Origin: Entomortierella parvispora E1425
Lineage: Eukaryota > Fungi > Mortierellomycota
Direction of reading: 5' to 3'
DNA: 64,000 bases
Assembly: GCA_020891255.1 (NCBI GenBank)
Contig: BQFW01000002.1
Coordinates: forward strand, 62,001 to 126,000
Made by a program: the position numbers and the translations under genes. Under the pieces are notes generated by a model, which did no database searches, was not told the DNA's origin, and worked only from the letters and a program-made list of their open reading frames with translations. Positions 1-64,000 of this stretch are shown in pieces (position 1 is the first letter of the stretch; each line of letters opens with the position of its first letter).

Positions 1-2550
1 GGAGCAAGACCGGTAGCAACAAAAGCCAGGCCGAGGTTCTTCTCACCACTGTTTTGGGTCTTTCAAAAAACTTAATCGTGGTCCTCGCAGCCATGATTTC
101 TCATCTCTCAGATTTTGGACTGGCGCCAGTTTTCCGGCTCTCAAAGTACTTTGAGTGCTTCACCTCGCGATCACACATGTTGTTGAATGGAAACACGATC
201 GCCAACCTTGAGATCTATAGGAACCAGACTGACTGGTCGAGTCGAGGCTCCTTGTTCTCGATTTTGGACCATACCGTGACTGGATTTGGGAAACGGCTCC
301 TGAAAAAGTGGGTTGGAAAACCATTGGTGGACCGGATAGCATTGCAGGAGAGGATCGATGCAGTCGAAGAAATTTTGTCCACAAAGGGGACAAACATCCA
401 TCTGGAAAATACCCGGAGCATGCTGAAAGGATTGATGGATCTTGAAAAGGGTGTTTGTCGCGTGCACTACGGAAAGGTAGGCCCAACTTTGACATGACCG
501 ACATTGGATTCTCTCGCATCTGTGGCTAATATGGCGATTTTTTTTTCTGGGCAAAAAATAGTCGACACCCAAGGAGTTCTTGACCATCCTCAAGGCGTTT
601 ACTCAAGTGGCCAAAGTGACGGAGCGGGCTGATCGGACAGAGCAGGATCAAGACTATGGACTGTCGAGTCCTATCTTGAGAAGACTTGTAGGATCTATGA
701 GCAAGGCCAAAGAGGATACCGAGTACTTTGTTCAGTGTTTGGATGACAATGCAGCATTCAAGAACGACAAGTTGCAAATGTTCCGAACCGAGACCCTCGC
801 TGAAAAATGGCCTGAAGTTTTGGAGCACAAGGATGTAAGTTTTCTGAATTTTGTCCGCTGATGATGTGGGTTATATCTCTGTTTTTCATTCTTGCGGTTT
901 GAACATGGTTTTAATCCAAAGATTTGTCATACTTCCTGGACTTTAGAACATTGTGCAAACAGATGCTGAGCTACAAGAACATTTGATAGAGATAAGAAAG
1001 ACCTTACGGGAACCTCGACTTGAGTTTACTTCAGTCTCTGGAATTGATTATCTCGTGGAGGTCAAGAACAAGGATGTGGCCAAGATTCCCAAAGCTTGGA
1101 TCAAGATCAGCGGGTAAGGAATAGTTCTCACGGCAAGGCAACACCGGGGTCCTGACTCCAATATTGACACAAAAGCTGAAAAAAAAAAATGACGATAGGA
1201 CGAAGCAGGTATCCCGCTTCCACACTCCGGAGACCACTCGACTTGTCAACGAGAAAGCGCAACACCAGGAAAGACTCGTGCTGTCCTGTGAGCAAGCCTT
1301 CAAGGCCTTTCAACAGGAATTCTCTGATCGCTACGAGATCTTCCGGGATGTTGTTCAGAGCTTGGCTATCCTCGACTGCCTGTTTTCTTTGGCGACGGTA
1401 GCATGCCTGCCCAACTATGTCAAGCCCGAGTATGTTGACAATGGTGGAACCCACACGACCATTGACATCAAGAACGGGCGGCATCCCATGGTAGAGCAGC
1501 TCGTATCCCCTGGCACGTTTGTGCCGAACGATGTCCATTTCGGTCTCCACCCCGAAACGCAGGTAGCGGAGACGTCCATCCTCCTCACAGGACCCAACAT
1601 GGGCGGTAAAAGTTGTTATATCCGGCAAGTGGCGCTTCTGTGTATCATGGCGCAAATAGGATCCTATCTCCCAGCGGACTCTGCCCGCGTGTCCATGCTG
1701 GATGCAGTGTATACCAGAATGGGCGCATCGGACAATATTTTTGGACATGAGAGTACGTTCATGGTGGAGCTACAGGAAACATCAGATATCCTCAAGATGG
1801 CCACCTCAAAGTCGCTGGTGATCTTGGACGAGCTCGGAAGAGGAACGTCGACCTTGGACGGCGTGGCGATTGCGTACGCAGTATTGCGACATGTGGTTTC
1901 CTCCGTCCGGGCTACAACGCTGTTTGTGACCCATTATCCATCCTTGTCCGAGGTCGCGACAGAGTTTGCCGAGGGCACGATTCGAAACTTTCACATGGGA
2001 TTCATGGCATCCTCTTCGGCAGGCTCTTCGTCCAGCGCGGATAGATCCCCGTCGGAGGTCCAAACCGAAAGTCCAGACGACGACATCGTATTTTTGTACA
2101 AGATTACACCTGGCGTATCACTCAAGAGCTATGGGTACGTTGGATATCTGATTGAGAAGTTTTTTTTGTCTGCCCTCGTTCTTTCTTTGTATTGAAGGAC
2201 CTGTAGGAGGCAAATGATCCATGTGGCTAATTCCATTTTTTTTTTTTTTTTTTTTTTTTTAACAATCTAGTTTGAACGTCGCGCGTATGGCCAAGCTGCC
2301 ACAGAAGCTGATCGACAGGGCCAGGACCAAATCCAAGGATCTGGAGCACATGCTTGAACAGCGGATTCTCAAGAAGCGGAAACGACAGCAAGATGGAGAA
2401 GACGAGGACGACCAGACCCACAATGGCCCGGATACCATTACAGACCAACAAGCAAAACTTGTCCAAAGGATCAAGCAAATCTATGCCTGTTCATCTCTGG
2501 ACCAGGCTGCTGCCCTCCAGCACGACCTGGAAGGCATCACCGCAGGCTAG
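1..2550 (+). CDS. MSH3: DNA mismatch repair protein MutS homolog 3 (5' part lies outside the window; multi-exon)
   Basis: The spliced ORFs 54-497, 580-861, 1164-2195 and 2272-2550 give MutS core motifs: GKRLLKKWVGKPL, GRHPMVE, Walker A TGPNMGGKSCYIRQVAL, STFMVEL, ILDELGRGTST and LFVTHY. GT-AG introns lie at ~478-561, 835-946, 1113-1198 and 2135-2270. Assignment to the MSH3 subfamily rests on remembered sequence similarity. Confidence 0.85.
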
Positions 2551-3102
2551 TTTTAGTCTCAAGAACCTCATCACCACCCTCCTCCATATAAAAATGTTCA
2601 TTGTTTTTTTCATCCTTCTCTATCGTCTGGTTTGGGGTCCCATTCTCGAGGTAAAAAGGAAAAAACTCTGGAAATCGCGGCCAATTTTTTATGATAAACC
2701 GTTTCTCTTCTACGTGTACGATGGACTTAAAACATCCAGGCTGAACGCTATATAAGGAAGGACAGGAAATAAAAAAAAAAAAAGAGGTAGGAAGGACGAG
2801 GACGAGGAGGAGAGGAAGAGTAGGCATAGGATATGGTGGAAGGCATCAAGGCAAGGAGACATACGAGCCCATGTTGCCATCCAAATTGATTTTTCCTTTC
2901 TTTGAAAGAACTTGTTAACTCGGGAAGGAGAGAAGGCGGCCATGAATTCAACATTCTGAACGAAATAAACGACAATAATAAAAGAAAGAGAAAAAAAAAG
3001 AGAGAGAGAGGGAGAAAAGGAAAGGTGGTGGCTGTACACAAGGCGAGGAGGAGGGGGGGGGGGGGGGGGAAAGAGGAGGGAGACAGACAGCGTGTTGCTA
3101 TA

Positions 3103-6100
3103 TTACTGGAACTGATGTTGTTGCTGCTGCTGTGGCTGAGAGTAGTGCTGCTGAGCATGCTGGTGCTGAAGCTGCTGTTGCTGTTGCTGCTGTTGAGGAT
3201 GGTGCTGGATCTGACAGAGCTGCTGCTGGTGATGTTGCTGCTGCAAAAAGTGAGAAGCGGCCGAACTATTCTCTCCCGACTGACCCTCCAGATGTCCAGT
3301 GTGAGCGCCTCCGGCACTGATGCCTGGAGGTGGCATCGTTCCGTAGGGGTGGAATCCAGTCTGAGGCATCATTGACATGCCTTGGTATCCCATCGTTGTC
3401 ATAGGCTGGGGCATGTAAGCCACGCCGGGTCCATAGTAAGGAGAGGGGATCTGTCCAGGGTAGTGTCCATAGAGCTGGTTGTGCGTAGGCATGCCAAAGT
3501 AAGGGTGGTGGTGCTGAACCGAGTAGGCACCAGGGCTGGACGCGGGGGCATCCTGACCCTCTCCGTTAATACCCAAACTGTTGGAGTCCATCAAACTGGA
3601 GCTATCAGACGACTGAGCCTGCAGACCGTGGTGCTGTTGGCTGGCAGACATGGCCATATAGTACTGTGGGCTCGATCCGTTAAAGTCGGTCGATCCCGAG
3701 TATCCACTCTTGCTTGAACCAAGCTTTGCATTCTCTGATCCAGAGGACGACTCGCCACCCAGCAACAACTGGATTTCCTCCAAGAGTCGCTTGCATCCTT
3801 GAACATTTTGCGAACTGGACTTTGAGAGCGTCGACTTGACCTTTTCTGCGAGGACAACCTTTTGCTGCTGCTCCACGTTAGGGGAGGCCAAGATCTTTTG
3901 GATCAAGCTCACGCCGTGGACTTGATCGCCCAGGATCTCGGCCAGAACATGATCCTGACTAGAGTGAACAATGCTGTTGATGAGGGTATCGCTGGCATCC
4001 GGTTCCTGGCGCTGGTTGATCACCTTCAGGACCGTCAGGGAGGCAAGCTTGTGTGTGGCAAGCAGAGACATGTGGGGTGCCAATCGAGGGGCGAGAACAC
4101 GGTAGCGACCAGGAAGCTGCGAGTTGTCCAACAACCAGGTCAACATCAATGTTCCGTTGGGGTTGGTGGCCAAGGCCAGTGCGTTCTGTACAACAGCCAC
4201 GGCGACATGTTTCTAATACATTGAAATGAAGGACCAAACATGAGTGTCTTTGAACCATATGAATTCTGCAACTGCAACAAAGGCACGAAAGTGTAGAGTC
4301 GCTTACCTGCTGAATTTTGCTCGCGTGTTGGCTCTCGAGAGAAGCTCTCATGGCCCGAGCACCAAATCGACCCTGAGCAATCTCCCAAAACTTGTCCGAC
4401 ATGGCCTCAAAGATGAAACCGTTCCGTGCCTGTCCCAGACGCAAACAGCACTGCACCACATAGTTTCCAAACTGATCCAGCAACAGGGGTGGGGTGTAAG
4501 GTTGAACGTATTTGCAGATCAGCTCGACCTGTGCGGGACTCTTTGCACAGTCAATGATCTTTTGAGCAGCCCAGGTTCCGTTCTTGTGGACTCCAATGGA
4601 CGCCAAATGAGGCGCAATCAGCTCGAGCATCTTTGTCTTTTGTGGTTCAGAGCAGCGTTCGAAAAGCTTTTGCATCACTGTGTTTCCAATGTAGTCTACA
4701 GCAATACCAAGAAGAGAGTGGGTCAATTTCCTTTGTCCAATCTCGCACGAAAGATGACTGTTTCAACCTTCAGTATTGAAGTTATATCCTTACCACTGCA
4801 AAGCTCCACGCACTCATCCATGCACTCGTTCGAGAGACTGTCCAGCTCCTTGACAGTGCAGTGGCCGCTGTCGAGTCTCTTCCTGATCTCGCGCAAGCGA
4901 GGCGCATCCAGACGTCGGTGGGGTGACGGTTCCGCAACGGGAGGGATGGAGGAAAAGTAAATCACAGGCTCCGAGGAGCTGGGCGTGAGGGTTTCCTGAG
5001 CATCCGAATCATCGTCCGTACTGAATTCTTTCAACATGGCTAACCGCTCATAGGCGGGATCTTCAACCGGAGCAGATTCTTGATCGTGACCATACGAGGG
5101 CGGGCTTTTCGTGGCCATGGTCATCAGGGCCAGCATGCGATCCAGCTCGGTGGGTGCATCTGCTTCGCGACGCGTCATCCTGCCAGTCGAGGCATTCGAC
5201 ATGCGAATCTCGCCGTTCATGTCCAAATTGTCACCATGGCCAGGCGAGGGGCTGTCACTGGGCGATTGCTTTGCGGGTACCTTTGCAAATCCAATCCGGA
5301 CAGCTCCTGTACCAGGTCCAAACACTTCTTGACCATGCATGACCTTCTTGGCCAAAACCGCATCTTCCATATTCTCAAAGTTGATGAATCCACACGACTT
5401 GTGAGTAAGAACACGGGCCGATTCAATGTTTCCAAAGTGCGAAAACACTGCGTGCAGCGAAGAAGGCGTGGCTGACGCGGGAATGTTTCCGAGCCCTAAT
5501 GTAACATACAACTCCTGGGTCAGCACTTTTGAACAAGACGAGAGAATTGTACAAGAATAGATCATAGACACACTGCCCAGACAGACAACTTACATAATGC
5601 ACGAGTTGGGTGCAGCACTGGAGCATCCGCATTGGCCATCAACTCTGCCTTTCCATAACCGACACGCACAGTGGCATTGCCGATCCGGCCACCTCTTCGC
5701 TCTGAGATATCTTCTTTGGCCCGCATGGCATCTTCGACTCTTGTAAAGTTGATGAAAGCGCACTCCTTGTCAGGGATCACCTTGAGCGACTCGACTGGTC
5801 CAAAGGCGCTAAAGACTTGCATCAGATCGTTGGTGGTGAAGCTTGGGTCTACATTACCGATCCATAATGATCTAGTTGGGATCTGTTGCGTCACAGCCGC
5901 GGCGGCCGAAGAGAGACCCAGGTCGTGATGCTCCTAATGATGACGAAAGCAAGAAGAGTCGACAGGTAAGACAATGACCGGCACCAGTGTGGAGTCTTCA
6001 AGGAACAAAAAAAAAGAAGTGAAGCCACGGGGAATGATGACAATGGGCAAGTCCGCGGATAAATGACTGTGGCGAACATGGCTGTGAAACACAGCAGCAC

Positions 6101-8449
6101 AACCACACCGCCCCTTCTCTCGGACCGCGATCTCTCTCGTTCCAATGGTGGCACCCACATCGAGGGTGGAGCCAGTCCCAAAATAAACCAAAAAAATAAT
6201 AAATTAAAAATAATTAACGGTCCCGTTCGTCCCATCCCCCCATTCTTCCCCTGTCTCCCGCAGTGATGTCGTCGTGTCGAATCCTAATTGCTTGCTCTGC
6301 TGTCCTTGCCCCTATGCGCCTTTCCTCTTCTCTGGTAAAATGAATGGCGGAGAGGGGGCAGACAGCCCAACGAGCGTTCGGTGCATCTCCACCCCCACAT
6401 TTTCCTCCACCTCCCTTCCTTCAATCCTAGTAAAGAGTGTGGTTTTCTGAAGAAGAAGCGCGCTGGGGTGGTGTTTCGTTCATGGATTGTTCCTTGGACC
6501 CCTGGCTCCAGAACCCCCCTTTGTTCCCGCCTCCTGAAAATTGCTCTCTCTCCCTTACACCTTCTCACTGTCTTTCCATCGTGACATAAAAAACATCGTG
6601 AGAATTAAATTTTCCAGTTCGTGAACCCTACCTGGATCAAATCGCCGCTGTTCGGGAGACTGTGGTTGGACCCGCTGTTGCCGTTGCCTTGCTCATGCAT
6701 GCCTCCACTACCATTAAGATTGCCAAAGGCCACATCTTCCAAACTCCTTCCACTGAAGCTACTGCTGTGCTGATGGCCAGGTCGCTGGGGTTTTGAGTAA
6801 AGCTGGGAAGACGGGGGCTGTTGTTGTGACGTTGACTGGGGCTGTTTTCCAAGCTGTGGGTTGTAGCCAAGGGAGAGTGAGTGGCTATGGCCGAGGCCAC
6901 CATTGTTGGCGGTCGCATTGGTGTTGGTGTTGCCACTTTGGATCTGGCCCTTGTCACCAGGCACGGACGAGAGGCCATTGACAATGTCAGCCAGCATATC
7001 GGCGCCTGCGCTTGTTGTGCGCTGGTGAGTTTGTCTCGCCTTCATGTCACTGTAGCTTCGAGGTCCTGCATTCGCAAACTTGCGCTGCTCATCAGCGATA
7101 TCATTAGGGATCTCAAGAAAGCCCATGCTGATAGCTCTGGGTCGAGAATGTGTCTGTTGAAAAGACTGGAATTGAACCACTCCTCCTGCTGTTGTGGGGT
7201 AGGTACCGATGGCACCGGATGAGCCAGAAGAGGGAGAGCTGGCATTCAGTTGTCCCACATCATCCTCATGTTCGTCCTCCAGAACCTCCTGGTACGCTGG
7301 TGTTGCTGACACAGAGTAGGATCGGATCCGGTTTGCAAAACTCACGCTATTGGGCATCAGCAGTGAGTGCGCCAACGATTTTTCCAGTCGGATTTCTGTA
7401 TTACCACCTCCTTGCTTGTTGAGGCCATTGAGGCCCCCGATGGCCGGAAGAGTGTTGTGGCCATTGAGGTTGCTCAAGCTGTTACTCCTGTTGACAAGGT
7501 TGTTATTACCTTGACCCATTGAAGATGCAGACGCGGAAGGGGGCGAGGGCAAACCGCGACCTGCGCCCATGTCTAGATGTGAAAGTGCAGACGAGGCAAA
7601 AGAAGCGGATCTACTGCGCAAGTCGACCCCGATACGGTGGCCTCCTGCGTGAAGCGAGGATGAAACGGATCCTGGTCCTCCGATGCTGCCAATACTGTTG
7701 CCGGACCCAAGACTGAGGCTTGCTGCGCGATGATGCTGATGGTGCTGCTGTTGCTGATGGTGGTGGTGCTGGAGGTGGCCGCTGCCGGTGTTGTTGTTAT
7801 CGTTACTGTTCAAGAGATGGCTGCCACCGGAGCCAGACTGGACAGGGTCGTCCAGTCCGAGGGCATCCAGCGTACTCATGATGGCATTCTCGTTCTCAGA
7901 GTCAAAAAGCATCTCGCGCGTCGTGGGCGTCGTCGCTGGGCGGTCGCCGGTGGGCGAGCCAGGATCTCCCCAGGAGGAGGTAAAGATGGAAGGACCAAAA
8001 GCAGCGGATATGGAGGCAGACGGCAAGGTCAAGGACCCGGATCGATGACGGTTCGAGAGCTGTGGAGGCACGAGCAGACTCGGCGTGCGGCGCAGGGGTC
8101 TCTGGGTCCCGGGCGGATTCTTGCCTCCGAGCGAGAAGGCGGCGGTGGGGGTCGAGAGCGAGGAGGACGAGGTCGAGTGATGGAGATGATCGTGAAGGAA
8201 GGGCGATGGACGCGCGCCCATGGATGGCAAGGTGTCGGCACGGGCTCGACGCGCGGCGGCAAAGGAAGGGATCGCCATGGCCATGTCGGCGGACGTGGTT
8301 GTGATTATGGGCATGGCATTGTTGGCGTTGGATGAGGATGGATCATTGGCAGGGTTGAGCGAGTCGACGAGGTGGTCCCTCTCGCTGTGGGCCTGGGTAT
8401 GATTCAGACCATGACCTCCTGGCTGGACCATGGCCGAAGGAAGGTCCAT
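3103..8449 (-). CDS. Puf1/Jsn1/Puf2-type RNA-binding protein (long low-complexity N-terminus, 2 RRMs, Pumilio repeats, poly-Q tail)
   Basis: RRM motifs: TRSLWIGNV..KECAFINF (5562-5894) and KSCGFINF (4723-5571). Pumilio repeats: DYIGNTVMQKLFE, HKNGTWAAQKIID, DQFGNYVVQCCL, NPNGTLMLTWLLD and DQVHGVSLIQKIL. Several GT-AG introns, including a ~740-nt one after 6632. Confidence 0.88.
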
Positions 8450-8582
8450 GTGATTGAGAATGTTGCTGTTTTGTTGTTGTTGTTTTTGTTCACTTGCAAA
8501 GAGAAAATGAAAGGATGGACAAAAGGCAAAGAAGGAACAAAGATTACAGACAACAACTAGATTAGATTAGGAAGGATAGGTA

Positions 8583-8730
8583 AGGAAGGAAGGAAGGAAG
8601 GAAGGAAGGAAGGAAGGAAGGAGAAAGAAAAGAAAAGGAAAGGAAAGGAAGGAGAATGGATGGATGAAAGAAGGGAAGGGAAGGAAGGAGAAGGAAGGAA
8701 GGAGAACGAACGAAATGAAATGAAATGAAT
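8583..8730. repeat. (GGAA)n/(GAAAG)n/(GAAAT)n microsatellite tract in the 5' flank of the Puf gene
   Basis: Directly visible tandem GGAA, GAAAG and GAAAT units. Confidence 0.9.
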
Positions 8731-9730
8731 GGAAAAAAAAAAAAAAAAAAAAAAAAGACAGGCCAAGAAGACCATGACGCATGCAATCGTGTCACTTTCC
8801 TGTCAAAGTTTTTCTTCTTGCTCTTTGCGCCTCAGTTCTCCACGTCCAGTCCTTGACTCCTCGGGACAGCATCCATCCCCTTCCTCCTTCGTTGACAAGC
8901 CAAAGGGACCATGCCACCATGTGCGACGGAATGGGTGCAAGTGCAACTATTGCACTCTACACACACTACATACACTACATACACTACATACGGCAGTCAG
9001 TGTTTTGTGTTCGAGAGTGTGTCAGTCTGTCCGTGAGGGTGTGTGGTGGATTATTCAATTATTGTATGCAATTTATATTGTTGTTTGCCCCATGTTCGTC
9101 CCTTCCTGCTTCTCTTCTCTGTTCTGTTGTTCTGTTGCGGATGTGCGTGGAGTGCGTGTTGTGCTGTGCTGTCACCGGCTGTTCATTCTGTCCGTCCATG
9201 GTCGGTCGGCTCTTCTTTCTTGACTTTACTTCCATGCTTCTCTCGTTCGGTTGGCTCCTTTCTTCCCTGCTGATTTGCCTGATTTGTGGATGTTGGCTCC
9301 CTTGGTCCACCCCCCCTTCTTTCTTCTTCGCTAAATTCTCTAAATGGAGAAACCAACCGTCTGCGAGGCAGCGTCTGTTGTGTTGTGTTGTGTGTCAGTC
9401 CCTCCCTCTCTCTCGCTCTCTCTCTGCGCTTTCATCGAGGGGACCATTGCGCTGTTTCCGAGTGGCCCCCTTTTTTGATTTTTTTTGATTTTTTTTTATT
9501 CTCTTTTCTTCTTTCTTTTTTTTTGATGCATGGTTGTATTGGATGCATGATTTTTTTTTTATTGCACATGAACTATATGAGTGGGGTGTTGTGTGTTTTG
9601 CGAGTGAGTGAACAAGTGAGTGGAGAAGTGGCGAATGAAATGATTGAAAAAGAGTTAAAAGTGGAGTGGAGTAGAGTGGAGAAAGGGAGTGGAGTGGAGT
9701 GGGGAGAGAGCGACGGCGCAAGCTCCGAAT

Positions 9731-12700
9731 CTACCGTGGCGTTGGAGGAGGCGACATTGAGCCCTTGCTGCTGTGGACACTGCCACTGCCTTGGCTCATG
9801 TTGCTGTGGATGCTGCTACTGCCGTTGCTGCTGTTTTGATGGTTGAGATTGGATCCTCGACGAGATCGAAGACGGCCAAGGACACTCTCCTCACCCATCA
9901 GAATGCTAAAGAACGTTCTCTTGGCCCCCGAGTCGCTCCTGGGACGCGTCGCACCCTGTCCAGACTGCTGGCTCTGGGATCGTGACCGGGTGCCTCCCGA
10001 GGTCACCGAGGACGAGGCGGAGAATAGAGAGCCCGAAGGCCCACCCGACGACGGCCCGACCGGCCGTGCCACCGCCGCTGCCTTTGCCTTGGGCGAGCCA
10101 GGGGTCACATCGTCAAACGCAATGTCATCGATGCCTGACCAATATTTCTCTTGTGCGATGGCCATGGCGCTTCGCGCCAAGGCTGTGCGCAGAACGGGAT
10201 CATTCTTCTGGAAAAAGAGACTTGTCCTGGGCGCAGGTTGATTGAGAGGAGCAGGCGATGGACTCCGAGAGATCAAGATGGACACCTCTGCTGCAGATGC
10301 ATCGCCAGGCGATGTGCCAGAGGCGGCCGCCTCTGCGGCTGCCTTCTCTGCTGCCGCGGCCGCTGCAGCTGCAGCCTGAGCGGCCTCGGCCTTCTCAATC
10401 TTGCGCACTTCCTCAAACGTAAACCTCATTTCCTCGAGTGCATCGACAATGTGCTGACCAAACTCTTTGGAACCCAGTTTCAAACTGGTGATACAAAAGA
10501 AGAGCTCGGATTCCTTGACCATGTACGCACATCCATAGCCATCAGGGACCACCTCTCCCCATCCATACGCAATAAAGCAATCGTCCGAGATCTGAGAGGT
10601 CGACAGTCTCCAACGGCAGGCACGACTAAAGACCGGATCTTTGAACAGCGCAGGCTCTTCTTCATCCTTGCCTCGGATCAACCTCAGGCCCAGCATGTGT
10701 CGATCGATGGCTTGACCGTCTACTGCCCAGGCCGTGTACTGGGCGTGCCGCGCCACAGCTGCGCGACAGGCCACGGCCCGATCTCGGAGACTCTTTTCCG
10801 GATCATCCATGGCCTCACAAAAGGCCTTGCTCTCGTTGGAGCACGAGCGCGCAGTCTCTGTCCGCCCATGGCGGTATTTACGCGTAGCCGCAGATTCGTA
10901 CGTCGCCACGAGCTCTCCATGTTTACGGTAGTAGGCAAGCTGAAGAGCCATCTGAACATACGCGTCCGGGGACATCTTGAAGGTCTTGATAAGACCCTTT
11001 CCGTAGCCCTTGAACTCTGTCGGGATCATCTCGTGGGCGGCTGCTGTGGCCTCGAACGAGCTCTTGGCGGCCTTGATGGCCAGCTCCAACGCTGGACTAG
11101 AGACAAACTTGAGTGGCAGGGGCTTGTCCAGAGCCGAGGCACATTCGTACAGATCCTCGGCGTTCAAATTTCTGAAATCAGGCAGAGGTCGAGCTTGGGC
11201 CTCATCAATCAAGTAACGGCAGAGACGAGATGTAGGGGTGGCATCCATTTTGGAGTGCTCCCCGTTCATGCCGGCGCGACCATTGGCAAACACAATCAAT
11301 TGGAAACACTTGTCAAACCAACGGCTGGCGCCGTCGCCATGCCAGCATGCACGTGAAAACTCTTCACAAGTCACTGGGGAAGAGGAATCCAGACAGAGCA
11401 CAAACATGGAGGTTTCGATCTTGGCCATATGGGCCTTGTTCGAGACGTGTGCCTCAAAGAGGGTCACTCTGTCCCGAGCTGCCTGGTCGCGTTGACCCGT
11501 CGAGAGGATACCGATGGCAGGTACGTTCGAAATGTCATCGTCCGCCATCTTCTTGATACGCTCGAGCTGGATCATGATCTCGCGTGGACTCAGGACCGAG
11601 GAAGGTTTGCCTGGGAGATGGAGTGTCTCAAAGATGTAAAACTTGCCATTCCTGACCACGCAAATGTGGTTGTTGCTGTCTGTTGGGTATCCCACGGCCG
11701 AATCGGCGGCCAAGCCCGAGATGCGACTGTAGTTGAAGAGGTAATTGTACATGTTCATGCAAAAAGGCGCGTTCCTGGCCATATCGGGCGTGAGCGTACG
11801 TCTAACATCGTGGTAGATGAGGAGATGCGGGATGTGCGGGATGGAGGTTAGTGCGTTGTCCTCCTATCAGATTTAATCTTTATCCATCGTCATCGTCGTC
11901 ATCATCCTTCTCTTCCTCATCCTAGCCCTCTCTGCACTTGGGGGGTGGCCGTTGTTTCGCGCATCCCTTGCAGCAAAAGAGCAGATGCAACACAAGCGAT
12001 CATTATCGCCGTTCTTGTTTGGCTCGATCCCTCACTCTCCCGGAAATCCTAAATAGGCAACAGCACGCGCCTCTGTCCTCCACGCGCATGTGCTACTGTG
12101 GACTGACGGAATGCAGTTTTGCTCTTTTTCTGTGTTTGCCCAAAGGCTCTCAATCCACCCCCCTCTCTTCGCTCTTCGTCCAGCGTAATCTACTTTTTCT
12201 CCACTCTCCCACAGCTTAAAAAAGGTGGAGGGAAATAGGCCCGAAGAATCATCGATGGAGCGGGATGGCAAAAAAAAAAAAATACAACAAAAATGAAGGC
12301 ATGGTAAGCCCGGATGGCATGGGAAACTTACGTTGCAATCAATTGACGGAATTCGAGTGCCAAGCTGACCAACAGGGCAGCACGGGCGGTCTGAGTGGGC
12401 ACGCGAGGGTCATCCTGAAATCCAAAGTAATAGTTGACAAAGAACGTGGACGAGTCCCTGTGTGTGAAGTAGGCCCAGTCATCCCACCATTCGGCCAACC
12501 AGCTGGTACCCCTCCGTTCGCAGTCCTGGGCATGGGCGCGCAGTCGTTGATCCAGATCTGTATGTTTTGACTTGAAATCCTGGACTGCCACACGAGTGCG
12601 CTCATATTCTTCATCGGTCGTCAAAGGACGGACCGTATCGAGGTACCGATCCAGCGTCTGATCCAGTGGGGGGATGGGCAAGGAGGGAAGCTCGGCTTGA

Positions 12701-12879
12701 CCCTTGTCCATGATGGCGACCATAGGAGGAGGAATGTCCTGGTTGTGCAAAGGTCCGAGGATAGGCGATGGCTCTGGCGAGTTCTCCACGGACTTGTTCA
12801 AGTTTGGGATGGGTCCGGTGTGGAGAAGTGAGACTGTGGGTCCACGGGCCAAAGGCCGGTGGAGATTGTTTGGAGGCAT
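9731..12879 (-). CDS. Carnitine O-acyl(acetyl)transferase, probably cytosolic Yat1/FacC-like, with a long Ala/Ser-rich C-terminal extension
   Basis: LPSLPIPPLDQTLDRYL, WLAEWW, RWFDKCFQLIV, catalytic GEHSKMDATP, TYESAATRKYRHGRTET, LSTSQ and YGWGEVVPDGYG. One intron at ~11803-12330. No PTS1 (ends PPPTPR). The start codon at 12879 is inferred. Confidence 0.9.
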
Positions 12880-13989
12880 TGAGGAGGAAACGGCTGAGTT
12901 GAATATACCGCGGTGACCCAAGAAAGTGGAGAAGAGAACAGAAAGAGTGGAGAAGGGGAGGAAAGAAAAACAAAAGGAAAGAAAGCGGAAAAGAGCAAAG
13001 AAGAACCAAGAGTCGAGAGTGAGGAGAAGGAAAAAAAAAAAAAAAAAAAAAAGAAAGAGAAAAACAGCGAAATATATAGTGGTGGCAAACAGACGGGCGC
13101 ACGGGGAATCCTGATTTCATGTGGCTGTTTTCCCCTGTGCATCTGCCCTGCCTCTGCCCTGTCTTGCCCTGTCTTGCCCTGGCTGCTCCTTTGTAACTTG
13201 CTCTTTCCTCCTGCAGATCTTTTACTTTGCTCAGCGACAGCTCCCTCGCTACCCGAGGTTCGACCTGCCGATTGGTCTAAATCATGACCGCTGTCTCTTT
13301 CACAACATCCTGGTTGTTTTGGCAATCCTGCATCCAGGCCCTTGCACCTCAATTGATCCTGCTCTTCAATGGACCCTGCGCATCGATAGAGTCGACTCGA
13401 TTGTTTTCGAGTGTTGAGTCGTCTTGGTGGATTCTTGGGAACAGGCTGTAAACAGGCCGTAAACGCAGGAGAGGAAGGTGGTCGCTCTGGAAAGAGAGAG
13501 CGAGAGAAAGTGAAAGGAAACAATGGGACGGGAACGGAGAGGTAGAGAGAAGAGAGAAGAGAGAAGAGGAACAAGAGAGAGAGAAGGAAGAAAAGAATAA
13601 ACTGACGGCTGCTTCGTAAAGTATCGTGTTCCGTTTGTCCGATCCTTCCGTCGGTCAGTGTTTGTGCACACACACACACACAACCCACACCACCACTTCC
13701 GTCCGATGGGTTCGACTGCAGGGATGTCTGCAGACAGAACCCCGCTTTGAGGATTTCGTTGTCCAGGAGGAGAAAGCCCAAAGACCGAAAGAGCCAGCCA
13801 GCCGTGACCCCGTGCAAATGCAAACAGCAGCCCACCCTCACTAAACGGCACTTTTCGCTGGATCAATTTTTTTTTTTTTCCTTTCCTGCGCCCATTGCGC
13901 TTTGCAGGGAGATAGACCGGTGGACGGTGCCAGTCAAAAGCACATCGAATCCTTGGATCACTCTCTTCCATCACCCCCATCCTACTCCA

Positions 13990-15104
13990 ATGTCCTCCAC
14001 TGTCCAGAGAGTCCTCCTCCTCGTCGGCCCTCCCGGGTCTGGAAAGTCTACCTTTGCCAAGGCCTTGACCAGAGACTTTCCCGTAATGCATCCTCCCTTC
14101 CTCTCCTCTCCTCTCCTCTTCATTCATTCTCAAATCTCAAATCTCGGCTTTGTTTCCACCCTAGACTTTCATGACATCCCTAATGAATCCAGGATTGGAT
14201 CCATCACCAGCATACAAAAAGAGTAGAACTAACAATGCTTTCATTCCATAATCATTCTCTTCTTTCTCTCATGACCCCCCATCAGGAGTTTGTCCGTATC
14301 AACCAGGACGATCTCGGTGACAGACAGGCCTGCGAGGCCATGACCTTGTCTGCCCTTCAAGCCAACAACCGCACTCAGTCTGTTATCATTGACCGCTGCA
14401 ACTTTGATGCTGACCAGCGCAAGGTCTGGGTCGGACTCGCCCAACAGCTCTCCGTTCCCGAGATTGATGTGATCATCATGGACACCGAGTTTTACCACTG
14501 CAAAACCAGGATCCTCGCCCGCAGCAACCACCCCACCCAGGTCGAGGGCGCCAACGGAGTCGATGTGCTTCACAAGTTCTTGGACATGATGACCCTCCCC
14601 ACCTACTTTGAGGGATTCACCAGGATCATGAGAGTCGAGCCCCAGCCCACCACTGAGTACTCGACCGAGGCCGTCAAGGAGATCATGGAGCGCTTGAGCC
14701 AGGTCCAGCGCCCCGAGAACTTGGAGGTGCCCCGTTGGCAGAAGGAGGATTTCTACTTCAAGACTCAGTACCATCGGGATGAGGAGGCTTACCGTGCCCG
14801 CAAGGCCGCTCAGTACCAGCAACATCATCAGCAAAAGACTGGACACTCCAACACCAACAACAAGGGACTTTTGGTCGACAGCGAGGGATTCGCTATCAAG
14901 AAGCGTCCCGGTCAGAAGGAGGAGCCTACCGCCCCTGCTCCCGTCCGTCCTCCCATGTTCGGAGGTGCTGGTGGCGGATGGAGAGCTCGTGAGGCCGCCA
15001 AGAAGCAGCAGGAGCCCAAGAAGTTTGGCCCTACCCTTCATGAGATCCCCAAGCCCGCCATTGCCAACCCCTTTGACATCTTGGGTGATGGAAATGACGA
15101 GTAA
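13990..15104 (+). CDS. P-loop kinase of the AAA_33 / PNKP-kinase-like type with a disordered C-terminus
   Basis: Exon 1 (13990-14082) has the Walker A motif GPPGSGKST. Exon 2 (from 14286) has VRINQDDLG, VIIDRCNF and ILARSNHPT. Confidence 0.75.
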
Positions 15105-15514
15105 CTTGGCCTTTGCTGGCTGACAGTTCCCCGCCAACCCAACACAACCCAAAAACATGACATGGACAGCGCAAGATCTGTGTCCCCCATTTTTGGGCGA
15201 ATTTCTCAAAAACCAAAGAGTCCTTGTCCAAAGGGCGATGATTGACGGCTCATGAGGACAAGGAAGCAGGACGAGGAGAAGCAAGACGAGACGAGACGAG
15301 ACGGACAGTTCATTCTCTCTAGAATTATTTATCTTTTTCATTTTTTTTATTCTTTTTTTTTGCATTGCCAGGCTGCATATCATAATTTTATCGTTCAATA
15401 TAAATTGTTTACCTTTTTTGTCATATTCAAAAAAAAAAAAACAGCCACCCCCCCCACATGGCACATGGGTCCACTTGGACACTGAGCCCTCGCCGCCGAG
15501 TTCGCTACAGCCCG

Positions 15515-17059
15515 TCATACCGTGTGCCAATGACGCCACTTTCCTAATGGACTGAGGGCCTTTCGAAGCGGTACACCTTGAGAGTGCAGCCATTCCAAGG
15601 TATCTTCTCGCACTGTCCGCAGACCGCGGATCAAAAGCAGGTCCAAATGTCGGCAGCCGACCAGCGACCGGATGCTCTCGTCCGTCAGATCATAGCAATT
15701 GTTAAGACTCAAGAGGGCCAGCTGTGGGTCTGAAGAGGACGAAGCAGCCAGCCGCGAGCCGGTGTGGCTTGTTTGCAACGATGAGTCCTGCAGATCAGGG
15801 TCTCCTCCTGCAGGGTTGGCAGAAATCGTTGTAGCCATAGCAGCGGTGGTGGCCGTAGCGTGGAATGAAGGCAATTGAACTCCAGCTGCTGCTGCTGCGG
15901 GCTCGGGCTGTGGGTGGAGGGGTCGACCCCGCCCGGCGATAGCTGAGATAGACTCGGGTGTCAAACTATAGCATTGGTCAAGGCGTAGCTCCTGGAGCTG
16001 AGGACATTGCTCCAGCAGCCAGATCAGGTCTTCATCTCCGACCTTTGTATGCGTCAGATTCAGTTTTCGCAGAGAATGCAATGGCTGCTGCTGTGGCGAC
16101 GATGATGGTAGCGGTGGCCACGAGGACTCTGAACCACCGGCTTTGGATGTCGCCGTCATGGCTGACTTTAAGTCTGGTGGTGAGGGTGCGATATGAACGA
16201 GCTCTAGACATCCCTCGAGGTTGATCTCTTCAAGATTTGGCATCCACGAATAGAACCCAGAGAGGTCGTGTAGTTGCTGACAGTTTTTCAGATCCAAAAT
16301 CGTAAGTTTACTACATATATGAAGAGATGCCGACGCCAGCGACGCCTCTGGTGCATTGGGGACATTATGAAGGGTTGGCAAACCAGAGAGGGCATTGGTA
16401 TGAAGGTTGAGTCTCTGGAGATGTTCAAAAGGATGAAGGATGAGCAAGCGCAAGAGTTGATCCAAGGACGCCTCTGATTTCCATCCTTCGATCGATAGCT
16501 CCTGCACCCCTTCCACAGATCGCGATCGCTTTGCTAGCGTCGATACAAATGCCAGGAAGGAATCCTCTTTTGATTTGCATGCCTCGGTCGTTGATTTTTT
16601 CTTTGGGTCCGTCGTCATCGAAGCGGCCAACGATTGGGGTGAGAGAGAAGAGGACGAGGCCGTGATCATGGGACCTCCTTCTGCACGCGCTGTTGCACCC
16701 GCCGCCGTGTGGCTGCTGCTGTTGGGCAAGTTGGCGGCAATGGTCAAAGACGAGGACGAGGAGAGCCCGTCATCGAGCGGTTGCTGCGAGCGCAAGCGCA
16801 GGAATGAGTCAGAATGATGTTGGAGCAGCGCAGCAGCGAGTGACAAGGGTCGGTGCGGTTGTCCGGCTGCGTTGTTGGAAAAGGTCGTGTGGTGGGGTCG
16901 AGCCAGAAGAGCCAGGACGGGCCAGAAGCATGGCTCGAGCACAAGCGTGTTCGCAGCGGAGGAGACGAGGCGGAAGTTCAATCGTTCGGTCTGGGAGTCG
17001 AGTCTGTGGAGGACCAGGATCTGGATCTCTGGGGGTAATTGAGCGAATGCAAAGGACAT
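15515..17059 (-). CDS. F-box / leucine-rich-repeat protein
   Basis: N-terminal F-box (LPPEIQILVLHRL..LNFRLVS) followed by cysteine-containing LRRs (LTILDLKNCQQL, LEEINLEGC, LQELRLDQCYSLT, LSLNNCYDLTDESI). Apparently a single exon. Confidence 0.8.
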   Translation of the reverse strand: MSFAFAQLPPEIQILVLHRLDSQTERLNFRLVSSAANTLVLEPCFWPVLALLARPHHTTFSNNAAGQPHRPLSLAAALLQHHSDSFLRLRSQQPLDDGLSSSSSLTIAANLPNSSSHTAAGATARAEGGPMITASSSSLSPQSLAASMTTDPKKKSTTEACKSKEDSFLAFVSTLAKRSRSVEGVQELSIEGWKSEASLDQLLRLLILHPFEHLQRLNLHTNALSGLPTLHNVPNAPEASLASASLHICSKLTILDLKNCQQLHDLSGFYSWMPNLEEINLEGCLELVHIAPSPPDLKSAMTATSKAGGSESSWPPLPSSSPQQQPLHSLRKLNLTHTKVGDEDLIWLLEQCPQLQELRLDQCYSLTPESISAIAGRGRPLHPQPEPAAAAAGVQLPSFHATATTAAMATTISANPAGGDPDLQDSSLQTSHTGSRLAASSSSDPQLALLSLNNCYDLTDESIRSLVGCRHLDLLLIRGLRTVREDTLEWLHSQGVPLRKALSPLGKWRHWHTV

Positions 17060-17371
17060 GTGAAAGAGAGTGGAATGCAAGTTGGGCGACAAGGAAGGCG
17101 AAGCAAGCAAGCAAGCAAGCAAGGAGGCAGGCGCGAGCGGCCAGGAAGAATTGGGTTCACCAGAGGAGAGTCAGGGTGTCTGGCGGAGAAAAGAAGAGAT
17201 AAGTTATCGCCTGGTATCAATCACATCGAGATCCAGATCCAGCTACGGGGGCCAGGCGAAGGACTCGGGAAGGGAGGACAAGGTAGATACCAAGATCAAG
17301 AACAGGCAGGGTCGGGTGGAAGAGGGACAGCGACAGGTGAAAGGGCAAAAGGGGGGGGCCACGGCGGGATT

Positions 17372-17425
17372 AGGAAGGAAGGACGGAAGGAAGGAAGGAA
17401 GGAAGGAAGGAAGGAAGGAAGGAAG
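17372..17425. repeat. (GAAG)n microsatellite in the divergent F-box/NMNAT spacer
   Basis: Directly visible tandem GAAG units. Confidence 0.9.
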
Positions 17426-18059
17426 GGAGCAAAGGAGGGCAACGATGGGGTCGATGGCAGAAAAGGGTGGGTCGTGTGGGTCCTTGGGTGCGATGGCCCA
17501 CTTTTCCACCCTTCTGTGCGGTGAAAAGTGGGGCCAGCCGGTCCGACCTCTTTTTTCTTTCTCTTCTCTTTGTGCCTTCTGTTCGTTCTGGGACCATATC
17601 ATTTATTTGCTCTCTTCTTTTTTTTCTTGTTTCTTTTTCCGTCTGTCCTCTTTTCTTCCATCCATCCATCCATCCCTTCCTCGCCATTTCCCCTCCTTCT
17701 TCCTCGCTATTCCCTAATCCCTCTCTCTCTCTCTTCTTTACCCCTGCGCCACTCCGCGACCTCACCTGCTACATCGCCAACAAGCATACCCTCTGCCACC
17801 CTCTCGCTCTTCGCCTGACCGTGCTATCGTTTGCTCGTCCTTGCTCTTCCCGTCGCCCCCTTACAGTCTCACATACCAACCATGCCTCCACCCATGCCTG
17901 TAGACGACAACATCTGGAACCTCAACAGGTAATGACCATGGCTGGCCAATGGCCCTGTCGCGACGACTTGCGCAATCAGCACAAGAACGACGGTTGACTT
18001 TTTTTCTTGCGTCCAACCCGCACCGAAAAAGCTGTTTGTGAGCCGTGCCAGTGCCATCT

Positions 18060-19560
18060 ATGACTAACAATCCGATCCAACCCCAAACACCTTATTTTGA
18101 TCTGGTCTCGTCCAGCTCCTCAGATCGCCAACATACTGAGGCCTATGGCTCCACAGAGATCTTTGATACCTCAAAGTACACCTTCCCAAGGGACAGGGTC
18201 CCACTCCAGATGAAGGGTATATTTTCGTCCGCAACCTCTTTTTTTTTTTTTTTTTTCTTGTTCTTTCGCATTGTCAAAACATTCATTTTTCATCAAAGTC
18301 CGTCTTTGCCACCACTTTTTATTTCACTTTTTCCCCTTCATCTTGATACAGAAGTGGCCCCATTGCAGCGCTCTCTGACGACATTTTTTGAACATGACAG
18401 GAAACAGGGACTAAACTGCTCTCTATCTTTGCTCTTTTTCTTTTACTTTTCTTGCCACCAGATGAATCCAAGACGCCGCTGGTCATTGTTGCCTGTGGAT
18501 CGTTCTCACCTATTACATACCTGCACCTGCGAATGTTTGGTAACATACGACATTGTCATTTACGCCGTTATTGAACAAATTGTTATCTGCGATAACAAAA
18601 TGTCATTTTATTGACCATTGGCTATCATTCTCCCTTCTCTCCTGTATCGTCAAAATATAATTCTGGATGCATGCCCAAAACAATCGACAACAACAACAAC
18701 AACAAAATCACAAAATCAATAGAAATGGCTCGGGATCACGTCGTCGAGAATACTGATTTTGAGATCATGGGTGGATACTTTTCACCAGTATCGGACTTCT
18801 ATCAGAAGCAAGGATTGGCAGAGGCGAGGCACCGTGTGCGCATGTGCGAACTTGCGGTCGAAAAATCCAGCACATGGTTGATGGTTGATAGCTGGGAGAG
18901 TCTGCAGACGAGTTATCAGCGAACAGCCATCGTCCTCGATCACTTTCAGCATGAGCTCAATGGCGCCGATGGCGAGGGAGGCGTGCGTTTGAAGAATGGT
19001 AACGCAATTGCGCTCGCACAAGTTCTTTCACAGCTTGGACATCATGCAGCCTATTTTGAACGAGTTTTCCGATATTAATTTCAATGCTGCGCTATTCTTT
19101 TTCTGGAACGCTATAGGTCAGTACAAACCCATCAAGATCATGCTTTTGGCTGGAGGAGACTTGGTTCAATCTTTTGCCGCACCAGACGTCTGGGCAACTG
19201 CAGATGTAAGTGGAAATGATATATAGCTTCTCAATTGGTATTAGGACAAAAAAAAAAAAAAATAGAAGCACGTCTTTAACAGCCATTCTCCTTTTTCTCA
19301 TCGATCAGTTGCACCACATCATTGGCAAGTACGGATGCTTGATTTTGGAAAGGACGGGATCGGACGTGTACGAGTTTTTGTTGTCGCACGACGTCCTTTA
19401 CAAACACCGGCGCAATGTCTTTGTCATCAAGCAGCTCATCTACAACGATATCAGTTCGACGAAAATCAGGCTCTTCATTCGGAGGGGCATGTCCATCAAG
19501 TACCTGCTGCCAACAGCCGTCATTGAATACATCTACGAGCAGCGTCTCTACCATGATTGA
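18060..19560 (+). CDS. NMA1: Nicotinamide/nicotinate mononucleotide adenylyltransferase (5 exons)
   Basis: Splicing gives KTPLVIVACGSFSPITYLHLRMF|EMARDHV, GGYFSPVSD, RVRMCELAV, WLMVDSWES, IMLLAGGDL and NDISSTKIRLFIRRGMSIKYLLP. Confidence 0.93.
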
Positions 19561-19736
19561 GAGAAAAAAAAAATCGGGAAGAAAACGGCGGAGAGAATTC
19601 ACAAAACTCAAGTACCGGTCTCTCCCTCCATAGAACCTTTTAAATGTACTACAACCCTCCTTCTATGGACTTGAATCAATTGACCAACGAGTTTATGAAT
19701 TTGTGAAGGACTGGAAAGGTTGATCATTCTCACCAG

Positions 19737-20235
19737 TCATCGCGATGGACTCTTATCACTCTGGACTGGAAACGATGCCTGGAGAGGCCCTACGTGGTAT
19801 GCAGTTTGGATGCCGCACTTCTCTCTAGAACGACGCGTCTTTCGGCAGCCGAGTTGTGGAAACTCTTCTATGAGAATCAGACTCGGTCGCAACTCTTTCA
19901 GGAAGAGGGCAAAGTCTATTTCCAGTGCACAATACATGGCGTCGCTGTCTATGAGATGCAGTAATCAAAGATCCAAGAACCCACCCCTATCAAAACGGGG
20001 GCTCACCAAGGAATATGAATACAGGCTGGGCGCAAGGGAAAGGGTCAATTGGATCAATTGATCTTCTACCCTGTGAGATTGTGGTTGGAAACTCGTGGTG
20101 TCTTGGGAAAAAGAGTAGACCATGCACCATGCCTTGCCATGTTTCCACTGTCTATAGTATGTACCTCAAGAGCGGATACAGACTCTCCACTCCCTCTGAC
20201 TGCCATGCAGATGACTTGATCCACATTCCTCTACT
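19737..20235 (-). pseudogene. Short spliced coding remnant of unknown family
   Basis: Three pieces join in frame through canonical sites (GAG|gtacat..cacag|, CTTG|gtgagc..catag|) to give VDQVICMAVRGSGESVSALE-GRRSIDPIDPFPCAQPVFIFL-DSDAMYCALEIDFALFLKELRPSL. No clean 5' end or start codon was found. Confidence 0.3.
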
Positions 20236-20736
20236 CTTTTGCTCTTCCCCGGCCTTTTCGATGGGAAGACTGCGCGTTGGTTCGTGGGTCTTGCCAAGGT
20301 GTCGTGCAGGCCCTCAATCCTCCGTCCTTCTGCTCTTCTATCGGCCCCTCTGACGAGAACCAATGTCCACTCGGTGTATGGTCAGTTCCTCTGGAGGACG
20401 TATCCAGTAACAGGAGAGCGTGAAATGAAAAAGAAACATGATTCACGGATCTGTTTTTGTAAGATATCTCAACATAGCAGGTCCAAGGATAAATAAACAC
20501 GTTAGATGCACGGACCTTGTCAACTCGATTGTTTCTGAGGATCAGATTCAAGATGACGGTTACCGAATGATTGGGCTTGTTGTTGTCAGCGTTGGAGAAC
20601 CCTGCTCCCTCTCTCTGCTTGCTGTCCTGGCTCTGCTGTGTTGTCTTGGTAACCAAGTCCTGTTACCCTTGAAATTTTCTTCGTGGAACCATGGGACAGT
20701 TGGCGAAATCAAGTATTTCGCTTCGGAGATCCAAGC

Positions 20737-20739
<3 letters not shown>

Positions 20740-20784
<45 letters not shown>

Positions 20785-20788
20785 CTCT
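20740..20788. repeat. (CT)n microsatellite upstream of the Sel1 gene
   Basis: Directly visible tandem CT dinucleotides. Confidence 0.9.
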
Positions 20789-20868
20789 CCATCCCAGCCA
20801 CCTTCCGCCCCTCAGCCCTCTTCAAGAGCAGGACGATCATCCACATCAGCCCATGAAAAAAAGCTCTA

Positions 20869-23578
20869 ATGAATCAGTGCGATACTACTCTTCTGACCGG
20901 TTTCGAAAAGGTCCACATCGACGGGATCTGTGACCATAACCCTCTGGTTAACTCGCACTATCCTGCTTTGATACCCATATTCAATGCACTCAAGTAATAG
21001 GACCATCAAGACAAAAACTTATCTTGCAATCTTGTCGCAGTAGAAACTCCCCTTACTTATTTTTTTTTTTTTTTTTTTTGATCTTGTCGTGAATTGATTT
21101 TTCAGGTTTTTGGACGATGTAGCTCAAGGAGATCCAATCGCCCAGAACAAGGCTGGACGAATGTACGAAGTCGGCGAAGATGTTCCTCAGAGCTACGAAA
21201 AAGCCATGGGGTTTTATCTGAAGGCTGCTCACCAAGGGAACCCACAGGCTCAGAACAGCCTCGGTATCCTACACCGTGACGGCAAAGGAGTTCCAAAAAA
21301 TGAGCAAATGGCTAAAAGTTGGTTTTCCAAGGCTGCAAGCCAAGGACTCGCCGATGCCCAGTTCAACTTGGGAATGATCTATCGCAGTGAAAATGATCGT
21401 GCCAGAGCTGTAGAGTGGGTTTTGAAGGCGGCCAGCCAAGGATATGGAATTGCTCAGTTCGCCGCTGGCGGGATGTATTACGAAGGCTATGGTGTCCAGC
21501 AGGATCTATCGAAAGCCATGGACTCGTACTTGAAGGCAGCTGATGAAGGATACGCAATTGCTCAATACAGTGTTGGTGCAATGTACGACTACGGCGAGGG
21601 CGTCACCCAGGACTACGCTAAGGCACTGGAATGGTACTCAAAGGCGGCCAAGCAAGGATACCCCAACGCTCAATTCAATTTGGGTGTCTTACATCAACAT
21701 GGCAGAGGCGCCCCGCAGGATAGTTCTTTGGCTGTGAAGTATTACGCAAAGGCAGCTGAACAGGGACTCGCCCAGGCTCAATACCACATGGCGCTTCTCT
21801 TTCACATCGGAGGAATTATTCCACAGGACAAGTGCGAGGCCATCCAGTGGTATTTGAAGGCTGCTGGTCAGGGCAACGCGGATGCGCAGTTTAGCTTAGG
21901 CGCGATATATGAGGAAGGAGATGGCGTAGTTCAAGACTATCAGGCTGCCGTGGAATGGTATTCAAAAGCGTCCCATCAAGGGCATGCCACAGCCCAGTAT
22001 TGCTTGGGGTTTCTTTATCAACATTCCAAAGATGGTCCGCTTGACAGTTCATTGGCAATTGCGTGGTATACTAAGGCTGCCGAGCAAAGAAACATTGGTG
22101 CTCAGCGCAACTTGGGCCAGATGTACAAGAAAGGTCAAGGTGTTTCGCAGGATTACCAGAGGGCCATGGAGTGGTATATAAAGGCTGCCGAGCAAGGAGA
22201 CGCCAGTGCTCAATTCAACATTGGCCTCATGTATGACAGAGGTAAAGGTGTTTCGCAGGATTATCAGAAGGCCATGGAGTGGTATATAAAGGCTGCCGAG
22301 CAAGGAGACGCCAGTGCTCAATTCAACATTGGCCTCATGTATGACAGAGGTAAAGGTGTTTCGCAGGATTATCAGAAGGCCATGGAGTGGTATATAAAGG
22401 CTGCCGAGCAAGGAAACGCCAGTGCTCAGTTCAACATTGGCTTCATGTATGACAGAGGTAAAGGTGTTTCGCAGGATTACCAGAAGGCCATGGAGTGGTA
22501 TATAAAGGCTGCCGAGCAAGGAAACGCCAGTGCTCAGTTCAAGATTGGCCTCATGTATGACAAAGGTGAAGGTGTTTCGCAGGATTACCAGAAGGCCATG
22601 GAGTGGTATATAAAGGCTGCCGAGCAAGGAAACGCCAGTGCTCAGTTCAACATTGGCCTCATGTATGACAGAGGTAAAGGTGTTTCGCAGGATTACCAGA
22701 AGGCCATGGAGTGGTATATAAAGGCTGCCGAGCAAGGAAACGCCAATGCTCAGCGCAACATTGGCACCTTGTACTACTCGGGTGAAGGTGTTTCGCAGGA
22801 TTATCAAAAGGCCATGGAGTGGTATATAAAGGCTGCCGAGCAAGGAAACGCCAGTGCTCAGTTCAACATTGGCCTCATGTATGACGAAGGTGAAGGTGTT
22901 TCGCAGGATTACCAGAAGGCCATGGAGTGGTATATAAAGGCTGCCGAGCAAGGAGACGCCGATGCTCAGCGCAACATTGGCCTGATGTACAGCACCGGTC
23001 GAGGTGTTTCGCAGGATTACCAGATGGCCATGGAGTGGTATATAAAGTCCGCTGAGCAAGGAAACGCCAATGCCCAGGGCAGCATTGGCCTGATGTACAA
23101 CAGTGGTCAAGGTGTTTCGCAGGATTATCAAAAGGCCATGGAGTGGTATATAAAGGCTGCCGAGCAAGGAAACGCCAGTGCTCAGTTCAAGATTGGCCTC
23201 ATGTACAGCAGTGGTCGAGGTGTTTCGCAGGATTATCAAAACGCCATGGAGTGGTATATAAAGGCTGCCGAGCAAGGAAACGCCAATGCTCAGCGCAACA
23301 TTGGCCTCATGTATGACAGAGGTAAAGGTGTTTCGCAGGATTATCAGAAGGCCATGGAGTGGTATATAAAGGCTGCCGAGCAAGGAAACGCCAGTGCTCA
23401 GTTCAACGTTGGCCTCATGTATGACAGAGGTAAAGGTATCTCTCAGGATTACCAGAAGGCCATAGAGTGGTATACAAAGGCTGCCGAGAAAGGAAACGCC
23501 AATGCTAAGCACAACATTGGTCTGATATACAAGAATGGTCAAGGCGCTTCGCAGGATTATCAAAAGGCCCTGAAGTGA
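20869..23578 (+). CDS. Sel1-like repeat (SLR/HCP-like) protein with ~22-23 36-aa repeats
   Basis: ORF 21110-23578 is built of SLR units (A.F.LG..Y..G.GV.QDY..A..WY.KAA.QG). A putative short first exon at 20869-20993 (MNQCDTT..FNALK, donor gtaata) splices in frame to the acceptor at 21105; this 5' exon is tentative. Confidence 0.9.
22172..23575 (+). repeat. Tandem array of 13 x 108-bp units (12 near-identical) inside the Sel1 gene
   Basis: TGGTAT(A/ATA)AAGGCTGCCGAG recurs every 108 bp at 22172, 22280, ... 23360 and 23468. Units 1 and 2 read identical at the nucleotide level. Confidence 0.97.
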
Positions 23579-23864
23579 TACATGAAGACCACCGAGCAAG
23601 GAAACCTCGAAGCTCTGTTCAGCACTGGCTTGATGTTCTATGATGAAGCGGATGTGCCGTTGGACCATGAGAAAGCTATAGTGGCTAAACAAGGCTGGCA
23701 ATAAAAGTAGAAGTCTAGAGCGATTACCTCAACTGAAGGCAGTACAGATCTCCACTTGCCAGTTGTTCTGTGATGGATGTCATTCTGACATAAAATACTG
23801 ACAGGGGAATAATTTTGTATTGAAATCAACAATTATATCTGACAATCATGATGTCCTTGCCCAA

Positions 23865-26537
23865 TTAGCGCTGGTATGGATGATACGAGCCACCTCCTCG
23901 GCCTGAGGATGACTGAGAGTTGCCTCCAGAATTGCCTCCACGAACGGGTCCGCCTGATCCACTGCTGCCATTCGATCCACCTTGTCTGCTGCCGCTGGAA
24001 GATGCTGGGCCTGATCCCCTGCTTGAGCTGTATCCTCCACTGCCTCCACCTCCACCTCCTTGATGACTACCGCTCTCTTGTCCATAGGATCTATCAGACT
24101 GTGATCCATAGCGTCTCTGACCTGAGGAGGAGCCGCCATCATGGTCATCATATTTCCCACTGCTCCCACTGTATCCGTTGCCGCTACCACTGTTGCCACT
24201 GTCCCCATTGTAACTGCTGTTGTTACCACGATTACCGCTGCCACCCTGAGAATTGGAGTTGTTGTAGCCAGACTGTCGTCCTTGGGATCCACCCCCAGAA
24301 CTGCCACCATCGCCTCCTCCTCCATTAGCACCGCCTTGATTAGGTCCGCCATATCCAAACTGTTGACGGTGGAACGCCATCATGGCCGGATCCATGCCCA
24401 TCCCAGGACCTCCCATCCCGGCTGCAGCTGCAGGGTTACCGTAAGCGCCGGCCATTCGAAGGCGATTCATCATCATGGCCGCAGCGGCAGGGTTGTAGCG
24501 AGCAGCAGCCATCATGGCCTGGTAGGCTTCCATCTGGTTACCGACTCCAAATCCGCCACCATAAGCGGCAGCCATCATCGTGGGGTCCATGCCAAAGTTG
24601 CGCATGCCCCCTTGTCCAGCGCCAAAGCCATATCCTTGCTGGTTGAATCCTGCTCCTGCACCACCTGCTCCATTGGCCCCTCGACCCTCTGCGCGGTTCT
24701 TCGGCTGAGCTCTCTTGACCTCAATCTGAAAAGAAGAAAAAAGAGTGAAGAATGGATACGGTGGTTCAGTCGGGGATCGTAGGTTCGATTCATAACAAAA
24801 TACACAACGAAACGAAAGCAGGCACGTACGGTCTTGTGGTGCAGCACTAAGTCACGTCTGCTGAGTGCGGCCTCGACACCGCGATCGGACTCGAATGTAA
24901 TAAATCCGAATCCGCGAGGGCGTCCAGTGTTGCGATCCAGCATCAAGGTGGCGTCCAGAACATGACCAAACTGTGAAAAGTAGTTTGCAAACTCTTCCTC
25001 TGTGACCTCGGGGGCAATTCCTCCCACAAAGATCTTTTCCGTCTTTTCCTGCTCCTCGCGTGGGATAGCACGCTTTGGATCAATCTAGGGTGTGGAGATG
25101 GACAGAAAAATAAATAAAAACAGCCGTGTACAAAAAACAACAAAGACAGGAGCCGATGTGATGCTATCGTTGTCCTACGGGGAGCCCAAGAGAAGTCCTA
25201 AAAGGGATAAAAAGACTGACTGACTGACTTACCATCTTTCCATCCAAGTGGTGGTCCTCCTTTAACACAGCGTCAACGTTCTTTGCATCAGCGAATGTGA
25301 GGAACCCAAATCCTCTGGATTTGTTGGTAACAGGATCTTTCATGACCATGCATTCTGACAGTTCACCATAACGCGAGAAATACTCTGAGAGACTAGCTAA
25401 AAGATGCGATATCGAATGTAATGAACGATAATGTCGATACAAAAAAAAAAAGGTGGAGAGGATGCCCTGTCAGCAAAATGCAGTTGCTTCCTAAGAGGAA
25501 AAAGGAAATATATCCTTTTCTTTTTCTGTCCTTTTGAAGAGGTGCAACAGCCATACGTGGACCCAACAGAGTTGGCACCACCGCAGGCGATTTATAATTC
25601 TTGTTTGTATATCTGGAGCAAACTAGCTTACCATCTGTAGTCTCCCAATTAAGGCCACCGATAAACATTTTGCTATGAGTATAGGATATGGAGTGAAGGG
25701 ACATTTGGGAGGATGACCAAGGGAAGGGGTGGTTGAAGGTGGGGTAGTAGTAATAATAGTAATAGTAGCAGTAGTAAAGGTAAGCAAACAACGAAGTAAA
25801 AAAAAAAAAAAAAAAAAGTATCTGAGAGAGGGAGATGTCAAGGAGGCGGTGACCAAGCGAGCCAGCCCTTTCTTCTACAACTACGAAGGGGTTGAACGGA
25901 GTACACTCGTTCTACAGTCGATCCTATTCGTCCATCAGCTAATTCAAAGAATGGATGATATACGAGATCATTTGACAAAACAAAAGGAAACAGATCTGTT
26001 GGACACTTACCCAAGCTCACGGTTGGCCGAGCTGGACGACGATGACGATGGTTGCTGGTGCTGCTGTTGCTGTTGCTGCTGCTGTTGCTGTGAATAGGGA
26101 TCCGATCGGTCTTCTTGGTCATATGAACCATAGGAGCGCGATGGCTGCGACGACTCTCGCTTTGCCTGCTGCTGGTATGAAGAGTCGTGCTGCTGATGGT
26201 ATGGCTGGGCGGGATCGTATCCACCCGAAGGCGAGTCCTCGCGTTTCGCTGAATCCTCGCGCTTGTAGTTGTGGTTGTCGTCCCGGCCGCTGTTATTAGC
26301 GTATCTGGAGTCATCGTCATAGTCTCTGCGACTGTTGGAGTAGTGCGAGTCGTCGTGGCCCTTGCTCAGTGAATCCTCACGGTGACGGCTCAGATCGCTG
26401 GAGCGATGGCTGTGGGAGCTGGTGGTGTTGTAGAGAGTATCATCGTCATCCTGGTAGGGATCTGATCCCGTGCTGGCACCAGTGTCGGCATAGGGATCAT
26501 CGTACAGGTCAAAGTTGTCATCGTGTCTCGATGTCAT
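23865..26537 (-). CDS. HRP1: Hrp1/Musashi/hnRNP-D-like protein with two RRMs and a Gly/Asn/Met-rich prion-like C-terminus
   Basis: Exons give KMFIGGLNWETTD, VMKDPVTNKSRGFGFLTF, IDPKRAIPREEQEKTEKIFVGGIAP and GRPRGFGFITF, ending GGGSYHPYQR (a PY-NLS-like end). Confidence 0.85.
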
Positions 26538-26779
26538 TCTGAAAGATGTGTGTATGTGAATGAAGGTGTTGGTGATGAGAGTGAACAAGAGTGAAAGAAC
26601 AAAAGTCAAGATGAACCCAAAGGCATCCATCCATCATCGCAGCGGGGTCTGAGACCCCGCTCGAGGTGACGTGACGGAATTATTCTTTGCAAGCCCCTTG
26701 TCGCCAGAGCTGCGTCGCGTGGGGACGGGGATGTCTGTGGTGTTTTACTTCACATGGTGGTCTATCTTTATTTGGGGGT

Positions 26780-28655
26780 CTATTCATCACCAGCATCACC
26801 CTGCATGCTGGCCAGGTAGGCCTGGATGAACGGGCTTTCCTCAAGGCACTTTGTCTGCGCCTCTCCTAGATAATTGCTGATCTCGACCAGCGTGGACAAC
26901 TCCTCGGTGCGGTATGCCTTCATCAGCGATACCAGGCACGACACTTGCGCTTCGACCTTGAGTTGTTCACTTGTGGCAGCAGCGAGCTCATTCCGTTCTT
27001 CTTCCGACAGTGGCTGGGTCGATGTAGGATCGTCTGCAAGGTTGACGTTGGCCAGCAGATCCGTGATATCACCGCCTCGCTCAGGACTTTCATGATCCGC
27101 GTCAAAGTTGACAGCACGCACAATCTCAATATCCTCCTCTCTCTGAACCTTGTCTCCAGTTTCCATGATCCTCGACACATAGTACTCCACCCGATTGGCC
27201 ACAAGGACAAGCCCTCGAAGGACTAGCACTGGGTATATCTCCATTGCGGGAATCAAGGCTTCAAAATCTTCTCGCGTGTCTGCTTTGGTGCCAGATATCG
27301 TCAAGACAAGTCGTCCTAGCGTATCTTCGCCATCCAGGTTCATCTCTTCTGTATCCTCGTCACTGTCTGGGATCTTGAGAGGCGCGCATGCCTGGATATC
27401 TGGTTCCTCAATCATCGCACTTAAGCCATCCTCCTCATTGAGGGCATATATCCGCAGCAAAAGCTGTGATTGTGCGGTGATCCATAGGCCATCGCAGAGC
27501 TCCACCAAATCCTTGGGACCATCGGTTTTGTCCATGTAGAGCGTAATTCTCGGCGGGATTCCCAGTCTCATGAGAGCATGCGCTTTGGGCATGTAGTATG
27601 GATCCTCTTCATCCATCGGCATAGCTAAAGTCAGAAACTGTGTCGGATTGTCATGCAAAAGAAATCCGTATAAAAATCTATGGTTTGAAAAGTGAGTTAG
27701 ATCCTGCTGTTGCACTCTTTGGCTTTTTTTTCTTGTCAAAACGGCAGGGGCGATGAACTTACAGCAGTTCTGTGTTGGGTTTGCTCCCGTATGAAAGAAA
27801 GGCCTCCAGGTGAGAATTGGGTGCATCCCGAGTTGACTTTTTCTTTTGCTGCTGCAAGCCGTTGTCGACGACATGAAGACCGTCCTTGTTCACCAGCCAT
27901 CGAATGTTGGGAGTTGAAGCATGGTTGGCAAAGTCCAAGAAGGGAACCATGTGCATATCATCTGGAATATCGTCCTGAAAGTCGACACCCTCCCACTGAC
28001 TTTGAAAAGACAAGACTCTGGACCAGAAAGTGGCGTCGGCCCAGATAAAGTCTGTAAGGGTCGGTTTGATGGGCCAGTGCTCAAAGATGGCCATGTTGCC
28101 GCTCAACTGTTCAAACTCGCCTTCCAGTTTAGTCCTCTTTGCGCAAACAGAGTCCAGCAGGAGGGTCCCAGCAAGGTAGCCACGAACAAGCTCGGGTTCC
28201 AAGGTCACAGGCGTGGAGACCTCGGGCAGACTGGCAATATAGGGCCAAAAGATCTTTGTGTTGGATCCCGTGAGCTTGTCCGGGATGGACCGTGCTCCGT
28301 GGTGGTCCTGTGCCGCGGAGAGTCGTCCAAAGAGCAAAAAGAGGATGAGGGCGAGTCGCTCGGTGACGAGATCTGGTCCAAGGAGATTGAGGGTCTTGCG
28401 GAGAGGAGGACAATCCATGTTCAAGACCTTTGAGCGGGAGAGGAGAAGGGCACTGGGCACAAAAAGGAGATCATGGTTGTCTGTGTCCTGATTCTGCTTG
28501 TCCTGATCCTGATCGGTCGAGAGGAGATTGGCGGGGACAAAGAGACCAATGCCCTTGCCCTTGGACTCTTTTGGGATCAGGCTTGAGATGACGCCTTGAC
28601 TGGCAGCCCATGAGCAAAAGTCGACCAATGAGGACGAAGATGACGATGTGGTCAT
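26780..28655 (-). CDS. SET-domain lysine methyltransferase (SETD3/Rkm/Efm, Rubisco-LSMT-like); 2 exons
   Basis: GKGIGLF, WPYIASLP, HMVPFLDFANHA and AFLSYGSKPNTELL|FLYGF. An intron at ~27680-27762 joins ORF 27759-28898 to ORF 26780-27874. Confidence 0.85.
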
Positions 28656-29064
28656 GCCGGGTAGAGAGAATAGAGAGAATAGAGAGAAGAGTCGCACGGA
28701 TCGGGGAGAGTCAAGAATGAATGAATGAATGAATGAATGAATGAATGGCAGACACGAGGAGAAGAGAAAAGAAGGTAGAAAAGGAATGCAGCGGTGGGGG
28801 TGGAGTGAATAGCTAAAGAAGAGAACAGCTGAAGGGAGGGGATGGCATGTGAGTGAAGGGAAGTGAAGGGAAGTGAAGGGAAAAGGAAAGAAAGGCACGA
28901 AGGTCAGTCAGGTCAGGTCAAGACCGTTGGTTGGTTGGTTGTAGATGTAATTATTTTGGCGGCGCATGTGGCCATGCCATGACGGCACGATTATGGCCTG
29001 CTTTGCTGGAGCCTGGAGGGGAGACAGGGCTAGTTCAACTCTCTTCTTCTCTTGGAGTCGATCC

Positions 29065-29123
<59 letters not shown>

Positions 29124-29352
29124 CAGATCGAGAGAGATAGAGAGAAGAAGGAAGAAGGACAGACACAGACAGACATATACACACACATATACACACACAC
29201 ACACACACCCACACACACACACAGATCAACAGCAACAGCATCTATCCCCCTTTGTGACGTGGCACACTCGTTGCGCGCTGTGCGTCCATGAATTGAATGA
29301 ATGAACGAACGAACGAACGAACGAACGAACGAACGAACGAACGAACGAACGA
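29065..29352. repeat. Compound microsatellite cluster (GACA)n, (CA)n, (GAAT)n, (GAAC)n in the SET/COP1 divergent promoter
   Basis: Directly visible; it generates several spurious ORFs (RQTD and NERT repeats). Confidence 0.95.
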
Positions 29353-29670
29353 AAGGACGTGCGCCACCACCCACCGTCGCTCTCTGTCTCTCGTTCTATC
29401 TTCTCATATCATATCTCTCTGCTCATCACTTCATCGCTCATTATTCTCGATTGCCTTCTTTCATCTCTTTCATCTCTTTCATCTCCATCATCTTCATCCG
29501 CTCCCTTCCTTCTCACCTCTCTTTCTCCTTCTCTCCTTCTCTCCTTCTCTCAACCCTTCAGCCCCTCCCTCCGACTCTTTGTGCCGCTTGCATCCTCGCG
29601 TAGGGATCGGACTCTCACTCTCTCGCTGCCCATCATCCATTAATCACCACCCGCGTGAAACTTGCCAATC

Positions 29671-32600
29671 ATGCAGATGCTCACAAAGGTATCCTCATCG
29701 CATCCATCTCCTCTGGAACTCACTGACAGGACTCCCTGCTGCAACGCATCCTAATCTCACTCGCTACACTTCCATTCTTCTTTCTAGTTCGAGTCGAAAA
29801 GCAACAGGGTCAAGGGCATCGCGTTCCATCCCAAGCGCCCCTGGATCCTCGCCGCTCTTCACAATGGCTCGGTCCAGCTCTGGGATTACCGCATGGGAAC
29901 CCTCCTGGAGCGCTTTGATGAACACGATGGTAATGGGCGCAACGGTCGATCAATCAAGAGAGTGGCGCATATTCATCGCATCAGGAGGACTATGGACCAA
30001 TGTCATCTAATCAACATGGATTCCCTGCTTGTATTCTAGGCCCCGTCCGTGGCATTGCCTTCCACCCTTCGCAGCCCCTCTTTGTCTCAGCAGGAGACGA
30101 CTACAAGATCAAAGTCTGGAACTACAAAACGCGCCGTTGCTTGTTTACGTTGACAGGACATCTGGACTATGTGCGCACCGTGTACTTCCACCACGAATAC
30201 CCTTGGATCCTCAGTTGTTCAGACGATCAGACTATCCGCATCTGGAACTGGCAGTCGCGCACCTGCATCGCCATCCTCACAGGACACAACCACTATGTCA
30301 TGAGTGCTCAGTTCCACCCCAAGGAGGACCTTATCGTCTCGGCCTCATTGGATCAGACCGTCCGTGTCTGGGACTTTTCAGGCAAGGCTCTAATCTTTTT
30401 CTCGATGCTGTATTATTTAGACACACCCCCCCCCCCCCAAAAATATCTAACCATGATCCATCTTGTCTCCCCTCTACGAACCTTAGGCTTGAGAAAGAAG
30501 AATGCTGCGCCTGGATCAGTTTCATACGACGAAAGCGCCCATCGTGCATCGCAACAGGCCGATATTTTTGGCAGCACGGACGCCGTTGTCAAGTATGTCC
30601 TCGAGGGGCATGATCGCAGCGTCAACTGGGCGACCTTCCACCCCACGTTGCCCTTGATTGTTTCCGCTGGTGACGATCGTCAGGTCAAGCTCTGGCGCAT
30701 GAATGGTACTATACTTTTGGAATGATAGATATTCTGCGACAATATGAACCTTTGGCTGCAAAATCACTGACTGGGTTCACCCTCTTTTTTTTATAATAGA
30801 AACAAAGGCATGGGAGGTCGACACTTGCCGTGGACACACCAACAACGTTTCTTGCACCATTTTCCATCAGAGACAGGAGCTTATTATTTCTGTCGCCGAA
30901 GACAAGTGCATCCGCGTCTGGGACATGTCCAAGCGCACGGCTGTCCAGACTTTCCGTCGCGAGCATGATCGTTTCTGGGCCTTGACTGCCCATCCCGAGT
31001 TGAACCTCTTTGCTGCTGGTAGGTTGAGATGAGGGGCTTGGATGGGTTTATTTTCAAAGTTGGTCGCTTCACTGGAAGGTTGCCGACTGACGTTGACCAC
31101 CCTTTGTGCTCTTTAGGTCATGACAATGGATTGATTGTTTTCAAATTGGAGAGAGAGCGACCTGCGTATGCTGTCCACCAGTCGAACCTGTTCTATGTCA
31201 AGGACAAGTATTTGCGCGTCTACGACTATGCAACTTCTCAGGATACCGCTGTTCTCTCGGTGCGCAGAGCTGGTTCGCAGTTTGTGCAGCCCAGAGCCCT
31301 TTCTTACAACCCTGCGGAGCGCGCGGTCTTGATCACCTCAACTGTCGACGGCGGCACTTACGAGTTGTACAGTCTCCCCAAGGATTTCAATGGAGGCGAG
31401 GCGCGTGAACCATCCAACGAAGGAAAGCGCGGAGTCGGCAACTCGGCCATCTTCATTGCCCGCAACCGATTCGCCGTCTTGGAGAAGGCCAACCAGACCA
31501 TCACCATCCGCGACTTGCAGAACAACAGCACAAAGTCGTTCAAGACCCCCAGCATGGTCAACGAGATCTTCTATGCCGGCACTGGACAGTTATTGCTCAG
31601 CACCCCCACCTCGGTCATTCTCTTTGACATTCAGCAGCGCAAGGTCATCTCGGAAGTGACTACACCCCCAGTGAAGTATGTGGTCTGGTCCGCTGACATG
31701 TCGTACATGGCGTTGTTGAGCAAGCACACGATCACCATTGCCAACAAGTCGTTGGAGCAGACCTGCCTTATCCACGAGACCATCAGGATCAAGAGCGCCG
31801 CCTGGGACGAGAGCGGCATTCTGATCTACTCTACCCTCAACCACATCAAATACGCTCTTCCCCAAGGGTAAGTTCTATTATGACCACCGACGATCTTTGC
31901 TTTTATGAATGTTGAAAATGAAACTAATTTCAACTTCATTTCAATAGTGACAACGGCATCATTCGCACGCTCGACCAGCCCATCTACCTGACCCGCATCA
32001 AAGGAAAGAACGTGTACTGCTTGGATCGCGACGGCAAGACTCGCGCCATTGCCATCGATCCTACAGAGTATCGCTTCAAGCAGGCGCTCACCAAGCAAAA
32101 CTATGATGAGGTTTTGCAGATCATCCGCAACTCCAACTTGGTCGGACAGTCTATCATTGCCTATTTGCAGAAGAAGGGCTACCCAGAGATCGCTCTTCAC
32201 TTTGTGCGTGAGGATAAGACCCGTTTCGAATTGGCATTGGAATGCGGCAACCTTGAGGTCGGTTTGGAGACTGCCAGGGCCATGGACAAAGAAGAATGCT
32301 GGTCCAAGCTCGCACAGGAGGCTCTCCGTCAGGGCAACCATCAGATCGTGGAGATGTGCTACCAACGTATCAAGAACTTTGACAGGCTTTCGTTCTTGTA
32401 CTTGGCGACTGGCAACACTGACAAGCTGACCAAGATGCTCAAGATTGCAGAGTTGCGTGGCGATGCTATGTCTCGTTTCCACAACTCACTTTTCTTGGGC
32501 AACGTTGAGGAGCGTGTCCGTCTGCTGCAGGAGGTTGGCCAAGGTAAGGAGATACCCTCACCTGAAGATTTTTTTTCATTCGTTTTATCACTGTAACATA

Positions 32601-33262
32601 TTCTGACATTGATCTGGACCATGAACATAGCTCCATTGGCGTATGTCACGGCTAGAACCCACGGCATGCACGAAATTGCGGATGAAATCTTGGCCACTGC
32701 AGGACTCACACCAGAGGATGTTGCCGATCTCCCAACTCAAGGATCTCTCTTGGTTCCCCCCAGACCCATCATGCGTGTCCATGACTCCAACTGGCCTCAA
32801 CTTGCCGTCTCTCGCAGCTACTTTGAGGGCGCGTTCACTGGCGACATGGAGGGCGTTGCTGTTCCTGCTCACCCAACCGCCGCTGCTGCTGAGCCTGAAG
32901 AGGATCAGTGGGGCATGGATGACGAATTCAATATCCCTGCTTTGGAACACAAGGGCGCCTCGCTTGCACCTGTGATGAGCGATGCTCTGGATATGGACGG
33001 CGATGGTGGATGGGACATGGATGCGGACTTGACGGCCGAGTTGCATGCCGCCACTGGAGCTCTTGTTGCCGAGGACACTGGATTGGTGATCCCTGTTGCA
33101 GGACAGAGCGAAGGCGAAATCTGGTGCCAGAACTCTCCTCTTGCTGCAGATCATGTCGCAGCTGGAGCATTCGAGTCTGCTATGCAGGTAAGGCTGCAGC
33201 AACAGTTTTATTGGCGCTTGACTAGCGCTCTCTTACTGAGCAAAACCCGTCTGACTTGGACA

Positions 33263-33297
<35 letters not shown>

Positions 33298-34335
33298 ATC
33301 GATAGCTTCTCAATCGTCAAGTCGGTGCTGTCAACTTTGAGCCTCTCAAGGATCAGTTCTTGTCCATCTTCCAGGCCAGCCGCACTATTTTGACTGCTAA
33401 TGAGGGTATGCCATCCATCGTCCTGCCTGTGCGACGCAACCCCGGCGAGACAGATCAGAGACGCGCTCTGCCTGTTCTGGCCAAGAGCTTCCAGTCCTTG
33501 ATTGCGAAGGAGTTGCAGGAGGGTTACAAGGCCACCACCGCCAACAAGCTGACCGAGGCATGCACACTATTCAGAGGCATCTTGCATTCATTATTGCTCA
33601 CCATTGTCACCCAATCATCAGAAGCCGAGGAGGTAAACATACTATTGCAGAACATTGACTATATAAGAAGGAGGATGAATGTCCATGTGTTCACACCTGT
33701 GTACCTTTCTACCAACTCACTAGGTTCTTCAACTGGTCGGTGTCTGTCGCGAGTATCTTTTGGGTTTGAGCATCGAGTTGAGTCGCCGTGAGTGCCAGAA
33801 TGATACATCACCTGAGGGAGTCAAGCGTATGTTGGACCTTGCTGCCTACTTTACTAGTGCCCAGTTGCAGCCCAAGCATATGATTATCAGTTTGCGGACG
33901 GCCATGACTGCCTGTTACAAGCACAAGAACTTGCTCTCTGCGCAGACATTTGCTCGTCGCCTCTTGGAGCTTGCTCCTGCAGGACACCCCACTGTGACCC
34001 CAGCTCGTCAGATCCAGCAGGTTGCAGAGAGGAACCCTCGTGATGAGATCCAACTGGACTATGATCAGGTAAGGATGTTGGATACACGGAACTCATTCCG
34101 GACATCATGACCACGCCAATCGTACTGACCCACTCTCTTTTCTGTATCTCTTTTGTAGTTCAACACGTTCGTTGTGTGTGGTATCTCCTACACTCCCATT
34201 TACAGAGGATCACCAAGCGTGCAGTGCCCGTACTGCCGTGCGCACTTCAAGCCAGAGTTCCAAGGAAACCTGTGCACCATCTGTGACATTGCACAAGTCG
34301 GTGGAACTGGCACAGGCATGGTGGTCATGGCTTAA
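29671..34335 (+). CDS. COP1: Coatomer subunit alpha (WD40 + COPI alpha), >10 introns
   Basis: MQMLTK|[93 protein letters not shown] and the C-terminal zinc finger [13 protein letters not shown]. Confidence 0.96.
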
Positions 34336-34809
34336 GCATAGAATCAATACCTCGGCGTCTCAGAATGAAGTCTCAAGTAGTAAACATTTTCTCGAAAGAA
34401 AAAAAAAAAACATCCCCATGGTGTCGGGGGTCGTGTGACGGCCATACTCTTTTTTTTTTTTTTTCTGCAAAACGTGAGACGCGTCTCGATTTTTTTTCAC
34501 TTTCGAAAATGTGGGGCATATAGTCCAGTCCCAGTATGGATGCATACAACAAAGGATCTTCTGCCAAGACCCCCCGCAGACCAATGAGCAAGCCCCAGAT
34601 GCCGTGGTGCCAACGCGTCGGTCTGCCCGAGACACGACTCAGATTTTTTTCTTCATTCAGCACCCCGCACAGCTGGACCCTGCCAATGTGGGGAAAACCC
34701 TTTTGGCTTCTGTTCTCTTTCTTCCCCACACCCTTTTTTCTTTATTTCTCCCATCCTATTCTCAATCCTCTTCACAATCACAAAAAAAGACTTTTCGTCC
34801 TTTCCTTCA

Positions 34810-36958
34810 ATGGCTTCTCTGCGATCAATCGCATGGATCTTGCTGCTCTTGGCGGCGATTTGCTCCACAGTTCTCGCCCTCTCATCGGTCCCCCTTGGAC
34901 AGGATGATAAAGTCATCTCCATGGGAGACCTCAACCACGGCTACACTCTCCTGAACCAGCCCCCGCCTCTTCCTATCGCTGCCATCGTGCCCCAGCCTTC
35001 AAACAAGAAGGCCCTTGCCTCGCCATACATCATTACCGCCCAGTCCAGCTTTACCAATTTCTTCTCTGAAAATTACAACCGTATCGATGTACCCTTGAAC
35101 TGGCAGAGAGTCATCGCTGGAGGCGTGCTCATGGCCGTGGGTCTCGTGCTGGGCATCTTTGGATTCCGTTATTTGCGCTTCTCTCTGCTCCTGACTGGCT
35201 TCATTGGAGGAGGTAAAAAAATAATACAACAACATGGACACGATCCCGCCCACGCGTTTTTTTTTGTGTGTTCCCATCGTTTCTCTAACTGTCTTGGATT
35301 GCTCTCTCTCTCTCCCTCTCTCCCTCTCTCTCTCTTTCTGTCTCTCTCTCATTACTTTCTTCGATTTGTTCATTACGGACGACATGACTCCAAATCAGGC
35401 ATTGCCGCGTACGCGATCTTGTACAACACTGAGCCTGCAGGCGGGTGGAGCAACCGTATTGTGATCTATGTAGCGGTCTGTATCGCCGCCGGTTTGTTGA
35501 TCGGATTGGTGTTGTTGGCGGCCAACAAGTACGCATCTTGGATCTTGGGAGGTGCTGGTGGTCTTGCCCTCGGTGTCTACATCTTGAGTTGGAGGGAGGG
35601 TGGATTGATCCACAACACGGGCGGTCGTATTGGTTTGATGGTCGGTTGTGCCGCCCTCGGCATGATCTTGTCTCTTTTCCTCGGAAATCTTACCGTCATC
35701 TTTGGCACTGTCCTCATTGGTAAGAGAGAAAGAAACGAGAGAAAAGAATGTTTTATAGACTTGCTTTTCTGCCATCGTCATTCACAGAATGTGGCATCCT
35801 CTTTCCCCTCCCTGCTATTATCTTTTTATCTGAACACGACCTGTTACACGCACAAAAATAGGTGGATACATGTTCACCTTGGGTTTGGACATGTTCCTCC
35901 GTACAGGATTCCTCGAGAACTATCAGTACCTGTTCCGCACCGGTAACACGGTTCCTTACCAAATCTACAGCGGAATCTACGGTATGCTCGGTGTGCTCTC
36001 CCTCTCGTTCGTGATCGGCTTTCTCTTCCAGATCCCCCTCTACTTCCACCACAGGCGCAACCAACGTGCCCTGGCCCGCGCCAATGCTGTGCCTGCCGTC
36101 AACAGCCCCTATGGTTACAACCAGAACGAGAAACGTGACAGCCGCTACCGCGACAGCCAGCACCGTGATAGCCAGTACCGCGGCAGTCAGAACCGCGACA
36201 GTCAGTACCGCGACAGTCAATACCGCGACAGTCAATACCGCGACAGCCAGTACCGTGACAGCCACTACGGTGGCAGCCAATACGGAAGCCGCGATCAACT
36301 CAACGCCACCTATGGTACCCAGCAGGTTGGGCACGTTGGTAGCCAGCAGGTTGGGCAGGTTGGTGCCCAGCAGGTTGGGCAGGCTGGTACCCAGCAGGTT
36401 GCCCCTGCCAAGAAAAAATACACCTGGTGGGGTAAGCGCGTCAAAAAGGACGCTGACGTGAACCAGGGGGGTTACAGCAGTGAAAAGTACAACGCCCAGA
36501 GCCAAGGCAGCCTTGTTCAGTCTGCCCAGCAGCAACTGGCTCAGCAGCAACAGGTTTACCAACAATCAGTGCCTCAGCAGCAACAGGTGTACCAACAGTC
36601 GGTGCCTCAGCAGCAGGTGTATCAACAGTCGGTGCCTCAACAGCAGGTGTATCAACAGTCAGTGCCTCAGCAGCAACCTGTGATCCAGCAACAGCCCATG
36701 GCTATTCAGCAGCCCGTAGTCCAGCCCCAGCAGCCTGTAGTCCAGTCCCAGCAGTCCGCTTCCGTCCCGCACTTGGGATCGTCCACGACCTCGGTCGGCG
36801 GCGAAAAGACTGTGATCTTTGAGGAAAAGAAGGGCTGGTTTGGTCGCACCAAGGTCGTCCCCAAGATTGCGGACGCCGCATCCTCAACGGCCAGCAACAG
36901 CAATGCCCTGGCCACGGCCACCACCACCAGCACCACCGCCGCGACCAATGCTGTGTAA
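34810..36958 (+). CDS. Multi-pass membrane protein, DUF4203 (TM7S3/TMEM198-like), with signal peptide and a repetitive Gln-rich tail; 3 exons
   Basis: Hydrophobic N-terminus MASLRSIAWILLLLAAICSTVLA, then GLVLGIFGFRYLRFSLLLTGFIGG, LGGAGGLALG and G.YMFTLGLDMFLRTGF. Introns at ~35213-35397 and ~35719-35860. Confidence 0.75.
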
Positions 36959-38016
36959 AAAGAAGGTCTTTTCATCAAAAAAAGACCCTTTCTCCTGCCG
37001 AAATGTAGAGACGCCGAATCATTCCTTTCTCTTTCTTTACTTAATCAATCATATCGTAATAATGAACAATGAACAAGAAAATAAGCAGTTTTGCAACCTC
37101 ATCCTGAGGGAGACTATCGTGATAATAAAGAAACTCAAGCTCACTCACCTCACAAAGATGAAATGAACCAGCATCCTAACTGATCCATGGGGCCCACCAG
37201 TAGTCCTGCTGACACAACAACAAAGGGGGCCAAGAGTGAGTGAGTGAGCAGTTTGAGGTCCAAAAAAAAAAGGCCTGCCTGACTGAACCACTCAAACTCC
37301 TATCTCTCCCCCCCAACGCGCTCCCCTACCACACCGGCAACCCAACAGGTCTGATTGCTCGGCCATTGAACACAGCAATAGAGTATCACGTTCGGTGGTG
37401 GTGATGGGTGGTGGTGGTCGTGGTGCATGCATGCAGACTTTGTTCTCGCCTTTCCCTTCCCTCCTCTCCCCCCCTTTTGTATCCGTCCAACTTTCTTTGA
37501 GCACTTTGTCGAACTGGCTGGTCCAGGAAGGGAAGGAAGAACCGGCCGGGCCCATATCTAAGCCAAGCCCCTGACCCCAGCCAAGTCCTTCCTTGCTTCC
37601 TCCCTTTCTTTCCACGATCTCTTTTCTGCTCACTTGTGAGTGTTTTTCTCCATGTTAAAAGGAGGTGCAGTATACATGTTTATTGTAAAATAAAACGAAA
37701 GACACCTTATTACTGACGGAAGGACGGAAACAACCCGGTCTTTTGAACATTGACTGGTTCCTGTCTCCGGATGAATGACCACCCTTTCTCTCTCCCTCTC
37801 CAACAGCTTTATTCTATTTTTTTTTTTTTTTGGATCGACTTGGTTTTTTTTTTACGTCCTTCTGTTTCCCACTCTTTTTTGGTTCCCTTCCTCCTCTCTC
37901 TCTCTTTTTCTTTCCTCCTCCCTTCTTCGTTTGTCTGCCTCACGTAACATTCTTGCGTCCATGCGAGACGTTTGACCACTGTCGACCCCCCTACGAACAC
38001 CAATTCATCAAACAGC

Positions 38017-40168
38017 ATGGCAACTATCAACCCAACAGGTGTCGATTCAATCATGAGTGACGGTGGAATAGGGTAACCAGATCAACCAGTATTGCCTCCC
38101 CCACCCTCCAGTTCACACCCTCCAACCCTCCAACCCTCCAACCCTCCAACCCTCCAACCCTCCACCCTCCACACTCACACGCACACACCCTTTCCCCTTT
38201 CCATCGAGAAAAACTTGGAGAGCCTGGACTTTGGAGTCATTGAATAATCCATGAAAGAAACACTCATCCAAACGTCTTCTTTTGTCTTGTCTCTTTCTCC
38301 TCTACTACTTTGTTCTTTTTCTCTGTCCTTCTGACTGCATCCAATCCCAAAAAAACGCGCGCCTGCATCATCTAAATTTCTGCATATCACTCCACAAAAC
38401 AACCAAAAAAAAACAACTTTTGAAAAAAAAAAACACTTATAGCCCGCCGACCAGTTCACGCGCATTGTTCATCGCCGAGATCCTAGCCGGGGCCGCCGCC
38501 GCCCTGTTGGTCGTAGCCGTCATTTGTTGTCTATGTTCAGGAGCGGCACGGAAACGGACGACCCAACTGGAGCGAGACGGGCAGGGGGCGACCTTGACGT
38601 ATGTGGACGGGATCCTGGAGACGGGCCGTCAAACGCCGGATGTCGCCCCAGCCTATTCCACCTCGTCGCCCTTGGGCCCCATCAGTCCCGAGGTCATCGA
38701 CGCCCTCAGTCGAGTCTCGATCGAATGCCGGCAAAGTTTCGTCGCTTCGATTCTCTCTTCCAACTCGCTTCAGCAACAATTGGCAGAGGGCACGCACAGC
38801 AGTAGTCAGATCTCGATGGTGTCTTCGTTAGCCGAAAACTATGAATCACCGCATCTGCATACGCACCCACATGCTTTTGCACCCGTGGGCGTCATCTCCA
38901 ACTCGACTTCTCCCAGGTCCTCACGTGTGAGTAGTCAGTATGGGGAAATCCAGTATGGCAACAACAACATCAGCAATAACAACAACAACAGCAATAGTGA
39001 TCCGTTCGGTTCAGCAGGAAGCGAAGCAGGGACGACGGGACAGGACAGAGAAGGAGGAGGACAGGGAGGGGATGGAGGACAGGGAGAGGAAGGAGCAGGA
39101 GCAGGAGAGGAATCTGCAGCTTCCCCTCTGACCCTGTCATCGTTGTCACCGTCTTCGCCGTCCAACATCCCATCTGCTACTGCACTCTTGCAGCATCTTC
39201 AACATCTTCAGCACGAACCCCCACCTCCTTCTTATGACCCTAGCTGGAGAACGGCCCTCATCCTCCCGAACCATGATCCGTCCTACTCCCGGCGGCTTCA
39301 CTGGTTACGGAATCAAAACATGAGCAGGAGCAACAGTCGTGGCAGTGGCAATGGTCATGGCAATGGCCATGGTGCCGGCAGTGGGGGTGGAGGCGATCGA
39401 CCTCTGGCCCGACACAGTTCTGAATCCTATACACGATCCTATACACGCGACGGTTATCTCACTCCACCGCATCGACGTACAGAATCGGTGAGCGCGCCAA
39501 TTATCCGTCAAAGGACGCAGGATCCACATCCCTTGCAGCGCGCTTCCACGCAGCTGCGAACAAGGGCTCAATCCAACAACATGGACAGAGGAGGTCCAGC
39601 TGACCCTCGTTGGCTACCACCACCACAACAACAGCAGTACCCGCCGTCATCATCACAACCACACCCACAACCACACATGCCACCCTTGCAGCGACTCGGT
39701 TCCAGACGCTCCATCTCCTGGACAGGGTCACCCATTCGATTCACACTCACCAGTCCCACGTCCTCGGCGGTCGGTACAACAGCAGGGGGAGCCAGTCAAG
39801 ATGCGCCACACTCCAGGAACCCCTCTAGAACCACCTTCCGATCTCTGATCCAAAGATCCCCCCTCTCTTCGTCTGTGACCGCCCACCATACTACCACCAC
39901 CGCAGTAGCAGCAGTAGCAGCAGCAGCCATGACGGACCCAGGGACATCCGACTCTGAAGAATCCACGGGAGTGGCCTCCTCTGTCTCCAGATCCTACAAT
40001 CCCACACAGCAACCGCCACTAGGCCCCCCACCATCATTACAGCCCATACGCAATTTACATCCGAGACCACCAGGGACAGAGCATGTGTCACTCTTTGGAA
40101 CCGATTCCACAGCAGAGACAAGGGTCGAGATGGTAGAGCCGCTCCCGGACAGCCCGCTGAGCCACTAA
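38017..40168 (+). CDS. Single-pass membrane protein with a juxtamembrane Cys cluster, a PPxY motif and a long disordered tail
   Basis: Exon 38017-38072 (MATINPTGVDSIMSDGGIG; donor gtaacc) splices in phase to the acceptor at ~38440. It is followed by the TM segment ILAGAAAALLVVAVICCLC, a basic RKR stretch and EPPPPSY. Confidence 0.6.
38115..38170. repeat. (CCCTCCAA)n octamer tandem repeat within an intron
   Basis: About 6 visible copies. Confidence 0.85.
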
Positions 40169-40243
40169 TAAAACCTCTTGAACAGTCAAGGACTCTCCGC
40201 CTTTTCCTTTCATCCCTTTCATCCCCTTATTTATTTATTTTAA

Positions 40244-42657
40244 TTAATCGGCGGGTTTGCGAGGTACTATGCTATAGAACTCGTCCTCGCCAAGATATTC
40301 CTGTACATTAATATAGTCTGGAGAAAAGGGGGTATGAGAAAACAAACAAGAGATCAATACTTTTGTTCTAGATCCCAATCATCTGGTATCATCAAAATAA
40401 AATCAAAAAATGACAACATTTTACCTTGACGATAGAGAATCTGCTCAAAGTGCGGCAAGAACTCTTGTCGTGGGATGTAGAGGTTGAACTCTAGAAGCGA
40501 AAAGACCTGGAACTCGTGCTCTTTGATATCCTTGACACTCACATACATGTGCTTGGTCATGGTCTTCATCAGCGTGGCAAACTCTCCTGAGGGTCGTTTC
40601 GGCTCGTTCACTTTGTAGGCTAAAAGCAAACAAACGCCTGAGGATTCCAAGTAGAAAAGAAAAAAAAAAAAAAAAAAGTCGATTGACAATCATGAGTACA
40701 AGTACAATCGCCTCCGAGGGTTCCTGAATTCCATATCAACTCTATCCTTACAGGCCATGAGTTTCCGGTTTTCCTTGTTCACGGGAGAGGGTGTTGATTC
40801 TGTAGAAAGTGAACCACTGTCCTTGCCTCGCCAGCTGCCCTTCATGACCAGTTTTTCAAAGTAGGCATAGGCCAGAGCCGCCGTAGAAATCTCCAAATCC
40901 AGCTCCTCTGAAATAGCCAAGAGATCCGACTTGACTTTACGAATTTTTGAAAGAGTGATAGCTGGATCAATAGTTGGATGTCGAGTCCTGAAGTGCTCAT
41001 TCAATTCACGTTTAAGATCCGAAGGTCGGGTATATTGGATCACGGAGCCCTAAGAGTCCATAGAAACATGAGTTTAGACAGTGGATGTAGCTGCGTCATT
41101 TGAAGCGTCCACTCACTTTACCATGTAGCAGGCCAACGATATCACTGTTCGGTTCTTTCCAGTCTTCAGTTCAGGATCATCCAAATAGTATGGGTCGTAG
41201 GTACTTGAATCTTTGGAGTCCTGGGGTTCTGGTCTAAAGGGTCGAACCAATATAGAGTTAGTGAGGCCATCCATGGCACTAAAGTCTTTCGTCGGAAGAT
41301 GAATAGTTTCTTACTCCAGGGCATTGCTCTGCGTCAAAAGATGAGCAAATGAGTTTGCTTTCCTGCGGATCAGTGCTTCTTTGGTAATCTGTTGAAGGTA
41401 CTCGCGGTCAAATCGTCTCCTCCGGCGCTTGTTGGGTGCCCGGTCGTCGTTATATCGTAGAATAGACGACACTATAAGGGGACTGCCCCGCTGGGTGGTG
41501 AACATGAAAGCGTGTTGACTCAGGTTCTCGCCCAAGCTAACACAGCTGTTGGAAATATCCCCTCCTTTGTAAAAGATGTGGCGTTGATTCTCGTCCTGGG
41601 AATAGACCTGACGAGGCAATATTTGGCCCCCTCCCCTTGCAGTAGATCGACTCGAACGAGTAGTATGGTCGTGAGTCCCTGAGCCTTGGCCGTGACCTGT
41701 GAAACGCCTGTGATGACTGACGGATGGACGCCTAAAGATCTTCTTGACAATGTGGGCTGTCCCGTGAACAATCAACGGTTTGAGCTGAACATGGTCGGAA
41801 ATCGGACTGAGCCAACGGCTTGGAGACTTTTGAAGAGCCAGCTGCCTCTGAGAAAAACCAGATGTGGAGTCGGACGTAGAATCTGCCGTTTTTTCTCTTG
41901 CAAGTAACACGGATAGTAATCCTGATGAAGAGTCCCGACCAGTGCCTCGATTTGGTTTCGATGAGCGTGGAGAGTTGGACGAGAAAGTAGGGGAAGGAAG
42001 GGCTCCTGGACTAGTTGTTTTTCTCTGCCTTCCTGGTCTTCGACCGTGGTCTGTTGACTCCAAGATGTTCGCGCTGCTCGATCTCCTGTTCCTGCCAGGG
42101 CTGAGCGACGGTGAGGAATTAGAACGCTGAAGTGGGATCATTATTTCCGGATGTCCTTGTGAAGGCAAGTCCGCCCTCGAAGGTCTCCGGAGTCCCGTCA
42201 TGTCGTCTATGCCAGAGTCACGCCCCACCCCTGCACCACTCATATTGGTGCTTTCATCCTCATTCGATGCGGTAGCTACATCAGTCTCTCCTGCGCCTCG
42301 GAGGCTGAGCCCAGCTAGAAACGTCGTAGCCATGTCCTCTTTTCGTTGGATATATCCCTTCTTGCCCGCAGAGGATGGTGCGCTTAGAGAAGGTGCAAGT
42401 GACATCTCAGAGCGTGGCATGGTCGCGTCGCCTCCCTGATCCGTGCTGTCAGACTGATCCACCTGTAGGCTATCACGTCTTATAGAGTCTGCCTCTTGTT
42501 CTCCATTCTCCTGCGCGGGACCTGGTGCACTGTTGGCAACACCTGCAGGAGTGTTTGTGGAGGGGTCCAGCTGGATCGTGGACAGGAAAGAAAACGCTGC
42601 CTGCCGGTTTCCTGCCCTACGCCTTACATTCCTTGTCGGGGTTGTCTGAGATGCCAT
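40244..42657 (-). CDS. CABLES-like (Cdk5 and Abl enzyme substrate) protein with a C-terminal cyclin-like fold
   Basis: Spliced YDPYYLDDPELKTGKNRTVISLACYM|..IQYTRPSDLKRELNEHFR..TLSKIRKVK..TAALAYAYFEKLVMK, NKENRKL..ACLLLAYKVNE and EHEFQVFSLLEFNLYIP. The last exon and stop are uncertain (~40244-40275). Confidence 0.75.
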
Positions 42658-44826
42658 TGGATGAGCGTGGGATTCCTCCTGCAAACTCGACGGATGGACT
42701 TTGAGTAGACAGGCGGGGGAGGATATTGACGAGTAATCCTCCGAGGGAAGTCGTCGTGTCGGATGGTCGGTGTTGAGTTCTTTGTTCAGAGGATGCGACG
42801 GTGAGTGTAACAAGACGTTGCATGCATGCATGCACCAGCACCAGAGTCTGCAAACTGCTGCCGATCACGTGAATAAGTGGCTCCGTCACCGAACTTGTAG
42901 TTCACGCACAACCTGACACGCGCCTCTCTCACTTCTACGCGTTGATTGCCACACTCATGTCAACCACTTCTCCATAGCTTTGCGCATTGAGACGCACCTT
43001 CAGGTAAATCCTTGTATGCATGTCCACTGAAGTAGTCTGTGTGGTCCGGCTTGGCAGGGGTGTGATGGATTTGTTGACATTGTCAGATGTCAACAGCCCT
43101 ATCCCCATAGTCGCTTGGCGGCCTTGGGCGCAGGGAGATGGTAGACCGATCCCACTTGACAGCCTTGGGCGCAGTGGGGTTCTGCAATCAAGCAGATCTC
43201 AGTTCCCTCCATGACTGACAGTTATTAACACTATCGCTGTTCGTTTGTTTTACTTCCATTTGCAGTAAGTACTCAGCGCTGTCATGGGCACACAAGAAAG
43301 GAAGCATTGACTCGACGGCTGGAGGTACGCTCTGGACTTACTGTAAGCAGCACTGCATGAAGGAGTCAGTTTGATAACAGCCCTTGATGCGAATGCCATC
43401 ACTTACTTCCATTTTCACTTTCAGAAGACCCTCGAGGACAATGGGTGTGATCGCAGGAAATCTAGGAAGCACATGCTCGTCAATTTCCCTTTGAACGGCG
43501 AGCAGCGCAATAGAAGATCACCCACAGTCTGACAACGCAAAGAGTTACTTCGAGTCAACATGGATCACTTTTTCATTCTACCCTTGTGTGGAGTTTTTCA
43601 TGGGAAAACTGGACCAAAGAGAGGTAATTGATATGGCTTTGCTGACATCTTTTTTTTTTCGAGCCGAATCTAGTCTGGCAAAGGCAGCCAATGTACTAAC
43701 CTCTGTATTGTATATAGCATGCACTCGACAACGACACTGGGACAAAGCTGCAAAAGTAGGAATGAGCTAGACACCTCCCACTGGAGATTAAGGATGGGTT
43801 CAACAAAACTGTCCGTAGGGTAGGCGTAGGCAAAGTGACTTCTCACGCGCAAAAGGTTGAAAAACGCCAAAGATGTGGTTCGAATCGGCCTCTCCTTGAA
43901 GGACTCCCTTTCTGTTCAAAATTCACAGGCCACAAGTTCCTAGACAACGGGATCAAAGTTGCAGTAGAAACCGTCAACCTGCTTCGCCCCTTTACCTCAA
44001 GGAAGGACCAATCTGGAGGAAGCCTCTGCATTATGGCTCAACCTGCCTATTCGATTCGCAACTCGATGACCCCTTTTGCGACAGTGAATACACAGGCAAC
44101 GGTTGGTTCGACAACTCTGACTACAACCTCGACAATGTCGACAGAGATCATTGAAATAAAAAGAATTCATATAGAGCTAATCAAACTGGTTGCATGTATG
44201 AACATCTTTTATGGAAATGGCTTAGAATGTGACTGGAAAGCGAGGAAAGAAGGAGTCGAGGGCAAGAGAACGCCCTGCCAAGGCGCCAAAGAAGAGCGCA
44301 AAGAAGGGAGGCGCTATCAAGGACCCTACCCCAGCCAGAGAGGCGGAAAAGGAGGCGGGAGACAGCGAGGACAGCAATTAAGTTGCCAAGTTGACCCCAC
44401 TAGGACAACACTCATAGGCCCCATGCTGAATATATTGCATCTATCTCTTTTTTTTTCTGTGCAATACCTTCCAGAACTCTTGGACTGATTGACCTGGGTC
44501 CATTGCCACCAAAATTCAAGTTCCTAGGCTGTCACGCGTGGTATTTGATCTATCGCATGTGCTGCATCCCACTCCAGCCAATCCACCAACCACGAAGGAA
44601 TTGCCTGTTTGGGCCAGTCGTCCTTCGAAAGCTCACTTGCTCTTTTGCTGCACACACTCAACGTGCGATCACTCTTCCCCATTGTTGTCTTCTCCTCCTT
44701 CTCCTCCTTCTTCTCCCCCACTCCTCCTTCTCACTCCTCTCCACTCTTCTTGCTCTCGAGTCTTGCTTCTTGACCGCTAGCTCTCTCCTCCTCCTCCGCT
44801 CTTCTCCCCTCATTGTATTTGCCATC

Positions 44827-46887
44827 ATGTCTTTTGCCCGCATGGTTGCCACTGGCGCTCTGCGCAGTGCCCGCTCGCTGACCTCTCTTCCCCGCCACGC
44901 CCCTGCTGCTGCCGCTGCCTTCCATACCGCCTCCAAGCGCTTCCAGAGCGCAGGAGGACAGGTCAAGATCAGCCCTGATGAAGGTAAAGGGCCGTGGTCC
45001 TATCTTTCACCAATTGTTGGTGCTATTTGCCCGGCAAGATCTACTTTCAGAGAAACAGAATGCTAACGCGAATGGAACATCGTATAGACTCCCTCGGTTT
45101 CCAAGTTTCTGAGGTCAAGGATGGCGAGAACACGCGCCCTATTTACATGGATATGCAGGCAACCTCCCCTACCGACCCCCGCGTTCTGGATGCCATGTTG
45201 CCTTACATGACTGAGCTCTACGGAAACCCCCATTCCCGCACCCATTCCTACGGATGGGAGTCAGAGAAGGGTGTCGACCAGGCTCGTGAGGTATAGAGTC
45301 GGCCAAGTTGCCTCAGGATGCTGGACCCAGTGGATTCATTGGGAAACCCAGGAGATGTTTGGCTCTAACAATCTTGTCATCCTCTGAATTATAGGATATT
45401 GCAAAGTTGATCGGAGCAGATTCCAAGGAGATTGTCTTCACCTCTGGCGCAACGGAATCCAACAACACCAGTATCAAGGGAGTAGCCCGTTTCTACAAGG
45501 GCAAGAAGAACCACATCATCACCACTCAGACCGTAAGGATATACCTTGGGCAATTTTTTATCTAATCACTGGATGATCCAGGGAGCACAAGAAAGCCCTT
45601 TCCTTCCGGTTCGTTCCCTTCTAACGAGTTAAGGTTTGGCCCATCATTTTTTTTCTTTTATAGGAGCACAAGTGCGTCCTGGACTCTTGCCGCGTGTTGA
45701 GCGATGAGGGCTTTGAGGTCACCTACCTCGCTGTCGGAAAGAATGGACTCATCTCCATGGACGATTTGAAGGCTGCCATTCGCCCTGATACCGCTTTGGT
45801 GTCCATCATGGCTGTGAACAACGAGATTGGTGTCATTCAGCCTTTGGAGGAGATTGGTGCTCTCTGCCGATCCAAGAAGATCTTCTTCCACACCGATGCT
45901 GCCCAGGCTATTGGAAAGATCCCCATCGATGTCAACAAGATGAACATTGATCTGTTGAGTATCAGTGGACACAAGATCTACGGACCCAAGGGTATCGGTG
46001 CTCTTTACGTCCGCCGCAGACCCAGAGTCCGTTTGACTCCTCTGTTGACCGGAGGTGGACAGGAGCGTGGAATCCGCAGTGGTACTGTCCCTGCCCCCCT
46101 TGCTGTTGGACTTGGAGAGGCTTGCAGAATCGCTACCGAGGAAATGGCCGTAAGTCTTGAGGGGGGTTTTTTTTGGGGGGTTGATGTTACTGGGTGTTTG
46201 ACCATATGACGATTGTCCTTTATTCCGGATATTGCTATATTGCCGAGGCATGGATCAGCTCTTGTTCAGTCTTGCTACTCTTTTTCCAAGCCCTTGGGTT
46301 CTGAGAAAGAGTGGCAGGTCAGGAAAGGGCCCCATTGTCGATGACGGCCTGTGCAGGGGTTCTGATGGTGTATTATTTGCCCCGATATTTGTTTGATCTA
46401 TCAATTGTAACCGTGGAAACTGACGCTCTTATCTTGTACTTTTTTCTGGGATGGCTAGTATGACCACGAGCGTGTCAAGCGCCTTTCTGAGCGTCTTATC
46501 AACGGAATTCAGTCCAAGGTCAGCCACGTCTACAGGAACGGAGATGAAGTCCAGTCATATCCCGGATGCGTCAACTTGTCATTCGCCTACGTGGAGGGAG
46601 AGTCTTTGTTGATGGCTCTCAAGGATATTGCCCTTTCATCAGGATCGGCTTGCACATCGGCCTCTTTGGAGCCTTCATACGTTCTCCGTGCTTTGGGTGC
46701 TGAGGATGATATGGCCCACAGTTCTATCCGCTTCGGTATTGGCCGTTTCACCACTGAGGAGGAGATTGATTTTGTCATCTCGCGCGTCGTTGCTCATGTT
46801 GACAAGTTGAGAGAGATGTCTCCTCTTTGGGAGATGGTCCAGGAGGGTATCGATATCTCCAAGATTGAGTGGGCACAGCATGCCTAA
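44827..46887 (+). CDS. NFS1: Mitochondrial cysteine desulfurase (multi-exon)
   Basis: Arg/Ala/Ser-rich presequence, [38 protein letters not shown]-lysine motif [16 protein letters not shown], catalytic [17 protein letters not shown] and the C-terminal [18 protein letters not shown]. Confidence 0.97.
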
Positions 46888-47063
46888 GTATGAACCAACA
46901 TTGCCAACACTACTACCAACCATTACCACCATTACCACCATTACCAACTATCCAGTCCTGCTACACTAGTTTTTTGTTCACTCGCCCGTTATAAAAAAGT
47001 GTTTCTTTCAATGCAATTTTATTATGGGGGAGAGCCATGGGAATGATAAATGAAATGCGTAAT

Positions 47064-49253
47064 TTAGGTAGACTTTTTGGGGCGTAACTTGATACCCTTC
47101 TGTTGTTGCAAAAGCTTGGCTTGAGAGGCTGGAAGGTGAAAAGGGAAGAAAACAAGTCAGTCAACATGAACAGGCCACAGAAAAAAGAAAAAAAAAAAGA
47201 AGCAGATCGGGTCCTTACCTCTGATAAGCTCGGCATCCTCGTCGGCATTGAATGAGATCGACTCCTCCTCGGCAGTCTTGGAACCGTTCGACTTCTTTCC
47301 GCGCGAGCGCTTGCCAGTCTCCTCTGTGATGGGTGTAAACTCTTCCTCCTCATCCAAATCGACATTGTCCTCCTTCTTGGGAATCTTATTGCTGATCTTC
47401 TTGAATTTGGCGACATAGAATCCATCCATGTTGTGCATATGAGGGTAGTAACGGCGGGTCAGACTGATCGAGGGGTGGAAAACCTTTTCCCTGAAGCGAG
47501 TGAAGCCCTCCTTTCCGAAATCCAATCCAGTCGACACCAACTTGACGTTGGGACGCTTCTTGAGCGCGTAGTTGACCACATCCTCGTTCTCGTCCACAGT
47601 CACTGAACAGGTCGAGTAGACAATGTATCCTCCAGTCTTGCTGCCAGCGTCCACAGAGTCGATGGCGCTCAAGATCAACTGCTTCTGAAGTTGAGACAAC
47701 ATCTGGAAATCCTGCTCAGACTTGTTGGTCTTGACCGAGGCATCCTTGGAAATAACACCGGTACCGGAGCAAGGGGCATCCAACAACACACGGTCGAATC
47801 CTCCAATGACACCGGGGAACTCACGACCGTCATAGTTGCACACGACGGCGTTCTTGACACCCAAACGATGGATGTTGGCCACCAATGACTTTGTACGGTC
47901 CTTGTTGGCATCGTTAGCAAAGACCATTCCAGTGTTCTTCAACAACGCGGCGATATATGTACTCTTTCCACCGGGAGCAGAGGCCATATCCAAAACTCTC
48001 TCGTGTTCCTGGGGAGCAAGGGCCATCACGGGCAAGAATGAAGAAGCGGCCTGCAACATGTAGTGTCCAGCCAGGTATTCGGGGGTAGCACCAATTGGGA
48101 CAGGCGAGTCAAAGACCTGAAGTCCGACCTTGCTCCACTTGCCGACGGGGTCCAAGTTCACACCACGGTTGATCAAAGCCTGGGCCAATTCACGACGACG
48201 GGTTTTGAGAGTGTTGGTACGGATAGTGACAGGGCGGGGGACTTCGTTAGCCTCGAAGAACTCGATGGCTTCAGAGACAGGGAAGATGTAGAAAAGCTTC
48301 TCCATGAGGTATTCGTTGTATCCGTAGTAAAGGCAGAGATCCTTGAGCAATTGAGCAATGTAGTCGTTACGGGATCTAGAGAGAGGCAAGGCATTGTTGG
48401 TTAATATCTGGAGAGCAAGGCGGTGAGCTCAGTGTATGGTCCTTTAAGCTTGATGTCGAACATGTACCTGTTGCCCTCGCGCATCTCTCTGAAGTTGTTG
48501 AGGACACGGACAATCTCCTGAATACGAGCCTGAACAACCTGGAGATCGGTGCTTTGAAGGATCTCGTGGTCATCGCCGGGCAAGACGTATTTGTCGTTCT
48601 CGAGCATGATGTTGGTCTGCAACTCGGCCTCGGCCTCCTCAGCCTCAGCCTTGGCAGCAGCGTCGAGTTTCCTGGACTTTGCCTCCATATCATCATCGTC
48701 ATCAGAGTCCTCGCTGTTGCTGGCAAAGATGTCCTCCTCATCCTCTTCCTCCTCCTCGCCTTCCTCCTCGTCCTCCTCATCAGAGCCGAACATGGCAGTG
48801 CCTGGTGCCTTGGACTCTTCGTCTGACTCGGCAAACTCATCACCAAGGAAATCGTCGTTCAGAGCTCCAACCTCAATGTCAGATCCCTCTTCAGCAGAGA
48901 CAAACTCATCGTCCTATTGTCATTCATGGATCCATATTAGAAATTGCGCATCCAGGACACGGTCATAACAAGGTAAAATAAAGTGAAAGAGTTACCATCT
49001 CCTCGACCTCGCTATCGCTTTCGTCAACAGCACCGTAGGCCCAGGACTCATCGTCCTCACTGTCCTCCTCGACAGCCTTGGCAGCCTTCTTGCCAGTGGC
49101 CTTGCCAGCGGCCTTGCCGGCAGCAACCTTGGCCTTCTTGGCCACGGGCTCCTTGACGGGGTTCACTTTGCGCTTGTTGTTGGCGTTCTTTTGGGGAGAT
49201 GAGACGGGGGAGGCCTTGGCAGCACCCTTTTTCGTAGCAGGTCGGCCAGCCAT
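47064..49253 (-). CDS. NOP2: 25S rRNA m5C methyltransferase (multi-exon)
   Basis: EYLAGHYMLQ, VLDMASAPGGK, DRVLLDAPCSGTG, YSTCS and DGFYVAKFKK. Acidic N-terminus. The last exon (ASQAKLLQQQKGIKLRPKKST*) ends at 47064. Confidence 0.95.
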
Positions 49254-49617
49254 TGTTGTGTAGATGTGGATGGGGATGGAACGGGGGGTGATGGGGGAGG
49301 GTAGATGCAATGGGTGAATGACAATGGGCGAAACGAGACTTCTTCGAGGGACTTCTTGTTGAGGCTGGGGTTTTTTTTTCTTTTTTTCAGCTTCGTAAAC
49401 AAAGAGGGCCGATCAACAGTCACCTCTGCCGGACTTGCGGGCGCTTTATCACGTGATCCAAACCATCCTGAAAAGTGCTGACGTCGACACCTTTGACCAA
49501 TCAGAGGACGATGACAATTTTTTCCAGCTCAATCCGCTCTCCCTTTTTAGTGCAGGCGGCCCGCGGTTGTTTTTAATCCTCCTTTTCACTTTTGAATCCA
49601 ATCGACGAATTCACAAA
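49254..49617. promoter_or_regulatory. Compact bidirectional promoter NOP2/RPS29 with palindrome ATCACGTGAT (49448-49457) and TGACGTC (~49478)
   Basis: The head-to-head start codons are ~365 bp apart. E-box-like and CRE-like motifs are visible; their function is inferred. Confidence 0.45.
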
Positions 49618-50268
49618 ATGGCTCACAGCAACATCTGGAACTCCCACCCCCGTGGCTATGGCAAGGGCTCCCGCGAGTGGTAAGAATCTCGTCCGCACTC
49701 CTCGCCCCCTCCCGTGCTGTCGACCTCAACCACAACAGCTTCAGGACTACCGGACAGATTCGCCATCCCTGGATGCAAAACAGGATAAATCATCTTTTGG
49801 GATGGGCACCTCTGGGTCTGGATCCTGTTCATGCATGGATGGATCTGATCCCATGGAGAACCTCTGATTCGTTTCCTACAAATCATTCTCAAGGATCCTC
49901 TTCATGGATGGCAAGGGTTCATCGGCTCACAGGATGCAGGATGGAATTTCGGATTCGAAATGATCATGGAAAATGCTTCAATTCAGCTGGGATTACATTG
50001 GCTAATGTTTTTTTCCATCCCATTCCAATAGCCGTGTCTGCACTCACCCCGCCGGTTTGATCCGCAAGTACGGACTCAACATCTGCCGTCAGTGCTTCCG
50101 TGAGAACTCTGCCGCTATTGGCTTCACCAAGGTATGTTTTTTGCTTTTTTTGGCTCATGGATGATCTATTCTTTTTTTTTCCTTGCCCTGAAGATCTGGA
50201 TGAACCAAGTGCCGACCACTGACCCATACTTTTTTTTTCATTCTATCCTCTACCACTAGACCCGCTAA
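49618..50268 (+). CDS. RPS29: 40S ribosomal protein S29 (uS14); 3 exons; missing from the ORF track
   Basis: Exons 49618-49680, ~50031-50131 and 50260-50268 give [21 protein letters not shown]|[33 protein letters not shown]|TR*. Confidence 0.95.
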
Positions 50269-51333
50269 ATTTCCTTTTACGTGGGCTCGGCTTCAAGTCG
50301 TCTCGTCAGTCAGACTTCACACAACGCTGGAATAAAGACTATCGATATTCAGTGTTTTTTTGAAGGCTCCTACCTCGACCTCTCTGTTGCATGAGAGTCG
50401 ACTACAATGGGCTTGGCGAATACTTTGTTGGGTTGGGGTGTGTTTTGAACTGGATCCATGTTGGAATATCGGGATATACGTGACAAAGGACTTTGATTGA
50501 TGGACGAGAAGCCATTGAGTCTGTGCGACTCTTTTGAGTCTTTCCAGTCCATGATGACTTGGGCAGGGCTTTTTGATGCGAAGCACTCTCGAGTGAAAAT
50601 AGTTTATTCGTGTATGGTTTTTTTTTATGGGAAGGCTGTTGCTTGGCAACAAGACGGGCTGGTGCTGTTCAAGAGACCTTATTTTTTTTTTATATTTGTT
50701 CGAGAGGCAGAAGAGTGAACACCAATGTTGTTGGCGACGTTGATGCAGGGAGAATAAGGTATTGAGGGCCTACCTTGTGTACATCTGGGCAAAAGATATG
50801 GATCGCAAGCAATCCCAAAGATAGGGACTGGGCTTTGCTTTAAACAGGGACAGACACGTCTGGCAAAACAGAGAGATCCGGCTAGATTGATTGATTCATG
50901 TCTACATCGAGAGCACAGGGCAGCGCAGAGCAGTAGCTCAGAGGCTGCACAAAGAAACCTGTTTGGCCCGGATTTCTACCGGTGGGGTCGACAGAAATTA
51001 GAGACAGCCCAGGGCAGGAGGGTACTCAGGCAGACAGGGGTAGGGTTCTGCCAAGACGAGGAACAAAGAAAGGACGTTGGCGCCGCTGCTCGCTGGGTCG
51101 ATCGATCGACGCAAGGCCTTCAAAAGCACGTAGGGCACGCACTTTCAAGCGGTCGACCGGCGACTTTTTTACAAACAGCATAATTTGGCTTGGACACACA
51201 CCCTCGTTCTTCTCGCTCCCCTCTTTTTCTCTTTTTTCTTTCCTCATTCGATCCACTCCAATCCCATCCCCGTCTTGCTCATCACTCCCCCCTCTCCCCT
51301 CTCCCCCTCCTCCTTCATCAACTTTCCTCGGCA

Positions 51334-54300
51334 ATGCAGTCCACTGCTGCCATGGATGCCACTGCTGTAGACTCCGACATGGGAAGGGCACCCCCGACCA
51401 ACGTCGCTGTCAAGAGTTCTTCCGCCAACTTTTCTTATCGCAACGGGCTGGCCATTGGCTTTCGGCAGCTTTGGACCATGCTCAAGCGCAACACGACGCT
51501 TCAGGTGCGACAACGATTGATTTTGCTGCAATCCCCCAATGCACGACTCCCGGAACCTTTGCCCTGACAATTCCACGTTTTGTTTGTAAAAAAGATCCGC
51601 TATCGTAGATCGACTTTTGCCCAGGTCCTGCTTGGCCCTATTCTCTTCCTCTTCCTCCTCTGGATCCTTCAGAAGGCAGACACCGCGCAGCAGCTCAAGT
51701 CCAACTACCACCCTACCCCCTGGACCCTCCCCGGTATCGACATGTGTCAGGTAAATCAATTGATCTCACTGATTCCAGTCAGGAAACGTCCTCCTTTCAT
51801 TTGCTGACGTTATCTTCCAACCTCCGCCTGCAGGGTAGTACTCCCGGAGATCCCTGCATCAACATCATGTTCACGCCAGACACCCCTGAAGTTCGTCAGA
51901 TCCTCACCACTCTCAACGCCCGCAATCTCATTCGGGAACCAAAGGTCAACTTGGGCTTTGAGGATCAGTACACGGACGTGATGACGGTTCCTTCCACGAC
52001 TCTTGGTATGGTCCCTGTTGCCAGTTCTCAGTTCATCTACAACTACACGCTTCAAAACCCCAACACCACTCGTTTCGGTATCGAATTCTCCATTGTTGAT
52101 GGCCCACCCAAAAACTATGTCTACCAGACGTGGTTCAACTTTACCAACGCTGCCAATGGAACGGATCCCTTTGGAGACTCGCTCCTCTCTTTTACCCGAG
52201 CAGTGGATGAGGCCATTATGTTGAATGCCGATAGCAGCACGGCTGAATTGCAAACGACGTTGAAGGACTTTCCTTTGGTGCCACCCAGCCTCGCCAGCGA
52301 TGAAATTGTTTCAAGCTTGGGCGCCATGTTCTTCTTCTGCTCCATGATGGTCATCTTCATCTGCGTTTTGAACCAGATTGTGACAGAGAAGGAGCTGCAC
52401 TTGCGCCACAGTATGCAGATGATGGGTCTCAAGACTTTGGTGTACTGGTTCGCGTGGTGGTTGTCGAACGCGCTCCTGGTCTTTATCAGCTCGCTCGTCA
52501 TCTGCCTCTTCGGTATGGCTTTCGGCTTCACGATGTTCACGAACACAAACTTCATTGCCCTTGTCATCACGTTCTTCCTCTTTGGAATGTCGATGGTGAC
52601 AATGGCATTTTGGATCACGACTATGGTCAAGGCCAGTAGAACCGCCATCCTGATCGGAATCTTCTTGTTCATCATTGGTCTTCTCTTTGAGAGTATGGTC
52701 TTCTCCAACAGCTATGTCGGTTATATTTGGTACGACTCGGGCACGTCCGTCGTCGCCAAATACGTGTTGATGTTTATCCCATTCTTCAACTTTGGCAAGA
52801 TCTTCTTGGACATGTCACTCTATGCTTCGGGCCGTCTCGATACCCTCACATCGACCTATATCGCTGGACCTGGATTCCACTGGAATGATCTTTACGACAA
52901 GATCCCCGACGCATACACCCCCACGTACAATGCAGCCGGCACCCGTCACCCGAACGTTCCTCCCCCCATTCAGTCTTGGTACTTTATGTTGATGAACATT
53001 GGAGTGTTTGCTATTTTGACTCTTTATCTGGACCAAGTCGTCGCTGATGACTATGGCAACAAGCGACACCTTCTTTTCTTCCTCGACCCCTCTTTTTACG
53101 GCTGGAACATTCGCAAGAAGCTCTCGACACACGAGTGGATTGCGGCCCAGGAGGCCAACAAGACAAAGCGGGATGCCAAGATGAGGTCCATGACCAAGAA
53201 GAGAGACGATATTCCCGTGGAGGACGCCGATGACGACGATGTTATCGTGGAGAGGAGCATCGCTCTGAATGGCGACTTTGAGACCCAGGCTCGCATCTGC
53301 AACCTTCAAAAGGTCTTTAGAGAGTCTTCTTTCAGACAGAGTCCTCTGGACAAGATCGCTGTCAAGGATTTGTGTCTGACTCTTCAGGAGGGCAAGCTTT
53401 TGGCGTTGCTGGGACAGAACGGTGCTGGAAAGTCCACGACCATGAACATGCTCTCAGGATTGACCAAGTCTACTGGAGGCGACGCTTTGTTTTATGGACT
53501 CTCAATGAACTATGAGATGGCCGAGATCCGATCCATGATGGGTGTTTGCCCCCAGCACGACATTCTGTTTGATGACATGACGGCTGAAGAGCACATTCGA
53601 TTGTACGCCGGTCTCAAGAACGTGCCCAAGGAAGAAATCCCCGCCCTGACAGAGGAGAGATTGAAGGCGGTTCGACTCTGGAAGGTCAAGGACCGGTTCT
53701 CGCGCACTTACTCTGGAGGAATGAAACGTCGTCTCTCGATGGTCATCTCGACTTTGGGTGATCCCAAGATCATCTTTTTGGACGAGCCCACCACCGGCAT
53801 GGACCCGACCAACCGCCGCCACGTTTGGTCTTTTATCGAAAAGTTCAAGCAAGGACGTATCATCATTCTGACGACTCACTCTATGGAAGAAGCCGATATC
53901 TTGGGCGACCGAATCTGTGTCATGGCTCATGGACGTCTTCGTGCGATTGGAAACTCGATCCATTTGAAGAACAAGTTTGGAGCCGGTTACCGTATTTCCA
54001 TGATGACAGATCCCTCCAACACGGAAAGAGTCAAGGGTCTGATCGAGAGCATGGTCCCCGGTTGTATTCTCAAGGACGATTCCGCTGGCGCTTTGCTGTA
54101 TCAGTTCCCACCTACATCCATGGGCAGCATTCCTCGTTTGGTGCAGTGGCTTGAGGGCGTGGATGGTGGCTCAGGATCGCACAAGAACTCAAACACCAAC
54201 TCTGGTCAGAACACTGGTCAGAACACACCATTGCCAAGGACGGCCAACACGGACGACATCTCGGCTTCGTTGCAACAGAGCAGCTACTTGTCAACCCAGC

Positions 54301-54494
54301 CCCACTTCAACAACCATTCCTCCGATGCAGAGCCCCTGGTGCATGGATACGGTATCTCTCAGACATCGTTGGAGGAGGTGTTCTTGAAGCTGATTCGGGA
54401 TGCCAATCCCGATGGATACCAGGGCTATGAAGTTTCAAAGAACAATGAGAAGGACCAAGACGCGACCCTTCGTCAGCGCACCACCGCTGCGTAG
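51334..54494 (+). CDS. ABC transporter subfamily A, half-size (one TMD + one NBD); 3 exons
   Basis: ABCA-type N-terminus (QLWTMLKRNTTLQ), IVTEKELHLRHSMQMMGL, Walker A GQNGAGKST, GVCPQHDILF, signature YSGGMKRRLS, LDEPTTGMDP, LTTHSMEEAD and SLEEVFL. Stop at 54494 after a single NBD. Confidence 0.92.
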
Positions 54495-54690
54495 ACCGCC
54501 ACAAAAGAAAAGGAGATGGTCTGAAGAAGGCGCCTGTTTCTTTCCCTTTCATCAGCGAATGCTACATCGATCGATTCTTCTTCTCTATTTTTTTTGGTAT
54601 TTTAATGTCATACACCGATACACACACACTCTCACATTCTATAAAACTCATTTCCTCACAGTCTATGCTGTATGCAGAATCATGTTTTTT

Positions 54691-56637
54691 TCAGCACAAA
54701 TAGGACGCTGTCATGGCAACAGCGCCAAGGAGAATCAGGGACCAAGATCCCGAAAGTAGTGTTTGAGCAGAGTTCACAGAACTTGTCATCGCTTCTGTCT
54801 TGACAGCAACGTTGACCTGTTCATGACCCACATCCTCGGGCCCCATCGATCTCTTTGCGACAACATTGGTCAATTGACCGGGCACATCCCGAGCGCGTCC
54901 ATAGATCCAGGGCTTGATACCGATCCGAATGCCGCGGATGGATCCACTGATACTACCATGGAAATCGCCAATGGTATAACCCAAGACCTTGCCCTCTCTG
55001 TAATAGGATCGATCAAGGGTCAGATCCCATTCAGCATCTCTGGCAATGAACTTTTCATAAGCATCTATTTTTCCGAAAAGGGCCTTGGGTGTAAAGAGTT
55101 GCGTGACAGTCTTGTACAGGATCTGTTCAAACTTGGCCTGGATATCCCTGTTGAGGAGGATGAGTTTCGAAACCAGGGGATGGTCATGTTTGGTCATGTT
55201 GGCGTAGAACTGATAGGTGGTTTGGTACAAGGCGGGATCTCCATCTCCAAAGGTCGAGTCAAAGTCGGTAGGGATCCATTGCCATTTACCGCCCTCGGCA
55301 CCGCCCTTAATGGTGGGGTTGAAGTACATAAAGTAGTTGGATCCATCCCACCAGTAACCGTCCCAGGAAGCACCCAAGAACTCGATGGCCATGCAAAGCA
55401 AAAACTCGTCCAGGTCCAAATACTGGTTCCAGAACGCGATGGCACCTGGTTGTTTGGGATCAAAGTCGTGAAGTCTCTTGATGAACTGGATCAGCTGGGT
55501 CATGGGTGCATCCTTGGGGTTGTCGCCCACGACGTGGTTGGAGAAGGTGGCGGGAGGGTAATCCTCTGCCCTGGGTCCATAGTACTGTAAATCAGCCTCC
55601 AAAGGAATCGCAGGTGCCGCCATCTGGTACAATGATCCCAGCTTGATCTTTTCCTCATCTCCTTCATTGTCGTCATGGTCCTCGTTTTGGGCCTTGTGAG
55701 AAATCTCATGATGGACATTGTAACGCAAGAAGGGTTTGCCGATGTCATCAATCATCAAGTAGAATCCCCAGGGACGGTTGTTGATAAACAGCCTCACCCA
55801 AGCACCTTGAGCTGAATGAATACCCGCAGCGTTCAGCACGTCAAAATACAATTTTTCTCTCATATACGTCGGGTCGTAGTTTTGAGCCCTTAGTTTGACA
55901 CTGGGCCGGCCAAAGAACTTTTGACCCTTTTTCTTGTCAAACTTGAACTTGAACGCCAACTTTTTGAACCCACGGGAACTCTTGCCCGCCAACTTCAAGG
56001 TCACGCCCTGGACCCTGTAGGTGAAATCCGCGTTCAAGTAAAAGAAATTAGCGCTGACCTGCTCATCATTCTGTCGAGGGTTGGTGACCATGGACGCGAA
56101 TTTTTCTTCAGAGACTTGGACATGGATCGTAGCGATTTGGGTGTCGTCAAAGACGAGGGAGGGTTCGGGTCGGACGTCGGGACCGACTTGAGGCACTTTG
56201 GGGAAAACAGCCTTTGTGATCTCTCGGTCAAAGAACTCGTTCAGTGTCTCGGTCGCAGACTCGGAGACGGATCGCTCAAACGCTTCAGACTTGACGATTG
56301 TGCCCTCGGCAGTGATTTGGACGTATTTGTAGTGGGTACCACTGGAGGCGGTTGCGACAGTGCCCGTCCAGAGAGGGAACGTATCCACGTCGGTGTGCAA
56401 CTCTGTGAGTTGACCGCTGATGGACACGGCCATCTTGGAGACGTTGTCTTCAGGGTATGCAATGACCTTGAAAGTGACTAGAAGATGTCATGAAGATGAA
56501 AAGGAACGTTCTTTGGATGAGTTTGTTGGTTCTCCCTAGAGCGCGAGTCTCGGATGGATGCTGTGCTTACCCTCGGCAAAAGTAACGCCAGCCGCGGCCA
56601 GAATCGCCACAGTGGAGGCAATTCCTTGAAGCCGCAT
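54691..56637 (-). CDS. cotH: CotH-family atypical kinase / spore-coat protein with signal peptide and probable GPI signal; 2 exons
   Basis: Exon 1 is MRLQGIASTVAILAAAGVTFA (signal peptide). Kinase motifs GKSSRGFKKLAFK, DPTYMREKL, VRLFINNRPWGFYLMIDD, WDGYWWDGSNYFMY and WIPTDFDSTFG. Hydrophobic C-terminus after NSAQ. Confidence 0.9.
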
Positions 56638-57591
56638 TGCAACGAGATTGGGGTATATATGGAGAGATTAAAAAAACTAAATGTCAACCGAAGACTTTGC
56701 GACGCAAAGCGAAAAAGGCACAAAAAACACGCGGGAACCACAAAAAAAAAAAAAAAAAAAAAAATAAGATATTACAAGATGAAAAAGATGATGAGTGTTT
56801 TGAAAGCTTTTTCGACTGGGCAACTGCTGCTGTTGCTTTATAAGAGGTTCCTACCGACAGTGACAAGATTGACCACATGGACAAACAGCTCAGATCTGGT
56901 CAGCTCCTGCCCGACCTAGTTGTTTTGTTCTCTCAGTGAAACAGCAAGGGGAATGGAAGAAACGGAGATGGGCACTGGTACAAAAATGGACCCATTGGGG
57001 CCAACGACAGCAACAGCGCTATCTTTCTAGCACTACAGCATCCAAACCATCACAGGAAACGCGGGGGTTCCTAGCCTTTTCTTCTTCTTTGCTCGTTAAA
57101 GCACTAGGTTCCTTTCTTTTCAAAAGGCATTTTCTGCAGCTTTTCTGGCTCTATCTTTTTCGCGCTTTCCCTTCTAACAGATAAGAAGGACCCTCTCTTG
57201 ATCAGGGAGGGAGGCGCACAGGAACAACTCTTCCTTTTTTCATTCTATCCTTTCATGATCTGATCCTCGGATTGTGCGACAGAGAGAACCGCGTTAGGCT
57301 AATCCAACGAGCACGCGCGCAACTTGGGCATTCAATGACCGGTGGGATCTCGTAGACACGTTTCGAAGTTGCCAATGGTGTTCCATCCTTGGTAGCCATG
57401 CATGAGATCTAGCCGAGGTTTTAGTCGCAACCGCCCAGCAACCAGCAGTATGAGAGGACTCAGGAGAGACGGAGAAGGTAGACTGGTAGCACCGGATATA
57501 TTGAGCACGGAGTCAGGGAGAACGAGCAGAAGGATGCACGAGGAAAGAGTAAGAGAGAGTTCGTTGGACAAAGGTTTGCTTTATTTCTTTT

Positions 57592-58818
57592 CTATGTTGT
57601 GAGGCAGTCGATCCGTGAACGAGCATCGGCCGGTGTCAAGAACGAGTCGACAATGGCAAAAGTAATTGGACTAAACATCAAATTCCAATGGCGTGCCACC
57701 CAATTGACCGAGTCTGGACAGATATCCTCCATGACCACATGCTTGACCTGATTGTTCATCAGATACCCAGATGTGTAAGGGGTCACGACCTCATCGTGGC
57801 TCGTCATCACCATCAGATACTGGGTCGTTGAGGCGGAGGGTGGCGGTATTGGGAGCCTGCTCTTCCTCGGGGGCAACGGGATCACACTTCCATTTTTGTG
57901 CAGCTCTGCCAAAAAGTCGGATCCTGCCACGACTTGAGTGCATGCCTCACAAAACTGTTCCACAAGGACTGCCAGAGTGTTGTAAAAGTTGAGGCCCTTG
58001 AGAATGGTGATGATGCCATTGAACGTCGTGCCCCCGTACAGGGGTCCAATGCCAACTACAGAGCGGACCTTGGGTTGACCTCCAAGATACTTTAGATACC
58101 ACCTACCCACAAAAGTGAACAACTCTATCCAATCACGCAATCGCTTCAGTCATGTAGAAACTTGCATTATCACCAAGGCTCCTTCGTCATGCCCGAGAAT
58201 ATCGACCAAGGTAGCCCCACTTGCAGCCAAGACCTTGTCGACGAACAAGGACAGCTCCTTGCCGGATTCACGAATGTCCTTCATACCCGTGAGTGTATCC
58301 ATGAATCCAAGACCGTATTCAAGCTAGAAGTAAAAAAAAATAAATAGCCATCATAGTTCAGGGTCATTACAGCCCATTCCGTCATTTCGGGTTCACTTGT
58401 TTCTCTTGATCCTTCATTCCTTGGTTTTCCATACCTGATAAACGCAATATCCGGCCTCTTGTGATCGTTGCGCCATATATCGCATTCTACCCATTCCCGT
58501 TGGAGACAACAAGTGTCAGTGGTGGCCCCATGTATCAGACACTAAAACCGCCACGGGCCCGCATTACATCATTTACATCAGCGGCCCCGGTGAAAGTAGC
58601 CCCGGAAGAAGAATCAACGGGTATGGATGATGTTCCGTCGGTCTGCACTGCCAGTCGGCAGTTTCGTACGTCCTTGACGGCATCGAATTCCCTGACAGAG
58701 TTTGCGCGACAAGAACTGAACCTGATTGCCTCTCGTCATCTATGGCCAACGGTGCTGCCAGTGCCTGAGAGGCAATGGTCATCAAGAGAAAAGCTTTGGA
58801 AAGAACAGAGGATCGCAT
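57592..58818 (-). CDS. Secreted alpha/beta-hydrolase of lipase class 2 (EstA/Streptomyces-type) fold with Asp at the nucleophile position; 4 exons
   Basis: Model: exons 58818-58577, 58486-58435, 58323-58166 and 58102-57592. Translation includes a signal peptide, DWQCRPTEHHPYPLILLPG, GYCVYQLEYG, ESGKELSLFVDKVLAASGATLVDILGHDEG, WYLKYLGG, GIGPLYGGT, SHDEVVTPY, EDICP and ARHWNLMFSP. Confidence 0.8.
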
Positions 58819-59059
58819 GACAAAGAGAAGGGTCAAGTAGGGTGGAGGAAGTGGGGAAAAAAAAGTAACAGAGTTCAAGCATACATCGCCGCTCCAAGAG
58901 CAAGAAAACAAACACGTTCTCACGGAAGAAATGGAATCGACGTTGAAATGGTCCCCTTTTACGTGTATTGGTGCATTAGGGTGTATTGATATTGAAGAAA
59001 AAAGATATTTACAAGGGTTTTGCATAGACTAGGAAATAAACAGCGACAAATGGTCAAGT

Positions 59060-60766
59060 CTAGAGGCGAAGGTATTGATTCTGTTGGTGATAATGACCAT
59101 GTCGGGGGTACATCCATCCTCCTGCCCGTCCAATGGCTGCTGCCTCGTCCATCTCGAGCTGCTTCCAGATATTGCGGACTTGGATGACTCCATAACGATC
59201 CATCCACTGCCAATGCTTGATCATCTCTTCCACGCGCCAGACCCAAATTGTGAACCAGACCATTCCATAGACTGCGCCGATAGCAGCACCAACCAACACT
59301 TGACTCACAGAATGGCGTCCCAATCGGATACGGGACCAGACCACAGACCAAGCATAGAGCTGCAACAACAAAATCAAGAACCACTGTCCTGCAGAGCCTT
59401 CTGGTTCCATCAGCACCAGCTGGAGAGAAATGTAGCAGACAAAGAAGGCCACCAACTGAGCGTGGCTACTTGGCATGCCATAGTCTATACGCAGGTTGAG
59501 CCGGCGCCGCCTTTGCTTCCTGAGGCGCTGGTGCGCCATTCTGACCTTTGGCTCGTTCGATGCGTTCACTTGCTCCTGTTGAAGTCCTGTAGCTGGAGCG
59601 AGGCTTAGTGTGGGCGAGATGGGTCTAGGAATGGGATCCATGGTTGTGGTCTTGGTATATTGCTCCACCGTCGTAGTCGATGAAGCTGCTTGCATGGCGT
59701 TTGGTGTAATGTGGTCTGTAGCATGTCCGTATGTATCTGTCGAGTCCATGTATTCGTCAAGAGACAGATCAGTAGGCTGTGGTGGTCTTGGCTGACGGAT
59801 GGTATGCTTCAGGCACTTTGCTATGAACATCAAGATGATATAAGCATTTCGCTGGGTTAGAAGAGTGGATCACCTAAGAATGGCTGAGTTTCGATCTGCA
59901 TTCCCTGACCCGCATCCCGCCTGTCGAGCGGCAAAGTGTGGGATGTGGAACCTGAATCCCAGTATCCAGACAGGTCATCCCGTAACCAGTCCAACGCCAC
60001 GACGGGACCTTTTGATCCTTATCCATGAACAACGATGGTCCGCCTTTACACTCCGCCGGGCGTAATTGATCGGCAGCAGCCCTGAAACGAGCAACCATGT
60101 GCCAAACGGTGCTCTTTTCTTGCAGGGCTTTTCTGCTTCCCAGGCGTTTTTTTTTTCTTTTCCTTTCCAGTCTTCCAAGAGTCGACGTCCTCCCGACCTC
60201 GGATGTGTTGTTCTGCCGACCAGTGTTGGCTGTTGCGTTGCGGCGCTTTTCCTTCTGCTCACTCCCACCTTGTGGTCACACCAGTGCGTGGTCCGTGATT
60301 GAGGAGGGGGCGTGTGTACAACCAATAAGGGTTCTGCATGAACAAAGCGCTCCTTTCCTGTTTTCCTGTCTTCGTTTTATCCGAGCTTTGGCGCAGAGCA
60401 CAGGGCACCGAGAGAGAGGGACAGAAACAGAGACTCACCAAGAACAGCGCACGAGAGTGCTCCCGTGCCAAAGAACAGACAGTGCAGCGTCCGGAGGTAT
60501 ATAATGGCAATAAAAGTACAGGTCGAGGCGATGTAGCGAGTGCGCTCAAAGGACGGTGACCGTGAGAACGACAGAGACTGGTACATGGATATTGAGAGCG
60601 CACTGAGCAAGGACCATGGTTGCTGACCACGGCCCTGAGGCACCGTTGCTGCCGGCTCTTGAGTCTGAGCAGGCGCCTGCGCATGAGGAGACGAAGGGGA
60701 AGAGGAAGAGGAAGCGGAGGAAGGAGCTCCTTGGCTGGGCCAAGCCGTGGCTTGGACTGCACTCAT
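59060..60766 (-). CDS. PAP2-family phosphatase, dolichyldiphosphatase (CAX4/DOLPP1)-like; 2 exons
   Basis: Exon 1 ends LHCLFFGTGALSCAVL|gtgagt and joins AKCLKHTIRQPRP (C1). C2 is YGMPSSHAQ and C3 is SRIRLGRHSVSQV. The intron is ~600 nt (59827-60430). Confidence 0.8.
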
Positions 60767-61299
60767 GGAGGAAAGGAAATGCTGCGATGGAGAGAGAGTG
60801 GAGAAGAGCCAAGGACGGGGAGAACGAGTGCGGTTGAAGGGATGAAGGGATGAAGGGGAAGAGAGGGGCAAGATGTCTAGAGATGTTGAAAAGAAGTGCA
60901 GCACGAGGACAGAAACAGAACAGGTTCTTCTCTGGGGAAACTCTTTTCCCCTTATGTCATGGTCATGGAGCGAATCATGAAAACAGGCATGTGACAGGAA
61001 GAAATGCAGTCGCACGCGTTGCGCAATACGTGTGTGTCCATGCCACGCTTGCTTGCAGGCTGCAGGCTGAATGCATGCATCACCTTGTCCTGATCACTGC
61101 CATCCACCGCCCCTGACCTCTGGACTGGACCCACCGCTCTGTTCTTGCGACCCACACCAACTCAAAGGACGGTCGCCGCCTCACGCACTCCTAAATCAAT
61201 CCTTCTCCTTCCTGCCAAAAGGTGGGTGCTCATGCTTTCCTCACTTGCATGCAAATGCGTAAATGCGTCTTCACAATATCCACGACAGGTAGCTTCTGC

Positions 61300-61855
61300 C
61301 TCATGCCATGCCCCCAGGCCAGGCAACCGGCTTAGGCAGAAGAGCCTCGCAAGACCATTCCAGCGCGATTTACGGCACCATGACGTTAGAGTCTGGCTTG
61401 CTATTGCAGCGTCTGGTGGTCACCCTACTGCAAAGGATGGGGATACTTGTATCCTTTACCTGAGCTACCCATGTACCCTTCCGTTCCCGCTGCACTTGGC
61501 CCAGCATGGGAATAGGGTACTTGGTTGTTCTTCAACATGAACAAGGGGTGCTATCGTCTTGTCTTGGATAGATGCTGTGACATCATGGACTCTTGTTCTC
61601 TATGCCTTTGGTCCGGCATTTAAAAGAAGCAGGGCAAGTCCTGAAGGCCATTCCAGCGCGATTTACGGCATTGTGATCTGAGAGTCAGCTTTGCTATTGC
61701 AGCGTCTGGTCGTCATCCTCTTGCAGGGGAAGGATGTTTCACCATCCATGACCCAAGCAAGCCAAGGTACTCTTCTTTCAGGCGCTGTTGACACTGCGTC
61801 GGGAACAGAGTGCTTGGTTGTTCTTCAACATGAACAAGGGATGCTATCGCACTTC
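61300..61855. repeat. Diverged direct tandem duplication, period ~293 bp
   Basis: CCATTCCAGCGCGATTTACGGCA occurs at 61355 and 61648. TTGCTATTGCAGCGTCTGGT and CTTGGTTGTTCTTCAACATGAACAAGGG..GCTATCG are shared by both copies. Confidence 0.85.
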
Positions 61856-61982
61856 TTCAGTCAGTGAACCGCACGTTTCCATCTTTCCACTTCAATGGCA
61901 ATGGCTATGAAGAACATGTTGAAGGCGGGATTGACCCTTCCTTTTACTCTCTCATTGCCGCAATTTTTCACCTTTTGATAGG

Positions 61983-64000
61983 ATGGACGAGGCTGTCGCG
62001 GAATATATCCGGAGCGCGTCCAAAAAGACGAGTTTTGGAGCCATAGACTTTTTTTCGTCCTACGGCGTCCGTTCCAAGGACCGGGGGTCTGTTTCAGCGG
62101 CTTGGGTGCGTGGGATGAACGGCACAAAGAACATAGCACTAAGGAAAAGAATTAAAGCTGAATGGGAATCATCCTCCAGGAAACGTAAAACATTTTGGCA
62201 AGAGCTGGAGCAAAAGGAGAGGGACGATGTAAGGCCATTTGTTGAAAGAGGGCTGGATGGGCCATTTTGTTCATGCGCTACTGTTGCTGTTGGCTGACAG
62301 CTGTTGCACTCTTTGATATAGGCGTATTGCCGAAAATTGGAGGTGTTTGTTGTGGAAGACAAACTGAAAGTCGGGCTTCATCACTCAGAACGCATCGCAA
62401 AGGGTAAATACCGGCGGACTGCAGATAACGAAAACTTGATGGCGGCTAGAGATATTCATGTGGTGGCCTGGTCATTTCTCAACAATAGTTTTAAGCAGCG
62501 AGACCCAGTCATCGGCCGACTCGACATCTCTGGATGACTCTACATCTCTGGATGACTCTACAACCATTGCTGCTGCCACTCAAATACCTTCAAACAGCCC
62601 GTCGTCTTCGCCTGCAACAAACCCATTGACGCCCAGCACTGGCTCTTCATCGTCCAGCAGTCTGTCAACACCAAAGATATCGGCCAAAAAGTCCACCCCT
62701 CTGGAAGAACCTTGGCAGGCTCTGCAGAGCTTTGCACGACAAGTGGTAAAGAGCAGGTCCATTTTTTGCCCTGTGCATGCGTATATATGGAACCATACTT
62801 ACCAGCACTATTTTGTAGGCTTTAAAGAGACCAGTGACCATAATGGAGGTCCAGCCTGGAACCATGACCCCTACTAGACTGGGGCTGTTCAATCATGCAT
62901 ACGATTCCCTGGTGCTTTTCAATGAGGACGGAGACGATTCTATCCTCCTCAAGGATGCTTTGTAAGTCTATTTTAAAACCGACACTTGGAATGACCGACT
63001 TTTGGCTGCTATTCATATCAGACTAACTTTTTGTTGTCCAATATGTAGTGTTGCTCTGTCTTGTACGCTGAACCTGTCTGGGCCTGATGTCTCATCTTAC
63101 TTTCCAAAAGAGACCCTCACAGCTGCCGAAGATGCTATACCGTACCTTAAAGACACCGGCGATGTTGTGAAGATGATGGCGCCCACTCTAAAGATTTTTA
63201 TTGCATCGGGATTGAATGTGGATACACTGTTGAAAGAATCCATCCGATCTAAAGGCGAAATTGTAAAGCGACGAAATACCCTCTCTGGAAAGTTGAATGA
63301 TATTATCGAATATCTGTAAGTATCCCCTCTCTGTTTAGCGGTCTGGAGAGACGGCAATGGTATTCACAACCGCCTTCCTTTCAATAGATGTGAGTTGATC
63401 TTGTCACCAGAAATGCAATCGGGAGAGGCGTTTTCGGAAGCAGAGGTAGTCGAGACATGGAAGGGTCTCTTCAAGATTCTTCTAAGGAACACAAAGATAT
63501 ACTCCAAAAGGTAGGCCAAGGCTCTCAAGCTCTTCGATTTTTTTCAAGTTTCTATTGGAATTGACATTTGATTTTCTTTTCATATAGCGGCGAAACTGTC
63601 ATCATTACCTCCAAGGACGTTCAGGTCATCTTGAACAGAGAATTTGGGGACTATAGCCCCTATGGTCGCAAAGCCGATATGTTGTTTAAATCACGGACAG
63701 AGATGTGTAATTTCGAGTTCAAGGCCGAGGGCACGTCGCCGACAGACATGATGACTCAAAACAGAAAGAACATTCGCTTGAACCGTTGTATCCTGGAGAA
63801 CTTGCGCAAAATCGGCGTGTCGAGTCCAAGGATCTTGTTTGCAGATGTCAAAGGTAAGTCTGACATCCAGTCAGTCTTGTTTGTTTGACAGCTCTATGCT
63901 CTTTGCTTGGTGTTGACCGTCACTATTATGTTCTGTGTGAGAATAGGATTCTCTGGTTGTGTGTTTTCACTGCAGGCATTCGAAGATATTTACACCAGCA
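61983..64000 (+). CDS. Multi-exon hypothetical protein with a C-terminal PD-(D/E)XK restriction-endonuclease-like motif (Crinkler/CR-REase-like); runs off the window
   Basis: Eight exons join in phase with GT-AG sites (approx. 61983-62228, 62321-62403, 62489-62745, 62819-62961, 63049-63316, 63388-63510, 63588-63853, 63947-end). They give FSEAEVVETWKGLF..SGET..SK..E..GRKADMLF..MCNFEFK..QNRKNIRLNRCIL. Confidence 0.6.

What the first reader, a model, noticed from the sequence alone, without database searches (positions are those of the whole stretch)
22172..23575. Sel1 array with TAL-like/HET-like hypervariable positions in otherwise homogenised 108-bp units
Seen: 12 consecutive units share a near-invariant scaffold (WYIKAAEQG..A.AQ..IG.MY..G.GVSQDYQKAME), and units 1 and 2 are identical. 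Amino-acid change is concentrated at fixed sites: repeat residue 10 (D/N), 12 (S/N/D), 15-16 (FN, FK, RN, GS, HN), 22-23 (DR, DK, YS, DE, ST, NS, SS, KN) and 25 (K/E/R/Q). Silent differences are few (GATTAC/T, CAGAAG/CAAAAG). Units look like mosaics: unit 11 combines the NANAQRN half of unit 6 with the DRGKG half of units 1-3, and FK recurs in units 4 and 10 with different 3' halves. The ~10 N-terminal repeats are old and diverged. Known: concerted evolution plus hypervariable binding-face codons is the signature of the WD40/TPR/ANK sensor repeats of fungal NLRs (e.g. Podospora HET-E) and of TAL effector RVDs. Inference: this may be a recombination-diversified recognition module (non-self, bacterial endosymbiont or host sensing) built on SLRs, standing alone without a NOD or kinase domain.
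Basis: partly seen in the sequence, partly recalled or inferred. Interest (0 to 1): 0.75.

Follow-up and report, generated by a model that had tools for sequence, protein, structure and literature searches.

The report
Shuffled Sel1 repeat array, variable groove
A soil fungus gene encodes a protein made only of Sel1 repeats. Its last dozen repeats are near-copies that recombine with one another and differ almost only at residues lining the predicted binding groove; this pattern is known from fungal immune receptors but is seen here without the receptor's other domains.

Summary
Twelve in-frame 108-bp units (22169-23464) are 90% identical in DNA. Units 1 and 2 are identical, and unit 11 is a clean mosaic of units 6 and 1. 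Amino-acid change is concentrated in eight codons per unit.

A high-confidence model puts those codons on one side of helix A and in the flanking loops. In solved Sel1-like proteins that side is the concave, peptide-binding groove.

The gene has two exons (41-codon exon 1, then only Sel1 repeats), with no NOD or kinase domain in it or beside it. It belongs to a family of at least 25 Sel1 genes in a Mortierellaceae genome. In this gene repeats 1-8 match paralogues position by position, while repeats 9-22 are closest to each other.

The adaptive claim is not settled. Silent differences are not rare (dS 0.18). dN/dS at the variable codons is 1.8-2.1 here (P about 0.05) but about 1 in two of three paralogous arrays. 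No orthologue or second strain was found, so repeat-number polymorphism is untested.

Verdict: a Sel1 version of the "high internal conservation" repeats of fungal NLRs, not attached to an NLR. First readers of this scan flagged similar arrays elsewhere in this genome.

The parts
20740..20789 (+). (TC)25 microsatellite about 80 bp upstream of the start codon, in the presumed 5' leader or promoter
   Evidence: TRF; sequence
20869..20993 (+). Exon 1: ATG plus 41 codons and 2 bases (MNQCDTTLLTGFEKVHIDG...FNAL). No known domain. Conserved with the first exons of paralogues L012 and L013.
   Evidence: Upstream DNA alignment. Frame, in-frame stop at 20854 and GTAATA donor. Pfam blank.
20994..21105 (+). 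Intron, 112 nt, GT..AG, with a T20 tract
   Evidence: Donor and acceptor sit at the same places in L012 and L013.
21106..23578 (+). Exon 2: 823 codons, all Sel1-like repeats, plus the TGA stop
21197..22060 (+). Old repeats 1-8, preceded by a partial first repeat at 21106-21196. Each is nearest to the repeat at the same position of another paralogue.
   Evidence: dS between paralogues in this half is 0.9-1.75.
22061..22168 (+). Transitional unit 9, 83% identical to the array
22169..23464 (+). Homogenised array of 12 units of 108 bp. Mean identity is 90.4% in DNA and 85.1% in protein. The variable codons of each unit are 11, 13, 16, 17, 20, 23, 24 and 26 (E of EWYIK = 1).
23465..23575 (+). Unit 22 (84% identical to the array) plus one Lys codon
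23576..23704 (+). TGA stop where the unit has its Trp codon, followed in frame by the remnant of one further, diverged repeat (YMKTTEQGNLEALFSTGLMFYDEADVPLDHEKAI...). This remnant corresponds to the last repeat of the paralogues.

Best explanation
This is a real two-exon gene for a free-standing Sel1-like-repeat (SLR) alpha-solenoid of about 865 residues in a Mortierellaceae fungus. No known targeting domain was found; a signal peptide was not tested.

Shown:
- The C-terminal 12-14 repeats arose by tandem amplification of one ancestral C-terminal repeat. Its nearest outside relative is the repeat at residue 868 of paralogue L012.
- The repeats have been reshuffled by recombination between the in-phase 108-bp units. 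Unequal crossing-over or gene conversion would do this.
- Purifying selection holds helix B and the packing residues of helix A (dN/dS about 0.1-0.2).
- Amino-acid change accumulates at or above the silent rate only at residues 13, 16, 17, 20, 23 and 24 of helix A and at flanking loop residues 11 and 26.

Inferred:
- These residues line the concave groove, where SLR and TPR proteins hold extended peptides. Residue 17 is the position of the backbone-anchoring Asn.
- The array is therefore a ligand-binding groove whose surface is varied by point changes and by recombining two sub-cassettes (residues 11-17 and 20-26).
- The old N-terminal half keeps repeat-specific groove residues and probably binds a conserved partner.

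Whether the variation is adaptive, and what the ligand is, remain open.
For: - Gene model. Sel1 only.
- Array and identities.
- Units 9-22 are nearest to each other; units 1-8 are nearest to the same position in paralogues.
- No other locus in the genome exceeds about 80% DNA identity to the units (79% over three units, up to 82% for single units).
- Recombination: p=0.0026, with explicit mosaics.
- Site clustering: 8 of 20000 random trials.
- dN/dS is 2.1, or 1.8 cross-validated, at the variable codons, against 0.10-0.21 elsewhere and 0.12 at exposed helix-B control positions.
- AF2 model: pLDDT 97.2. Helix A is unit residues 12-24 and helix B is 32-8.
- Fold match to SLR crystal structures: 6OK3 TM 0.82, also 4BWR and 8SXQ.
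- Variation lies on one helical face (R=0.67, p=0.004), at a similar helical angle (52-84 degrees) in three paralogous arrays; the concentration is significant in only one of them, L013.
- PMC3851747: the concave face is formed by the first helices and binds a peptide tail through a conserved Asn at the sixth residue of helix 1.
- In the old repeats, the groove-class residues are 50% identical between orthologous repeats of seven paralogues and 14% between non-orthologous repeats.
- The same positions vary in internally conserved Sel1 arrays of Mortierella alpina, Mortierella sp. AD094 and Dissophora proteins.
Against: - dN/dS above 1 is borderline here (binomial P=0.054), and the site set was partly chosen from the same data.
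- dN/dS is about 1 in arrays L011 and L012; the four arrays pooled give 1.23 (CI 0.78-1.86). Relaxed constraint alone could give this pattern.
- No second strain or orthologue was found, so there is no evidence of repeat-number or allelic polymorphism.
- No repeats have been exchanged recently with paralogues, unlike the Podospora nwd genes.
- The groove assignment rests on helix phase and published SLR geometry.
- The gene ends at a TGA in place of a Trp codon and has lost the last ancestral repeat.
- No partner, ligand or expression data exist.
Confidence: 0.6

Rival explanations
1. Neutral by-product. One repeat was amplified fairly recently by unequal crossing-over. The copies are drifting apart, and only the solvent-exposed helix-A residues are free to change. 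The array merely lengthens the solenoid, and its variation has no function.
For: dN/dS at the variable codons is 0.85-1.03 in arrays L011 and L012, and 1.23 (CI 0.78-1.86) for the four arrays pooled. Within-array dS of 0.18 shows the copies are not very young. The same positions are among the most variable among 366 old repeats of the family.
Against: In the window array the rate at these codons is about twice the silent rate. Other positions that are just as tolerant in old repeats (1, 4, 8, 29, 30, 32-34, 36) have dN/dS of 0.12 here. In the old repeats the same groove positions are conserved repeat by repeat across paralogues, so that face is functional in this family. Mosaics show continuing exchange rather than plain decay.
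Confidence: 0.3
2. Decaying gene. The TGA at the Trp codon of the last unit marks a gene on its way to being a pseudogene, and the variation reflects loss of constraint.
For: The stop replaces TGG of the unit and cuts off a repeat that all close paralogues keep. The remnant after it is diverged. The gene also lacks three ancestral repeats present in six paralogues.
Against: 865 codons remain open across a recombining array. Scaffold dN/dS is 0.10-0.2, so the array is under clear purifying selection. Exon 1, the splice sites and the upstream conserved block are intact.
Confidence: 0.06
3. Assembly artefact. The array was mis-built from reads of several Sel1 paralogues, or mis-expanded.
For: Tandem 108-bp repeats with two identical neighbouring units are hard to assemble from short reads.
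Against: The genome is 38.9 Mb in 20 contigs, which implies long reads (inference). Only 216 bp are strictly identical in tandem. No other locus exceeds about 80% identity to these units. The frame is kept over 2.47 kb, and differences between units follow codon structure.
Confidence: 0.03

Closest known systems
High-internal-conservation (HIC) WD40, ANK and TPR repeat domains of fungal NLRs (Podospora HET-E/HET-D/nwd family; Paoletti 2007; Dyrka et al. 2014, PMC4986451)
   Same: Both have tandem repeats about 85% or more identical within one gene, shuffling of repeats by recombination, and amino-acid variation confined to a few positions. In the TPR case those positions map to alpha-helices of the concave face.
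   Different: The repeat type here is Sel1-like, which is not among the NLR repeat types listed. There is no NOD or N-terminal effector domain. The fungus is an early-diverging one (Mortierellomycotina), not Dikarya. No exchange between paralogues is seen. Positive selection is only borderline, and repeat-number polymorphism is untested.
Bacterial and eukaryotic Sel1-like repeat proteins of known structure (E. coli c5321/EsiB 4BWR, H. pylori HcpC 1OUV, Legionella LceB 8SXQ and LpnE 6DEH, Oxalobacter 6OK3, SEL1L/Hrd3)
   Same: Same fold and 36-residue repeat geometry: helices of 13 residues, loops of 7 and 3. Foldseek TM is 0.82 to 6OK3, with 37-43% identity among the best matches. The Asn at the sixth residue of helix 1, which anchors a peptide backbone in c5321 and HcpC, is residue 17 here.
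   Different: Those proteins have diverged repeats, not a homogenised array. Most are secreted or ER-luminal. Here no known targeting domain was found and the ligand is unknown.
H. pylori slr (hcp) gene family under positive selection (Ogura et al. 2007, PMC1941758)
   Same: It is a family of Sel1-like repeat genes expanded by duplication, with dN/dS above 1 at residues that homology models place on the protein surface.
   Different: Selection there acts between alleles and paralogues of short secreted proteins. It does not act between homogenised repeats inside one gene.
Expanded Sel1 and kinase-Sel1 gene families of Glomeromycotina and other Mucoromycota
   Same: These are lineage-specific expansions of Sel1 repeats (over 1000 motifs per genome in arbuscular mycorrhizal fungi) described as having no clear function in fungi. 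This genome has at least 626 candidate Sel1 repeats.
   Different: The papers read describe copy number and genomic setting. In the library searched, none describes homogenised arrays or groove-restricted variation.
TAL effector repeats with repeat-variable diresidues
   Same: Near-identical tandem repeats in which a few fixed positions carry almost all the variation.
   Different: TAL repeats have a different fold and bind DNA, with two variable residues per 33-35-residue repeat and a solved one-repeat-one-base code. Here eight positions vary and no ligand is known. This is an analogy only.

Membership tests
Sel1-like repeat (SLR) proteins, Pfam PF08238, TPR clan | Repeated 36-44-residue motif scoring above the Pfam gathering threshold | tested here: met
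   750.9 bits against a cut-off of 30.7, in 20 stretches
Sel1-like repeat (SLR) proteins, Pfam PF08238, TPR clan | Helix-loop-helix repeats stacked into a superhelix like solved SLR proteins | tested here: met
   AF2 with alignment A2 gives pLDDT 97.2 and pTM 0.83, with alternating 13-residue helices. Foldseek gives 6OK3 TM 0.82 and 4BWR TM 0.71-0.76. This is a predicted, not solved, structure.
HIC repeat domains of fungal NLRs (Dyrka et al. 2014) | Repeats over 85% identical over at least 100 residues | tested here: met
   Mean pairwise protein identity is 85.1% over 12 x 36 = 432 residues, so borderline. Each of the eight units 1-5, 7, 11 and 12 is at least 95% identical in DNA to its nearest unit.
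HIC repeat domains of fungal NLRs (Dyrka et al. 2014) | A NOD (NACHT or NB-ARC) domain and an N-terminal effector domain in the same protein | tested here: not met
   Exon 1 is 41 codons without a Pfam match, exon 2 is Sel1 only, and the upstream ORFs have no domains. The neighbouring genes are ordinary cellular genes, none an NLR or kinase.
HIC repeat domains of fungal NLRs (Dyrka et al. 2014) | Positive diversifying selection at a few positions of each repeat | tested here: inconclusive
   dN/dS is 2.1 (CI 1.07-4.9), 1.8 cross-validated, and the event ratio is 1.87 with P=0.054. Paralogous arrays give 0.85-1.5.
HIC repeat domains of fungal NLRs (Dyrka et al. 2014) | Variable positions on the concave binding face | tested here: met
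   Variation lies on one face of helix A (R=0.67, p=0.004). Helix assignment comes from the model. In SLR structures the concave face is formed by the first helices (PMC3851747).
HIC repeat domains of fungal NLRs (Dyrka et al. 2014) | Repeat-number polymorphism among strains | not testable with these tools
   No orthologue or second strain was found in the protein database or the metagenomes.
HIC repeat domains of fungal NLRs (Dyrka et al. 2014) | [quoted passage not shown] | tested here: not met
   The best match of any array unit outside the gene is 75-82% in DNA, against 84-100% inside it.
TAL effector repeats | 33-35-residue TAL repeats with variation at residues 12 and 13, binding DNA | tested here: not met
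   Pfam finds only Sel1 and TPR-clan families. Eight positions vary. The fold is an SLR superhelix.

The most novel reading that the evidence does not exclude
Free-standing Sel1 arrays of Mortierellaceae may form a recombination-diversified recognition repertoire that works without a fused NOD domain. In this reading a conserved N-terminal half docks onto a signalling partner, and a shuffled C-terminal groove samples variable ligands such as proteins of endobacteria, mycoviruses or conspecific non-self. That would be a second, NLR-independent way for fungi to build variable receptors.
Probability: 0.2. Interest if true: 0.8.

Novelty: new variant of a known kind. Interest (0 to 1): 0.5.

Why it matters
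Homogenised repeats with variable binding-face residues are the hallmark of the sensor domains of fungal NLRs. So far they have been described for WD40, ANK and TPR repeats in Dikarya.

Here the same architecture appears in Sel1-like repeats, in an early-diverging fungus, in proteins with no NOD or effector domain. It also recurs in several paralogues and in other Mortierellaceae genera.

That gives the large Sel1 expansions of Mucoromycota, whose function is unknown, a concrete and testable hypothesis: a variable peptide-binding groove. It also names the residues to mutate. If the variation proves adaptive, it would widen the known ways in which fungi generate recognition diversity.

Tried and rejected
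- **Orthologues or other strains.** A full-length protein search and a search scored on the old N-terminal 318 residues gave nothing above 61% and 50% identity. An exact 30-mer of the unit had no hit in metagenome contigs. A back-translated search of metagenomes found only generic SLR genes at 54% identity or less. Strain comparison was therefore not possible.
- **Single-sequence AF2** of the array failed (pLDDT 49.8, helix A not formed). It was replaced by a run with a 54-row alignment.
- **Hidden upstream domain.** None found.
- **Antisense ORF 22049-23701 (550 codons).** Rejected as a by-product of the repeat. The sense frame is Sel1 at E 1e-234.
- **Entropy of old repeats as a neutral yardstick.** It saturates and cannot separate dN/dS of 0.2 from 1, so I used it only qualitatively.
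- **Literature.** No paper in the library searched describes homogenised Sel1 arrays in fungi.
- **Joined protein.** Each exon was searched by reference, and no search or fold of the spliced protein was run.
Full report
**What is there**

The window is G000:C2:62001-126000 of a 38.9-Mb, 20-contig eukaryotic genome. The best named protein matches are Mortierella, Dissophora, Linnemannia and Actinomortierella.

TRF reports a 108-bp array at 22063-23605 with 14.3 copies, 88% matches and no indels. It lies in an 822-codon open frame, 21110-23578, that Pfam reads as Sel1 throughout (PF08238, 20 stretches, 750.9 bits). A 550-codon antisense ORF over the array is a by-product of the repeat.

**Gene model**

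- Upstream DNA of the window aligns with that of paralogues L012 and L013. The alignment shows a conserved first exon, a GT donor and an AG acceptor at matching places.
- In the window, exon 1 is 20869-20993 (ATG, 41 codons plus 2 bases, with an in-frame stop 15 bases upstream).
- The intron is 20994-21105 (112 nt).
- Exon 2 is 21106-23578.
- Exon 1 has no Pfam match. The ORFs in the 3.7 kb upstream have none either.
- The flanking genes encode a carnitine acyltransferase, an F-box/LRR protein, an RRM protein, a coatomer subunit and a TM7S3-like protein.

The protein therefore stands alone, with no NOD or kinase domain in it or next to it.

**The observation**

In a 36-residue register (E of EWYIK = 1), exon 2 holds a partial first repeat and 22 full units.

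- Mean identity among the twelve units is 90.4% in DNA and 85.1% in protein.
- Units 1 and 2 of the twelve are identical.
- Nonsynonymous differences fall at codons 11, 13, 16, 17, 20, 23, 24 and 26, with a few singletons elsewhere.
- By a minimum-change count there are 29 nonsynonymous and 12 synonymous changes. Twenty-two of the 29 fall in those eight codons. The eight most-hit codons hold 23 of 29, which random placement reached in 8 of 20000 trials.

**Concerted evolution and mosaics**

- Units 1-8 each have their closest relative at the same position of another paralogue (69-81% DNA identity for units 2-8; unit 1 shows no clear match, 51% against 50%), not in their own gene.
- Units 9-22 each have their closest relative inside the gene (83-100%), against 73-82% outside.
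- The closest outside unit is usually the one at residue 868 of L012. The array therefore looks like an amplification of one ancestral C-terminal repeat.
- The paralogues' N-terminal halves differ by dS 0.9-1.75, and arrays of different genes by 0.6-1.4, against 0.18 within this array.
- Sixty of 120 pairs of informative sites are incompatible, and a PHI-type permutation test gives p=0.0026. Array L011 gives p=0.0012.
- Unit 11 equals unit 6 through codon 19 and unit 1 from codon 20. Unit 10 joins the 5' part of unit 4 to a 3' part like units 8 and 9.
- Breakpoints fall inside helix A, so residues 11-17 and 20-26 behave as two sub-cassettes.
- No other locus exceeds about 80% identity (79% over three units, up to 82% for single units), so recent exchange between genes is not seen.

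**Structure**

A single-sequence AlphaFold run failed (pLDDT 49.8). With a 54-row alignment of paralogue segments and database homologues (A2) the model reached pLDDT 97.2 and pTM 0.83.

- Helix A is unit residues 12-24, followed by a loop at 25-31.
- Helix B is residues 32-36 plus 1-8, followed by a loop at 9-11.
- Foldseek matches SLR crystal structures: 6OK3 at TM 0.82, then 4BWR and 8SXQ. Sequence search of solved structures agrees.
- Helix A carries 70% of the pairwise amino-acid differences. They lie on one helical face (moment R=0.67, p=0.004), at a similar angle (52-84 degrees) in arrays L011, L012 and L013; the concentration is significant only in L013 (p=0.0004) and not in L011 or L012.
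- The c5321 structure paper states that the concave surface of an SLR superhelix is formed by the first helices. It adds that this face is the less conserved one. It also reports that the face binds an extended peptide tail through an Asn at the sixth residue of helix 1 (PMC3851747). That residue is N17 here.

I could not measure side-chain directions because coordinates are not returned. The groove assignment is therefore inference from helix phase plus published geometry.

**Is the variation adaptive?**

| Array | dN/dS at the variable codons | Source |
|---|---|---|
| Window | 2.1 (column-bootstrap CI 1.07-4.9) | |
| Window, sites defined only from the other three arrays | 1.8 | |
| Window, event count | 1.87, binomial P=0.054 | |
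| L011 | 0.86-1.03 | |
| L012 | 0.85-1.0 | |
| L013 | 1.4-1.5 | |
| Four arrays pooled | 1.23 (CI 0.78-1.86) | |

- The rest of the window unit is at 0.10-0.21.
- A control set of positions that are tolerant in old repeats but lie on helix B or the loops is at 0.12.
- The variable sites therefore evolve at least as fast as silent sites and perhaps faster in this gene. Positive selection is not demonstrated.
- One independent point supports a functional groove. In six old repeats compared across seven paralogues, the groove-class residues are 50% identical between orthologous repeats and 14% between non-orthologous ones. The control positions give 39% and 23%.

**Family context**

- The genome holds at least 626 candidate Sel1 repeats, and I read about 25 Sel1 open frames at the fetched loci.
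- Internally similar arrays (units at least 75% identical to another unit of the same gene) occur in at least a dozen of them. The largest are L013, L018, L011 and this gene.
- Proteins of Mortierella alpina, Mortierella sp. AD094, Linnemannia and a Dissophora kinase-Sel1 protein show similar arrays, with many of the same positions variable.
- Compared with six paralogues, the window gene lacks three ancestral repeats between unit 8 and the array.
- It ends at a TGA in place of the Trp codon of a further unit, whose remnant follows in frame.

**Comparison with the known**

- The pattern is that of the "high internal conservation" repeats of fungal NLRs. Those are over 85% identical, are shuffled by recombination, and have variable sites on the concave face of TPR and ANK domains (Dyrka et al. 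2014; review).
- It differs in repeat type, in taxon, in lacking a NOD and an effector domain, and in showing no exchange between paralogues.
- Sel1 expansions in Glomeromycotina are known but described as having no clear function.
- Positive selection on surface residues is known for the H. pylori slr genes.
- I found no paper describing homogenised Sel1 arrays in fungi.
- First readers of this scan flagged similar arrays on other pieces of this genome. The look-ups showed no follow-up on them.

**Verdict**

I class it as a new variant of a known kind, of moderate interest.

Noticed in passing
window 23576-23704: The gene ends at TGA exactly where the repeat unit has TGG (Trp). A diverged further repeat continues in frame for 41 codons, and close paralogues keep this last repeat and a C-terminal tail. 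This is either a real truncation or a base error in the assembly.
   Followed up: partly
window 22061-22168 compared with L011, L012, L013, L015, L017, L018: Six paralogues share three ancestral repeats between repeat 8 and their arrays (signatures ALFCLG, ECYL..AQNY, KSA..AQ.NMG). The window gene lacks them, as if they were removed or overwritten when its array expanded.
   Followed up: partly
window 20690-20720 and the matching upstream regions of L012 and L013: A conserved block (CCCTTGA..TTTTCTT.GTGGAACCA) lies about 170 bp upstream of the start codon in three paralogues. It may be a shared promoter or leader element.
   Followed up: no
window 20740-20789 and 21059-21078: A (TC)25 microsatellite lies just upstream of exon 1, and a T20 run lies inside the intron. 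Both are likely length-variable.
   Followed up: no
proteins P0033, P0056, P0125, P0154, P0196, P0197 (other Mortierellaceae): Many Sel1 proteins of other Mortierellaceae carry, once or several times, a conserved domain of about 100 residues with no precomputed Pfam family beyond Sel1/TPR-type repeats (…VQAVR…I(V/I)LW(D/E)D(V/I)…ALYVRHG…PFLKG…L.PLRIAAVPG..LDVVV). The window gene does not have it.
   Followed up: no
L018 (G000:C10:622000-630500), open frame 2559-5486: The Sel1 array here seems to repeat in blocks of several units; for example, the units at residues 616 and 760 are near-identical. That would be a higher-order repeat rather than single-unit homogenisation.
   Followed up: no
window 23865-25800, minus strand: An intron-containing gene for an RRM protein lies tail to tail with the Sel1 gene, about 290 bp from its stop. 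It has a long Gly/Ser/Met-rich low-complexity C-terminus.
   Followed up: partly
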